A stretch of 64,000 nucleotides of DNA, from NCBI GenBank assembly GCA_030390025.1, contig JASTWF010000109.1, positions 682,001 through 746,000 on the forward strand, in the 5' to 3' direction. This document shows, in pieces, positions 1 through 64,000 of the stretch. The translations under genes were made by a program, and so were the position numbers. The DNA is from Squalus acanthias (Eukaryota). The notes beneath the pieces are model-generated. The model made no database searches and was not told the origin of the DNA. It saw only the letters and a list, made by a program, of their open reading frames with translations. Numbering within the stretch: position 1 is the first letter of the stretch; each line of letters opens with the position of its first letter.

Positions 1-77
1 TCCCAGCGTTGCGCTCCCAGATGTGTACCATGTTGTACACGCCCTGGGACTGTTTGATTTGACAGTGTAGAGGGAGA
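1..77 (-). repeat. 67-bp satellite (partial unit)
   Basis: Reverse complement matches the unit ctccctctacactgtc..atcaaacagtcccagggc seen throughout 32.9-64 kb. Confidence 0.75.
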
Positions 78-3000
78 TATAGATTCATAGAGTCATAGAG
101 TTATACAGCACAGAAAGAGGCCCTTCGGCACATCGTGTCCGCGCCGGCCATCAAGCACTGTCTATTCTCATCCCATTTTCCAGCACTTGGTCCGTAGCCT
201 TGTATGCTATGGCGTTTCATGTGCTCATCTAAATGCTTCTTGAATGTTGTGAAGGTTCCTGCCTCTACCACCCTTTCAGGCAGAGTTCCAGATTCCACCC
301 AAACTCTGGGTGAAAAAGTTTTTCCTCAAATCCCCTCTTAACCTCCTGCCCCTTACCTTGAAACAGTGCCTCCTGGTTATTGACACCTCTACTAAGGGGA
401 AACGTTTCTTTCCATCTACCATATCTATGCCCCTTATAATTTTGTACACCTCAATCAGGTCCCCCCTCAGCCTTCTCTGCTCTAAGGAAAACAATCCCAG
501 CCTGTCCAGTCTCTCTTCATAGCTGAAGCGCTCCAGCCCAGGTAACATCGCTGAAGATTCTCCTCTGCACACTCTCCAATGCAATCACATCCTTCCTATA
601 GTGTGGCGACCAGAACTGCACACAATATTCCAGCTGTGGCCCAACTAACGTTTTGTACAGCTCTATCTTAATCTCCCTGCTCTTATATTATATGCCTCGG
701 CTAAAGAGTGAAAGTATCCCATAAGACTTTTTAACCACCTTATCTACCTGTCCTGCTGCCTTCGGGGATCTATGTACATGCACAGCAAGGTCCATCTGAT
801 CCTCTGTCCTTCCAAGGATCCTACCATTCATTGTGTATTCCCTTGCCTTGTCTGTCCTCCCAAAATGAATCACCTCAAACTTTTCAGGGTTAAATTCCAT
901 TTGCCAGTGTTCTGCTAATCTAAAACTCTGGTCTATATCGTCCTGTAGCCTGAGGCTACATTCCTCGCTATTTACCACTTCACCAGTTTGCGTGTCATCA
1001 GCGAACTTACTGAAAATACCTTCTACATTCATATCTAAATCATGAATGTCCACTACAAACAGCAAATGACCCAGCACCGATCCCTGCGGTACACCACTGG
1101 ACACACGCTTCCAGTCACAATAACAACCTTCGACCATTACCCTCTGCCACCATCCAATAAGCCAATTTTGGATTCAATGTGCCAAATTGCCCTGGATCCC
1201 ATGGGCTCTTAACTTCTTGACCAGTCTTCCATGTGGGACTTTGTCAAAAGCCTTACTGAAGTCCATGTAGACTACATCAACTGCACTACCCTCATCCACA
1301 CAAATCAACCCCTCGAAAAGTTCAATCAAATTGTTCAAACATGATCTCCCACTGACAAAGCCATGCTGACTAGCCCTGATGAATCCCTGCCTCTCCAAGT
1401 GGAGACTAATTCTGCCCCTCAGAATGTTTTCCAATAATATCCCTAACATTGATGTTCGGCTCACTGGCCTGTAATTCCCTGGTTTATCCCTACTACACTT
1501 CTTGAACAATGGTACTACGTTAGCTTTTCTCCAGTCCTCTGGCACATCCCCTGTGACCAAAGAGGCGCTGAAAAAGTGTGTCAGAGCCCTTGCAATCTCC
1601 TCCCTTGCCTCACACAGCAGCCTGGGCTACATCCCGTCAGGGCCTGGGAATTTATCCACTTTTAAGCCCGCTAAACCGCTAGTAACTTCTTCCTCTCAAT
1701 ACTAATTTGTTCAGGTATATCACAATCCCCCCTGCCTGATTTCGAAGCCTACATCGTCCTTCTCCATAGTGAACACAGATGCAAACTATTCATTTAAAAC
1801 CTCACCTACATCTTCCGGCTCTACACACAGATTGTCACTTTGATCCCTAATGGGAACTACTCTTTCCCTGATTATCCTTTTGACCTTTATGTACTTATAA
1901 AACACCTTGGGATTTTCCTTTATTTTGGCCGCCAGTATTTTTTCATGCCCCCTCTTCGCTCTCGTAATTTCTTTTTTTAAGTACGCCCCTGCACTTTCTA
2001 TACTCCTCTAGGGCTTCCACTGTTTTTAGTCCTCTGTATCTCCCAAAGGCCTCCCTTTTTTTCCTAATTCTTTCTTGTATATCCCTAGACATCCAGGGTT
2101 CCCTGACCTTGTTGTTCCCACCCTTTACCTTTAAGGGAACATGTTGGCGTTGTACTCTCTCTAGTTCCTTTCTGAAAGGCTCCCAAAGCTCCGATGTGCA
2201 TTTCCCTACAAGTAGCTGGTCCCAGTCCACTTTGGCCAGGTCATGCCTTATCATATTAAAATCGGCCTTCCCCCTGTTTAGAAACTTTATTTCCGGTCCA
2301 CCTTTGTCCTTTTCCATGACTACCTTAAATCTCACCGAATTATGGTTACTGTCACCAAAATGCTCTACTAATGACACATCTACCACTTGCTCGGCTACAT
2401 TCCCCAGAATTAGGCCCTGTACCGCCCCCTCACTTGTCGGACTTTCTACATGCTGGCACAAAAAGCTCTCCAGGATCCACTTTAAGAATTCTGCACCCTC
2501 TAAGCCTTTCACACTCTGAATATCTCAGTTAATATTGCGGAAATTGAAATCCCTACTATTATTTTCCTATTATTTCTACACGTCTCTGAAATTTGCCTAT
2601 ATATCTGTTCCTCTATCGCCCTCTGACTGTTTGGGGGCCTATAGTACACTCCCAGCAAAGTGCTTGCCAGCATTTATTTTTTAGGTTCGACGCATATGGC
2701 CTCATTCGAGGAACCTGCTAAGATATCATCCCTCCTCAAAGCAATAATTGACTCCTTGAATAATATTGCGACAACCATCCTCTTTCACAACACACTCTGT
2801 CTCGCCTGAAGATTCTATACCCCGAAATATTGAGCTGCCAGTCCTGCCCCTCTCTCAACCATGTCTCTGTGATAGCAACAATATCAAACTCCCATGTTTT
2901 CATCAACAACTTAAATTCATCTGCATTACTCGCAAGACTCCTTTCATTCAAATAATTGCCACCAGCCTTGCCATACTCCTTTGTGCCGTTATATATTTGC

Positions 3001-3085
3001 TCTGCCTTCCACGCTGACTAGTTTTTTCCTACATATTTGGCTGTCCATCAAACCCTACTTTAGCTCCACTCCGTATCCATTCCAC
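78..3085 (-). mobile_element. Degenerate CR1-clade LINE (APE endonuclease + RT remnants), 5'-truncated
   Basis: Broken ORFs with WEFDIVAITETWL, GNYRPVS, YMDFSKAFDKVPH, SGVPQGSVLG and KFADD; 3' tail of (actctatg)-type repeats at ~78-103. Confidence 0.92.
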
Positions 3086-3640
3086 TACTCTGTATCTGAC
3101 CAGTGCTGTACCTGCCCTGGGAGTGTTTGATGGGACAGTGTAGAATTAGTATTAGTCTGTATCTGACCACAGTTGTTCCTTCCCTGGGAAAGTTTAATGG
3201 GAAAGTACAGGGGCAGCTTTACTCTGTATCAAAACCGTGCTGTACCTGCCCTTGGAGTGTTTGTTGGGAGAGTGTAGAGGGAGCTTTACTCTGTATCTAA
3301 CCCGTGCTGTACCTGTCCTGGGAGTGTTTGATGAGACAGTGTAGAGGGAAGTTTTCTCTGTATCTCACCCATGCTGTACCTGCCCTGGGACTGTTTGATG
3401 GGAGAGTGTAGAGGGAGATTTACTCTGTATCTGACCGGTGCTGTACCTTCCCTGGGACTGTTTGATGGGTAAGTATCGAGGGAGCTTTACGCTGCATGAC
3501 ACTCGTTGTGCATCTGGACTGGGAGTGTTTGATGGGGAGTGAAGAGGGATCTTTACTCTGTATCTACCCAGTGCTGAACCTGCCGTGGCAGTGTTAGATG
3601 GGGATAGCAAAGGGAAATTTACTCTGCCATGTACTGCACT
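3086..3640 (-). repeat. 67-bp satellite array
   Basis: About 8 diverged copies of the reverse complement of cccatcaaacactcccagggcaggtacagcacgggttagatacagagtaaagctccctctacactgt. Confidence 0.9.
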
Positions 3641-3781
3641 TTATCAGGTTGTGATAGAGCAGAGCCCTGCTCTTTAATAGAACCTGACATGTGACTCTTA
3701 CAGACCATAATATCAGAGAAGACTGCAAGGTGCGCCTAGTCGCTGTGCCGTCATTCCACCTGTCGGGCATGACATAAAAAG

Positions 3782-3910
3782 ATGAAAGGTCATCGACCTG
3801 AAACGTTAACTCTCTTTCTCTCTCCACGGATGCTGCCTGGCCTGCTGAGTTTTTCCAGCGTTTTCTGTTGTTATTTCGGATTTCCAGCATCCGCAGTATT
3901 TTGCTATCGT
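3782..3910. mobile_element. Short interspersed insertion (Penelope-type terminal remnant) with 13-bp target-site duplication
   Basis: Flanked by atgacataaaaag at 3769-3781 and 3911-3923; same family as the right arm of 17741-17975. Confidence 0.7.
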
Positions 3911-4138
3911 ATGACATAAAAAGGTCTGGGTAAAGGTGTATTTTCTCTAAAAGGCCACTGGGTGGCGCAGCGGCTTCTTAACCGAAGGGACTTGAGTTCA
4001 ATCACAGCACAGACAGTGCGGGTGAAAAATAATTGTCGGGGAAATAAAGAAAGTGTGATAGTGAAAATGGAGCGTTGTGGAGGAGCCTCGTAGAAAGGAA
4101 ATCAGCAAAGTCTAAGTTAATCAAATTGTCATTCCAGA

Positions 4139-4144
4139 TTTATT
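4139..4144 (-). terminator. Candidate polyadenylation signal of membrane-form IgH mRNA
   Basis: AATAAA on the minus strand ~450 nt after the TM2 stop codon. Confidence 0.6.
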
Positions 4145-4592
4145 AACAATTTCACAGAGTACGATTTAAAGAGAATCATTTAAAAAGGTAACACAAAGTG
4201 AACATAATAACTGAGTTTCACATTGAGAACTGAACACAGTCGGTCTGAGCTGCCAGCTATCTGTACATCTGTAACAGACACCAGAGAGAGAAAACAAGGG
4301 CTCCACATAAAGGGAAGGGAACAATTGTGAATTATGTTTGAGAAAAGTGACTTAATTACACATGAAACATTCAAACATCTCTAAGATACATTTACATTAT
4401 AGCCACGATTATGTCAAAGATTTCAAACAGAAAGACGGAAATCAAGTGTATATTTTTCTCAGCTATAGATTCGGATCTTTTAACTGAAGGCATTTTACTT
4501 TGAGAATCACCAAGATGACAGATTTCATTTTCAGAACACAGCGATGTTAATAAAAAGATGAGGAAAATCCCCGGCGTCTGAAATTCAGCCCA

Positions 4593-4601
4593 TCACTTGA
4601 C
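4593..4601 (-). CDS. IGHM: IgM TM2 exon (V-K-stop)
   Basis: Polypyrimidine tract ttctatccctcttttaaag|GTC AAG TGA, giving the canonical KVK cytoplasmic tail. Confidence 0.9.
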   Translation of the reverse strand, partial: VK

Positions 4602-4741
4602 CTTTAAAAGAGGGATAGAAGAATGAAGCAGAGTTTTAGTTGACTGGGACATTTATCTCAGGATTTGTATCAATGAAACTTTCAGAGATTTGTCAAACTG
4701 CTTCAGTCAGGTCGAGATGTGAGTGGATTGAATCTTCTCAC

Positions 4742-4869
4742 CTTCACCAGAGTGACGGCAGCGCTGTAGAAAATGCTCAGGAAGAACAGGATGATGAATG
4801 TGGAAGCGGTTGTCCAGATGTTGCCGCTCTCGTTCTCATAGTCTTCAATCCAGATGTGGTCTGAGGAAT
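4742..4869 (-). CDS. IGHM: IgM TM1 exon
   Basis: ccccgtag| (D)SSDHIWIEDYENESGNIWTTASTFIILFFLSIFYSAAVTLVK |gtgaga; acidic spacer plus conserved antigen-receptor TM motif; phase-1 acceptor. Confidence 0.95.
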
Positions 4870-5559
4870 CTACGGGGATGTAGAGGAGGCAATACATTCA
4901 GATCGTTTATTAATTCAGGATATCATATTATTATTATAAACTCTCTCTTCCTTTCCTTAAGGTAATAGATTGTTCTCTAATTTAATGTCCAATGAATATC
5001 TTGTGTTAAGTTAATCACTCTCAGCAATCAATCTCTGTTCCTAACTCCACAGCCGCTCTTCCGTTATGATCCTCATATAGTTCGTGTTGGAAAATATGAT
5101 ATTTTTTCTTCCCTGTCAGATGCTAATTGATTTTGCATCAATTTCATACGATACCGTTCGGGAAAAATATGATGAAACATCGAGGCAGGTTTATTGATTG
5201 ATAGCGATTATTTTAACGATAAGTTTACATAGGTACTTATTTGGAGACTTTCAAGGGGGCTGGGTAAGAGATTAGATGTGAGCTATAAGCTGGATTATTT
5301 ATTTGTTATGGCAATGCTCTGAACATAATTAACTTTTATCAGTTTCCAACTAATAACATTGATTCAGTGTATGTGTCGGATCAGAATAGAGACATGTGAG
5401 ATGTTATGTCATCAGGAATTATTTATTCAGGATAATCGTTGGAGACTGTGTCCCTTCAAAAAGAGCATTTTAATTCTAAATTCGTCTATAGCCTGACATA
5501 TTTGCGCTTCAGTATTTGTCCATATGTGTATGACTGCCTCTTGTTTTGCTTTAGTTTGT

Positions 5560-8500
5560 GATTGTGTGATAATGTGTGTTTATCTGTAAGTGTGTATGTG
5601 TTGAAGTGCAAGAGTCTGTGTGCGTTATTTTTGAAAGTGTGTGTGTTTATGTGTAATTCAATGTAAGTGTGTTCATGTGTAATTGTGCGTCTATTTTTGT
5701 AAGTTTGTTTATATTTATGTTAACGTATGGGTGTGCATTTGTGTAAATGTGATCATGTGTAAATGTATCTGTAAGTGAGTGCATGTGTGTCTTTATGTGT
5801 AAGTGTTTGTGAAAAGTTTAGTTTAAACGTGTGTGTGTTTATGTGTAATTATGTGATCTGTTGCATGTGAGTGTGTGTGCTGATGTGAGTGTCAATGCGG
5901 ATGTTTGTATGTGTTTTGTGTAAGGGTGTGTGTGTGGTGTGTGTGTTAATGAGGGTGTCTGTGTGTGTTGGGTGTAAGGGTGTGTGTGTGTTTATGTGTG
6001 TGTTAATGCGGGTGTCTGTGTGTGTGTGTGTAAGAGTGTGTGTGTGGTGTGTGTGTTAATGAGGGTGTCTGTGTGTGTTGGGTGTAAGGGTGTGTGTGTG
6101 TTTATGTGTGTGTTAATGCGGGTGTTCGTGTGTGTTGTGTGTAAGAGTGTGTGTGTGGTGTGTGTGTTAATGAAGGTGTCTGTGTGTTTTGTATGTAAGG
6201 GTGTGTGTGCGTTTATGTGTGTGTTGATGCGGGTGTCGGTGTGCAAGGATGTGTGTGTGTTGATGTGTGTGTTAATGCGGGTGTCTGTGTGTGTTGTGTG
6301 CAAGAGTGTGTGTGTGGTGTGTGTGTTAATGAAGGTGTCTGTGTGTGTTGTGTGTAAGGGTGTGTGTGCGTTTATGTGTGTGTTAATGCGGGTGTCGGTG
6401 TGTAAGTGTGTGTGTGTGTTGATGTGTGTGTTAATGCGGGTGTATGTATGGTTTGTGTGTAAGAGTGTGTGTGTGTTGATGTGTGTGTTAATGCGGGTGT
6501 CTGTGTGTGCTGTGTGTAAGGGTGTGTGTGTGTTGATGTGTGTGTTAATGCGGGTGTCTGTGTGTGTTGTGTGTAAGGGTGTGTGTGTGTTGATGTTTGT
6601 GTTAATGCGGGTGTCTGTGTGTGTTTTGTGTAAGGGTGTGTGTGTGTTGATGTGTGTGTTAATGCGGGTGTCTGTGTGTGTTGTGTGTAAGGGTGAGTGT
6701 GTGTTGATGTGTGTGTTAATACGGGTGGCTGTGTGTGTTGTGTGTAAGGGTGTGTGTGTGTTGATGTGTGTGTTAATGTTGGTGTCTGTGTATATTTTGT
6801 GTAAGGGTGAGTGTCTGTTGATATGTGTGTTAATGCGGGTGTCTGTGTGTGTTGTGTGTAAGGGTGTGTGTGTCTTGATCTGTGTGTTCATGCGGGTGTC
6901 TGTGTGTGTTGTGTGTAAGTGTGTGTTTGTTTTGATGAGTGTGTTGATGCCGGTGTCTGTGTGTGTTGTGTAAGGGTGTGTGTGTGTTGATGTGTGTGTT
7001 AATGCGGGTGTCTGTGTGTGTTTTGTTTAAGGGTGTGTGTGTGTTGATGTGTATGATAATGCGGGTGTCTGTGTGTGTTGTGTGTAAGGGTGTGTGTGTG
7101 TGTTGATGTGTGTGTTAATGTGAGTGTCTGTGTAAATTTTGTGTAAGGGTGTGTGTGTGTGTTGATATTTGTGTTAATGCGGGTGTCTGTGTGTGTGTTG
7201 TGTTTAAGGGTGTGTTTGTGTTGTTGTGTGTGTTAATGCGGGTGTCTGTGTGTGTTTTGTGTAAGGGTGTGTGTGTGTTGATGTGTGTGTTAATGCGGGT
7301 GTCTGTGTGTGTTGTGTGTTAGGATGTGTGTGTGTTGATCTTTCTATTAATGCGGGTGTCTGTGTGTGTTGTGTGTAAGCTTGTGTTTGTGTTGTGTGTG
7401 TTAATGCGGGTGTCTGTGTGTGTTTTGTGTAAGGGTGTGTGTTTGGGTTGATGTGTGTGTTAATGCGGGTGTCTGTGTGTGTTTTGTGTAAGGGTGTCTG
7501 TGTGTTGATGTGTGTGTTAATGCGGGTGTCTGTGTGTGTTTTGTGTAAGGGTGTCTGTGTGTTGATGTGTGTGTTAATGCGGGTGTCTGTGTGTGTTTTG
7601 TGTAAGGGTGTGTGTGTGTTGATGTGTGTATAAATGCGGGTGTCTCTGTGTGTAGTGTGTAAGGGTGCGTGTGTGTTGATGTTTGTGTTAATGCCGGTGT
7701 CTCAGTGTGTTGTGTGTAAGGGTGTGTGTGTGTTATGATGTGTGTGTTAATGCGGGTGTCTGTGTGTGTTGTGTGTAAGAGTGTGTGTGTGGTGTGTGTG
7801 TTAATGAAGGTGTCTGTGTGTGTTGTGTGTAAGGGTGAGTGTGCGTTTATGTGTGTGTTAATGCGGGTGTATGTGTGTAAGGGTGTGTGTGTGTTGATGT
7901 GTGTGTTAATGCGGGTGTCTGTGTGTGTTGTGTGTAAGAGTGTGTGTGTGGTGTGTTTGTTAATGCGGGTGTCTGTGTTTTTTGTGTTTAAGGGTGTGTG
8001 TGCGTTTATGTGTGTGTTAATGCGGGTGTCGGTGTGTAAGGATGTGTGTGTGTGTTGATGTGTGTGTTAATGCGGGGGTCTGTGTGTGTTGTGTGTAAGA
8101 GTGTGTGTGTGGTGTGTGTGTTAATGAAGGTGTCTGTGTGTGTTGTGTGTAAGATTGAGCGTGCGTTTATGTGTGTGTTAATGCGGGTGTCGGTGTGTAA
8201 GGGTGTGTGTGTGTTGATGTGTGTGTTAATGCGCGTGTCTGTGTGTGTTATGTGTAAGACTGTGTTTGTGGTTTGTTTGTTAATGCGGGTGTCTGTGTGT
8301 GTTTTTTCTAAGGGTGTGTGTGTGTTGATGAGTTTGTGTTAATGCTGGTGTCTGTGTGTGTTTTGTTTAAGGGTGTGTGTGTTGTTGTGTGTGTTAATGC
8401 GGGTGACTGTGTGTGCTGTTTGTAAGGGTGTGTGTGTTATGATGTGTTTGTTAATGCGGGTGTTTGTGTGTTGTGTGTAAGGGTGTGTGTGTGTTGATGT

Positions 8501-11500
8501 GTGTGTTAATGCTGGTGTCTGTGTATGTTGTGTGTAAGGGTGAGTGTGTGTTGATGTGTGTGTTAATGCGGGTGTCTGTTTGTGTTGTGTGTAAGGGTGT
8601 GTGTGTGTTGATGTGTGTGTTAATGCGGGTGTCTGTGTCTGTTGTGTAAGTGTGTGTGTTGATGTGTGAGTTAATGCGGGTGTCTGTGTATATTGTGTGT
8701 AAGGGTGTGCGGGTGTTGATATTTGTGTTAATGCGGGTGTCTGTGTATATTTTGTGTAAGGGTGTGCGTGTGTTGATATTTGTGTTAATGCGGGTGTCTG
8801 TGTATATTTTGTGTAAGGGTGTGTGTGTTGATGTGTTTGTTAATGCGGGTGTCTGTATGTGTTTTGTGTGCAAGGGTGTGTTTGTTTTGTTGTGTGTGTC
8901 AATGCGGGTGTCTGTGTGTTGTGTGCAAGGGTGTGTTTGTTTTGTTGTGTGTGTCAATGCGGGTGTCTGTGTGTGTTTTGTGTAAGGGTGTGTGTGTTGA
9001 TGTGTCTGTTAATGCGGGTGTCTGTGTGTGTTGTGTTTAAGGGTGTATGTGTTTCGATGTGTGTGTTAATGCGGGTGTCTTTGTGTGTTTTGTGTAAGGG
9101 TGTGTTTGTGTTGTTGTGTGTGTTAATGCGGGTGTCTGTGTGTGTTGTGTGTAAGGTTGTGTGTGTGTTGATGTGTGTGTTAATGCGGGTGTCTGTGTGT
9201 GTTTTGTTTAAGGTTGTCTTGTTTGTTGTGTGTGTTGATGCGGGTGTCTGTGTGTGTTGTGTGTGTAAGGGTGTGTGTGTTGCTGTGTGTGTTAATGCGG
9301 GTGTCTGTGTGTGTTTTGTGTAAGGGTGTGTGTGTGTTGATGTGTGTGTTAATGCGGGTGTCTGTGTGTATTGTGTGTAAGGGTGTGTGTGTTGATGTGT
9401 GTGTTAATGCGGGTGTCTGTGTGTGTTTTGTGTAAGGGTGTGTGTGTGTTGATGTGTGTGTTAATGCGGGTGTCTGTGTGTGTTGTGTTTAAGGGTGTGT
9501 GTGTGTTGATGTGTGTATAAATGCGGGTATCTGTGTGTGTTGTGTGTAAGGGTGTGTGTGTGTTGATGTGTGTGTTAATGCGGGTGTCTGTGTGTGTTTT
9601 GTGTAAGGGTGTGTGTGTTGATGTGTGTGTTAATGCGGGTGTCTGTGTTTGCTTTGTGTAAGGTGTGTGTGTGTGATGTGTGTGTGTTAATGCGTGTGTC
9701 TGCGTGTGTTTTGTGTAAGGTGTGTGCTGATGTGTGTGTTAATGCGGGTGTCTGGGTGTGTTGTGTTTAAAGGTGTGTGTGTGTTGTTGCGCGTGTTAAT
9801 GCGGGTGTCTGTGTGTTTTGTGTGTAAGGGTGTGTGTGTGTTGATGTGTGTGTTAATGCGGGTGTCTGTGTGTGTTTTGTGTAAGGGTGTGTGTGTGTTG
9901 ATGTGTGTGTTAATGCGGGTGTCTGTGTGTTGTGTGTAGGGGTGTGCATGTTGTGTGTGTTAATGCGGGTGTCTGTGTGTGTTGTGTGTAAGCGCATGTC
10001 TGTGTTGATGTCTTTGTTAATGCGGGTGTCTGTGTGTGTTGTGGGTAAGGGTGTGTCTGTGATGATGTGTTTGTTTATGCGGGTGTCTGTGTGTGTTGTG
10101 TGCAAGGGTGTGTGTGTGTGTTGCTGTGTGTGTTAATGCGTGTTTCTGTGTAGGTTATGTGTATGGGTGTGTCTGTGATGATGTGATTGTTTATGCGGGT
10201 GTCTGTGTGTGTTGTGTGTAAGGGTGTGTGTGTGTTGTATGCGTTAATGCGGGTGTTTGTGTGTGTTTGTTTAAGAATGTGTGTATGTTAATGTCTGTGT
10301 AAATCGAGTGTATTTGTGTGTTTTGTGTAAGGGTGTGTGTGTGTTGATATGTGTGTTAATGCGGGTGTTTGTGTGTGATTTGTTTAAAGGTGTTTGCGTT
10401 GATTTGCGTGTTAATGAGGGTGTCTGTGTGTGTTTTTTGTAAGGGTGTGTGTGTGTTGTGTGTCTTAATGTGGGTGTCTGTGTGTGTTTTGTGTAAGGTT
10501 GTGTGTGTGTCTTGATGTGTGTGTTAATGCGGGTGTCTGTGTGTGTTGTGTGTAAGGGTGTGTGTGTGTTGATGTGTGTGTTAATGCGGGTGTCTGTGTG
10601 CTTTTGTTTAAGAATGTGTGTATGATAAGGTCTGTGTTAATGCGGGTGTCTGTGTATATTTTGTGTAAGTGTGTGAGTGTGTTGATGTGTGTGTTAATGC
10701 GAGTGTCTGTGTGTTCTGTGTAAGTGTGTGTGTGTGTGTTGATGTGTGTGTTAATGCGGGTGTCTGTGTGTGTTGTGTATAAGGGTGTGTGTGTGTTGAT
10801 GTGTGTGTTAATGCGTGTGTCTGTGTGTGTTGTGTGTAAGAGTGTGTGTGTGTTGATGTGTGTGTTAATGCGGTTGTCTGTGTGTGTTTTGTGTAAGGGT
10901 GTGTGTGTGTTGATGTGTGTGTTAATGCGGGTGTCTGTGTGTGTTGTGTGTAAGGGTGTGTGTTTGTTTTGATGTGTGTGTTATTGCGGGTGTCTGTGTG
11001 TGTTTTGTGTGTAAGGATGTGTTTGTGTTGATTTGTGTGTTAATGCGGGTGACTGTGTGTGTTTTGTGTAAGGGTGTGTGTTTGTTGATGTGTGTGTTAA
11101 TGCGGGTGTCTGTGTGTGTTTTGTGTGTAAGGGTGTGTGTGTGTTGATTTGTGTGTTAATGCGGGTGTCTGTGTGTGTTTTGTGTAAGGGTGTGTGTGTG
11201 TTGATGTGTGTGTTAATGCGGGTGTCTGTGTGTGTTGTGTGTAAGGGTGTGTGTGTGTTGATGTGTTTGTTAATGCGAATGTCTGTGTTTGTTTTGTGTG
11301 TAAGGGTGTATGTGTGTTGTGTGTGTTAATGCGGGTGTATGTGTGTGTTGTGTGTAAGGGTGTGTGTGTGTTGATGTGTTTGTTAATGCGAGTGTCTGTG
11401 TGTGTTTTGTGTGTAAGGGTGTGTGTTGATGTGTGTGTTAATGCGGGTGTCTGTGTGTGTTTTGTGTAGGGGTGTGTGTGTGTGTTGATGTGTGTGTTAA

Positions 11501-13240
11501 TGCGGGTGTGTGTGTGTGTTTTGTTAAGGGTGTGTGTGTGTTGATGTGTGTGTTAATGCGGGTGTCTGTGTGTGTTGTGTGTAAGGGTGTGTGTGTGTTG
11601 ATGTGTGTGTTAATGCGGGTGCCTGCTGTTTTTTGTAAGGGTGTGTGTGTGTTGTGTGTCTTAATGAGGGTGTCTGTGTGTGTTTTGTGTAAGGTTGTGT
11701 GTGTGTCTTGATGTGTGTGTTAATGCGGGTGTCTGTGTGTGTTGTGTGTAAGGGTGTGTGTGTTGATGTGTGTGTTAATGCGGGTGTCTGTGTGTGTTGT
11801 GTGTAAGGTTGTGTGTGTGTCTTGATGTGTGTGTTAATGCGGGTGTCTGTGTGTGTTTTGTGTAAGGGTGTGTGTGTGCTGATGTGTGTGTTAATGCGGG
11901 TGTCTGTGTGTGTTGTGTGTAAGGGTGTGTGTGTGTTGATGTGTTTGTTAATGCGAATGTCTGTGTTTGTTTTGTGTGTAAGGGTGTATGTGTGTTGTGT
12001 GTGTTAATGCGGGTGTATGTGTGTGTTGTGTGTAAGGGTGTGTGTGTGTTGATGTGTTTGTTAATGCGAGTGTCTGTGTGTGTTTTGTGTGTAAGGGTGT
12101 GTGTTGATGTGTGTGTTAATGCGGGTGTCTGTGTGTGTTTTGTGTAGGGGTGTGTGTGTGTGTTGATGTGTGTGTTAATGCGGGTGTGTGTGTGTGTTTT
12201 GTTAAGGGTGTGTGTGTGTTGATGTGTGTGTTAATGCGGGTGTCTGTGTGTGTTGTGTGTAAGGGTGTGTGTGTGTGTTGATGTGTGTGTTAATGCGGGT
12301 GCTGCTGTGTTTTGTGTAAGGGTGTGTGTGTGTTGTGTGTCTTAATGAGGGTGTCTGTGTGTGTTTTGTGTAAGGTTGTGTGTGTGTCTGATGTGTGTGT
12401 TAATGCGGGTGTCTGTGTGTGTTGTGTGTAAGGGTGTGTGTGTTGATGTGTGTGTTAATGCGGGTGTCTGTGTGTGTTGTGTGTAAGGTGTGTGTGTGTC
12501 TTGATGTGTGTGTTAATGCGGGTGTCTGTGTGTGTTTTGTGTAAGGGTGTGTGTGTGCTGATGTGTGTGTTAATGCGGGTGTCTGTGTGTGTTTTGTGTA
12601 AGGGTGTGTGTGTGTATGTTAAGGTCTGTGTTAATGCGCGTGTCTTTGTCTATTTTGTGTAAGGGTGTGTGTTTGTTGATGTGTGTGTTAATGCGAGTGT
12701 TTGTGTGTGTTTTGTGTAAGGATGTGTGTGTGTTGATGTGTGTATTAATGCGTGTGTCTGTGTGTGTTGTGTCTAAGGGTGTGTGTGTGTTGATGTGTGT
12801 GTTAATGCGGGTGTCTGTGTGTGTTTTGTGTAAGGGTGTGTGTGTGTTGAAGTGTGTTTTAATTGTGTTTATGTTTGTGTTATATGTATGTTTGTGTGTG
12901 TTGATGTGTGTTTTAATGCGGGTGACTCTGTGAGTTTTGTGTTAGTGAATGTTTGTAAATATATGTGTTATTGCGGGTGTCTTTTCTGTAAGTGTGTGTG
13001 TTTCGATTTTTGTGTTTATGCTGGTGTATTTGTGTGTGTGTTAAAGCAGGTGACTGTGTGTGGTTTATGTAAGCGTGTCTGTGTTGATGTGCGTTTTTGT
13101 GCGGGTTTCTATGTGTGTGTGTTAGGCAGGTGTCTGTGTGTATGTTAATGCGGGTGTCTGTGTGTCTTTTCTGTTAGTGTGTGTTTGTCTCAATTTGTGT
13201 GTTTATGCTGGTGTCTGTGTGTGTTTATGTGTAAGTGTGC
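5560..13240. repeat. ~57-bp TG-rich (sense strand CA-rich) minisatellite, ~7.6 kb
   Basis: Unit taatgcgggtgtctgtgtgtgttgtgtgtaagggtgtgtgtgtgttgatgtgtgtgt repeated over 100 times, degenerate at both ends. Confidence 0.97.
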
Positions 13241-13534
13241 ACACAGCAGCTGGAATGCAACATTTCAACCGATGGTCCTCGGCAGCATCAGAGAAACAAC
13301 CATGATAAATCAGGTGTGGATTCAATCATCAGCATATATCTGGACTTTCATAATATTCTGTTAGTTTACGAATAAAAGGGACAATTTTACCACGAACCTT
13401 ATATAAAGATACTATGTTGAATACATGTTTTTTTCCAATATGTTTCCCAGGCGGCCATTTTAACGGTTTCGAACAGTGAGTTAGAAGCTGATTTTTAACT
13501 GATGACAACTGAGTTCATAGAATAGAGATTGAGT

Positions 13535-14280
13535 CACCTCCCCTTTCTCTGTCAGGGGTGTGTGGGGTACAGTGGGTTAACAATTGCCCTTTGCCTTCTC
13601 TCTGGTGATGAAGTTGTGGTGCAGTGTGTTCACAATTGCCCTTTCCCTTCTGTTTTGCGGGAGGTGTGTGTACAGGGGTTAAAAATGCCCTTTTCCCTCT
13701 CTCTGGTTCGGGTGTGGGTGTACAGTGGGTTAACAAATGCCCTTTCCCCTCTCTCTGATGGTGAAGTTTTCGTACAGTGGGTTAACAATTGCCCTTTCCC
13801 CTCTCTCGCTGGTGGGGGAGTTGTGGTACAGTGTGTTAACTATAGCCCTTTCCTCTCTCCCTGGTGGGGAATTGTGGTACAGCGGATTAACTATAGCCCT
13901 TTCCTCTCTCTCTGGTGGGGGAGTTGCGGTACAGTGGGTTAACAATTGACCTTTCCCCTCTCTCTGATTGGGGAGTTGTGGTACAGCGGGTTAACTATAG
14001 CCCTTTCCTCTCTCTCTGATTGGGGAGTTGCGGTACAGTGGGTTAACAATTGACCTTTCCCCTCTCTCGCTGGTGGGGGAGTTGCGGTACAGTGGGTTAA
14101 CAATTGACCTTTCCCCTCTCTCTGGTTGGGGAGTTTTGGTACAGTGGGTTAACAATTGCACTTTCCTCTCTCTCTGGTGGGGGAGTTGTTTTACAGTTGG
14201 TTAACTATTCTATTTTCCTCTCTCTCTCGAGGGGGAAGTGGAGATACATTTGGTTAACAATTGTCCTTTTTTCTCTCTCT
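13535..14280. repeat. 52-bp minisatellite downstream of CH4b
   Basis: Unit gagttgtggtacagtgggttaacaattgccctttcccctctctctggtgggg; period 52 measured at 13921/13973/14025. Confidence 0.9.
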
Positions 14281-14386
14281 AATTTAAATATCCCCAATTC
14301 AGATACACAGCCCGCCCCTTGACAACAATGGGAATCACAATTTACTGAGCGGCTGTGTTTTTAACTCACGATTGGAAGAAAACGCA

Positions 14387-14392
14387 TTTATT
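14387..14392 (-). terminator. PolyA signal of secretory form (copy b)
   Basis: AATAAA ~40 nt after the CH4b tailpiece stop. Confidence 0.85.
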
Positions 14393-14430
14393 GTTATTTA
14401 TTTAAGAACTGAAATTCAATCGAGAGTTTC

Positions 14431-14822
14431 TCATTGACAAGAATTGACGGAGTCCATCAGTACAAGGGAAATGTTCAGAAAACTTGCTTTACCGCTGGAT
14501 TTATTGACCGTTCTGGTGATGATCTTCAAGGGGATTGCTTCATGTCCCACCACACAGGAGTAAGAAGCGCCGCTGGCCCACTCCTCCGCTGCAATGGATA
14601 ACAGGCTGTAGATGAAGAAGGAACTGCTGCCGTTCTCCGCCATCACCTCGGTGTTCCTGTAGTTGCTGGAATTCACCGGCTTGTCATTGACGGTCCACTT
14701 GACGAAGATCTCTCGGGGGGAGAAACCTCTCCCAAAGCAGGTGAGGGTGACGGATCTCTGAGCGGAGATTTCTTCTGCAGAGGGCAGGAGGACAGACACG
14801 AACGGTTGCCGCTGATTTTTAG
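14431..14822 (-). CDS. IGHM: IgM CH4 copy b + canonical secretory tailpiece
   Basis: tcctgcag| (A)[17 protein letters not shown]...[42 protein letters not shown]-stop; internal donor G|GTAAAG at 14493/14492; tail has N-I-S sequon and penultimate Cys. Confidence 0.96.
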
Positions 14823-15302
14823 CTGCAGGACAATTACAAGAAAGGACAATAAACTGGAGAATTCCAGAGACAATTAAAGAGGTTGTTGGATGTGAGAGAA
14901 ATGTGCTTCACGCTGAATTTTGAAGAATGTATTTTTCCCCTCTGGACCCTGTCCGGTTTCCAGCCCGCAGCTGAGGGATATGCAATCCTTCTCTCTGAGA
15001 GCTTGAGGAGTTGAATTTACAACACAGAAACAGGCCATTCGGCCCAACAACTCCACAGGAGACACCTCGCACCTTAATTCATCTAACCCCAATAGCAGAT
15101 CCGTCGATTCCTGTTTCCTTCATGGACTTATCTACTTTCCCCTTAGGTGCATTATCTCGGTCCCAGAATGTTTTGTTAGTGGAATTAACAATCTGAATTA
15201 TCAGACTAATCTATTAAAGCTCTTAATAGAACGAATTGGCCCTTGCACATACACAGGAAATAGCCACAGTGTCTCACCTATTGCTACAATCTCACCGCTC
15301 AC

Positions 15303-15611
15303 CTGTTTCCTTGTGGATGGAAGCTCTTACAGCAGTCGGCATATCCTGATGGCTCACCACGCAGGTGAACTCATCCCCACTCAGCCAGGCTTGTGTCGAA
15401 ATGTCTATGTTGCTGATCACGCTGTTGGGATCCTCTCCGGGTTGAAGGGCAATCTCTGATTTCACAGTCTCCTTTCCTCGGCTCCAGGTCACGGTGACTC
15501 CATAAGGAGCATTAGACAAGACGCAGGTTAAGGTCACCGTTGTCTCCAGTAAGACCTGTTCTAGTGACGGCTGACGAAGAGTAATCACTGGATCGCTGCT
15601 TGTGATAGGAT
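15303..15611 (-). CDS. IGHM: IgM CH3 copy b
   Basis: tttcacag| (D)[30 protein letters not shown]...W...[23 protein letters not shown]|gtgag; 309 nt, phase 1/1, C1-set Cys/Trp/Cys intact. Confidence 0.95.
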
Positions 15612-16299
15612 CTGTGAAATGGAAATTAATGTCAAACAAAGCTTCATCTTCAGAATCAGGACACCAGTATTCAGCCATTACTGTCTCAAGGAGAATAAAT
15701 CACCTTTGTGATATCACCCAATCGCTGTTGCTTAAACACCATCGTTATTGGAAGGACAATGAATTGGCAACGAATCCGGGAGACTCTTTAACATTTCCTG
15801 TGTATTTGCTCCCAGAGCCTCCTGTAATGGGCTGTGAAGCAAATACGCGGCGTACAACAAAAAAATCGGGCGCAATTGTGTTCGGCACTGAAATCTTGCC
15901 GAAATCTCTTGCTCCTTTACGCCCGTCTGTCGATCCTGGTCTTCGAACACATCTCCGCTCCTTATAATGCCTCCGCACCAAGGGGTCAAGAGCGCTCACG
16001 AAAATTATACTGGTTCAAAACGGCTGTCAAATAAAATCCACGATTATAGGTGGAACAGGAAAAAAGTGAATTTCCTGGTTTCTTGTTGCGATTTTTGGGG
16101 CGATGGAAATGTGCAGGAACCTGCTGCAGCCCCCGTCAGAGGAGAGGTGAAAGGTCGGGAGAATGGAGCTCCAAGGCCTCTTTTGTGGTGGGGAATAATT
16201 TGAAATGCCGGGGTGTGGTAGTTTGCTAATTTGTGTCATTATTGAGCTATTCTCATGTCTGGTGTGAGAGCGTCAGAATGAAGTATGACCGCAGGGCAG

Positions 16300-16505
16300 C
16301 AATAGGAACACAGGAACAGGAGGAGGACATTCATCCCATCCAGCCTGTTCCGCAATTCAATGAGATCATGGCTGATCTGCACCTCAACACCATCTACCTG
16401 CATTGTTTCTGTAACCCTTGTAACCTTGACTAACAAAAATCTAACAATCTCTGTTTTGATATTTTCAATAGACGCCCACCTTCAACATCTTTTTAGAGGA
16501 GAGAT
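16300..16505 (-). mobile_element. CR1 3'-end fragment, truncated at the duplication junction
   Basis: CR1 3' terminus motif (ggaggaggacattc..cagcctgttccgcaattcaatgagatcatggctgatc); distal part aligns by eye with 19645-19735. Confidence 0.7.
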
Positions 16506-17635
16506 TGTGAGATACGGTGGTATAACAAATGCCCTTTTCCCTTTCTCTGGTGGGTGAGTGGAGGTACAGTGGTATAACAAATGCCCTTTCCCCTCTCTCT
16601 GCTGGGTGAGTGAAGATACGGTGCGTTAACAACTGTAATTTCGCTATCAATTGTCGGGTAGTGTGGTACAGTGGGTTAACAACTGTCCTTTCCCTATCAA
16701 TGGCGGGTGCGTGGAGATACAGTGGGTTAACAATGGTCATTCCCCCCCCCCCCTCTGCTGGGAGAGTGAAGATACGTTGAGCTAACAATTGTCGTTTCAC
16801 TATCAATGGTGGCGGAGTGGGGTACAGTGTGTTAACAACTGCCCTTTCCCTTTCTATAGTGAGGAAGTGGGGGTACACTGGGTTAACAACTGCCCTTTCC
16901 TATCAATGGTGAGGGAGTGGGGGTACAGTGGATTAACAATCGCCCTTTCCTATCAATGCTGGAGGTGTGGGGGCACAGTGTGCTAACAAATGCCCTTTCC
17001 CTATCAATGGTGTGAGAGTGGGGGTACAGTGGGTTATTATTTGCCCTTTTTCTATCAATGCTGGGGGTGTGGGGGCACAGTGTGCTAACAATTGCCCTTT
17101 CCCTATCAATGGTGGGAGAGTGGGTGTAGAGTGGGTTATTTTTTGCCCTTTTCCTATCAATGTTGGGGGACTGGGGGCACATTGTGCTAAGACACGCCCT
17201 TTCCCTATCAATGGTGGGGGAATGGGGGTACAGTGGGTTAATAAATGCCCATTCCCTATCAAAGCTGGCGGAGTGGGTGTAAAGTAGGTTAATATTTGCC
17301 CTTTCGCTATCTATGTTGAGGGAGTTGCGGCTCAGTGGGTTAACAACTTCCCTTTCCCTTCATGCTGGTGCGGCAGTGAGAGGTACAGTGTGTTAACAAT
17401 TGCCATTTCAACTCTCTCTGGTGCGGCAGTGAGGATACAGTGTGTTAACAATTGCCCTTCTCTCTCTCTCCGTTGAGGCAGTGGTGATACAGGAGTTAAC
17501 AATTGCCCTTTCCCCTCTCTCTGGTGCGGCAGTGAGGATACAGTGTGTTAACAGTTGTCATTTCCAATCTCTCTGGTGAGGGAGTGGTGATACAGGAGTT
17601 AGCAATTGCCCTTCCCCCTCTATCTGGTGGGGGTA
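16506..17635. repeat. 50-52-bp minisatellite downstream of CH4a (same family as 13535-14280)
   Basis: Core ggtacagtgggttaacaattgccctttccc with a tatcaatgg variant sub-array. Confidence 0.9.
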
Positions 17636-17740
17636 CATTTCGTGTTCGTGTGTGACACTTACATCAATTCCAAATGGCTGCGATGCTGCGAATTTAAATG
17701 TCCCCACTTCTGAAGGGATTGACAACACGAGAAACTGGGA

Positions 17741-17975
17741 TAAAATTAGAAAGTGCTGGAAATACTCAGCAGGTCAGGCGGCATCTGTGCTGAGAGAAAC
17801 AGAGTCAACTTTTCAGATCGATGACTCTTCATCAAAATGGGCTGACGAAGGGTCATCGACCTGAAACGGTGGCTCTGTTTCTCTCTGCACAGATGCTGCC
17901 TGGCCTATTGAGTATTTCCAGCATTTTCTGCTTTTATCTCAGATTTCCACCATCCGCAGTATTTTGCTTTTGTTC
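17741..17975. mobile_element. Palindromic short element with hammerhead-ribozyme-like core (Penelope-type remnant)
   Basis: ~95-bp inverted arms around 17835-17841; CTGACGA-agggtc-atc-gacct-GAAAC at 17842-17867. Confidence 0.65.
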
Positions 17976-18269
17976 GATTAACAGGGAGACCGAGATCTAA
18001 ATGTGCTGCGTTTGTTTGTCGGAAATGGGAATTTTAAGATTCCCCCAGCGGGATGAAAGTTGAAGTTACTTTGAGGAATCGTGTTATGAGAGAGCTTCAC
18101 TCTGTCTCTAACTCGTGGTGAATCTGAGCTGGGAGCGCTGGCTGTACAAACCATGGACCCAAGACCCACAAACACCCAACTTCAGATACACAGCCCGCCC
18201 CTGGGCAACAATGGGACACGAAATTATTTGAGCTGCTGTGTTTTTAACTCCGGATTCGAAGAAAAGCCC

Positions 18270-18275
18270 TTTATT
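18270..18275 (-). terminator. PolyA signal of secretory form (copy a)
   Basis: AATAAA at the position equivalent to 14387-14392. Confidence 0.8.
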
Positions 18276-18357
18276 GATATTTATTTAAGAACTGAAATGC
18301 AATCGATATTTTCTCATTGACAAGAATTGACGGAGTCCATCAGTACAAGGGAAATGT

Positions 18358-18704
18358 TCACAAACATTGTTTACCCATGGATTTATTGACCGTTCTGGTG
18401 ATGATCTTCAAGGGGATCGCTTCATGTCCCACCACACAGGAGTAAGAAGCGCCGCTGGCCCACTCCTCCGCTGCAATGGATAACAGGCTGTAGATGAAGA
18501 AGGAACTGCTGCCGTTCTCCGCCATCACCTCGGTGTTCTTGTAGTTGCTGGAATTCACCGGCTTGTCATTGACGGTCCACTTGACGAAGATCTCTCGGGG
18601 GGAGAATCCTCTCCCTAAGCAGGTGAGGGTGACGGATCTCTGAGCGGAAATTTCTTCTGCCGAGGGCAGGAGGACAGACACGGACGGTGGCCGCGGATGT
18701 TGAG
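18358..18704 (-). CDS. IGHM: IgM CH4 copy a with frameshifted short tail (GKQCL-stop)
   Basis: tcctgcag| (A)[17 protein letters not shown]...TVNKSM; internal donor G|GTAAAC at 18375/18374; tail is 1 nt shorter than copy b, giving TGA at 18358-18360; the remainder of the old tailpiece follows out of frame to 18314. Confidence 0.93.
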
Positions 18705-19182
18705 CTGCAGGACAATTACAAGAAAGGACAATAAACTGGAGAATTCCAGAGACAGTGAAAGCGGTAGTTAGATGTGAGAGAAGTGAGCTTTCCGCTGAAT
18801 TTTAACGGATTTATTTATCCCTCTGGACCCTGTCCGGTTTCCAGCCCGCAGCTGAGGGATATGCACTCCTTCTCTCTGAGAGCTTGATGAGATGAATTTA
18901 CAGCACAGAAACGGTCCATTTGGCCCTTCAGCTCCACAGGAGACACCTCCCACCTTATGTATCTAACCCCAATAGCATATCCTTCTATTCCTTTTTCCCT
19001 CATGAACTTATCTCTCTTCCCCATAAGTGCAAGAGCTCGGGTCCCAAAGTATTTAGTTAGTGAATTACCAACCTGAATTATCAGAGTAGTCCATTACAGC
19101 TCATAATAGAAAGAATTGTTCCTTACACAAACCTAGGAAATAGCCACAGTGTCTCACTTATTGCTACAATCTCACCGCTCAC

Positions 19183-19488
19183 CTGTTTCCTTGTGGATGG
19201 AAGCTCTTTCAGCAGTCGCCATATCCTGATGGCTCACCACGCAGGAGAACTCATCCCCACTCAGCCAGGCTTGTGTCGAGATTTTTAGGTTGCTGATCAC
19301 ACTGTTGGGATCCTCCCCGGGTTGAACAATCTCTGATTTCATAGTCTCCTTTCCTCGGGTCCAGGTCACGGTGACTCCATGAGGAACATTGGAAACGACG
19401 CAGGTTAAGTCTAGAGTCGCCTCCATTAAGACCTGTTCTAGTGACGGTTCGCGAAGAGTAATCATTGATTCGCTGCGTGAGGAACGAT
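19183..19488 (-). CDS. IGHM: IgM CH3 copy a
   Basis: tttcacag| (D)[30 protein letters not shown]...[23 protein letters not shown]|gtgag; 306 nt, open, phase 1/1. Confidence 0.95.
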
Positions 19489-19644
19489 CTGTGAAACAGA
19501 AAGGAAATCAAGCAAAGCTTCATGTTCAGATTCAGGACACCAGTATTCAAACATTATTGTCTCAAGCAGAATAAATCTCACTTGAGATATCACCCTGTCG
19601 TTGTTGCTTGAACACCATCTCCGCTCCTCATAATGCCTCCGTTG

Positions 19645-20065
19645 ATCCCCTTGCCCTACAAAAATCTATCAATCTCAGTTTTGATATTTTCAATTGACAC
19701 CCATCTTCAACAGCTTCGTGGGAGAGAGTGTTCCAGATTCCCACAGCCCTTTGCACGAATAAGTGGTTCCTCACCTCTCCCCTGAACGGCCTTGCTCTAA
19801 TTTTAAGATTATTGCCCCTTGTTCTGGACTCCCCCAACAGTGGAAATACTTTATCACTATCTACACACCAATTCCAAAAAATAATTTAATTAGTTCACCC
19901 TTTAATCTTGTATACTCAAAGCAATACAAGCCTATTTATTCAGTGCAACATGTCCTCATAATTTATACCTTTTTGCCCAATTTTATTCTGGTAAATCTGT
20001 ACTGCACACCTTCCAAGGCCAGTGTATCCATCCTGATGTGCAGAGCCCAGAATTGAACACATTTC
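19645..20065 (-). mobile_element. CR1 ORF2 C-terminal fragment
   Basis: ESRTRGNNLKIRARPFRGEVRNHLFVQRAVGIWNTL resembles the CR1 ORF2 C-terminus seen at 51348-51480. Confidence 0.8.
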
Positions 20066-20269
20066 TCTAAATAGGCTAGATGACCTTTCTAGCTGTGGGC
20101 CCCTGGACAGTTACCAGTAAAGGCCTCCAGACACCTACTGCCGCTCGGAATATGATCAGCCAGCTCAGGATAAACCTGAGCCCCAGGACACCTCACTCAC
20201 TGTCTGATATCAGAGCCGAGGGAATCCTATGGCGATGTTATTAAATCCTGAACCGTGAGAAATCCTAAT

Positions 20270-20675
20270 TCAGAAGATGGTGAGTTCAAGTCCCACTCCA
20301 GAGACTTGAACACAGAATGTAAGCTGACTGGCCCAATGCAGTACTGAAGGAGCGCAGCACTGTCTTTCGGATGAGGTGTTAAACCGAGGATCCGTCTGCC
20401 CGCTCAATTGGACGGAAGAGATCCCGTGGCACCATTTCAAAGAAGAGCAGGGGAGTTCTCCCGGTGCCGTGGCAAATACTTACCTCTCAACAAATATCAC
20501 TAAACAAAAAAAATATCTGGTCATTATCACATTGCTGTTTGTGGGAGCTTGCTGTGCACAAAAAGTCTGCCCCGTTTTGTACATTCCAAAAGTGGCCGTA
20601 TTTCAAACGTAATTCATTGTCTGTCAAGCGGTTTGGGACAGTCTGAGGTCCCTAAAGGCGCTGTAAAAAGGCAAT
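20270..20675 (+). mobile_element. tRNA-derived SINE with Deu-domain-like core
   Basis: B-box gagttcaagtccc; core tttcggatgaggtgttaaaccgagg..gaagagcaggggagttctcccc..tcacattgctgtttgtggga characteristic of DeuSINEs. It interrupts a local ~165-bp tandem repeat (20160-20270, 20690-20910). Confidence 0.7.
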
Positions 20676-20985
20676 TCCTTATTTTATTTTACATCGGAAG
20701 GACACACAAACTGCATGATTGTACATTAGAAATTGAGCTAACTCAGGATAAAACTGAGACCAAGGACACCTCACTCCCTGTCTGACATTACAGCTGCGGG
20801 AATCCTTCTCTGCTGGCGAAGTGATGGATTCCTAAACTGTGAGGAATCCCACTTACATCGGAAGGAAACACCAAACTGCTTGATTGTAAATTAGAAATTG
20901 TGCTGTGCTTTGGACTAATTCCAATAAAATTCTGACTCAGATCGGCACTAAGTGGTTTGGAACTCCCCGGGTCGGTGTCTCTTAC

Positions 20986-21294
20986 CCTGAGAGCTGGAGA
21001 TGTCTTTGCTTTGGGTAACCCCTTCATGAGTGACCTGGCAAGTGTAGACCGAGCCGGTGAACCATTCGCCGGCGGGGACTTTCAGCAGACTGGTCGCCGA
21101 GAAGGTCCCGTTCACTTCACAGACGGGAGAGGTGACGAAGCCCGAATGCATGAGTTGTCCGTTCTTCAGCCAATTAACAGTCAGTGACTCTGGACGGAAA
21201 TCCATGATTGAACACACGACGGTTGCATATCTGCTGCTGGTGATTTGGTCCCTGGAACTCACCGTGAGGATAACAGTTGGATGGACGGATTCAT
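20986..21294 (-). CDS. IGHM: IgM CH2 exon
   Basis: ccctag| (D)[13 protein letters not shown]...[22 protein letters not shown]...[21 protein letters not shown]|gtaag; 309 nt. Confidence 0.96.
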
Positions 21295-21414
21295 CTAGGG
21301 AAGACATGTTATTGACATATATATTGCAAAATAAATGATTAGGAAATGCATAGTGTCCTTATCTTTAAGCAGGTCCTTTACTGTCAGGCGCACATTAACC
21401 TGGCATTTCTAAGG

Positions 21415-22095
21415 ATTGAACTGTACACAGTATTCTAAGTGGGATATGGAGACTAGTACTCTGCACACTATTCTCAGTATGATATGGAGATCAGGAATGT
21501 GCACAGGATTCTAAGTGTGATATGGAGACCTGGACTCTGCACAGTATTCTCAGTGTGATATGGAGTCCAGGACTCTGCACAGTATTCTCAGTGTGATATG
21601 TAGACCAGGACTGTGCACAGTATTCTCATTGTGATATGGAGACCAGGACTCTGCACAGTATTCTCAGTGTGATATGGAGACCAGGACTCTGCACAGTATT
21701 CTCAGTGAAATATGTAGACCAGGACTGTGCACAGTATTCTCATTGTGATATGGAGACCAGGACTCTGCACAGTATTCTCAGTGTGATATGGAGACCAGGA
21801 CTGTGCACAGTATTCTCATTGTGATATGGAGACCAGGACTCTGCACTGTATTCTAAGTGTGATATGGAGACCAGGACTGTGAACAGTATTCCAAGTTTGA
21901 TATGGAGACCAGAACTGTACATAGTTTTCTAAATGTAATATGGAGACCAGCACTCTGCACACTATTCTATGCGGGATATGGAGTCGAGGATTGTGCTCTA
22001 TACTCTAAGTGGGAAGTAGAGACCAGAACTGCTCACAATACTCTAAGTGTGGACGAACCAATTTTCTATACAAGTTGAACATAACATCCCTGCTT
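21415..22095. repeat. 38-bp minisatellite (~16 copies) grading into a CR1 remnant, in the CH1-CH2 intron
   Basis: Unit gtgtgatatggagaccaggactctgcacagtattctca. Confidence 0.9.
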
Positions 22096-22129
22096 TTCTC
22101 AGTTTCCCCCTGTGTCCAACAACACTAAC

Positions 22130-22426
22130 CTGGCATTGGGATGCTCCATTCCGAATCACTTCGTCGAACCACGCAGTAGATTGTGCTGCTCCCCACCTCT
22201 GACGCGGTGATGGTTAACTGGCTGCTCAGGGTGTAGGTTCCCATCTTGTTGAGCACTGACGGGTAAGTCATCAATCCAGTGGTGATCGGCACTTTATCTT
22301 TCGTCCAGGAAACGCTGGTGATTTCGGGGTTATAGTCCATCGCCAAACAGCCGAAATTGACGGAGCCGTCGGTGTGGGGTTGTTCACAGGAGAGCAGCGC
22401 GTAGAGGGTGGGAGCAGACGGTGTCG
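22130..22426 (-). CDS. IGHM: IgM CH1 exon
   Basis: ctttctcag| (A)[31 protein letters not shown]...[17 protein letters not shown]|gttag; closely resembles shark Cmu1; N-terminal Cys available for light-chain bond. Confidence 0.96.
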
Positions 22427-23299
22427 CTGAGAAAGAATGGCCAGTTAGGCAAGTTACAATCTGTAATATGTGCTCATAAAACAACCAAACAACCCGAAAT
22501 TTGACTCCAGGATAAACTCATTCCATCATCTGATGATCAAAAACTACAGCGGCATTTGAGCTTCTGTCAGTTCCATCATACGCACCTGTCGACCCCCTGG
22601 TCAGGAACAGACCTCTCTGTCCCCGAGCTCTATCACATTGCAAAAACAAGAGCCTTTTCACCTCACCTCAATAAGGTATCTTTCATTGGATCTTACAATA
22701 CAAGGGCAGAGACGTGTTCCTGCTATTTCGGCCAGCATTTATTTCAGTTTTTGGAAATTTGCTCTATGCCAATTGACTGCTGCTTTTCCCCACAAAACAA
22801 CAGTGACTCTACTTCAAAAGTGACAGCGTAATCCGTGCTTATAAAATTAACAAAACATGAGCTCAAAACGGACAAGTACAGAATTGAACAGGGAAGTTTT
22901 CCACGGCCTAGTTTCTAAGATTCAAGCTGTAGATGAATCGGGATTGAGTCGAATCTATCTCTTTCCTTCTCAGTATTTGAGGAAGAGCGATGTATTTCAA
23001 CGCCCTGTCCCATTCTACTGAATGGATGCTTCATGAGATTCCTCCTCGCTCCCACTCAATTAATAATCCGAATAAAATATGATTCCAGAATCCGGTTAAC
23101 GGAAGTGTCTCTTTAAATGGCCCAATTTATTTGCCAAAGTAACTGCCGACCTCCCACCAGTGAGAACAGGCGCTGCTTTCTGGGTCGTAACAGGCACCTC
23201 TTGTTGCTGATTGTATCGAGCATAATCTAAACATGGGGACAGGTTTTTCTTTAAAAATCTAATATTGGCAATCCTTAAATATTATAAATCTATAGGAGG

Positions 23300-23530
23300 C
23301 AGGGAGTAGTGGTGAGCGGATGTTTTACAAACTGTAGAAAATGATGCAGTGGGGTCTCCCATGGATCGGTATGAGGACCATTGTTGTTCCTGTTATATAA
23401 AAATCACCTGGACTTCGGTATAGTGAGTACAATTTTGGAGTTCGCAGATGACTCTAAACTTGGCAAAGCAGCAAATTGTGAGCAGGATAGTAGCAGACTT
23501 CAGGAGGACATAAACCGGCTAGTGAAATGG
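23300..23530 (+). mobile_element. CR1 RT fragment
   Basis: ILEFADDSKLG..RLQEDINRLVKW. Confidence 0.75.
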
Positions 23531-23569
23531 TATCTTTTTGAACTTCCAGGTCTGATTCAAGACGAGTTA

Positions 23570-24370
23570 GATAGAGAATACAGCTCCCTATCCACCGCCC
23601 AGTCAAATATTCACGGCTCACATACAACAGAATATAGATACAGTGTAAACCTCCCTCTACACGGCCCGCACAAAGATTGAGCGGCCTGATGAAACTCGGT
23701 TTTGATACACAGTAAAACTTGATCCATACTGTCCCATCAAACATTCCCAGCTCCAGCAAAGCACTGTTCGGATACAAAAAATTTCCCCATAAAATGCGTT
23801 TAGAAATTGCCCAGGTTAGCGTTTGCATAATTATATACAAATTTAAGCTTCCCATACACTAATCCATTAAAGCTTTCCTGTAGCACTGATTAGATAGAAG
23901 GTGAAACTGCTTTGAAGTTGCCCATCAAACTCCACGTCCTTGTAAATAAGAGGTTAGGTCTCCCTCTGCACTGCCCATCAAACACTCCCAGGGCAGGTAC
24001 AGAGTTACATACAGAGTAAAGCTCCCTCTACACTGTCCCGTCAAACACTCACAGAGCAGGTACAACACGTGTTAGATACAGAGTAAAGCTCCCTCTACAC
24101 TGTCCCAGCAAACTCTCCCAGTTCAGGTACAACTTTGGTTAAATACAGAGTAAAGCTCCCTCTACACTGTCCCATCAAACACTCACAGGGCAGGTACAAC
24201 ACGGGTTAAATACAGAGTAAAGCTCCCTCTACACTGTCCCGTCAAACACTCCCAGGGCAGGTACAACACGGGTTAAATACAGAGTAAATATCCCTCTACA
24301 CTGTCCCATCAAACACTCACAGGGCAGGTACAACACGGGTTACATACATAGTAAAGCATTACACTGTCTA
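23570..24370 (+). repeat. 67-bp satellite array in the J-CH1 intron
   Basis: Well-conserved units at 23960-24365 (period 67), decayed units upstream; a further decayed patch at ~25170-25400. Confidence 0.88.
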
Positions 24371-24624
24371 TTTAAATTGTCAAAATAACTTCCAGCTTCT
24401 TGGCAGATTAGAACCGGCGCTGCTTTCTGGAGCGTTCCAGTCACTTCCTGAAACTGTTTGTTCTGAAAGTGAGCTCAGGATCAGGCCAATCTCATTCAAT
24501 AATTAGCTGATACTCCAAACGTTTAAAGATTATTAATTCATTATAAGTTGGGCAGATTTTTTGAAAGAGGATTAAACTCAATAAATGCGCGGTTATTTCA
24601 AAGGATAAATGGATCTAATGTTAT

Positions 24625-24990
24625 ATAGAAACATAGAAACTAGGAGCAGGAGTAGGCCATTCGGCCCGTCGAGCCTGCTCCACCATTCAATACGATCATG
24701 GCTGATCATCCAAATCCAGTACCCTGTCCCTGCCCCTCATACAGAATCCCCACGAGCTGCACCGACACATATCCCACCCTATCCCCTGTAACCCCACGTA
24801 TTTAATTCCCCCTAACATATCCCATCCTATCCCTGTAACCCCACATATTTAATCCCCCCCTAACACTAAGGGTCAATTTATCATCGCCAAATCACCTAAC
24901 CCGCACATTTTTGGACTGTGGGAGGAAACCGGAGCATCCGGAGGAAACCCACGCAGACACGGGGAGAATGTGCAAACTCCACACAGACAG
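24625..24990 (-). mobile_element. CR1 3' tail plus V-SINE-like core
   Basis: atagaaacatagaa..gtaggccattcggccc (CR1 tail) followed by ggactgtgggaggaaaccggagca..gaggaaacccacgcagacacggggaga..caaactccacacagac (V-domain, reversed). Confidence 0.7.
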
Positions 24991-27900
24991 ACACATATAT
25001 CTGGCTCAAGCACACGCGCCTCATTAGTTAGATGCCGAATAAGATTATTTCAATACTGTTGTAAGAAACACTCAGGCCAGATACAGGACAGATACGATCA
25101 GGCACTGCAAAGGCAGATTTACTTTGTCAAACGGCGTAAGGTTAGTTTGAATTCACGTTAAATATTTTCCTACACTGCCCTGTCAGACACTCCGGGTCAA
25201 GGATAGCAAGTTTTGGATTCCGAGTAAAGTTCCCTCTGCACTGCCCTGTCAGAGACTCGGGTCTAGTATCGCAAGGATTAGATTCCGAGTAAAGTTCCCT
25301 CTGCAATGCCCTGTCAGAGACTCGGGTCTAGTATATCAAGGATTAGATTCCGAGTAAAGTTCCCCATACACTGCCCTGTCAAACATCCCCAGAGCAGATA
25401 GTTTCTCTGCAGTGTTTCTGTACTGCTCCATCTGAATGTCACAAATTTGGACACTGATCTCATTTCTGAGGCGTCTCTTCAACCTCACTGTTAATCGTTC
25501 AAGTTTCCCACAGACACAAGTTTCTTAAATCATTGAAACAAATTATACTCCGAGATACAGGTGAACGAACCAGAAGGTTTGCAACCAGTCAGGAGGACTC
25601 CTGATTATCACACTCTGCGCAGGCGCACAGAAACAGAACAGAAACAAATGATGCAACAATGGTGGTCCCAGCAGAGAGATCTGATCAACCTGTCAATTTC
25701 ATTCAAGCTGTTTGATTTCTAATGTATTTTTGTCAATTTCAGACCACCTCAACTCTGCACGTTCTTTTAAATTAAACTTGCATTAATGTGAAAAACGCAA
25801 CATCCAACAATTTTTCCCTATCTTTCGACAATCTTACAAACGGTGTAATATTTAATTTCCCTGAAAACAAGTATCTGGAATTAATTCACATTCCAGGGTA
25901 ACTGTCTGCCCGGAACACGGGACTCAGCGGCAGAATAAGAATTAGCAAACCAGGAGACATTGACATTGAAAACCGATTACCCACAGATTTGATATAAATT
26001 CAGAATTAAATAAAACCTATTAAATCATCGAGGGAAAACATTTCATTAAAATCTGCGGCGACACCTTATCGAGCTGAGCACAGCTGAGAAAGAAATGTCT
26101 TCCTTCCTAAATTAATTTCAGATTTCATTAAAATTTTCTCCAACCCTTGAGATTTTGCAGTGACTGAAATCCTGGCCAGAAAACAACGCAATTGTGAGCG
26201 GTCATTTATGTTGAATTAATTAGCACTGATGTCATATTCTGAGTTAAATTTCATGTTAACTGATGTTTCTCTGCATCATTGAAAATATTCTGAGAGCCTG
26301 TCTGGCCCTTCCTCCTCAGAACCACCCGCACCTGGAACTTGTGTAATTAAATTAATCTGCTTGAATTTCAGTGTGTTATTTTCATCTCGAGCCTTATTAA
26401 TAACTTAATTAATAGTAATTCTAAACCTATTTCTATCTGGTAACTCATGAAATATTAGGGTGTTAATTAAATTGGCACGATCATTCATCCATATTTAAAT
26501 ACTAAACATCATATTAATACTTAACTAAAATCAGACAAAAATACAATTTTAGCGTAAATCCAAAAATATTTCAATAATAAAAAATGATCAGGAACATTTA
26601 ATACTGTCCAGCTCTCTACCTAAACGTTTTTAAACTCTTCATATTTCTGAACTCTCTGATATAACATAAACTCCGTCTATTTAAAGAGTGCAGTTCACAT
26701 TATGAAATTAGGAGTGGACTATTTCAAATAGTTCAATGTCCGGCCGGGATCACATCTCTCTAACTACCGATGGGCTGAAACACCGCCTGCTTACTAAAGC
26801 TGCACTCTCGAGTTGAAATATTGTCCTCAATCTGAACAATAAAAATTGTTTTTATTAATTAAAAAGCACCCGGGCAGTTTATAGTCTGTATCAGAGTATC
26901 CGCTATTTAATAACACAAGCAATATTTTTTATTTTACTCCTGTATTTCACAGAATGCCCTTAAATTAATTATGAAATATAGTCTGCTATTTATTAACACA
27001 ATTTCCATTATGATCAGTGTAAAACTAGGCGAGAACCATTCATTCAGACAATCTGCATCTCTGAAACAGAATGAGCAAATGAAGGAGTGACATTGTTCAT
27101 CAATTTAATATTAATAGCTATCGGATATAATCTGTCCTTTGCCTATCGTTCTATCCCGTATAGAGCTATGGGAGACAGGATTTAAAAAAAAATCAAGATA
27201 ATATGAACCTTTTTTAATTAAATTAATCTGTTTGACTGTCAATGGATTATTTGTCTGTCTCCAGCCTTACGCACTCTGAACCTTCCTTGAATTAAATAGA
27301 ATCACAGGAACAATTCTTTGACTGCCAGCGACATCGGTCTCTCAGCCTATGAACTTGCTCATTACTTTAATGAGTATTGTCTCGCTATCAAAAATCCAAT
27401 AATATTGAAGAAATAAGATGGTTCAAACTGCAACTTACAACACGGATTGAAGTTGTATGTAAATACAACTCGTCATTCATCTGTGTAAAATCGGAGTTAG
27501 CATGTAATTAACACCCCTAATCAAACTGAACACAGCGTTGGAATCAGAATGTTGATATTGAAATAATTGCAGGCATAATTAAAAAACTCTCTCCTGTCTC
27601 TACAATTTTCCACTCAAGTTAATTTTGCCCAGTGTACAGCAGAACTGTGGAAGGCGAATAATGTTTCGTAAATTAATATAAATACTGTAGATTATTTTAT
27701 TAAAATTGGGAGATATTATCGCATTATTATCGTTGATTCATAATAATTTAATTTAACGACAACCTGAACACTATGTCGACAGTAATTAAAGTAACATTTC
27801 ACGCATTAAATATGATCATAAACCATAGATTAAAAGTTGAATGCATAATTATCACTTCAATAAAAAGATGATTTTTGATTTCTAAAACCTTCCTGTTTTC

Positions 27901-28280
27901 TGATAGTTTGAAACACATATAATGTTTGCATTAGATCAGAAACCTGCTGCCGCTCGATGTCACCGAGATTGAACGCTGCACAAACGCCTATCAGTTTAAC
28001 AACCGTTAGGTGTTTAAAGTAACCCAGGCACACAGTCTCCTCAAACGATAAACACCAAATCACATCAATCAGAGGCTCAATCCCTCAACAACATTTTCAG
28101 TGAAGAAACAGTTTAAATCTATAATCCCATTGCAGCAGAATCAAATAAAACATTGCAAACAATCTCAGTACAGAATCCTTCGAACCCAAGTTTCAGTGAA
28201 CGAATTAATTATTAAAATAAACAGAAATATAAAATAAAAACACAAAGACAACAGTTACTGAATGAGTGCATGTTTCTTAC

Positions 28281-28330
28281 CTGCAGTCACCGACACCATG
28301 GTCCCTTGTCCCCAGTCGCTGAGATAGTAT
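28281..28330 (-). CDS. IGHJ: JH segment with D2-like start (apparent germline D2-J join)
   Basis: ATACTATCTCAGCGAC TGG GGA CAA GGG ACC ATG GTG TCG GTG ACT GCA G|gtaag = YYLSDWGQGTMVSVTA; WGxG motif and phase-1 donor. Confidence 0.92.
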
Positions 28331-28358
28331 CACAGTGAGACACGCCGTGCCAAATACT
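28331..28358 (-). promoter_or_regulatory. 12-bp-spacer RSS 5' of (D2)J
   Basis: AGTATTTGG-cacggcgtgtct(12)-CACTGTG abutting the coding end. Confidence 0.9.
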
Positions 28359-28669
28359 CCGGCGGACTGTTAACTATAAAATACTTAGATTAAATTCCAC
28401 AGCGCTCTAAAAACCTGGTTCCAACTCCCCTAACTCTGCACCAGTGAGATATTTCAGCTTGTTCTGGTCAGTATATTTATAAAAGGGATTGGATTACTTC
28501 TGAAGCATCTGTGCAGATTTAGCATGTTAATCAAAATTAATAAAGCAGAATAGTTTATACTTTTAAAACAATAGATATGAATTCTACTCATTATTTTTAT
28601 TTAAGCCACATTTACTTCGACGCTCCTGGCGTTGTCGTGATCTGATGTTTGAGCAAACTCCCAGTCTGG

Positions 28670-28707
28670 GGTTTTTGTATGAGGAGCTCGCTGCGTACAG
28701 CACCGTG
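28670..28707 (-). promoter_or_regulatory. D1 3' RSS, 22-bp spacer
   Basis: CACGGTG-22 nt-ACAAAAACC (perfect nonamer). Confidence 0.93.
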
Positions 28708-28722
28708 ACCCCACTGTAGTAC
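28708..28722 (-). CDS. IGHD: DH1 segment
   Basis: GTACTACAGTGGGGT between two heptamers; typical shark IgM D1. Confidence 0.93.
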
Positions 28723-28750
28723 CACAGTGACTGGAACCCGCACAAATACT
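28723..28750 (-). promoter_or_regulatory. D1 5' RSS, 12-bp spacer
   Basis: AGTATTTGT-gcgggttccagt(12)-CACTGTG. Confidence 0.93.
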
Positions 28751-28781
28751 GCACTCACTCTCTGTGCAATACTGACTCTCA

Positions 28782-28911
28782 ACATTCACTTCAAAGAGAC
28801 ATTCACTTCAAATAGACATTCACTTCAAATAGACATTCACTTCAAATAGACATTCACTTCAAATCGACATTCACTTCAAAGAGACATTCACTTCAAAGAG
28901 ACATTCACTTC
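28782..28911. repeat. 17-bp tandem repeat x7.6 between V and D1
   Basis: acattcacttcaaa(g/t)ag, near-perfect copies. Confidence 0.95.
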
Positions 28912-29242
28912 TGTTCCAGTTTAGAGTTTACCCCGACAGTTTCCAAAACACAATAGAAACTGAACACATTTCCAATCAACTCACTCAAGGTATCACGTAG
29001 ATTGAACCGAGCCTCATATCTAGCTCTACAATTGTTGACACTGTTAAAAGTAAACAGGAGCACAACAGAACCTTTCCTCAGTGCATCGGTTAGTGGGTTA
29101 GACTTTTCCCAGTGAATTTTCAGTGTGTTAGTTTTGTAAGAAGCGTCTTGTGGTCTTGTTCTGAACATTGCCTTTAATATTGCATTTGACACAATTACTG
29201 ACCGTCAGGTTATGATGGAAGTTGCTGAATTTCCCCTCGGTC

Positions 29243-29281
29243 TGTTCTTGTACGGGTCCAGCCCTGGTTCCTCTCGCTGTG
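29243..29281 (-). promoter_or_regulatory. VH 3' RSS, 23-bp spacer
   Basis: CACAGCG-agaggaaccagggctggacccgt(23)-ACAAGAACA. Confidence 0.92.
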
Positions 29282-29589
29282 GTCTGTTGCACAGTAATAG
29301 ATGGCGGTGTCTTCGGGCTTCAGGGTCTTCATGTCCAACGCGAAGATGTTGTTTGAAATGTCTTTGGACGCAGTAAATCGGTCTTCAATCCCGGGGGCGT
29401 AATTGTTGCTGGATGAACTGTAATAGCTAACCAGCCACTCCAGCCCCTGTCCGGGAACCTGTCGGACCCAGCTCATGTAGCTGTATTCAAGATTGAACCC
29501 GCTGGTTTTACAGGTCAGTCTCAGGGAGCCTCCGGGATTCCCGTTCTCTGCCTTGGGCTGAGTCAACACTATGTCATCCGACTGGACAC
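29282..29589 (-). CDS. IGHV: VH exon (shark IgM-type), unrearranged, open
   Basis: ttttacag| (G)[63 protein letters not shown]. Confidence 0.97.
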
Positions 29590-29714
29590 CTGTAAAAAAA
29601 ATCAAAAACCCGAGATTAATCCTGTTGAAAAGATTCCTGACTCTGTAACATTCCAGAGAGAGACTTACACTGAGACAGTAACAGTGAGGGACTTGGACAA
29701 TAAAAACTACTCAC

Positions 29715-29760
29715 CGGATAAGAAAGCCAGCAACAGACTGAGATAAATCGCCGACCTCAT
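29715..29760 (-). CDS. IGHV: Leader (signal peptide) exon
   Basis: ATG..MRSAIYLSLLLAFLS G|gtgag; 46 nt; 125-nt intron to V. Confidence 0.95.
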
Positions 29761-29852
29761 CCTTCTGGCAATGTGTGGGAAGTGGTTCTGGCAAGAACTC
29801 ACTGAGCAAACCCGCTCCCGGACTGTTGTAGTGCGGTCCCAGTGACCGGCAG

Positions 29853-29933
29853 TTAAATACCCGGCAGATGGGGGCGTGGTTACAGGCGCCGCCTATTGGT
29901 TCACTGATAGAGGCGGCTGCTGGAGCCACGTCA
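29853..29933 (-). promoter_or_regulatory. VH promoter
   Basis: Minus strand order: CRE-like TGACGTG (29927-33), CCAAT (29895-99), GC box CCACGCCCC (29871-79), E-box CATCTG (29865-70), TATTTAA (29853-59). Confidence 0.75.
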
Positions 29934-31462
29934 CACCGTCCACATCACCAACAGAATGGACTCATATCAGGACTGTAAATTAAACCCTTTATTTCCTCAC
30001 TATTTACAGGAGGAGTGGATCTCTAAGATTAAATGATATTATCAGGGTCTAAAGAGACTGTCAGTTTGTGTTACTCCATCTCCCGGTTCCTATCCCTTCA
30101 CTCTGTAACAATAAAGTATCCCCTATAATGTGAATTGCTTAAGGTCTAAGTAACTGAATGCGGGACATGTGTAATGTGATTGTATTTACAATGTGGATGA
30201 CTATAGCTGCACGATTTGGGTCTGGAGATGTTTACAATCCCCTCACATTATACAAGTGTCTCTCATTTCATTTCTCTAACTGCCCCTGAGTCTGTGACCC
30301 TAAGACAGTCCTTTATAAAATTAGCTGTAAAATTAATCCGCTTACCTGATAAGTAAGGAGTGAGTTGACAGAGACACATAAGAATGTGAGGCCCGCTGGC
30401 TTCAGATCAGCTTTTTAAGAGAGAAGCTGGTGAATGAGAACCGATAATGCGATCAGCAAACCCCGGCATCCAAATCATTGCAGCGAACTTTAATATCGAC
30501 CGACTGTGTGACCTACACTGTTATCAGGAACACAGTATATCAGGACACAGCGGTATGTTACAGAATATCACAAGAATAAATGTTTTATCTCCCGCTGAAA
30601 CAGATCACAAACTGGGCATTTCTCTACCCATTGGTAGCCGGGCTATGAGAGGGCTTGTTCAGGAATCCAAATCAGCACAAATTAAACTGCACAGTGCGCG
30701 GTTCCTCATCAGTAATAAGGGAACCTTTAGTTTAAATCAGGCGAACAACTCTGAGAATATTCAAGGAAGTGCAGCGGGTTCAATGCAATTCCACCTCTGT
30801 TTTATTTACTGTGCGATTCCCACTCATCTCATTACAGTGTGTGTATGGGTTCATTAAATCTCTCTCCAGCACTTCATGCAGTACTGAATAAACGGTCTGA
30901 ATTATCTGGAGTTATCTTTATTTGAAAATGTTTTTATTTGAATACCATATGGATCAATTACTATTTTCTGATCCTATATTATAATATTCTGAGCATGGAA
31001 TTTAACGAAAATCAATCTTGAGAATTTAATATCATTTAAAATGTTTCTTTATTTATTGAGCGCAACTGAATAGTTTAATGCTCAAATAGTTAAATCCCAT
31101 CTTTTTTCCATTCATATTCACGCTAATCTGCCCCACACAGTACTTGGCAGCAACCCAGCCGACTGCCGTTATTGAGGCTCGAAGACACAGTGTCATTTAC
31201 AGGAAGCATCTGGGGGTTCAGTGCAGTAAATCAAAGATCTGTTTCCTCACTACTGACCGCTTGGCAGAAAGCCAACTTCAAACCCTTTACATTGTCAATG
31301 AGGCCTATTTATATACAAATCTACCCAGCAACAGGACTGGAGTGAATTTAATTATTTTATTTGTATAACTATTTGTAACTGTTCCAATGTCCCAGGAAAG
31401 GAAATATATCCAATGTCTCAGACACCATGTCAGCAGCAGCAGTCAGCTGGAGGACCTGTCCA

Positions 31463-31630
31463 NNNNNNNNNNNNNNNNNNNNNNNNNNNNNNNNNNNNNN
31501 NNNNNNNNNNNNNNNNNNNNNNNNNNNNNNNNNNNNNNNNNNNNNNNNNNNNNNNNNNNNNNNNNNNNNNNNNNNNNNNNNNNNNNNNNNNNNNNNNNNN
31601 NNNNNNNNNNNNNNNNNNNNNNNNNNNNNN
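31463..31630. other. Assembly gap (168 N)
   Basis: Run of n. Confidence 1.
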
Positions 31631-31770
31631 AGTGAGATAGAGAGATAGATAGAGAGATAGATAGATAGACTGATAGCTAGATTGCTAGATACATATATAA
31701 ATAGATAGACTGTTAGCTTGATAGATAAATAGCTGGATAGAGAGATAGATAGAGAGATAGATAGATGGAT
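31631..31770. repeat. (AGAT)n-type microsatellite
   Basis: agatagatagagagatag.. next to the gap. Confidence 0.9.
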
Positions 31771-31799
31771 GGAGCTTGTCTCTGTGTTGTTAAAGTTTA

Positions 31800-32437
31800 C
31801 AGGGACAGTGGGACCTGGGAGTTAATGTGCATAAGTCCCTGAAATGGCAGGACATATTGAGAGAGTGGTTAGCAAAGCATATGGAATCTTGGACTTCATA
31901 TGTTGAGGTATTGAGTACAAAAGCAGAGAATTTATGCTGAAACTTTGGATGAAGTTTATGTGAAGGCCCTTGAGAGGGTGCAGAGGAGATTTACCAGAAT
32001 GGTTCCGAATATGAGAGATCTTAGCTACAAGGAGAGGTTGGAGAAGTTGGTATGTTTACATTAGAGCAAAGGAGGTTGAGGGGTGATTTGAGAGAGGTGT
32101 ACAAGATTATGACGGGTTTGGATCGGCTAGAAAGAGAAAAGCTGTTCCCACTAGTTGAAGGGATAAGACTAGGGGACACAGATTTAAGGTTTTTGTGAAG
32201 AGATACAGTGGGGTGTGAGGAATAACTTTTTTACGCAGCGTGTGGTGAGGACCTTGATTTCGCTGCCGACGACATTGGTTGAAGCGGAGACACTCAATGT
32301 TTTCACTTGACGAAAACAAACTTGGAGAACTACAGGGCGAGAGCGGGGCAAAGGGACTGACTGGATTGCTCTGCAGAGAGCAGGCACGGTTCGATGGGCC
32401 GAATGGCCTCCTTCTGTGCCGTTATAACTCTATGACA
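31800..32437 (+). mobile_element. Old CR1 3' fragment
   Basis: gagagggtgcagaggagatttaccagaatg.. and 3' end gatgggccgaatggcctccttctgtgccgttataactctatga. Confidence 0.8.
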
Positions 32438-32899
32438 CTGACTATATTCAGTTGGAACGGGGATTAAATCACACCGAGGATAATGAGCAGCCACCCAACA
32501 GTCTCTGCACTGTATTGTCCAGTGATCACCTCACCATCACACAGAAGCTCCTGATATAAACCTCCAGTGTGTGATGATTGGTGCAAGTGATGGTAAAAAT
32601 GAAAATGAAACTGTGCCCGTATCTAATGTGAGGTTAATAAATCTGTAATTCCGACTTATTACTTCCCTCGTTTGATGAGGTCACATCGACCACTCCTGTG
32701 GCTGAGGGTCAGAGTTCGCACTGATGTTACTATGATGGCCAAGTGGAACTGATGACCCTGCATTTTATTGGTGATGACGGCCCAAGGAGCTTGTGTGTTG
32801 CTGATGTGCAGAAGCCAAACTGCTAAAACCGTAATGCAATACACAGGAAGTTGAACCAATAGCAACATGTTGCTGGAGTACTGGAGTCACGCTGTGTCA

Positions 32900-33838
32900 T
32901 AAACAATCCCAGGGCAGATACAGCACAGGTTAGAAAAAAAGTAAAGCTCCCTCTACAATGTCCCATCCAGCACTCAGAGGGCAGGTACAGCCCAGGTAAG
33001 AAACAGGGTAAAGCTCCCTCTAAACTGTGCCTTCAAAAACTCCCAAGGCAGGTACAGCCCAGGTTCGAAACAAAGTAAAGCTCCCTCGAAACTGTGCCAT
33101 CAAACACTGCCAGAGCAGGTACGGCATGCGTTAGCAACAGAGTAAAGCTCCATCTACATTATCCCATAAAGCACTCCAGGATAGGTAGAGCATGTGTTAG
33201 ATACAGTGTGAATCTCCCACTGGATAAAGAGTAAAGCTCGCTCTACAATGTCAGATGAAACACTCCCAGGGCAGGTACAGCAAGGGTTAGATGCAGATTG
33301 AAGGACACTCTAAACTGTCCCATCAATCACTCACAGGGCAAGGACAGCATGTGTTAGATATAGAGTAAAGAACCCTCTGAACTGTCCGGTCAATCACTCC
33401 CAGGGCAGGTACAGCACGGGTTAAATACAGAGTAAACGTCCATCTAAACTGTTCCATCAATCACTCCCAGCGCAGAGTCTGCACGGGTTAGATACAGAGT
33501 ATAGGTCCCTCTAAACGGTCTCATCAAAAGCTCCCAGGTCAGATACCGCACGTGTTAGATACAGAGTAATGTTCCCAGTAAACTGTCCCGTCAATCACTC
33601 CCAGTGCAGGGACAAAACGGGTTAGATACAGCGTAAAGCTACCTCAAATCTGTGCCGTCAATCACTCCCAGTGCAGGGGCAGTACGGGTTAGATACAGAT
33701 TAAATTTCCCTCAACACTTTCCTATCAAACTCTTCCAAGCCAGGTGCAGCAAGGTTTTGGAACAAAGTAAAGCTCCCTCTACACTGTCCCATAAAACACA
33801 CCCAGGGCAGATACAGCGAGGTTTAAATTCAGAGCAAA
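32900..33838 (+). repeat. 67-bp satellite array
   Basis: About 14 diverged units. Confidence 0.9.
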
Positions 33839-36263
33839 GTTCAGAGAAGTGTAGAAATAATACGGTAATAATAGTAGGGAATTTCAACTTCCCCAATATT
33901 AACTGGGATAGTCAGAGTGTGAAAGGCTTAGAGGTTGCGGAATTCTTAAGGTGCATCCAGGAGTTCTTTTTTGAGCCAGCATGTAGAAAGTCCTACAAGA
34001 CAGGGGGCGGTACTGGACCTTATTCTAGGGAATGTCGGCGGGCAACTGATGGAAGTGTCAGTAGGAGAGCATTTTGTTGACAGTGACCATAATTCGGTGA
34101 GATTTAAGGTAGTCATGGAAAAGGACAAAGATGGACCGGAAATAAAGTTTTTTTAATTGGGGAAGGCCGATGTAATATGATAAGGCAGGATTTGGCCAAA
34201 GTGGACTCGGATCAGCTACTTGTAGGAAAATCCACATCAGAGCAGTGGGAGTCATTCAGAAAGGAAATAGAGAGAGTACAGCGCCAACATGTTGCCATAA
34301 AGGTCAAGGGTGGGACAAACAAGTGCAGGGAACCCTCGATGTCAAGGGATATACAAGCATGGATTAGGAATAAAAGTGAGGGTTTTGGCAGATACAAAGG
34401 ACTAAAAACAGCGGAAGCCCAAGAGGAGTATAGCAAGTGCAGGGGGGTACTTAAAAACGAAATTAGGATAGCAAAGAGGGGCTTGAAAAAACACTGGCGG
34501 GCAAAGTGGAAATCTGTGTTGAGAGCCGGAAGATGTCGATGAGGTTTTAAATGAATATTTAGCTTCTGTGTTCTCTATGGAGAAGGAAGATGCAGGCATA
34601 TAAATCAGGCAGGGGGATTGTGGTCTAGTTGAAAAAAATGTTGTTGAGTGGGAGGAGGTACTAGCGGTTTTAGCGTGTTTAAAAGTGGATAAATCCCTAG
34701 GCTCAGACGAGATGTATCCCAGTCTGCTGTGTGAGGCAAGGGTGGAGATTTCAGGGGATCTGACACAAATTTTGAGAATCTGTCTGGCCACAGGGGAGGT
34801 GCCAGAGGATTAGAGGAAAGCTAAGTTAGTATCATTATTCAAGAAGAGTAGTAAGGATAATCCAGGGAATTAAATGCCAGTGAGCCTAACATCAGTGGTA
34901 TGGAAATTATTGGAAAAAATTCTGAGGGACAGAGTTAGTCACGACTTGGCGAGGCAAGGAATAATCAAAGATAGTCAGCATGGCTTTGTCAGGGGTAGAT
35001 CGTGTCTAACCAATTTGATTGAATTTTTCGACGGGGTGACTAAGTGTGTGGATCAGTGTAGTGCAGTTGATGCAGTCTACATGGACTTCAATAAGGCTTT
35101 TGACAAAGTCCCGCATGGGAGACTGATCAAGAAGTTAAGCGCACGTGGCATCCAGGGCAATTTGGAACATTGCATCCAAAATTGACTTATTGGCAGGAGG
35201 CAGTGGTGATGGTCGATGGTTGTTTTTGTGACTGGAATCCTGTGTGCAGTGGTGTACCGCAGGGATCGGTGCTGGGTCCCTTGCTGTTTGTAGTGTACAT
35301 TAATGATTTAGATATGAATGTAGAAGGTATGATCAGTAAGTTCGCAGATGACACGAAAATTGGTGGAGTGAAAAATAGCAGGGAAGGAAGCCTCAGGTTA
35401 CAGGACGATATAGACGGGCTGGTCAGATGGGCAGAACAGTGGCAAATGGAATTTAACCTTGAAAAGTGTGAGGTGATGCATTTTGGGATGACTAACAAGG
35501 CAAGTGAATCCACAATGAATGGCAGGACCCTAGGAAGGATAGAGGATCAGAGGGACCTTTGTGTGCAAGTACATAGATCACTGAAGGCAACAGGACAGGT
35601 AGATAAGCCGGTTAAAAAGGCATATGTGTTACTTGACTTCATTAGCCGAGGCATAGAATATAAGAGCAGGGAGGTTATGATGGAGCTGGACAAAACTCTA
35701 GTTAGGCCTGAGCTGGAATAATGTGTGCAGTTCTGGTCCCAAACTATAGGAAGGATGTGATTGCATTGGAGAGGGTGCAGAGGAGATTCTCCAGGATGTT
35801 ACCTGGGTTGGAGCGCTTCAACTATGAAGAGAGCCTGGGCAGGCTGGGGTTGTTTTCCTCAGAACAGAGAAGGCTGAGAGGGGACCTGATTGAGGTGAAC
35901 AAATTTATGAGCGGCTTAGATAGGGTAGATAAAAAAAGAACTTTCCCCCTTAGTGGAGGGGTCACTAACCAGGGGTCATAGTTTAAAGGTATTGGGCAGG
36001 AGGCTTAGAGGGGATTTGAGGAAAAACTTTTTCACCCAATGGGTGGTTGGAATCTGGAACTCACTGCCAGAAATTGTGGTAGAGGCAGGAAAATTCACAA
36101 CATTCAAGAAGCAGTTAGATTAACACATAAAAAGGCCATAGCATACAAGGCTACGGAACAAGTGCTGGAAAATGGGATTAGAATAGACAGGGCTTAATAG
36201 CCGGCGTGGACACGATGGACCGAAGGGCATCTTTCTGTGCTGGATAACTCTATGAATCTATGA
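33839..36263 (+). mobile_element. Degenerate CR1 LINE, same subfamily as 78-3085
   Basis: Broken ORFs with IIVGNFNFPNINW, YMDFNKAFDKVPH, GVPQGSVLGPLLF and KFADDTK; tail ataactctatgaatctatga. Confidence 0.92.
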
Positions 36264-38065
36264 CTCCGTATTCACTGTCACATCAATCACACCCAGGACA
36301 GGTACAGCACGGGTTAGATACAGATTAAACGTGCCTCTAAACTGTCACAGCAATTACTCCCAGGGCAGGGAGAGCATGGTTTAAAACCATTGTAATGTAC
36401 CTTCTAAACTGTCCCATCAAACACTCTCAGGGCAGGTGCAGCAAAGGTTAAATGCAGAGTAAAGCTCCCTCTAAACTATCCCATCAAACACTCACAGGGC
36501 AGGTACAGCAAGGGTTAGAAACAGAGTGATCGTCACTCTAAATTTTCCAATCAATCACGCCCAGGGCAGGGCAGCACGTGTTAGATACAGATTAAAGGTC
36601 CCTTAATCTGTCCCAGCTATCACTCCGAGACAGGGAGAGCACGGGTTAAATACAAAGTAAACGTAACTCTACACTGTCCCAAGAACATTACCAGGGAAGG
36701 TATAGCGCGTGTTAGATACATAGCAATGGTCCATCTAATCGGACCCATCACGCATTGCCAGGGCGGGAACAGCAAGGGTTAGATCCAGAGTAAAGGTCCC
36801 ACTAAATTGTCCCATCAATCACTCCCAGGGCAAGGAGAGCAAGGTTTAAATACATAGTAATGGACCTTCTAACCTATCCCATCAAACAATCCCAGGGCAG
36901 CTGCAGCGAAGATTAGAAAAAGAGTAAAGCTCCATCTGCACTGTCCCATCAAACACTCCCAGGGCAGGTACTGCAAGGGTTAGATGCAGAGTGAAGGCCC
37001 CTCTAAACTGCCCAATCAATCACTCCCAGGGCAGCGACAGCATGTGTTAGATACAGAGTAAAGGTCCCTCTAAACTGTCCCAGCAATCACTCCCAGGGAA
37101 GGGGAGCACGAGTTTACTAAACAGAAAAGATGACTCTAAACTGTTCCTCCAAACACTTCCAGGTTAGCAACAGCACGTATTAGATACAGAGTAAAGGTCC
37201 AAGTAAACTGACACATCAATCACTCCCAGGGCAGGGACAGCACGGGTTAGATACAGAGTAAATCTCCCTCTACACTGTCCTATCCAAAATTCCGAGGGCA
37301 GTAATCGCACGGGTTAGATACATCGTAAAGGTCCCTCTACACTATCCGATTAAACACTTTCAGGGCATGTACAGCAAAGGTTAGATACAGAATAAAGGTC
37401 CGTATAAACTGTCACATCAATCGCTCCTTGGGTAGGGACAGCACGAGTTAGATACAGATTAAAGTTCCCACTACACTGTCCCATCAAGCACTCCCAGCGC
37501 AGGAACTGCAGCTATTAGATACAGAATAAAGCTCCCTCTTCACTGTCCCGACAATGACTCCCAGGTCAGTGATAGAAGGGGTGAAATACATAGTAACGGT
37601 TCCTCTGAGCTGTCCCATCAAGCACTCCCAGGGCAGGAACTGCAACGATTAGATACAGACTAAATGTCCCTCTAAACTGTCCCATCAATAACTCCCCGGG
37701 ATGGGGGGGGGCACGGGTTACAACAGAGTAAATCACCCTCTAAACTGTCCCAGCAGTCACTCCCAGTGCAGGGACAGCACGGGTTAAATACATAGCAATG
37801 GACCCTCTAAACAGTCTCATCAAACACTCCCAGGGCACTTAGCGCTCGTGTTAGATACAGAGAAAAAGGTCCCACTGCATTGTCCCATCCAACACTGCCA
37901 TGGAAAGTACAGCATTTGTTAGGTCACGAATAAATCAAGCACTCCCATGGAAGGTATAGCACGGGTTAGTTAAAGAATAAAGCACACTTTTCACTATCCA
38001 ATCAAACTCTCCCAGAGCAGTTACAGCACGTGTTAGATACAGAGTAAAGATCCCGCTAAAGACAA
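36264..38065 (+). repeat. 67-bp satellite array
   Basis: Continuous diverged units. Confidence 0.92.
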
Positions 38066-38739
38066 TGACCCATTCTTTAGAGGAAAGACAGGAGGTGCGA
38101 ATGAAGAGAGAGGCAGAGACGGCGCGGATATAGGGAATTTTCACAAACACATTTGCTTTGAGGCTATGTACGGTGACTGGAAGGAATCTTTTCTCATTCT
38201 GTCCCTGGATATCATCTTTACTTTATTTTCCTCTAACTTTGAGAAATGTCCCAACAATCAATAGTTGCTTGAATCCGTTGGGGCATTTGCATTTCACTCT
38301 CTCTATTTCTGTGCTGTGTTTGTGGGGAAACGTTTATTCTGTTTCTGTCGCTCAATGCTCTAATCTGGGACTTCTATTTCTGTGTTTATTTACATAAACG
38401 CCTCAATGGTTTCCATGAATTGAACACGGCAGCAAAACCAGGTCAACAAAGTCACTTATTGATTGGTTTCAACTCACAACAAGGGTTTATTTTAAGAATA
38501 TTGACAGTTAGTACGGAATGAATAGAAATATCTCGAAGATTGCCATCGGTTCCAGTTTTGTTCAATAAGAACAGATGTGATTTATATCAAAGGGAAAAAT
38601 ATTAAAATTAAAAATTCAGTTCTGAAAATTCTGCTGAAAAAATCAATGGGACATCTCTGAACAGGCTGGTATTTCACTGGATGTACATTTCGCGGAAGCT
38701 TCAAGCCATTTAAACTAAACAAGTTAAGATAGTGACCAG

Positions 38740-39474
38740 AGGATTTGGGGTAATATAGTAACATGGAGAGAGGATAGGTTAACGGACAAAAACAGAGAGT
38801 AAGGATAAACGGGTCTGTTTCCGGTAACAGGTTGTATCTAGTGGGAAGCCGCAAGATTCAGTGCTGGGGCCTCAGCTATTTACAATCTATATTAATTAAC
38901 CTCGATGAACGGACAGAGTGTAATGTATCCAAGTATGCTGATGATACAAAGCTAGGTGGGACAGTAAGCTGTGAGGAAAACACAAATAATCTGTAAAGGG
39001 ATATAGATAGACTAATTGAGTGGGCAATAAAGTGTCACTTGGCGTGTAATGTAAGGAAATTAGAGCTTATTCATATTGGTAGGTAGAATAGGAAAACAGA
39101 ATATTTTTAAATTGATGAGGATCATTTAAATGTGGATGTACAGAGAGATGTGGGTGTCCCCGTGCAAAAACACAGAAAGTTAGCATGCAGGTACAGCAAG
39201 CAATACGGAAGGCAAATTACATGTTGGCCTTTAATGCAAGGAGGTTGGAGTATAAGAGTAAGGAATTCTTGCTACAATTGTACAGGGCCTTGTTGAGACC
39301 ACACCTGGAGTACTGTGCACAGTTTTGGTTTCCTTATCTAAGGAAGGATATACTTGCATTCGAGGCGGTGCAACGAAGGTTCACTAGATTGATTCCTTGC
39401 ATGAGTGGGCTGTCCTATGATGAGATATTCTGTAGAATGGGCCTATATTCGCTGGAGTTTAGAAGAATGAGAGG
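38740..39474 (+). mobile_element. CR1 RT/C-terminal fragment (duplicated at 58240-58955)
   Basis: MQVQQAIRKAN..LYRALLRPHLEYCAQFW. Confidence 0.85.
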
Positions 39475-40245
39475 TCGTCTGATGGCCTGCTCTTCTACAC
39501 ACTTTATGGAAGCAGGGTTGGTCCCCTGGCTTGGTGTTAATGGTAGAGTGAGGGATATACCGGGCCATGAGGTGACAGAATGTGGTGGAGTAAAATTCTG
39601 CTGCTTCTGATGGCCCACAGCTCCTCATGGATTCCCAGTTTTGAGCTGCGAGATATGTCCTGAAAATATCCCATTTAGCACGATGGTAGTGCCGCACAAC
39701 ACGATGGAGGGTGTCCTCAGTGTGAAGACGGGAATTCGTCTCCACAATGAATGTGCCGAAGTCACTTCTACTAATACTGTCATGGAAAGATGCATCTGCA
39801 ACAGGTAAATTTGTGAGGACGTGTTCAAATAGGTTTTTCCCTCGTGTTGGTTTTCTCACGACCTGAAGCAGGCTCAGACTGGCAGTTATGTCCTTCAGGA
39901 CTCGGCCAGCTCGGTCAGTAGTGGTGCTACTGAGCCACTCTTGATGATGGACATTGAAGACCCACACCAAGACTACATTCTGAGCCCTTGCTACTCTCAG
40001 CTTTTTCTTCCAAGTGGTGTTCAACATGGATATTTATTGATTCATCAGCTGAGGGAGGGCGGTAGGTGGTAATCAGCAGAAGGTTTTTTTTCCCCAATGC
40101 TTGACCAGAAGTCATGAGACTTCATGGGGCCCGGAGTCAATTTTGAGGACTCCCAGGGCCACTCCTTCCCGACTGTATAAAACTGTGACATCATTCCTGG
40201 TGGGTCTGCCCTTCCGCTGGGACATGACATACCAAGGCATGGTGC
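39475..40245 (-). mobile_element. Non-LTR retrotransposon APE-endonuclease fragment of a different family (duplicated at 58956-59725)
   Basis: LLITTYRPPS, FNVHHQEWLSSTTTDRAG, QVVRKPTRGKN..VLTN and SD motifs. Confidence 0.8.
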
Positions 40246-40254
40246 TGGAGGAGA

Positions 40255-43200
40255 TTGGGACATCATTGATGGAACAATAGTATTCCCTCCAACTGCTCCA
40301 TCAAACTCTCCAGGGAAATTACAGCCCAAGTTAGCAACAGGGTGAAGCTCCCTCTACACTGACTGTTCAAACATTCCCAGCGCAGGTACTGCGCTGGTTT
40401 GATGCAGAGTAAAACTATCTCCATACTGTATATTCGAACACTCGCATGGTAGACTCCGAACAGGTTGGATACAGAGTAAAGCTCCCTCTACTCTGCAACC
40501 TCAAACACTCCCAGCGCTGGTACAGCACGGATTAGATACAGAGTAAAGATCCTTCTGCATTTACTCTTCAAACACTCCCAGGGCAGGTACTGGATGCAAT
40601 ATGTACAGAGTAAAGCAAACTCTGCACTGTCCCATCCAACACTCAAAGGGCAGATACAGCATGATTTAAGTCCAGAATAAAATTCCGTCTACACTGTCCC
40701 ATCAAACACTCCCAGGTCAGGTAAATCACGGGTTAGATACAGAGTAAAGCTCATTCTACATTATGGCACCAAACACTCCCCGTGCAAGTACAGCACGGAT
40801 TAAATTCAAAGTAAAGCTCCCCCTTCACTGTCCCAGAATACATTCCAAGGGCATGGACAGCACGGACAAGATACAGAGTAAATATCCCTCGACACTGGTC
40901 CAAACAACTCTCCCCGTGCAGTTCCAGCACCTGTTATTTACAGATTAAAGCTCCTTCTACACCCTGCCATGAAACAATCCCAGTGCAATGTACAGTACAG
41001 GTTAGATAAAGAGTAAAGTTCAATCTAAACTTTCCCATCAAACACTTCCAGGGAATGTACAGCACGTGTCAGTTACAGAGTAAAGCTCCCGCTACTGTGT
41101 CCCATTCAACACTGCCAAGGAATGTACAGAAACTGTTCGTTAAAGAATAAATCAAGAATTCCCATGGAAGTTACAGCAAGGGTTAGATACATAGTAAAGC
41201 TCCCTCTACACTTCCCATCAAACAAACCCAGGGCAGGTGCAGCACGAATTAGTTACATAGTAAAGCTCCCTCTGCACTGTCCCATCAATTACTCATAGGG
41301 CTGTTACAGCATGGGTTAGATACACAGTAAAGCTCCCTCTACACTGCCCCATCAAACACTCCCAGCGCAGCAACAGCACTGACTAGATACAGTGGAAATC
41401 TCCATCTACACTGTGCCATCAACATTCACTGGGCATGGACAGCATGGGTTAGATAAAGTGTAAAGCATCCCTCTGCACTGTTCTATCCAACACTCCCAGG
41501 GCAGGAACAGCAAGGGTTAGATACAGAGTAAAGGTCCCACTAAACTGTCCCATCAATCACTCCCAGGCAGGGACAGCATGGTATAAATACACAGTAACGG
41601 TCCCTCTAAACCGTTCCATCAAACATTCCCAGAGCAGGTAAAGCAAAGGTTTGATACAGAGATACTCACCCTCTACACTGTCACAAAAAAACACCCAGGG
41701 CAGGTACAGAAAGTGTTAGATACAGAGGATAGCTCCCTCTAAACTGACCTATCAATCACACCCAAGGCAGGAACAGCACGGGTTACATACAGTGTAAAGC
41801 AGCCCTCTACATTCCACAGCAAGGGTTAGATAAAGAGGAAAGCTTCCTGTTCACTGCCCCATCAATCACTCCAAGGGGAGGTACAGCACGGGGTAGTTAC
41901 GGAGTAAAGGTCCCTCTAAACTGCCCCAAGAATCACTGCCAGGGTAGGGATAGCAAGAGTTAAATACATAGGAAAGCTCCCTCTAAACTGCCCTATTAAA
42001 TGCCCCCAGGCCAGGTACAGCAGATGTTCGATACAGAGTAACAGATACTCTAAACTTTACCATCAATCACTCCCAGGGCAGGGACAGCAAGGGATTGATA
42101 AAGAGTAAAGTGGAAAGCTCGCTATACAATGTCCCATCAAACACTCACAGGGCAGTTACAGAAAGTGTTAGATATAGAGTAAAGGTCCCTAACACTGTCC
42201 CAGCAGTCACTCCCAGGGCAGGTACAGCACGGATTAGATACAGAGTAAAGGTCATTCTAAAATGTCCAATCAGTCACTCCCAGGGCAGGGAAAGCATTGG
42301 TTAAATACATAATAAAGGTCCCTCTAAACTGTCCGATCAATCAATCCCAAAGTTGGGACAACATGGTGTAAAAAGACAGTAATGGTCCCTCTAAACAATC
42401 CCAGGGTAGGTAGAGCAAAGGTTAGATCGAGAGTAAATCTAACTCTACACTATCCCAACAAACACTCCCAGGGCAGGTACAGCAAAGGTTAGATAGAGAT
42501 TAAAGATACATCTAAACTCACCCAACAATCAAAGCCATGGTAGGGTTAGCATGTGTTAAATACATAGTAAAGTTCCCTCTAAACTGTCCAATCAAATGCT
42601 CCCAGGGCAGGTACAGCACATGTTGGAAAAAGTGTAAAGCTCACTCTGAACTGTCCCATCCAACACTCCCAGGAAAGTTACAGCAATTTTTAGACACAGA
42701 TTTAATGTCCCTCAAATCTGTCCCATCAATCGTATTCAGGGCACAGATAGCACTGGTTAAATACACAGTGAGGTTCTCTCTAAACAGTCCCATCAATCGC
42801 TCCCAAGGCAGGGACAGCACGTGTTTGATGCAGCGTAAATCTCGTTCTACACTTTCCCTTCAAACACTCCTAGGGCAGGTACAGCAAAGGCTAGATACAG
42901 AGTAAATCTCGCTCTAAACTGTCACATCAAACAGTCCTAGGTCAGGTACAGCAAGGGTTAGATACAGAGTGAATGTCCCTCTAAACTGTCCCTTCAATCA
43001 CTCCCAGGACAGGGACAGCAAGTGTTAGAAACAGAGAAAAGGTCCCTCTAAACAGTCCCATCAATCACTCCCAGGGCAGCAATGGCTCGTGTAAGATACT
43101 GAGTAAATGTCCCTCTAATCTGTCCCAGGACTCACTCCCAAGGCAGGGACAGTACGTGTTAGATACAGAGCAAAGTTCCCTCTACACTGTCTCATCAAAC

Positions 43201-46200
43201 ACTCCCAGGGCAGGTACAGCAAAGATTAGAATCAGAGTAAAGGTACGTCTTATCTGTCCCATCAATCACTCCCAGGGAAGGGACAGCACGTGTTCGATAC
43301 AGAATAAAGGCCGCTCTAAACGGTCCCATCAATCACTCCGAGAGCAGGGACAGCAAAGCTTAGATATAGATTAAAGCTCGCTATTCACTGTCACATCAAA
43401 CAGTCCCAAAGCAGGTACAGCAATGGTTAGATACAGAGTATAGGTCCAAGAAACTGTCCCATCAATCACTCACATGGCAGGGACAGCACGTGTTAGATTC
43501 AGAATAAAGTTCCCACTAAAATGTCGCAGCAATCACTCCCAGGGCAGCGACAGACCTGTATAAATACAGAGTAAAGGTGCCTCTAAACTGTCCCTGGGCA
43601 GGGTTAGCATGGGTTAGATACAGAGTAAAACTCCCTCTGCACTTTCCCATCAAAAACTCCCAGGGCAGGGATAGCACGTGTTAGATACAGAATAAAACTC
43701 CCTCTAAACTGTCCCATCAAACACTCCCAGGGCCGGGACAGCACGGGTTTGATAGACCACAAATCACCCCCTACACATTCACATCAATCTATCTCAGGGC
43801 AAGTACAGCAAATATTAGATACAGAGTAAAGCACCATCTACATTGTCAAATCAAACACTCCTAGGGCAGGTACAGCAAACGTTAGATACTGATTGAAGGA
43901 CCCTCTAAACTGTCCCATCAAACACTCCCGGGGCATGTACAGCAAAGGTTAGACATAGAGTAAAGCTCGCTCAAAACTGTCACATCAAACATTCAAAGGG
44001 CAGGTGCAGAAAGGGTCAGATACAGAATAAATGTCACTCTAAATTGTCCCATCAATCACTCCCAGGGCAGGGACAGCACGTGTTAGATACAGAGAAAAGA
44101 TCCCTCGAAACTGTCCCATCAATCAGTCCCAGGGCAGGAATGGCACGTGTAAGATACAGAGTAAATGTCCCTCTTAACTGTCCCATCAATCACTCCCAGG
44201 GCAGGTACAGCAAGTGTTTGATACAGAGCAAAGTTCCCTCTACACTGTCCTATCAAACAATCCCAGCGCAGGTAGAGCAAGTTTTAGAATCAGAGTAAAG
44301 GCACTTGTTAACTGTCTGATCAATCACTCCCAGGGCAGGGACAGCACGGGATTGATACAGCATAAATCGTCCTCTACACTGTCCCATCAATCACTCCCAA
44401 GGCAGAGACAGCACGTGTTTGATATAATCCAAATGTCCTTCCTATCTGTACCAGCAATCACTCCCAGGGCAGGGAGAGCAGGGGTTAAATATATAGTAAA
44501 CGTCACTCTAAACTGTCCCACCAAACACTCCCAGGGAGGTGCAGCACGTGTTAGATACAGAGTAAATATCCCTCTGAACTGTCCCATCAATCACTCCCAG
44601 GGCAGTGACAGCACGGGTAAGATACAGAGTAAATCTCCCTCTACACTTTACCATCAAACACTCCCAGGGCAGGTACAGCAAGGGTTAGAGACAGAGTAAT
44701 GCTCCCTCTACACTTTTCTATTGAACACTCCCAGGGCAGGGACAGCAAGATTTGGATAAAGCATAAAGCCGCCTCTACACTGTCCATCAAACACTTCCAG
44801 GGCAGGTCCAGCAAGTGTTACATACAGAGTAAAGTTCTCTCTGAACTGTCCCAACAGTAACTCCCAGGGCAGTGACAGCACGGTTGAAATACAAATAATG
44901 ATCCCCCTAAACTGTCCCATCAAACGCTCTTAGGGCAGGTACAGCTAGGGTTAGAGACAGAGTAATGCTCCTTCTACACTTTTCCATTTGAACACTCCCA
45001 GGGCAGGTAAAGCAAAGGATAGATAAAGAGTATAGCTCCATCTACACTGTCCCATTAAACACTCCCATTTCAGGTAAAACAAGGGTGAGAATCAGAGTAA
45101 AGTTACCTGTTACCTGTCCCATCATTCACTCCCAGGGCAGGCACAGCAAGTGTTAGATACAGAATAAAGGCCCCTCTAAACAGTCCCATCAATCACTCCG
45201 AGAGCAGGGACAGCAAAGCTTAGATATAGAGTAAAGCTCGGTGTACACTTTCAGATCAAACAATCCCAGGGCAGGTACAGCAAGGGTTATATACAGAGTA
45301 AAGGTGCATCTAAACAGTCCCATCAATCATTCCCAGGGCAGAAAAAGCACGTGTTAGATTCGCAGTAAACTTCGTTCTAAACTCTCCCAGCAATCAATCC
45401 CAGGGCAGCAACAGACCTGTATAAATACATAGTAAATCTACCTCTAAACTGACCTTGGGCAGGGTTAATGGGTTAGATACAGAGTACATCGCCCTCTACA
45501 ATTTCCCATCAAACACTCCCATGGCAGGGGCAGCACGTGTTAGATACAGATAAATTTCCCTCTAAACTGTCCCAGCCATCACTCCCAAGGGCAGGCACAG
45601 CACTGATTAAATGCATAGTAAATGTCCCTATATACTGTCGCATCGACCACTCCCAGGGCAGGTGCAGCACGTGTTTGATACAGAGTAAATGTCCCTCTAG
45701 ACTGTCCCCTCAATCACTCCGAGGGCCGGGACAGCACGGGTTTGATACAGCCTAAATCTCCCTCCACACTGTCCAATCAATCTCTCGCAGGACAAGTACA
45801 GCAAAGGATAGATATATAGTAAAGCACTCTCTACACTGTCAAATCAAACACTCCCAGGGCAGGTACTGCAAACGTTAGATACAGATTGAAGGTTCCTCTA
45901 AACTGTCCCATCAATCACTCCCAGGGCAGGGACAGCACGTGTTAGATACAGAGTAAAGGTCCCAATAAACAATCCCATAAATTACTCCCAGGGCAGGGAC
46001 AACACGGGTGAGATACAGCGTAAAGCTTCCTCTAAACTGTCCCATCAATCACTCCCAGGGCAGGGACAGCACGTTCTAGATACAGTGTAAAGTTCCCTCT
46101 AAACTGTCCCAGCAATCACTCCCAGGGCAGGGAGAGCACGGGCTAAATACATAGTAAATGTCACTCTAAACTATCCCAGCAAACAGTCCCAGGGAGGTGC

Positions 46201-49200
46201 AGCAAGTGTTAGATACAGAGTAACTGTCCCTCTAAACTGTCCCATCAATCACACCCAGCGCAGGGACAGCACGGGTTAGATACAGAGTATATCTCCCTCT
46301 ATACTGTCCCATCAAACACTCCCAGGGAAGGTACAGCAAGAGTTAGATTCATAATAAAGATCCCTTGACACTTTTCTATTGAACACTCCAAGGGCAGGTA
46401 CAGCAAGAGTTGGATATGACTAAAGCTCCCTCTGCGCTGTCCATCAAACACTCCCAGGGCAGGTACAGCATGTGTTAGACACAGAGTAAAGCTCCCACTA
46501 AACTGTCCAATCAAACACGCCGAGGGCAAGCACAGCAAGTGTTAGAAACAGAGTAAATGTCCCTCTAAACTGCCCCATCAATCGCTCCCAGGGCAGGTAC
46601 AGCACGCGTAAAATACATAGTAAAGTTCCCTCTAAGCTGTCCCATCAAACACTCCCAGGGCAGGTACAGCAAAATTTAGATACAGGGTAAAGTTCGCTCC
46701 ACAATGTCACATCAAACACTCTCAGGGCAGGTACAGCAAGGGTTAGATACAGAGTGAAGGTCCCTCAAATCTGTCCCATCAATCACTTCAAGGGCAGGGA
46801 CAGCACGTGTTAGATTCAGATTAAATGCCCCTCCCAGCAGTCCCAGCAATCACTCCCAGACCAGGGACAGCACGTGTTAGATACTGAGTAAATGCCCCTA
46901 TTAACTGTCCCATCAATCACTCCCAGGTCTGGGACAGCACTGTTTAAATACATTGTAAATGTCCCTTTATATTGTCACATCCATCAATCACAGGGCTGGG
47001 ACTGCAGTGATTAGATACAGAGTGAATATCCGTCTAAACTGTCCCATTAATCACTTTGAGGGCAGGGACAGCACGTGTTAAATACAGAGTAAGGTCCCTC
47101 TAAACTGTCCCAGCAATCAATCCCAGGGCAGAGACTGCAGTGATTAGATACAGCGTTAGCGCCCTCTAAACTGTCCCATCAATCGCTCCCTGTGCAGGTA
47201 CAACAAGTGTTAGATACAGAGTAAAGGTCCCTCTAAACGTTGCCAGCAATCACTACCAGGTCTGGCACAGAACTGGATAAATACAGAGTAAAGGTCCCTC
47301 GAAACTGTCCCAACAATCACTCCCTGGGTAGGTACAGCAAGTGTTACATACAGAGTAAAGGTCCCTCTAAATTGTGCCAGCAATCACTCCCAGGTCTGGC
47401 ACAGATCTGGTTAAATACAGAGTAAAGATACCACTAAACTGTGCCAGCAATCACTCCCAGGTCTGGCACAGATCTGGTTAAATATAGAGTAAAGGTTCCT
47501 CTAAACTGTCCCATCAAACACTCCCAGGGCAGGTGCAGCACGTTTTAGATACAGAAAAAATGACCCGCTAAACTGTCCCATTAATCACTCAAAGGACAGG
47601 GACGTCACGGGTTAGATACAGATTATATCTCCCGCTACACTTTCCCATGAGACACTGCCAGGGCAGGTACAGCAAGGGTTAGATGCAGAGTACAGCTCCA
47701 TCCAAACTGCCACATCAATCACTCCCAGGGCAGTGTAGCACGTGTTAGATACAGAGTAATGTTCCCTCTAAACTGTCCCATCAAACACTCTCAGGACAGG
47801 GACAGCAGGTGTTAGATAGCGAATAAAGGTCCGTCCAAACGGTACCATCAATCGCTCTCAGCGCAGGGAGAGCAAGGGTTAGATACAGCGCTAATCTCCC
47901 TCTAAACAGTCCCATCAATCAGTCGCAGGCCAGGGACAGCACATGTTAGATACAGAGAAAATATCCCTCTACACTTTCCCATCTCACACACCCAGGGCAG
48001 GTACAGCAAGTGTTAGATACAGAGTAAAGCATCACTGTACACAGCCCCATCAAATGCACCCAGGACAGGAACAGAAAGAGTAAGATACAGGGTTAAGGTC
48101 CCTCTAAACTATCCAAACTCTGACTCCCAGGGCAGCGACAGCATGGTTTAATACATAGTAATGGTCCCTCGAAACTGTCCGGTCAAACACTCGCTGGGCA
48201 GCTACAGCACGGGTTAGGTACTGAGTAAAGGTCCCACTACACTATCCCGTCAAATTCTCCGAGGGCAGTTACAGAAAGGGTTAGATACAGAGTAAATCTC
48301 CCTCTACGCTTTCCCATCAAGCACTGCCAGTGCAGGTAGAGCAAGGGTTATATACTGATAAAAGCTCCCTGTTCACTGACCCATCAATCACTCCCAGGGC
48401 AGGGAGTGCAGGTGTGAGATAAAAAGTAAAAGTCACTCCAAACTGTCCCATTAATCACTCCCAGGGCATCTACAGCACGGGTTTGATACGGTGTAAATAA
48501 CCCTCTTCTCGGTCCCATCATTCACTCCCAGGCCAGGGACAGCACGCGTTAGATACAGTGTAAATCTCTCTCTAAACTGTCCGATCAATCACAGTCAGGG
48601 CAGGTATAGCAAGGGTTAAATACATTGTAAAGTACCCACTAAACAGTCCAATCAAATGCTCCCAGGTCTTATAAAGCACATGTTAGATACAGAGTAACAG
48701 TACCTCGAAACAGTTCCAATTAACAACTCACAGGGCAGGTACAGCAAGGGTTTGATAAAGAGTAAAGCTCCCTCTAAACTGTCCCATCAAACACTCCAAG
48801 GGCAGGTACAGCACGTGTTAGATACAGCGTAAATCTCCATCTAAACTTTCCTATCAAACACTCCAAGAGCAGGTACAGCAAATGTTAGAATCAAAGCAAA
48901 GCTCCGTCTAAACTTTCCCTTCAAACACTCCCAGGGCAGCTACAGCAAAGGTTAGATACAGAGTAAAGCTCGCTCTACAATGTCACATCAAACACTCCTA
49001 GGGCAGGTACAGCAAGGTTTCGATACAGAGTGAAAGTCCCTCTAAACTGTCCCATCAATCACTTTCAGGGCAGGGACAACGCGTGTTAAATACATCGTAA
49101 AGGTCCCTCTAAACTGTCCCATCAATCAATCCCACAGCAGAGAATGCAGTGATTAGATACAGCGTTAGCCCCCTCAAAAATGTCCCATCAATCACTCCCT

Positions 49201-51166
49201 GGGCTGGGACAGCAAGTGTTAGCTACAGAGTAAAGGTCCCTCTAAAGTGTCCAATCAATCACTCCCAGAGCAGGGACAGCACTTGTTTCATATAGAGTAA
49301 AGGACCCTCTAAACTTTCCCATCAATCGCTCCCAGGGCAGGGACAGCACGGGTTTGATGCAGCGTAAATCTCCCTCGACACTTTCCCATCAAAAACTCCC
49401 AGAGCAGGTACAGCAAAGATTAGATATAGAATAAAGCTCGCTCTACACTGTCCCATCAATCATTCCCAGGGCAGGGAGACCACGGGTTTTGATACAGCGT
49501 AATTGTCCCTCTACACTTTCCCATCAAACACTCCCAGGGCAGCTACAGCAAAGGTTTGATACAGAGTAAAGCTCGCTCTACAATGTCACATCAAACACTC
49601 CTAGGGCAGGTACAGCAAGGGTTAGATACAGAGTGAAGGTCCCTATAAACTGTCCCATCAAACACTCCCAGGGCAGGAACAGCACGTGTTAGATACAGAA
49701 TAAAGGAAAATCTAAACTGACCCATCAATGACTCTCAGGGCTGGGACAGCACGGGTTTGATACAGTGAAGAGCATCCCTCTACACTATATCATCAAACAA
49801 TTTCAGGGCAGGATCAGAATGGGTTAGCTACAGAGTAAAGGCCCCTCTAAACTGTCCCAGCAATCACTCCCAGTGCAGGGTAGGCAAATGTTAGATACAG
49901 AGTAAAGGTCCCTCTAAACTGACCCATCAAACACTGCCAGGGCAGGATCAGAATGGGTTAGATGCAGAGTAAATCTCCCTCTAATCCTTTCCATCAAACA
50001 CTCCCAGGGCAGGTACAGCAAGGGTTAGATAAAGAGTAAAGGTCCTGAACTGTCCCAGCAATCACTCCGAGTGCAGGGACAGCGCTGGTTAAATACATAG
50101 TTAAATCCTTCTAACTATCCCATCCAACAGTCCCTTGGCAGGTGCAGCACGTTTTAGATACAGAATAAATGACCCGCTAAACTGTCCCATTAATCACACC
50201 CAGTACAGGGACGTCACGGGTTAGATACAGATTATATCTCCCGCTACACTTTCCCATGAAACACTGCCAGGGCAGGTACAGCAAGGGTAAGATACAGAGT
50301 AAATCTCCCTATACACTTTCCCATCAAGCACTGACAGTGCAAGTAGAGCAAGGGTTATATATAGAGTAAAGCTCCCTCTACACACTCCCATCAAACTCCC
50401 CCAGGGCAGGTATAGCAAGGGTTAGATACAATGTAAAGATCCCTTTTCACCGACCCATCAAACGCTCCCAGGTCAGGTACAGCAAGGGTTAGATACAGAG
50501 TACAGGTCCCATAAAACAGTCCCATCAATCACTCCCAGGGCAGCGACAGCGCGTGTTAGACATAGAGTAAAGTTCCCTCTACACTTTCCCATTAAACACT
50601 CCCACGGCAGGGACAGCACGGGTTTGATACAGAGTAATGTTCCCTCTAAACTGTCCGGTCAAACACTCGCAAGGCAGCTACAGCACGGGTTAGGTACAGA
50701 GTAAATGTCCCTCTAACTGTCCCATTGATCACTCCCAGGGCAGAGACAGCACGGATTAGATGCAGATTCAATCTCCCTGTACACTTTCCCATCAAACATC
50801 ATCAAGGCAGTTATAGCAAGGGTTCGATACAAATAAAAGCTCCCTGTTCACTGTCCCATCAATCACTCCCAGGGCAGGGAGTGCAGATGTTAGATACAGA
50901 GTAAAAGTCCATCCAAACTTCCCCATTAATCACTCCCAGGGCAGCTACAGCACGGGTTTGATACAGAGTAAATGACCCTCTTATCTGTCCCATCAATCAC
51001 TCCCAGGGCAGGGACAGCACGCGTTAGATACAGAGTAAATCTCCATCTAAACTGTCTCATCAATCAAAGTCAGGGCAGGTATAGCAAGGGTTAAATACAT
51101 AATAATGTTCCCTCTAAACAGACCCATCAAACGCTCCCAGCTCATGTACAGCACATGTTAGATACA
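40255..51166 (+). repeat. Large 67-bp satellite array (~10.9 kb)
   Basis: Continuous diverged units with internal higher-order duplications. Confidence 0.95.
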
Positions 51167-54100
51167 TAGAAACATAGAAACATAGAAAATAGGTACAGGG
51201 GTAGACCATTCGGTCCTTCGAGCCTGCACCGCCATTCAATGCGTTCATGGCTGAACATGCTACCTCAGTACCCCATTCCTGCTTTCTCGCCATACCCCTT
51301 GATCCCCCTAGTTGTGAGTGTTATATCTAACTCACTTTTGAATATATTTAGCGAGCTGCCTCAACAACCTTCTGTGGAAGAGAATTCCATAGATTCACCA
51401 CTCTCTGGGTGAAGAAGTTCCTCCTCAGCTCAATCTTAAATGGCTTCCCCTTAATCCTTAGACTGTGACCCCTGGTTCTCTTTTTCCCTAACATTGGGAA
51501 CATTCTGCCCGCATATAATTTGTCTAAACCAGTCAGGATTTTAAATGTCTCTATAAGATCCCCCCTCATTCTTCTGAACTCCAGAGGATACAAGTTCAGT
51601 TGACCCAATCTTTCTTGATATGTCAGTCCGGCCATCCCAGGAATCAATCTAGTGAACCTTCGCTGCACTCCCTCAATAGCAAGAATGTCCTTCCTTAAGT
51701 TAGGAGACCAAAACTGCGCACAATACTCCAGGTGTGGCCTCACCAAGGCCCTGTACAACTGTAGCATCACCTCCCTACTCCTGTACTCAAATCCCCTTAC
51801 TATGAAGGCCATCATTCCGTTTGCTTTCTTGACTGCCTGCTGCACTTGCATTCCCACCTTCAGTGACTGATGTACCATGACGCCCAGGTCTCGTTGCACC
51901 TCCCCTTTCCCTAATCTGCCACCATTCAGGTAATAGTCCGCCTCTCTATTTTTACCACCAAAGTGGATAACCTCACATTTATCCACATTGTACTTCATCT
52001 GCCATACATTTGCCCATTCACCCAATCTGTCCAAGTCACTCTGTAGCCTCCTAGCATCCTCCTCATTGTTCACACTGCCTCCCAATTTAGTGTCATCCGC
52101 AAATTTGGAGATATTACATTTAATCCCTTCGTCCAAATCATTAATATATAATGTAAACAGCTGGGGTCCCAGCACCGAACCCTGCGGTACCCCGCTGGTC
52201 ACTGCCTGCCATTCTGAAAAGTACCCATTTACTCCTACTCTTTGTTTCCTGTGTGCCAACCAGTTCTCAATCCACGTCAACACATTACCCCCAATCCCAT
52301 GTGCTTTAACTTTGCTCACCAATCTCTTGTGTGGGACCTTGTCGAAGGCCTTCTGAAAGTCCAAATACACCACATCTACTGGTTCCCCCCTGTCCACCCT
52401 ATTGGAAACATCCTCAAAAAATTCCAGAAGATTTGTCAAGCATGATTTCCCTTTCACAAATCCATGCTGACTTGGACCTATCATGTCGCCACTTTCCAAA
52501 TGGTCTGTTATGACATCTTTAATAATTGCTTCCATCATTTTACCCACGACCGATGTCAGGCTGACCGGTCTATAATTCCCTGCTTTCTCCCTCCCTCCTT
52601 TTTTAAAAAGAGGGGTTACATTGGCCATCCTCCACTCCATCGGAACTGATCCAGAGTCTAAGGAATGTTGGAAAATGATCGTCAATGCATCCACTATTTC
52701 CAAGGCCACCTCCTTAAGTACTCTGGGATGCAGACCATCAGGCCCCGGGGATTTTTCAGCCTTCAGTCCCATCAATTTCCCCAATACCTTTTCCCGACTA
52801 ATAAGGATTTCCCTCAGCTCCTCCCTCTTACCAGATCCTCTGACCCCTTTTATTTCCGGCAGGTTGTGTCCTCCACAGTAAACACCGAACCAAAGTACTT
52901 GTTCAATTGATCTGCCATTTCCTTGTTCCCCATTACGACTTGCCCTGTTTCCGACTGCAGGGGACCTACGTTTGTTTTTACTAACTTCTTTCTTTTTACA
53001 TATTTATAGAAGCTTTTGCAGTCCATTTTAATGTTCTCTGCAAGCTTCCTTTCATATTTTATTTTCCCTGCCCTAATCAAACCCTTCGTCCCCCTTTGCT
53101 GAGTTTTGAAGTTCTCCCAGTCCCCGGGTTTGCTGCTACTTCTGGCCAATTTGTATGCAACTTCCTTGGTATTAATACTATCCCTGATTTCCCTTGTTAG
53201 CCATGGTTGAGCCACCTTCCCTTTTTTATTTTTACACCAGACCGGGATGTACAATTGTTGTAGTTCATCCATGCGATCTCTAAATGTCTGCCATTGCCCT
53301 TCCACTGATAGCCCCTTAAATATCGCTTCCAATTTAACCTCGCCAATTCACGCCTCATACCATCAAAGTTGCCCTTATTTAAGTTCTGGACCATGGTCTC
53401 TGACTTAACTGTTTCCTTCTCCATCCTAATGTAGAACTCCACCATACTATGGTCACTCTTCCCCAGGGGGCCTCGTACCACAAGATTGCTGATTAGTCCT
53501 TCCTCATTACACAACACCCAGTCCAGGATGGCCTCCCCTCGAGTTGGTTCCTCAACATATTGGTTTAGGAAACCATCCCTTAAACACTCCAGGAAATCCT
53601 CCTCCACCGTATTGCTTCCAGTTTGAGTAGCCCAATCTATATGCATATTAAAGTCACCCATGATAACTGCCGTGCCTTTTTTGCACGCACCTCTGATTTC
53701 CTGTTTCATACCCTCCCCCACCTCACTACTGCTGTTTGGAGGTCTGTACACAACTCCCACTAACGTTTTCTGCCCTTTGGTGTTCTGCAGCTCAACCCAT
53801 ATTGATTCCACATCCTCCAAGCTGATGTCCTTCCTAGCTATTGCATTAATCTCCTCTTTAACCAGCAATGCTACCCCACCCCCTTTTCCTTTTATTCTAT
53901 CCTTTCTGAATGTTGAATACCCCTGGATGTTCAGTTCCCAGCCTTGATTGTTCTGGAGCCACGTCTCTGTAATCCCAATCACATCGTATCCGTTAACATC
54001 TATTTGCACAGTCAATTCATCCACCTTATTACGGATACTCCTTGCATTAAGACACAGAGCCTTTAGGCTTATTTTATTAGCATCCTTTGTCCTTTTAGAC

Positions 54101-54540
54101 TTATGATTTAGTATGGCCCTTTGTGTTTCTTGCCTTTGTTTACTCGGCCTTCCCCTATTGTTTCTCACCCTTCTAACATTTGTTTCTGACTGCATATTAC
54201 TTCCCCCTGTTTCGCTACATAGGTTCCCCTTCCCCTGCCATATTAGTTTAAATCCTCCCGAACTGCTTTAGCAAATATTACCCCGAGGACATCGGTTCCA
54301 GTCCTGCCCAAGTGCAGACCGTCCCTTTTGTACAGGTCCCACTTCCCCCAGAACTGGTTCCAATGCCTCAGGAATTTGAATCCCTCCCTCCTGCACCACT
54401 GCTCAAGCCACGTATTCAATCTCACTATCCTGTTCTCTCTATTCTGATTAGCTCGTGGCCCTGGTAGCAATCCAGAGATTACTACCTTAGAGGTCCTACT
54501 TTTTAATTTAGCTCCTAGCTCCCTAAATTCTGCTCCCTAA
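51167..54540 (-). mobile_element. Young CR1 LINE: ORF1 C-terminus (SGNH-esterase-like) + near-complete ORF2 (APE-RT) with two frameshifts
   Basis: ORF1 54243-54470 (RDGLHL); ORF2 pieces 53197-54195 (LNARSI, GITETW, YRPP, GDFN, SDH), 52850-53332 and 51348-52784 (RT, FADD); tail (ttctatgt)n. Confidence 0.95.
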
Positions 54541-57485
54541 GTACCTCTAAACTGTTCCATCAATCAATGACAGGGCAGGTACAGCAAGTGTTTGAAAAAG
54601 AATAAAGATCCCTCTACACTGTCCCATCAAATCTCCCAGGGCAGGTACAACAAGTGTTAGATACAGAGTGAAGCTCACTCTAAACTGTCCCATCAAATAC
54701 TCCTAGGGCAGGTACAGCACGTGTTAGATACCGAGTAAAGCTCCTTCTAAACTGTCCCATCAAACACTACAAGGGCAGGTACAGCACGTGTTCGATTCAG
54801 AGTAAAGCTCCATCTGAACTTTCCAATCAAACACTCCCAGGGCAGGTACAGCAAGTGTTTGAATCAAAGCAAACCTCCGTCTAAACCTGCCCTTAAAACA
54901 CTCCAAGAGCAGGGACAGCACGGGTTAGATACAGAGTAAATCTCCCTCTGAACTTTCCCAGCATACACTCCCAGGGCAGGTACAGCAAAGATTAGATACA
55001 GAGTAAAGCTCGCTCTACACTGTAACATCAAACGCTCCCAGGGCAGGTACAGCAAGGGTTAAAAACAGAGTGAAGTTATCTCTTCACTGTCCCATTAACC
55101 ACGCCCTGGGCAATGAGAGCACGGATTAGATACATCGTAAAAGTCTCTCTAAACTGTCCAATCAATCCCTCCCAGGGCAGGAATGGCACGTGTTAAGTAC
55201 AGAGCGAAAGTCCCTCGAAACTGTCCCAGCAATCACTCTCAGGGCAGGTAAAGCACGTGTTAGATACATTGTAAAGTTCCATCTTAACTGACAGATCAAT
55301 TACTCCCAGGGCAGGGACAGCAAGGGTTAGATACAGAGTAAATCTCCCTCTAAAATTTCACTTCAAATACACCCAAGGCAGTTGCAGCAAGGGTTATATA
55401 CAGAGTAAATCTCCCTTTAAACTTTCCCAGTAAACACTCCCAGGCAGGAAGAGCAAGGGTAAGATAAAGAGTAAAGGTCCCTCTAAACTTTCCCAAAATG
55501 ATTCCCAGGGCAGGGACCGCACTTTTTAAATACATAGTAAAGATCCCACTACTCTTTTCCATCAAACACTCACAGGGCAGGTACAGCAAGGGTTGGATAA
55601 ATATTAAAGCCCGCTCTAAATTGTCACATCAAACACTGATAGGGCAGATACAGCGAGGGTTAAATACATAGAGCAGGACCCTCTAAACTGTCCCATCAAT
55701 CAATCCCAGGGCAGGGACATCACGTGTTAGATATATAGAAAAGCTCCCTCTATACTGTCCCTACAATCACGCCCTGGACAGGGACAGCACGGGTTTGAGA
55801 CAGAGTAAAAGACCCTCTAAACTTCCCATCAATCTCTCCCAGGGCAGTTACAGCAAGTGCTAGATACAGAGTAAAGCTCGCTCGACACTGTCACATCAAA
55901 CACTGACAGGGCAGGTTCAGCAAGGGTTAAATACAGAGTGAAGGACCCTCTAAACTGTCCCATCAATCACTCCCAGGACACGGACAGCACGTGTTAGATA
56001 CAGAGTACAGCTTCCTCTAAACTGTCCGACCAATTACTCCCAGGGCAGGGAGAACACGGGTTTAGTACATAATAAAAGTCAGTCTAAACTGTCCCACCAA
56101 TCACTCTCAGGGCAGGTAAAGCACGTGTTAGATACAGTGTACAGGTCCATCTAAACTGACACATCAATCAATCCCACGGCAGGGACAGCAAGGATTATAT
56201 TCAGAGTAAATCTCCGTCTAAACTGGCCCATCAATCAATGTCAGGGCAGGTATAGCACGGGTTAAATACATTATAAAGTTCGCTCTAAACTGACCCATCA
56301 ATCGCTCCCAGGTCAGGTACAGCAAGTGTTAGAAACAGAGTAAAGCTCCCTCTACACTGTCACACCAAACACTGACAGGGCAGGTACAGCAAGGGTTAAA
56401 TACAGAGTGAAGGATCCTCTAAACTGCCCCAGCAATCACTCCCAGGACAGGGAGAGCACGGGATGAATACAGAGTAAAAGTCACTTTAAACTGTCGTACC
56501 AAACATTCTCAGGGCTAGATACAGCACGTGTTCGATACAGAGTTAATCACCCTCTAAACTTTCCCATCAAACACCACCAGGGCAGTTACAGCAAGGGTTA
56601 CGTAAAGAGTGAAGGTCCCTCTAAACTGTCCCAGCAATCACTACCAGGGTAGGGAGCGCACTGGTTAAAAGCATAGTAAAAATCCCTCTACTCTTTTCCA
56701 TCAAACACTCCCACGGCAGGTACAGCAAGGGTTTGATGAAGAGTAAAGCTCCCTCTAAACTGTGCCATCAAACACACGCAGGGCAGGTACAACAAGCTCG
56801 CTCTGCACTGTCACATCAAATTCTGACAGGGCAGGCACAGCAAGGGTTAAATGAAGAGTAAAGCACCCTCTAAACTGTCCCATCAAACACACGCAGGGCA
56901 GGTACAACAAGTGTTAGATACAGAGTAAAGCTCGCTCTGCACTGTCACATCAAATACTGACAGGGCAGGCACAGCGAGGGTTAAAGGCAGAGTGAAGGAT
57001 CATCTAAACTGTCCCATCAATCACTCCCAGGGCAGAGACAGCCCCTGTTAGATACAGAGTAAGGCTCCCTCTGCACTGTCGCCTCAATCACTCCCAGGGC
57101 AGGGACAGCACGGTTCAGATATAGAGTGAAAGTTCCTCTAAACTGTCCCAGCAATCATTCCCAGGGCAGGGACAGTACGGGTTAAATACAGATTTAATCA
57201 CCATGAACACTTTCCCATCAAACACTCCCAGGGCAGTTACAGCAAGGGTTAGATACAGAGAAAAGCTCCCTGTTCATTTTCCCATCACTCTCTCCCAGGG
57301 CAGAGAGAGCACGTGTTAGATCCAGAGAAAAGGTCCCTCTAAACTGTCCCATGAATCATTCCCAGCGCAATGACATTACCGGTTTGATACAGAGTAAAGA
57401 TCCCTCTACACTGTCCAATCCAACACTCCCAGATCATTGAATTCGCAAGAAACATTTTACTGTAAATCTCCCTCTGTGCACTCCA
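54541..57485 (+). repeat. 67-bp satellite array
   Basis: Continuous diverged units. Confidence 0.93.
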
Positions 57486-57594
57486 TCGATTTGGTTCGAG
57501 GTCTAGACTTATGTCTGAGGGAAATTTTTCGAAGATGTTTGTCGTCTTGTTGTGGGGTAAAGACAATGAATCATCCTTTAGAGTCAAGACAGAA

Positions 57595-60350
57595 TGTGGA
57601 AATAGGAAAGAGAGACAGAGAGGGAGAGGATACATGAAATTATCACAAACACATTTGCCGTGTCTCTATGTACGGTGACTAACGGGAATCTTTCCCCATT
57701 CTGTCCGTGGATATCATCTTTACTTTGTTTTCCTTTAACTTAGAGAAATGTCCCAACAATCAGTAGTTGCTGGAATCCGTTAGGACATTTGCATTTCACT
57801 CTCTCTATTTCTGTGCTGTGTTGATGGGTAAACATTGATTGTGTTTCTGTCGCTCAATGCTCTAATCTGGGACTTCTATTTCTGTGTTTATTTACATAAA
57901 CGCCTCAATGGTTGCATTGAAGTGAACATGGCAGCAAAACCATATCAACAAAGTCACTTATTGATTCGTTTCAACTCACAACAAGGGTTTATTATAAGAA
58001 TATTGACAGTTGGTACAGAATGATTAGAAATATCTGGAACATTGCCATCGGTTAAAGTTTTGTTCAATAAGAAAAAATGTGATTTATATAAAAGGGAAAA
58101 ATATTACAATTAAAAATTCAGTGCTGAAAATTCTGCTGAAAAAATCAATGGGACATCTCTGAACAAGCTGGTATTTCACTGGATGTCCATTTAGCGGAAG
58201 CTTCAAGCAATTTAAACTAAACAAGTTAAGACAGTTAACAGAGGATTGAGGATAGGTTAACGGACAAAAACCGAGACAAGGAATAAACGGGTCTGTTTAA
58301 GGTTGGCAGGCTGTAACTAGTGGGGAGCTGCAAGTATCAGTGCTAGGGCCTCAGCTATTTACAATCTATATTAATGACCTAGATGAAGGGACAGAGTGTA
58401 ATGTATCCAAGTTTGCTGACGATACAAAGCTAGGTGGGAGAGCAAGCTGTGAGGAGAACATAAAGAATCTGCAAAGGAATATAGATAGACTAATTAAGTG
58501 GGCAGTAAAGTGTCAGATGGAGTATAATGTAGGGAAATGCGAGCTTATTCACATTGGTAGGTAGAATAGAAAAACAGAATATTTTTAATTTGGTGAGGAA
58601 CTTTTAAATGTGGATGTACAGAGAGATGTGGGTGTCCCCGTGCTAGAAACACAGAAAGCTAGCATGCAGGTACAGCAAGCAATAAGGAAGGCAAATGACA
58701 TGTTGGCCTTTAATGCAAGGAGGTTGGAATATAAGAGAAAGGAAGTCTTGCTCCAATTGTACAGGGCCTTGTTGAGACCAGACCTGGAGTACTGTGCACA
58801 GTTTTGGTTTCTTTATCTAAGGAAGGATATACTTGGATTCGAGTCGTTGCAACGAAGGTTCACTGGATTAATTCCTGGGATGAGTGGGCTGTCCTAAGAT
58901 GAGAGATTGTGCAGAATGGGCCTATATTCTCTGGAATTTCGAAGAATGAGAGGTGTTCTCATGGCATGCTCTTATACATACTTTATGGAAGCAGGGTTGG
59001 TCCCCTGGCTTGATGGTAATGGTAGAGTGAGGGATATACCGGGCCATGAGGATATATAATGTGGTGGAATAAAATTCTGTTGCTGCTGATGGCCCACAGC
59101 TCCTCAGGGATGCCCAGTTTTTTTATACCAGATCTGTCCTAAAACTATCCCATTTAGCACGGTGGTAGTGCCACACAACACGATGGAGTGTGTCCTCAGT
59201 TTGAAGACTGGACTTCGTCTCCACAATGAATGTGCCGTGGTCACTTCTACAAATTCTGTCAAGGACAGATGCATCTACAACAGTTAGATTGGTGAGGACG
59301 AGTTCAAGTAGGTTTTTCCTTCATGTTGGTTCTCTCACGACCTGAACCAGGCTCAGACAGGCAGTTATGTCCTTCAGGACTCTGCCAGCTCTGTCAGTAG
59401 TGGTGCTACTGAGCCACTCTTGGTGATGGACATTGAAGTCCCACACTCAGATTACATTCTGAGCCCTTGCTAATCGCAGCTTTTTCTTCCAAGTGGTGTT
59501 CAACATGGATAGTTATTGAATCATCAGCTGAGGGAGGGCGGTAGGTGGAAATCAGCAGGCGGTTTATTGCCAATGCTTGACCAGAAGCCATGAGACTTCA
59601 TGAGGCCCGGAGTCAATTCTGAGGACTCCCAGGGCCACTCCTTCCCGACTGTAGAAAACTGTGCCACCTTTCCTGGTGGGTCTGCCCTGCCGCTTGGACA
59701 TGACATACCAAGGCATGGTGCTGGAGGAGATTGGGACATCATTGATGGAACAGTAGAATTCCCTCTAACTGCTCCATCAAACACTCCCAGGGAAATTACA
59801 GCCCAAGTTAGCAACAGGGTAAAGTTCCCTCTACACTGACCGTTCAAACACTCCCAGCGCAGGTACGGCACGGATTAGATTCAGGGTAAAGATCCTTCTA
59901 CATTTACTCTTCAAACACTCCCAGGGCAGGTACAGGACGCGATATGTACAGAGAAAAGCACCCTCTACAATGTCCCATCCAACACTCAAAGGGCAGAAAC
60001 AGCATGATTTAGGTCCAGTGTAAAATTCCGCCTACAATCTCCCATCAAACAGTCCCAGGTCAGGTAAAGCACTTGTTCGATACAGAGTAAAGCTCACTCT
60101 ACATTATCCCATCAAACACTCCCCGTGCAATGTGCAGTACAGGTTAGATAAAGAGTAAAGCTCAATCTAAACTTTCCCATCAAACCCTCCCAGTGCAGTT
60201 ACAACAAGTGTTAGATACAGATTAAAGTTCCCGCTACACTGCCCCATTCGACACTGCCAGGGGATGTACAGAATTAGTTAGTTAAAGAATAAATCATGCT
60301 CTCCCATGGAAGGTACTGCACGGATTAGTTAAACAGTAAATCTCCCTCAA
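57595..60350 (+). repeat. Segmental duplicate of ~38100-41200
   Basis: Same order of unique segment, CR1 fragment, opposite-strand APE fragment and diagnostic satellite variants. Confidence 0.88.
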
Positions 60351-61340
60351 CACTGTGTCATCAATAACTCCCAGGGCAGGTACAGCACGAGTTAGATAAA
60401 GAGTAAAGCTAGCTCTACACTGACCTATCTAGCAATCCCAGGGCATTGACAGCACGCACTAGATACAGATGAAAACTCCTTCTACATTGTGCCATTAAAC
60501 TCTCCCAGGCAGGTAAAGCACGGGTTATATACAGAGTAAAGATTCTTCTGCCCTTTCTCATCAAAAACTCTCAGGGCAGGTACGGCATGCGTTATGCTCC
60601 CTCTACACTGCTCGATCCAACACTTGCATGGCAGGTACAGCATGGTTTAGGTCCAGAGTATAAATCCGTCTAAATTGCCCAATCATACACTCCCAGGGCA
60701 GGTACCGCATCCGTCTTATAGTGTGTTAAACTCCCTCTAAACTGTCCCGTCCAACACTCCCAGAGAAGTTACTGCATGGTTTAGGTCCAGAGCTAGACTC
60801 CGTCTAAACTGTCCCATCAATCACTCCCCGGTCAGGTACAGCACGTGTTAGATACAGAGTAAAGCTACCTCTAAACTGTCCCATCAATCACTCCCCGGTC
60901 AGCTACAGCACGTGTTAGATACAGAGTAAAGCTACCTCTAAAGTGTCCCATCAATCACTCCCAGGTCAGGTACAGCACGGGTTAGATAGAGAGTAAAGCT
61001 TCGTTTACAGTGTCCCATCAATCACTCATAGGTCAGTTATAGCATGAGTTAGATGCATAGTAAAAGCTCCCTCTACACTGTCCCATCAAACACACCCAGG
61101 AGAGGTACAACACGAGTTAGATGCATAGTAAAGCTCCCACTATACTGTCCCATCAATCACTCATAGGTCAATACAGCATGTGTTAGATACACAGTAAAGC
61201 TCCCTCTACACTGTCCCATCAAACACACCCAGGGTAGGTACAGCACGATTTAGATGCATAGTAAAGCTCCCTCTATACTGTCCCATCAATCACTCATAGG
61301 TCAGTTACAGCATGGGTTAGATGCACAGTAAAGCTCCCTC
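59735..61340 (+). repeat. 67-bp satellite array
   Basis: Continuous units. Confidence 0.92.
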
Positions 61341-63965
61341 ATGTAATAAGGGAACAGCTATAATTATGGGGGTTTTAACTAACATATTAACTAGACAAAT
61401 CAAATTGGGCAGGGCAGCCTTGAGGAAGAGTTTATTGAGTGTATTAGGGATGGATTTCTTGAGCAGTATATAACTGATCCTACAAGGGGGCAAGCAACCT
61501 TGGACCTGGTCCTGTGTAATGAGTCAGGATTAATTAATAATGTCCTAGTTAAGGATCCCCTTTGAATGAGTGACCATAACATGGTTGAATTCCATATCCC
61601 ATTAGACGGTGAGAAGGTTGGTTCTTAAACAAGCGTACTGAGCTTCAATAAAGGAGACAATGATGGTATGAGAGCGGAATTGATTAATGTGGACTGGGAA
61701 AATAGATTAAAGGGTAAGACGGTACATGAGCAGTGGTGTTCATTTAAGGAGTTATTTTACAACTTTCAAAAAATATATGTTCCACTGAGGAAAAAAGGGT
61801 GTAAAAGAAATGACAGCCATCTGTGGCTAAGTAAAGAAATTAAGGATAGTATCCGACTAAAACAAGGACATATAAGGTAGCCAAACTTAATGGGAGGATA
61901 GAAGATTGGGAAGTCTTCAAAAGACAGCAAAAAGTAACTAAAGGATTGATTAAGAAAGGGAAGATAGATTATGAAAATAAATTAGCAAAAAATATAAAAA
62001 CAGAGAGCAAGAGTTTCTATAGTTATATAAAAAGAAAAAGGGTGGTTAAGGCAAACGTAGGTCCCTTAGAGCATCAGACCAGGAAATTAATGGTGGGAAA
62101 CATGGAGATGGCAAAAATGATGAACAAATATTTTGTTTCACTCTTTACGGTAGAGGACACTAAGAATATCCCAACACTGGACTAATCGGGGGCTCTAGGG
62201 GGGGAGGAGCTAAATACGATTACAATCACTAAGGAATTGGAACTCAATAAAATAATGGGACTCAAGGCGGATAAATCCCCTGGACCTGATGGCTTACATT
62301 CTAGGGTCTTGAGGGAAGTGGCAGTAGGGATTGTGGATACTTTCGTAAGAATTTTCCAAAATTCACTGGACTCAGCAAAGGTCCCGGCAGATTGGAAAAC
62401 TGCTAATGTAACACCCTTATTTAAAAAGGGTAGTAGGCAGAAGGCTGGAAATTATAGACCAGTTAGCCTAACATCTGTGGTGGGTAAAATTTTGGAGTCT
62501 ATTATTAAGGAGACAGTAACGGAACATTTAGATAAACATAATTTAATAGGACAAAGTCAGCATGGCTTTATGAAGGGGAAGTCATGTCTGAGAAATTTGC
62601 TTGATTTCTTTGAGGACATAACGTACAGGGTGGATAAAGGGGAACCAGTGGACGTAATGTATTTAGACTTCCAGAAGGCATTCGACAAGGTGCCACATAA
62701 AAGATTATTGCTCAAGATAAAAAATCAAGGGATTGGGGGTAATATTCTGGCATGAGTGGAGGATTGGTTATCTAACAGGAAGCAGAGAGTTGGGATAAAT
62801 GGTTCATTCTCGGACTGGCAACCAGTGGCCAGTGGTGTTCCGCAGGGGTCGGTGCTGGGTTCCCAACTCTTTACAATCTATATTAACGATTTGGAGGAGG
62901 GGACCGAGTGTAAAATATCAAAGTTTGCAGGTGATATAAAGATGGGAGGGAAAGTAGAAAGTGAGGAGGACATTAAAAAACTACAAGGGGATATAGACAG
63001 GCTGGGTGAGTGGGCGGAGATTTGGCAGATGCAATACAATATTGGAAAATGTGAGGTTATGCACTTTGGCAGGAAAAATCAGAGAGCAAGTTATTATCTT
63101 AATGGCGAGAAACTGGAAAGTACTGCAGTACAAAGGGATCTGGGGGTCCTAGTGCAAGAAAATCAAAAAGTTAGTATGCAGGTGCAGCAGGTGATCAAGA
63201 AGGCCAACGGAATGTGGGCTTTTATTGCTAGGGGGATAGATTATAAAAACAGGGAGGTATTGCTGCAGTTATATAAGGTATTGGTGAGACCGCACCTGGA
63301 ATACGGCATACAGTTTTGGTGTCCATACTTAAGAAAATACATACTTGCTCTCGAGGCAGTACAAAGAAGGTACACTCGGTTAATCCCGGGGATGAGGGGG
63401 TGGACATAGGGGGAGAGGTTGAGTAGATTGGGACTCTACTCATTGGAGTTCAGAAGAATAAGAGGCGATCTTATTGAAACATATAAGATTGTGAAGGGGC
63501 TTGATCGGGTGGATGCGGTAAGGATGTTCCCAAGGATGGGTGAAACTAGAACTAGGTGGCATAATCTTAGAATAAGGGGCTGATCTTTCAAAACTGAGAT
63601 GAGGAGAAACTTCTTCACTCAGAGGATAGTAGGTCTGTGAAATTTGCTGCCCCAGGAAGCTGTGGAAGCTACATCATTAAATAAATTTAAAACAAAAATA
63701 GACAGTTTCCTAGAAGTAAAGAGAATTAGGGGTTACGGGGAGCGGGCAGGAAATTGGACATGAGGCTGAGTTCGGATCGGTCAAGGCCCTTTGGGTGGCG
63801 GCGGAGCGGGCCCAGGGGCTGAGTGGCCGGGTCCTGCTCCTACTTCTTGTGTTCTTTAGATTTGAGGTTAGCATCAGATCAGCCATGATCTTATTGAATG
63901 GCGGAGCAGGCTCGAGGGGCCGATTGGCCTACTCCTGCTCATATTTCTTATGTTCTTATGTTCTT
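61341..63965 (+). mobile_element. CR1 LINE, 5'-truncated, ORF2 with stops and frameshifts
   Basis: ORFs 62237-62755 and 62756-63409 (KSPGPDG, GNYRPVSLTS, LDFQKAFDKVPH, GVPQGSVLG); tail (ttcttatg)n; satellite resumes at 63965. Confidence 0.93.
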
Positions 63966-64000
63966 ACACTGTCCAATCATTCACGCCCAGGACAGTTACA

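What the first reader, a model, noticed from the sequence alone, without database searches (positions are those of the whole stretch)
18314..18375. First secretory tailpiece cut by a 1-nt deletion to GKQCL-stop, still with a penultimate Cys
Seen: copy a reads GGTAAACAATGTTTGTGAAC versus copy b GGTAAAGCAAGTTTTCTGAAC. The shift removes the ~20-aa tailpiece with its N-I-S glycan and hydrophobic strand, yet creates a new Cys one residue before the stop, and the AATAAA at 18270 is intact. Established: the IgM tailpiece drives polymerisation and J-chain incorporation, and sharks have both monomeric (7S) and pentameric (19S) IgM. Inference: polyA choice could give a short non-polymerising chain (copy a) or a long polymer-competent chain (copy b), a genetically encoded monomer/polymer switch. 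Alternatively the tail simply decayed once CH4a became an internal exon.
Basis: partly seen in the sequence, partly recalled or inferred. Interest (0 to 1): 0.78.

Follow-up and report, generated by a model that had tools for sequence, protein, structure and literature searches.

The report
Six-domain shark IgM, first tail clipped
In four neighbouring shark IgM antibody genes the last two constant exons are duplicated and the first secretion tail is cut short by an inherited one-base loss; one RNA contig shows splicing on into the second copy, and the gene likely also leaks a short tailless chain that would stay monomeric, probably by accident rather than as the cause of sharks' monomer and pentamer antibodies.

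Summary
The frameshift is real and inherited: 13 IgM CH4 copies in this genome carry it (43 have a full tail), and contigs of two DNA runs span it without a gap. The window holds one of four linked clusters with C1-C2-C3a-C4a[GKQCL, poly(A)-a]-C3b-C4b[full tail, poly(A)-b]-TM. One RNA contig splices C4a to C3b, pointing to a six-constant-domain IgM, which I did not find in print. The other 9 carriers have a single CH4 and are all defective, so the cut tail looks like a loss-of-function allele tolerated because module b supplies a tail. The Cys is not held in place (GKQC*, GEQCL*, read-through variants). Poly(A)-a is intact, has the geometry of a normal secretory site and is as invariant among the four copies as tail b, so a short tailless chain is likely made, but its use is not shown. 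It cannot be the general 7S/19S mechanism: few clusters have it and the literature ties shark monomer IgM to J-chain expression. Whether the deletion or the duplication came first is unresolved.

The parts
29715..29760 (-). IgM leader exon
   Evidence: ATG and CCG|GT donor read
29282..29589 (-). VH exon, open, followed by an RSS (unjoined)
28708..28722 (-). D segment between two heptamers
28281..28330 (-). J (apparently D-J joined in this cluster), donor intact
22130..22426 (-). CH1 exon, 297 nt, AG/GT, no stop
20986..21294 (-). CH2 exon, 309 nt, AG/GT, no stop
19183..19488 (-). CH3a exon, 306 nt
18375..18704 (-). CH4a exon, 330 nt, ending in an exon-internal donor TGG|GT (AGC>ATG change specific to the four a copies)
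   Evidence: RNA contig of X7 leaves the exon at 18375 into CH3b
18358..18375 (-). Short tail ORF GKQCL-stop, made by the 1-nt loss
18314..18357 (-). Out-of-frame relic of the tailpiece, identical to copy b in this window
18270..18285 (-). Two AATAAA hexamers of poly(A)-a (18285-18280, 18275-18270)
16506..17633 (.). 51/52-bp minisatellite ending unit a; duplication junction at about 16506
15303..15611 (-). CH3b exon, 309 nt
14493..14822 (-). CH4b exon, 330 nt, donor GCG|GT
14431..14493 (-). Full secretory tailpiece b, 20 aa with NIS and penultimate Cys
   Evidence: aligns to the human mu tailpiece in PDB chains
14387..14402 (-). Two AATAAA hexamers of poly(A)-b
5593..13239 (.). 57-bp satellite that lengthens the CH4b-TM intron to 9.6 kb
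4742..4869 (-). TM1 exon
4593..4601 (-). TM2 exon (VK-stop)

Best explanation
The frameshift is an inherited cut in the first tailpiece of an IgM gene with duplicated CH3-CH4 exons; it is likely a loss-of-function accident that four clusters tolerate because CH4a is spliced on to a second module with a full tail, while the untouched first poly(A) site likely still leaks a short tailless chain that would stay monomeric. Steps: (1) shown: duplication, deletion, open frames and AG/GT sites in 3 of 4 clusters; (2) shown by one contig of one run: C4a-to-C3b splice; the six-domain protein itself is inferred; (3) inferred from mammalian mu regulation: the weak CH4a donor competes with poly(A)-a as in any IgM, so high 3'-processing activity gives a 4-domain chain ending GKQCL and lower activity gives 6-domain secreted or membrane chains; (4) inferred: without the tail strand and NIS glycan the short chain cannot build the tailpiece core or take J chain; its Cys lies two residues past the K of GK and may close a bond between the two heavy chains of one monomer, or cause ER retention; (5) inferred: the Cys is a by-product of the new frame.
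For: 13 deletion-type against 43 full tails; short-read support. All 9 single-CH4 carriers are defective: 6 with stops in CH3 or CH4, 2 with a stop in a germline-joined V, 1 with a GT>GG J donor (no V or no upstream exons found for five of them), against 1 of 16 full-tail loci with a CH3/CH4 stop. All 4 clusters with an open V and C1-C4a carry module b. X7 loose end at 18375 equals the first 30 nt of CH3b. Five changes in the 18-nt short ORF among 13 carriers: 1 silent, 2 missense, 1 stop lost, 1 earlier stop. The a-specific AGC>ATG change improves predicted U1 pairing from -5.5 to -6.5 kcal/mol (U1 motif recalled). CH4a is under purifying selection among a copies (Sd/Nd 5/0, 3/1, 3/2, 6/2). 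Poly(A)-a geometry matches a canonical site.
Against: The 9 defective carriers are about three lineages, not 9 independent events, and the 16 controls were top BLAST hits, so the link between tail loss and decay is weak statistically. Tail a plus 85 nt downstream varies at only 4 of 196 sites among a copies (b: 9 of 194; introns 12-13%), which fits selection on poly(A)-a as well as gene conversion. One cluster (C130 150k) has a frameshift in CH3b while its a module and TM are open, so module b is not always kept. The splice rests on one contig in one run whose RNA label is a guess; the amount is unknown. Use of poly(A)-a is not shown: X7 record 17 (18302-18371, no gap, 3 mismatches) matches no assembly copy exactly and lies at lower depth (33) than intron-containing contigs (126).
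Confidence: 0.5

Rival explanations
1. Poly(A)-a is effectively silent: the cut tail is a dead relic inside an intron and the gene makes only six-domain chains.
For: C4a-to-C3b splice seen; donor change that favours U1 pairing fixed in 4 of 4 a copies and absent from the other 21 modules aligned; a-only changes just downstream of the hexamer; no unambiguous RNA ending at poly(A)-a.
Against: Both hexamers intact in 4 of 4 a copies; region as invariant as tail b; intron length like a canonical secretory site; the donor is still weak (-6.5 against -10 to -11 for constitutive donors of the gene); a tail-a-like RNA contig exists.
Confidence: 0.24
2. A selected two-output gene: poly(A)-a gives an IgG/IgY-like, Cys-capped monomer and splicing gives a longer J-chain-competent polymer with the same V region.
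For: Low variation over tail a and poly(A)-a (Fisher P=0.003 against a introns; linked sites inflate this); tail b intact in 4 of 4; IgG and IgY chains end at the homologous GK; an engineered Cys at the Fc C-terminus forms an inter-chain bond (PMC5766897 passage); the 150k cluster keeps only the short and a-to-TM forms open.
Against: CH4 is homogenised family-wide even in pseudogenes (dS 0.014-0.09 against canonical or a copies), so low variation may be conversion; GKQC* in 1 of 4 a copies; no single-CH4 carrier stayed intact; no expression or protein evidence; J-chain control already gives sharks monomers.
Confidence: 0.2
3. This arrangement is the genetic basis of shark 7S versus 19S IgM in general.
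For: Only the logical fit to tailpiece biology (PMC7709107 passages).
Against: 4 clusters against at least 39 other full-tail copies; none of 39 homologous proteins from other cartilaginous fishes ends in GKQCL; reviews state both forms come from the same loci and depend on J-chain expression.
Confidence: 0.03
4. Sequencing or assembly error (a T-run shortened by one base).
For: The gap can be placed in a T run.
Against: 13 copies on 5 contigs, always with the same two linked substitutions; short-read contigs of two runs lack the base.
Confidence: 0.01

Closest known systems
Canonical elasmobranch IgM cluster (four C-mu domains, secretory tail GKPSFVNISLxLMDTxNSCQ)
   Same: V-D-J cluster, CH1-CH4 homology, exon-internal CH4 donor, tailpiece b, TM1/TM2
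   Different: Second CH3-CH4 pair, two secretory poly(A) sites, first tail cut to five residues; reviews give four C domains as typical
Shark IgW and IgNAR, and UrIg2 (two-exon duplications; IgW secreted forms of 2, 4, 6 or 8 C domains by RNA processing)
   Same: Lengthening by duplication of two adjacent C exons, homogenisation by gene conversion, several secreted lengths from one gene (PMC12227049 passages; PMC4279169 passages)
   Different: Here the duplicated pair is the terminal CH3-CH4 with tail and poly(A) site, in IgM, recent (introns 11-13% apart), and the short form ends in a frameshifted stub rather than its own tail
IgG / IgY / IgE secreted termini ending at GK; engineered Fc with C-terminal GEC
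   Same: Chain stops at or just after the GK at the CH4 donor; IgG chains align up to that GK; a Cys there can link the two chains (PMC5766897 passage)
   Different: Separate isotypes reached by class switching; here only a predicted alternative product of an IgM gene, untested
Mammalian mu secretory/membrane poly(A)-versus-splice competition
   Same: Weak exon-internal donor followed by a secretory poly(A) site (PMC2874999 passages)
   Different: The unit occurs twice in series, giving up to three outcomes; the regulation is assumed, not shown, for sharks
IgM1gj of nurse shark
   Same: IgM subclass with altered C-domain number that forms monomers and dimers
   Different: IgM1gj lacks CH2, is fully germline-joined and keeps a full tail (P0014)

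Membership tests
Elasmobranch IgM heavy chain | C domains homologous to shark C-mu 1-4 | tested here: met
   CH4a 79-87% identical to named shark IgM chains; CH3b 69% to Heterodontus IgM
Elasmobranch IgM heavy chain | Cluster layout V-D-J-C with IgM-type TM exons | tested here: met
Canonical four-domain IgM | Exactly four C exons and one secretory tail | tested here: not met
   six C exons and two tail regions in 4 of 4 C130 clusters
Polymerising mu tailpiece (tail a) | About 18-20 residues with N-x-S/T and hydrophobic strand | tested here: not met
   GKQCL-stop
Polymerising mu tailpiece (tail a) | Conserved penultimate Cys | tested here: inconclusive
   penultimate in 11 of 13 carriers, last in 1, read through in 1; not homologous in position to the tailpiece Cys
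Polymerising mu tailpiece (tail b) | Length, sequon, strand and penultimate Cys | tested here: met
   aligns end to end with the human mu tailpiece; intact in 4 of 4 b copies
Polymerising mu tailpiece (tail b) | Assembles with J chain into polymers | not testable with these tools
   needs expression and sizing
Regulated alternative-poly(A) switch | Proximal site is cleaved and polyadenylated in vivo | tested here: inconclusive
   signals intact; one ambiguous contig; contigs cannot show ends
Regulated alternative-poly(A) switch | Competing splice is used | tested here: met
   one X7 contig joins 18375 to the start of CH3b
Regulated alternative-poly(A) switch | Ratio changes with cell state | not testable with these tools
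   no raw reads or sorted cells available

The most novel reading that the evidence does not exclude
A shark IgM subclass in which one rearranged gene has two secretory poly(A) sites in series and makes either an IgG-like four-domain monomer closed by a new C-terminal Cys or a six-domain J-chain polymer: a change of antibody valency and Fc by RNA processing alone, without class switching.
Probability: 0.2. Interest if true: 0.75.

Novelty: new variant of a known kind. Interest (0 to 1): 0.47.

Why it matters
The solid novelty is a four-gene IgM subfamily with six constant exons, RNA-supported splicing across the junction and two secretory poly(A) regions; my searches found no description of it. 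It is a young, natural replay of the two-exon duplications that produced IgW and IgNAR, and of the tail loss at GK that marks IgG/IgY. If poly(A)-a is used in a regulated way, it would show that monomer or polymer can be chosen in cis by RNA processing, and one 3'-end sequencing run plus one expression experiment would test it. It does not solve the general 7S/19S question.

Tried and rejected
Assembly error: rejected. My first reading that the deletion must predate the duplication: withdrawn as unproven after the tree test (a+b 97/94, but a+single-CH4 not rejected, p-AU 0.18; 4 of 25 rows left out: C826 and L014 for poor CH3 alignment, two near-identical rows). Site patterns: 11 sites group a with b, 3 group b with singles, 2 (the motif itself) group a with singles. 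Idea that the deletion and the TG/GT swap are one quasi-palindrome template switch (the allele has a perfect 6-bp inverted repeat around TGTG): kept only as a weak lead, since the hairpin is no better than shuffles (z -0.48). No RNA holder was listed as such; X7 and X8 are guessed RNA, though spliced junctions in them fit RNA. RNA cover stops near 18260 in X7 and X8, but both are one study and canonical transcripts cross-map, so it was not used. The X8 loose end at 18375 maps to an unrelated place on contig C12 without a fitting acceptor: treated as a chimera. A finer look at RNA over the tail was not obtained, so use of poly(A)-a stays open. No structure or complex prediction was run: a CH4 dimer would pass by likeness to solved Fc and say nothing on the Cys. 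Protein searches were shallow (124, 10, 70 candidates); I read the C-termini of all 39 hits and the whole of 11. Paper searches showed no shark IgM with duplicated CH3-CH4 or a cut tail; subscription papers are not covered. Smith et al. 2012 (cluster preference for monomer or pentamer; recalled), Pasalic et al. 2017 and Castro et al. 2013 were not held. No supplements were read; IgM sequence figures in them could bear on novelty.

Full report
Observation. The window holds a shark IgM heavy-chain cluster on the minus strand: leader, V, D, J, CH1, CH2, CH3a, CH4a, CH3b, CH4b, TM1, TM2. All six C exons have AG/GT ends, lengths divisible by three and no stop. CH4a read through its donor gives MGKQCL-stop; CH4b gives the full 20-residue tail, which aligns end to end with the human mu tailpiece. 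Against b the site differs by one missing base and three substitutions, plus AGC>ATG just upstream.

Is it real? A pattern census found 13 deletion-type and 43 full-tail CH4 ends (lower bounds). Contigs of DNA runs X1 and X5 cross the site without gaps and with 1-3 mismatches; by ungapped comparison with 25 modules only deletion-type copies come that close, intact ones differ at 18-27 places. The deletion is germline.

Who carries it? Four carriers are CH4a exons of four clusters on contig C130, each followed by CH3b-CH4b with a full tail. Three have open short, long and membrane forms; one (150k) has a 1-nt insertion in CH3b that kills the long forms; one (543k) ends GKQC-stop. The other nine have a single CH4 and all are defective: four on C29 (stop in CH3; no V and no CH2 hit in the stretches fetched), one on C3 (stops throughout), one on C826 (stop in CH4, no upstream exon found), two on C988 with a stop in a germline-joined V, and one on C988 with a GT>GG J donor and a read-through tail. 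Of 16 full-tail loci checked, 1 has a stop in CH3 or CH4, against 6 of these 9. The nine are about three lineages and the controls were best hits, so this is suggestive only. In the 18-nt short ORF the 13 carriers show one silent change, two missense, one lost stop and one earlier stop: no sign that a penultimate Cys is being held.

History. The duplicated unit runs from the CH2-CH3 intron to a minisatellite of the CH4-TM intron, with the junction near 16506. Modules a, b and the single-CH4 carriers form one family apart from canonical clusters (100/100); a and b are sisters (97/94), but grouping a with the singles is not rejected (p-AU 0.18, 21 of 25 rows). So either the tail was lost first and module b restored secretion, or the tail broke after CH4a became internal and the singles are collapse or conversion products. 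CH4 is homogenised across the family, pseudogenes included, which blurs the order.

Expression. In one search (4 of 20 listed runs laid) one contig of X7 leaves CH4 at 18375 and continues with the first 30 nt of CH3b, an in-frame splice possible only in the duplicated clusters. X7 and X8 also hold intron-containing contigs that match the 276k a module at both diagnostic sites. One X7 contig covers 18302-18371 without a gap and with 3 mismatches; it is nearest to a-type tails but equals no assembly copy and is shallower than the intron contigs, so it does not show use of poly(A)-a.

Evidence that poly(A)-a still matters. Both hexamers are intact in all four a copies. The C4a-C3b introns are 2763-3388 nt, like the 3288-nt CH4-TM intron of a canonical cluster, while CH4b-TM is 9.6-14.6 kb. 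Tail a to the hexamer varies at 3 of 111 sites among four copies, tail b at 3 of 110, introns at 12-13%; in four C29 pseudogenes the tail is not more conserved than the intron (5 of 104 against 12 of 463). Conversion tracts can give the same picture. Against it: the a-specific donor change improves predicted U1 pairing by 1 kcal/mol (U1 motif recalled).

Mechanism. In mammals the secretory mu poly(A) site competes with the membrane form and wins when CstF-64/ELL2 activity rises (PMC2874999, passages). Here that unit occurs twice, so by inference the gene can yield a 6-domain membrane chain, a 6-domain secreted chain with tail b, and a 4-domain chain ending GKQCL. The tailpiece strands and penultimate Cys build the polymer core and bind J chain (PMC7709107, passages), and an unpaired tail Cys causes ER retention (PMC11161108, passages). 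The short chain lacks strand and sequon. Its Cys lies two residues past the GK where IgG and IgY chains end, and a Cys engineered at that end of IgG links the two chains (PMC5766897, passage). The short chain would therefore be either a covalently closed monomer or retained; this is untested.

Comparison. Reviews describe shark IgM as typically four-domain, with 7S and 19S made from the same loci and pentamers depending on J chain (PMC4279169 and PMC5192425, passages; PMC10801876, passages). Two-exon duplication with gene conversion is known for IgW, IgNAR and UrIg2, and IgW has secreted forms of several lengths (PMC12227049, passages). Searches showed no six-domain or tail-cut shark IgM, and none of 39 homologous proteins ends in GKQCL; three key papers were not held.

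Verdict. Observation confirmed; interpretation partly supported. Best reading (0.5): an accidental tail loss tolerated in a six-domain IgM subfamily, with a likely short by-product. Silent relic 0.24; selected local switch 0.2; general 7S/19S basis 0.03; error 0.01. New variant of a known kind; interest 0.47.

Noticed in passing
G000:C130, clusters near 150k, 276k, 543k and the window (L041-L046, L064-L069, L072): Four tandem IgM clusters with six C exons, unjoined open V genes and one D; the larger finding behind this one. TM1 protein is identical in all four.
   Followed up: yes
G000:C130:146752-147058: CH3b of the 150k cluster is 310 nt (frameshift), and its CH4b has more replacement than silent changes, while V, C1-C4a and TM are open: a possible natural loss of the long form. 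Not checked in reads.
   Followed up: partly
   Followed up: partly
window 5593-13239: A 57-bp GT-rich satellite of 7.6-12 kb fills the CH4b-TM intron in all four C130 clusters and is short or absent in the other clusters examined; it may favour poly(A)-b over the membrane splice.
   Followed up: partly
G000:C988:405556-405874: Germline-joined VDJ whose V is only 44% identical to the window's V, on an otherwise open IgM constant region with a mutated J donor.
   Followed up: no
protein P0020: A bamboo shark gene model ends ...SSGKPSL, possibly an independent cut of the IgM tail at the same place; may be a gene-model end.
   Followed up: no
window 18353-18368: The deletion allele forms a perfect 6-bp inverted repeat around TGTG, imperfect in intact tails; one template-switch event could explain the deletion and both substitutions, but the hairpin is not stronger than shuffles.
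   Followed up: partly
CH4 exons across clusters: Silent divergence in CH4 (1-9%) is lower than in CH3 (8-16%) and introns even between pseudogenes and canonical clusters, suggesting exon-focused gene conversion among shark IgM clusters.
   Followed up: partly
window 23900-61340: Large arrays of a 67-bp satellite upstream of the cluster, with one inverted block at 3080-3630, plus LINE-like fragments; not examined.
   Followed up: no

Follow-up and report, generated by a model that had tools for sequence, protein, structure and literature searches.

In some elasmobranchs, about half of the germ-line IgH loci are partly or wholly joined (PMC3308330). Partly joined IgM clusters with the arrangements VD-J, VD-DJ and VDJ are described for the horn shark and the little skate (PMC5192425; PMC2193153; PMC3308330), and germ-line joints between D2 and J are on record within the VD-DJ genes (PMC5192425; PMC2193153). 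Germ-line joining also occurs in IgNAR genes. The type III IgNAR of the nurse shark carries a germ-line D1-D2 fusion, has restricted CDR3s and is expressed in neonates (PMC4622739), and IgNAR2, IgNAR5 and IgNAR6 of the bamboo shark have pre-joined D segments (PMC8692893). The germ-line joints of nurse shark light-chain genes were made with little TdT activity (PMC2193156). In the somatic rearrangement of nurse shark heavy-chain genes, each join removes about 380–440 bp (1,644 bp in the germ line versus 1,208–1,268 bp after one join), and the joints are trimmed and carry N/P additions. The V-D-DJ arrangement is among the rarer somatic forms in this species, and red-cell DNA yields only the unjoined bands (PMC2435157).

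The window, i.e., the whole stretch of 64,000 nucleotides of Squalus acanthias DNA that was analyzed, carries on its minus strand one complete, intact-looking IgM mini-locus with leader, V, D1, J, Cmu exons, and secretory and membrane tails. The splice ends are AG/GT with matching phases in all exons of the cluster. When the last Cmu exon was used as the query, 47 proteins were retrieved among 746 candidates, with cartilaginous-fish chains on top and the named shark IgM chains at 77–83% identity; for Cmu4, identities of 78–86% to named shark IgM chains were also obtained. A search against solved structures returned mammalian antibodies only among the 60 best matches listed. The locus is thus a chondrichthyan IgM heavy-chain cluster with 1 V, D, 1 J, the Cmu exons and both tails; the assignment to a shark IgM cluster in a preliminary description of this DNA is borne out by the V-set match and by the Cmu identity. 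Its parts are the following.

29715..29760, minus strand: leader exon, ATG at 29760, followed by a GT donor; the 125-nt leader intron is skipped in contigs of the related runs X1 and X7
29282..29589, minus strand: VH exon, unrearranged, open frame (Pfam V-set, E 2.5e-17)
29243..29281, minus strand: V 3' signal, 23-nt spacer; 1 mismatch in the heptamer, 2 in the nonamer
28782..28911, no strand assigned: 17-bp tandem repeat, 7.6 copies, which stretches the V-D1 spacer to 559 bp
28723..28750, minus strand: D1 5' signal, 12-nt spacer, nonamer at 28742-28750
28708..28722, minus strand: D1 coding segment, 15 nt, unjoined on either side; D1-like pieces occur in rearranged contigs
28670..28707, minus strand: D1 3' signal, 22-nt spacer, consensus nonamer
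28359..28669, minus strand: D1-D2 spacer, 311 bp, which occurs in relatives
28331..28358, minus strand: D2 5' signal with a spacer of 12 nt, which today serves the fused D2J
28327..28330, minus strand: putative D2 remnant, 1–4 nt (up to 3 could equally be J's), as judged from the contigs
28281..28328, minus strand: JH, whole or nearly so, with GT donor; spliced to the Cmu1 start in X1 and X7 contigs
22130..22426, minus strand: Cmu1
20986..21294, minus strand: Cmu2
19183..19488, minus strand: Cmu3, first copy
18313..18704, minus strand: Cmu4, first copy; secretory tail frameshifted, splice donor intact
15303..15611, minus strand: Cmu3, second copy
14431..14822, minus strand: Cmu4, second copy; secretory tail intact
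4593..4869, minus strand: membrane exons TM1 (4742-4869) and TM2 (4593-4601)

The unusual part of the cluster is the region in front of J. The signal found there on the minus strand consists of a perfect heptamer (28331-28337), a 12-nt spacer, and a nonamer (28350-28358) that has 3 mismatches to the consensus and shares 8 of its 9 bases with the 5' nonamer of D1. The heptamer directly adjoins the bases ATAC (28327-28330), followed by J (YYLSDWGQGTMVSVTA) and, past 28281, by the GT donor. This J is the sole J-like WGxG motif between V and C on the minus strand. From the 3' nonamer of D1 to the nonamer of this signal the distance is 311 bp, close to the 310 bp or so estimated before, and 377 bp lie between D1 and the next coding start. 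The order of the signals is V-23, 12-D1-22, and then a 12-signal that touches J. A signal scan revealed no 23-spacer nonamer for the heptamer at 28331-28337, and a hidden 23-signal for J was therefore rejected. In the same scan, a second D, a D2 3' signal and a D2-J spacer were all absent. The probability that a perfect heptamer together with such a nonamer lies at most 5 bases from the J start is about 5e-5 at the local base composition, so that a chance match was rejected as well. The window's single N gap (31463-31630) is far from the junction. The preliminary description had this layout right: one free D only, a 12-spacer signal with a nonamer like that of the D1 5' signal running straight into ATAC and J, and neither a D2 3' signal nor a 23-spacer signal for J.

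The origin of the signal was revealed by contigs from relatives. Matching of 23 related runs, none of them on record as RNA, gave a best share of words of 0.53, and 4 of these runs (X1, X2, X7 and X11) were compared with positions 27700-29900 at 85% likeness. The contig evidence comprises the 32 pieces listed out of 32 + 9,257 and speaks for presence, not for absence; the listed rows cover 24 of 198 loose ends, 15 of 69 joints and 12 of 140 rows of junction letters. A single X2 contig, from a run of organism B that is presumed to be DNA, fits the window from 28327 rightwards, i.e., over ATAC and the 12-signal. Beyond ATAC, it continues with 10 further coding bases, a CACAGCA heptamer, a 12-base spacer and an A, and it therefore holds a whole D2 of 14 bases together with the first part of its 3' 12-signal, the nonamer of which lies past the letters seen. 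Because the same flank is followed by a whole D2 in this contig, the signal in front of J is the 5' signal of D2, and ATAC is the D2 start, as had been proposed from the window alone. Two-D clusters thus exist among close relatives, and therefore the state found in the window is derived.

Further contigs bear on the two sides of the junction. In one X11 piece (n=1), J is matched up to 28328 and is then preceded by 28 letters unlike the window, and the piece behaves as an unjoined, divergent J of another subfamily would. The D1-D2 spacer was recovered from X7 (28351-28646, 9 differences from the window) and from X2 (28497-28666, 0 differences). X1 and X7 contain contigs that lack the leader intron, in which V is joined to the J type of the window and J is followed by the start of Cmu1, with 27/27 and 25/26 bases matching the Cmu1 start of the window. 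The subfamily is thus in use in relatives; the contigs come from some cluster and are not assignable to this locus. None of the pieces listed from the four runs spans position 28331 with 31 letters to its left and right, and the bin depths fit the joined and the unjoined form alike. At several places, the window sequence departs from every one of the four runs, and none of them is clearly the source cluster. The contigs also revealed variation elsewhere in the cluster. D1 has 15 nt in the window, and the base at 28709 is missing in contigs of 3 of the 4 runs, so that a 14-nt D1 exists too. The copies of the 17-bp unit in the V-D1 spacer (28782-28911) are 96% identical to one another, and the repeat is a possible marker for this cluster; near it, 138 bases are skipped in one X2 contig.

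The X1 rearranged contigs (n=2 among those listed) match the J of the window up to 28329. This fits a native J start either 14 bases ahead of the Trp codon, with a palindromic base added, or 17 bases ahead of it. With either start, the joint fits the first 1–4 bases of D2 and a J that is whole or at most 5 bases short, with an overlap of 2–3 bases. At the joint, D2 has lost 10–13 of its 14 bases, which is heavy trimming, and the D2 start and J alone account for the joint; untemplated bases are not needed (the native J start is uncertain by 3 bases). Somatic-like additions are thus not needed, versus 9–35 letters, D bases included, between V and J in the 11 V-J junctions listed from X1 and X7. 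The breakpoints lie within the D2 coding end and at the J coding start, and neither inner signal is left, which is the shape that a RAG coding joint is predicted to leave. The earlier claim that D2 was joined to J and reduced to a few bases stands with regard to the D2 origin and to the trimming, both backed by the X2 contig; the joining event itself is a matter of probability. Taken together, the window contains a fusion of coding ends from which the inner signals and the spacer have gone, an unjoined counterpart exists, and no added bases are needed, as in joined clusters. The free D2 with 12-spacer signals on both sides and the J with a 23-signal, which characterize an unjoined cluster, are absent.

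We think that the D2-J fusion is best explained as an inherited RAG coding joint that was made in the germ line, and we would put the probability of this reading at about 0.7. The starting point would have been an ordinary two-D cluster of the form V-23, 12-D1-22, 12-D2-12, 23-J. In a germ-line cell, a single RAG deletion would have paired the 3' 12-signal of D2 with the 23-signal of J. D2 would have been stripped of 10–13 of its 14 bases, J would have been kept approximately whole, and the ends would have met at the 2–3 base overlap with no additions. The spacer between D2 and J, which measures about 400 bp in the nurse shark, would have been lost, and the D2 5' signal would have been taken over as the signal of J. 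Both RAG as the agent and the germ line as the time of the event are what we infer, as are the use of the locus and the effect on CDR3. Apart from the joint, which needs no somatic-like additions, three considerations favor inheritance. Since V-D-DJ is a rare form that is absent from red-cell DNA, it would be unlikely for a single molecule of this kind from a polyclonal tissue to become fixed in an assembly; D2-J joints are known in germ-line VD-DJ genes; and a sawshark gene model has a like contact between signal and J. On the other side, the same configuration is documented as a somatic product, and the junction is known from one assembly only. The heavy trimming of D2 also counts against this reading, as does the ambiguity in the native J start, which makes the length of the overlap uncertain.

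The sawshark gene was detected when the read-through of the signal was compared with 1.84 billion representative proteins. Of the 3 matches, P0036, a gene model of Pristiophorus japonicus, was the sole homologue; the other two were repetitive, unrelated proteins and were dropped. P0036 reads through a D2-type 12-signal into a different J (residues about 60–101). Over the signal, 11 of 13 read-through residues are identical to the window, corresponding to at least 2 base changes, and 16 bases lie between the heptamer and the Trp codon, as in the window, with no D2 base apparent after the heptamer. Close matches to Cmu1 and Cmu3 are missing from the model, and the Cmu3 tree had no row for it; in the trees of V, Cmu2 and Cmu4 (8–17 rows, mostly weak support), it was not the sister of the window cluster. 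Comparison of the P0036 region with proteins of near length returned only itself (1/1 candidate), and comparison with shorter proteins returned none. P0036 probably represents an independent, parallel D2-J event, perhaps a hybrid joint, although as a protein-level model it may contain an intron at that spot. Together with the window, it hints that D2 loss by this route recurs in sharks. Pattern scans of DNA gave 0 confirmed hits for the signal in metagenome contigs and 0 for J in viral contigs, and a protein scan gave 0 confirmed hits for V in metagenome contigs.

The configuration found in the window, with V and D1 free and D2 on J, is exactly that of a somatic V-D-DJ intermediate, and such an intermediate from one lymphocyte or clone might have been caught by the assembler, in which case the inherited locus would be a normal V-D1-D2-J cluster. 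Blood or spleen is a frequent source of DNA for shark assemblies, which counts in favor of this view, as does the whole D2 among the nearest relatives seen (X2). V-D-DJ is an established product of one rearrangement in thymus and spleen of the nurse shark; however, such molecules are rare there and every junction is unique (PMC2435157). The joint of the window needs no untemplated bases, unlike typical somatic joints, which is a weak argument since some somatic joints lack them too, and a like contact between signal and J is present in the assembly of a second species (P0036). On balance, we regard somatic capture as unlikely. A still smaller probability is assigned to a germ-line hybrid joint, in which RAG would have connected the signal end of the D2 5' signal to the J coding end, so that J gained a 12-signal by a signal swap. 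The bases AT would then be one untemplated and one palindromic base. The intact heptamer and the whole or nearly whole J suit this view, and one germ-line hybrid joint has been recorded, in the horn shark (PMC2193153). The heptamer of P0036 is followed by C or T instead of the A of D2, which would suit a hybrid joint for the sawshark gene. In the window, however, the four bases past the heptamer are identical to the start of the whole D2 of X2, and a coding joint explains them without an added base. In addition, hybrid joints are a rarer outcome of RAG joining. For the gene, a coding and a hybrid joint would have almost the same consequences.

We also considered a deletion without RAG or a mis-join in the assembly, either between the like-oriented heptamers of D2 and J or between clusters. 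Both heptamers are the same and each is followed by an A, which results in an 8-base direct repeat, and the region is multi-copy, with the differences from all four runs mentioned above. Yet a repeat-mediated deletion predicts that the heptamer is followed by J's own first bases, and the window instead matches the D2 start, with either of the two J starts. No gap lies near the junction, and assemblers do not merge sequences over an overlap as short as 8–11 bases. This explanation is therefore very unlikely. Least probable of all, and by our estimate hardly tenable, is a lineage that natively has one D and a J with a 12-signal, so that nothing was ever joined, a rival view that had been named at the outset. 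P0036 shares this layout and also the length of 16 bases from the heptamer to the Trp codon. But of the 5 full codons in the 16-base stretches, 4 differ, and the window cluster and P0036 are not sisters. Furthermore, the flank leads into a whole D2 and its 3' signal in X2, and the J of X11 has other sequence upstream. For the lineage as a whole, a single D is contradicted by the X2 contig and was rejected.

If the fusion is an inherited coding joint, the cluster would behave in B cells as a one-D cluster of the form V23-12D22-12J. By the 12/23 rule, the 23-signal of V pairs with the 12-signal of D1, and the 22-signal of D1 with the D2J 12-signal; alternatively, V is joined to D2J directly. The preliminary description had deduced the same options, correctly in view of the signals present. 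V-D1 joining followed by D1-DJ joining would require two cuts, and direct V-DJ joining would require one. Without trimming, the span from the Cys to the Trp codon is 40 bases for the two-step route and 25 bases for the direct route, versus 52–55 bases for an unjoined sister. Since one junction fewer is made and D2 has almost vanished, the locus would be expected to yield CDR3s that are narrower and somewhat shorter than those of sister clusters. Among the junctions listed, those with this J type (n=3) had 11, 13 and 14 codons and those with other J types (n=8) had 9–16 codons with a mean of 12.3, so that this J type did not go with shorter CDR3s. Of 12 junction rows listed, 11 entered this comparison (a leader-splice row was dropped), with at most 40 letters between V and J, and none of them is assignable to this locus; the junctions probably come from unjoined sisters. 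The shorter and narrower CDR3 is thus a prediction for this locus. A fixed YYLSDW-like end, which had also been expected, did not hold up: this end is encoded by J, and its 5' end would be trimmed again in the D1-DJ or the V-DJ step. D2 contributes at most 4 bases to it, and rearranged contigs of relatives contain this J type as well.

The constant region has a second peculiarity. The unit of Cmu3, Cmu4 and secretory tail is present in tandem (18175-19619 and 14293-15743, minus strand), the two copies being 88.9% identical over 1,453 nt, and the two Cmu3 copies pair as sisters in the tree (98/91). On paper, the in-phase splice sites could allow a mu chain with six domains or the alternative use of the secretory tails. 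The duplication may possibly also be an assembly join of two clusters. Most of the intron that separates Cmu4 from the membrane exon is occupied by a 7.4-kb GT-rich array (5871-13239) with a strong strand skew, which is built from 131 copies of a 57-bp unit. Elsewhere in the window, a 67-bp satellite forms many arrays (36274-61340, 23960-24357 and 3086-3602; the longest about 10 kb, 66–88% match), and broken frames at 104-3017 on the minus strand resemble a LINE reverse transcriptase and endonuclease, as judged by eye.

The locus shares the cluster organization, the genomic D2-J joint without inner signals, and the unjoined sisters alongside with the joined clusters described for the horn shark and the little skate. 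In those forms, V is already joined to D, whereas V and D1 of the window are free, and two diversified junctions are possible. The configuration is exactly that of the somatic V-D-DJ form of the nurse shark (Malecek et al. 2008, PMC2435157), which is described from lymphoid DNA only, is clonally unique and has the usual N/P additions; in contrast, the form in the window is part of an assembly and needs no additions. As in type III IgNAR and the IgNAR genes of the bamboo shark, the partial germ-line join drops one step and leaves V and J usable, and type III IgNAR may serve as the best model for the working of this gene. The IgNAR genes have a D-D join with the whole fused D kept, whereas the gene in the window is IgM, has a D-J join and has lost almost all of D2. 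The NS4 light-chain genes (Lee et al. 2000, PMC2193156) are similar in their trimmed joints, little TdT activity and cleanly removed signals, but they represent several independent events with complete V-J joins that are demonstrated in several animals, whereas the join in the window is partial and seen in one assembly.

As far as the literature was covered, V-D-DJ was found only as a somatic form (PMC2435157); the primary reports on horn shark and skate were outside the search, so that a description in print is possible. The portions of PMC12227049 that were available contain nothing on a germ-line V-D-DJ gene. The germ-line V-D-DJ gene, which is most likely inherited, is best seen as a new arrangement within the long-known partial joining of sharks and skates, and a specialist would be only mildly surprised by it. 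The resulting signal layout resembles that of another receptor. In the T-cell receptor beta locus, the layout is V23-12D23-12J, i.e., the order of the spacer classes is the same, and direct V-J joining is allowed by the 12/23 rule. The likeness is confined to the layout; V and C of the window are IgM.

A wider generalization is conceivable, if rather doubtful. RAG might repeatedly have converted two-D clusters in the germ line of different sharks into working clusters with one D and a 12-signal J, by a trimmed coding joint in the window and perhaps by a hybrid joint in the sawshark gene; these clusters would then form an unrecognized class of semi-joined IgM genes with the T-cell receptor beta layout, direct V-J joining and a short-CDR3 repertoire early in life. 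If this were true, a way in which the number of D segments and the spacing of signals evolve would have been caught in the act, here combined with a duplicated Cmu3-Cmu4 unit and a possible six-domain mu chain. If the joint of the window is inherited, as we favor, the gene stays a diversifying receptor with V and D1 free and with one step fewer. It would then offer a natural side-by-side test, against its unjoined sisters, of whether fewer steps give an advantage in expression early in life. It would also reveal how much D2 adds to the length of CDR3, and it would test whether sharks block direct joining of V to J where the 12/23 rule permits it.
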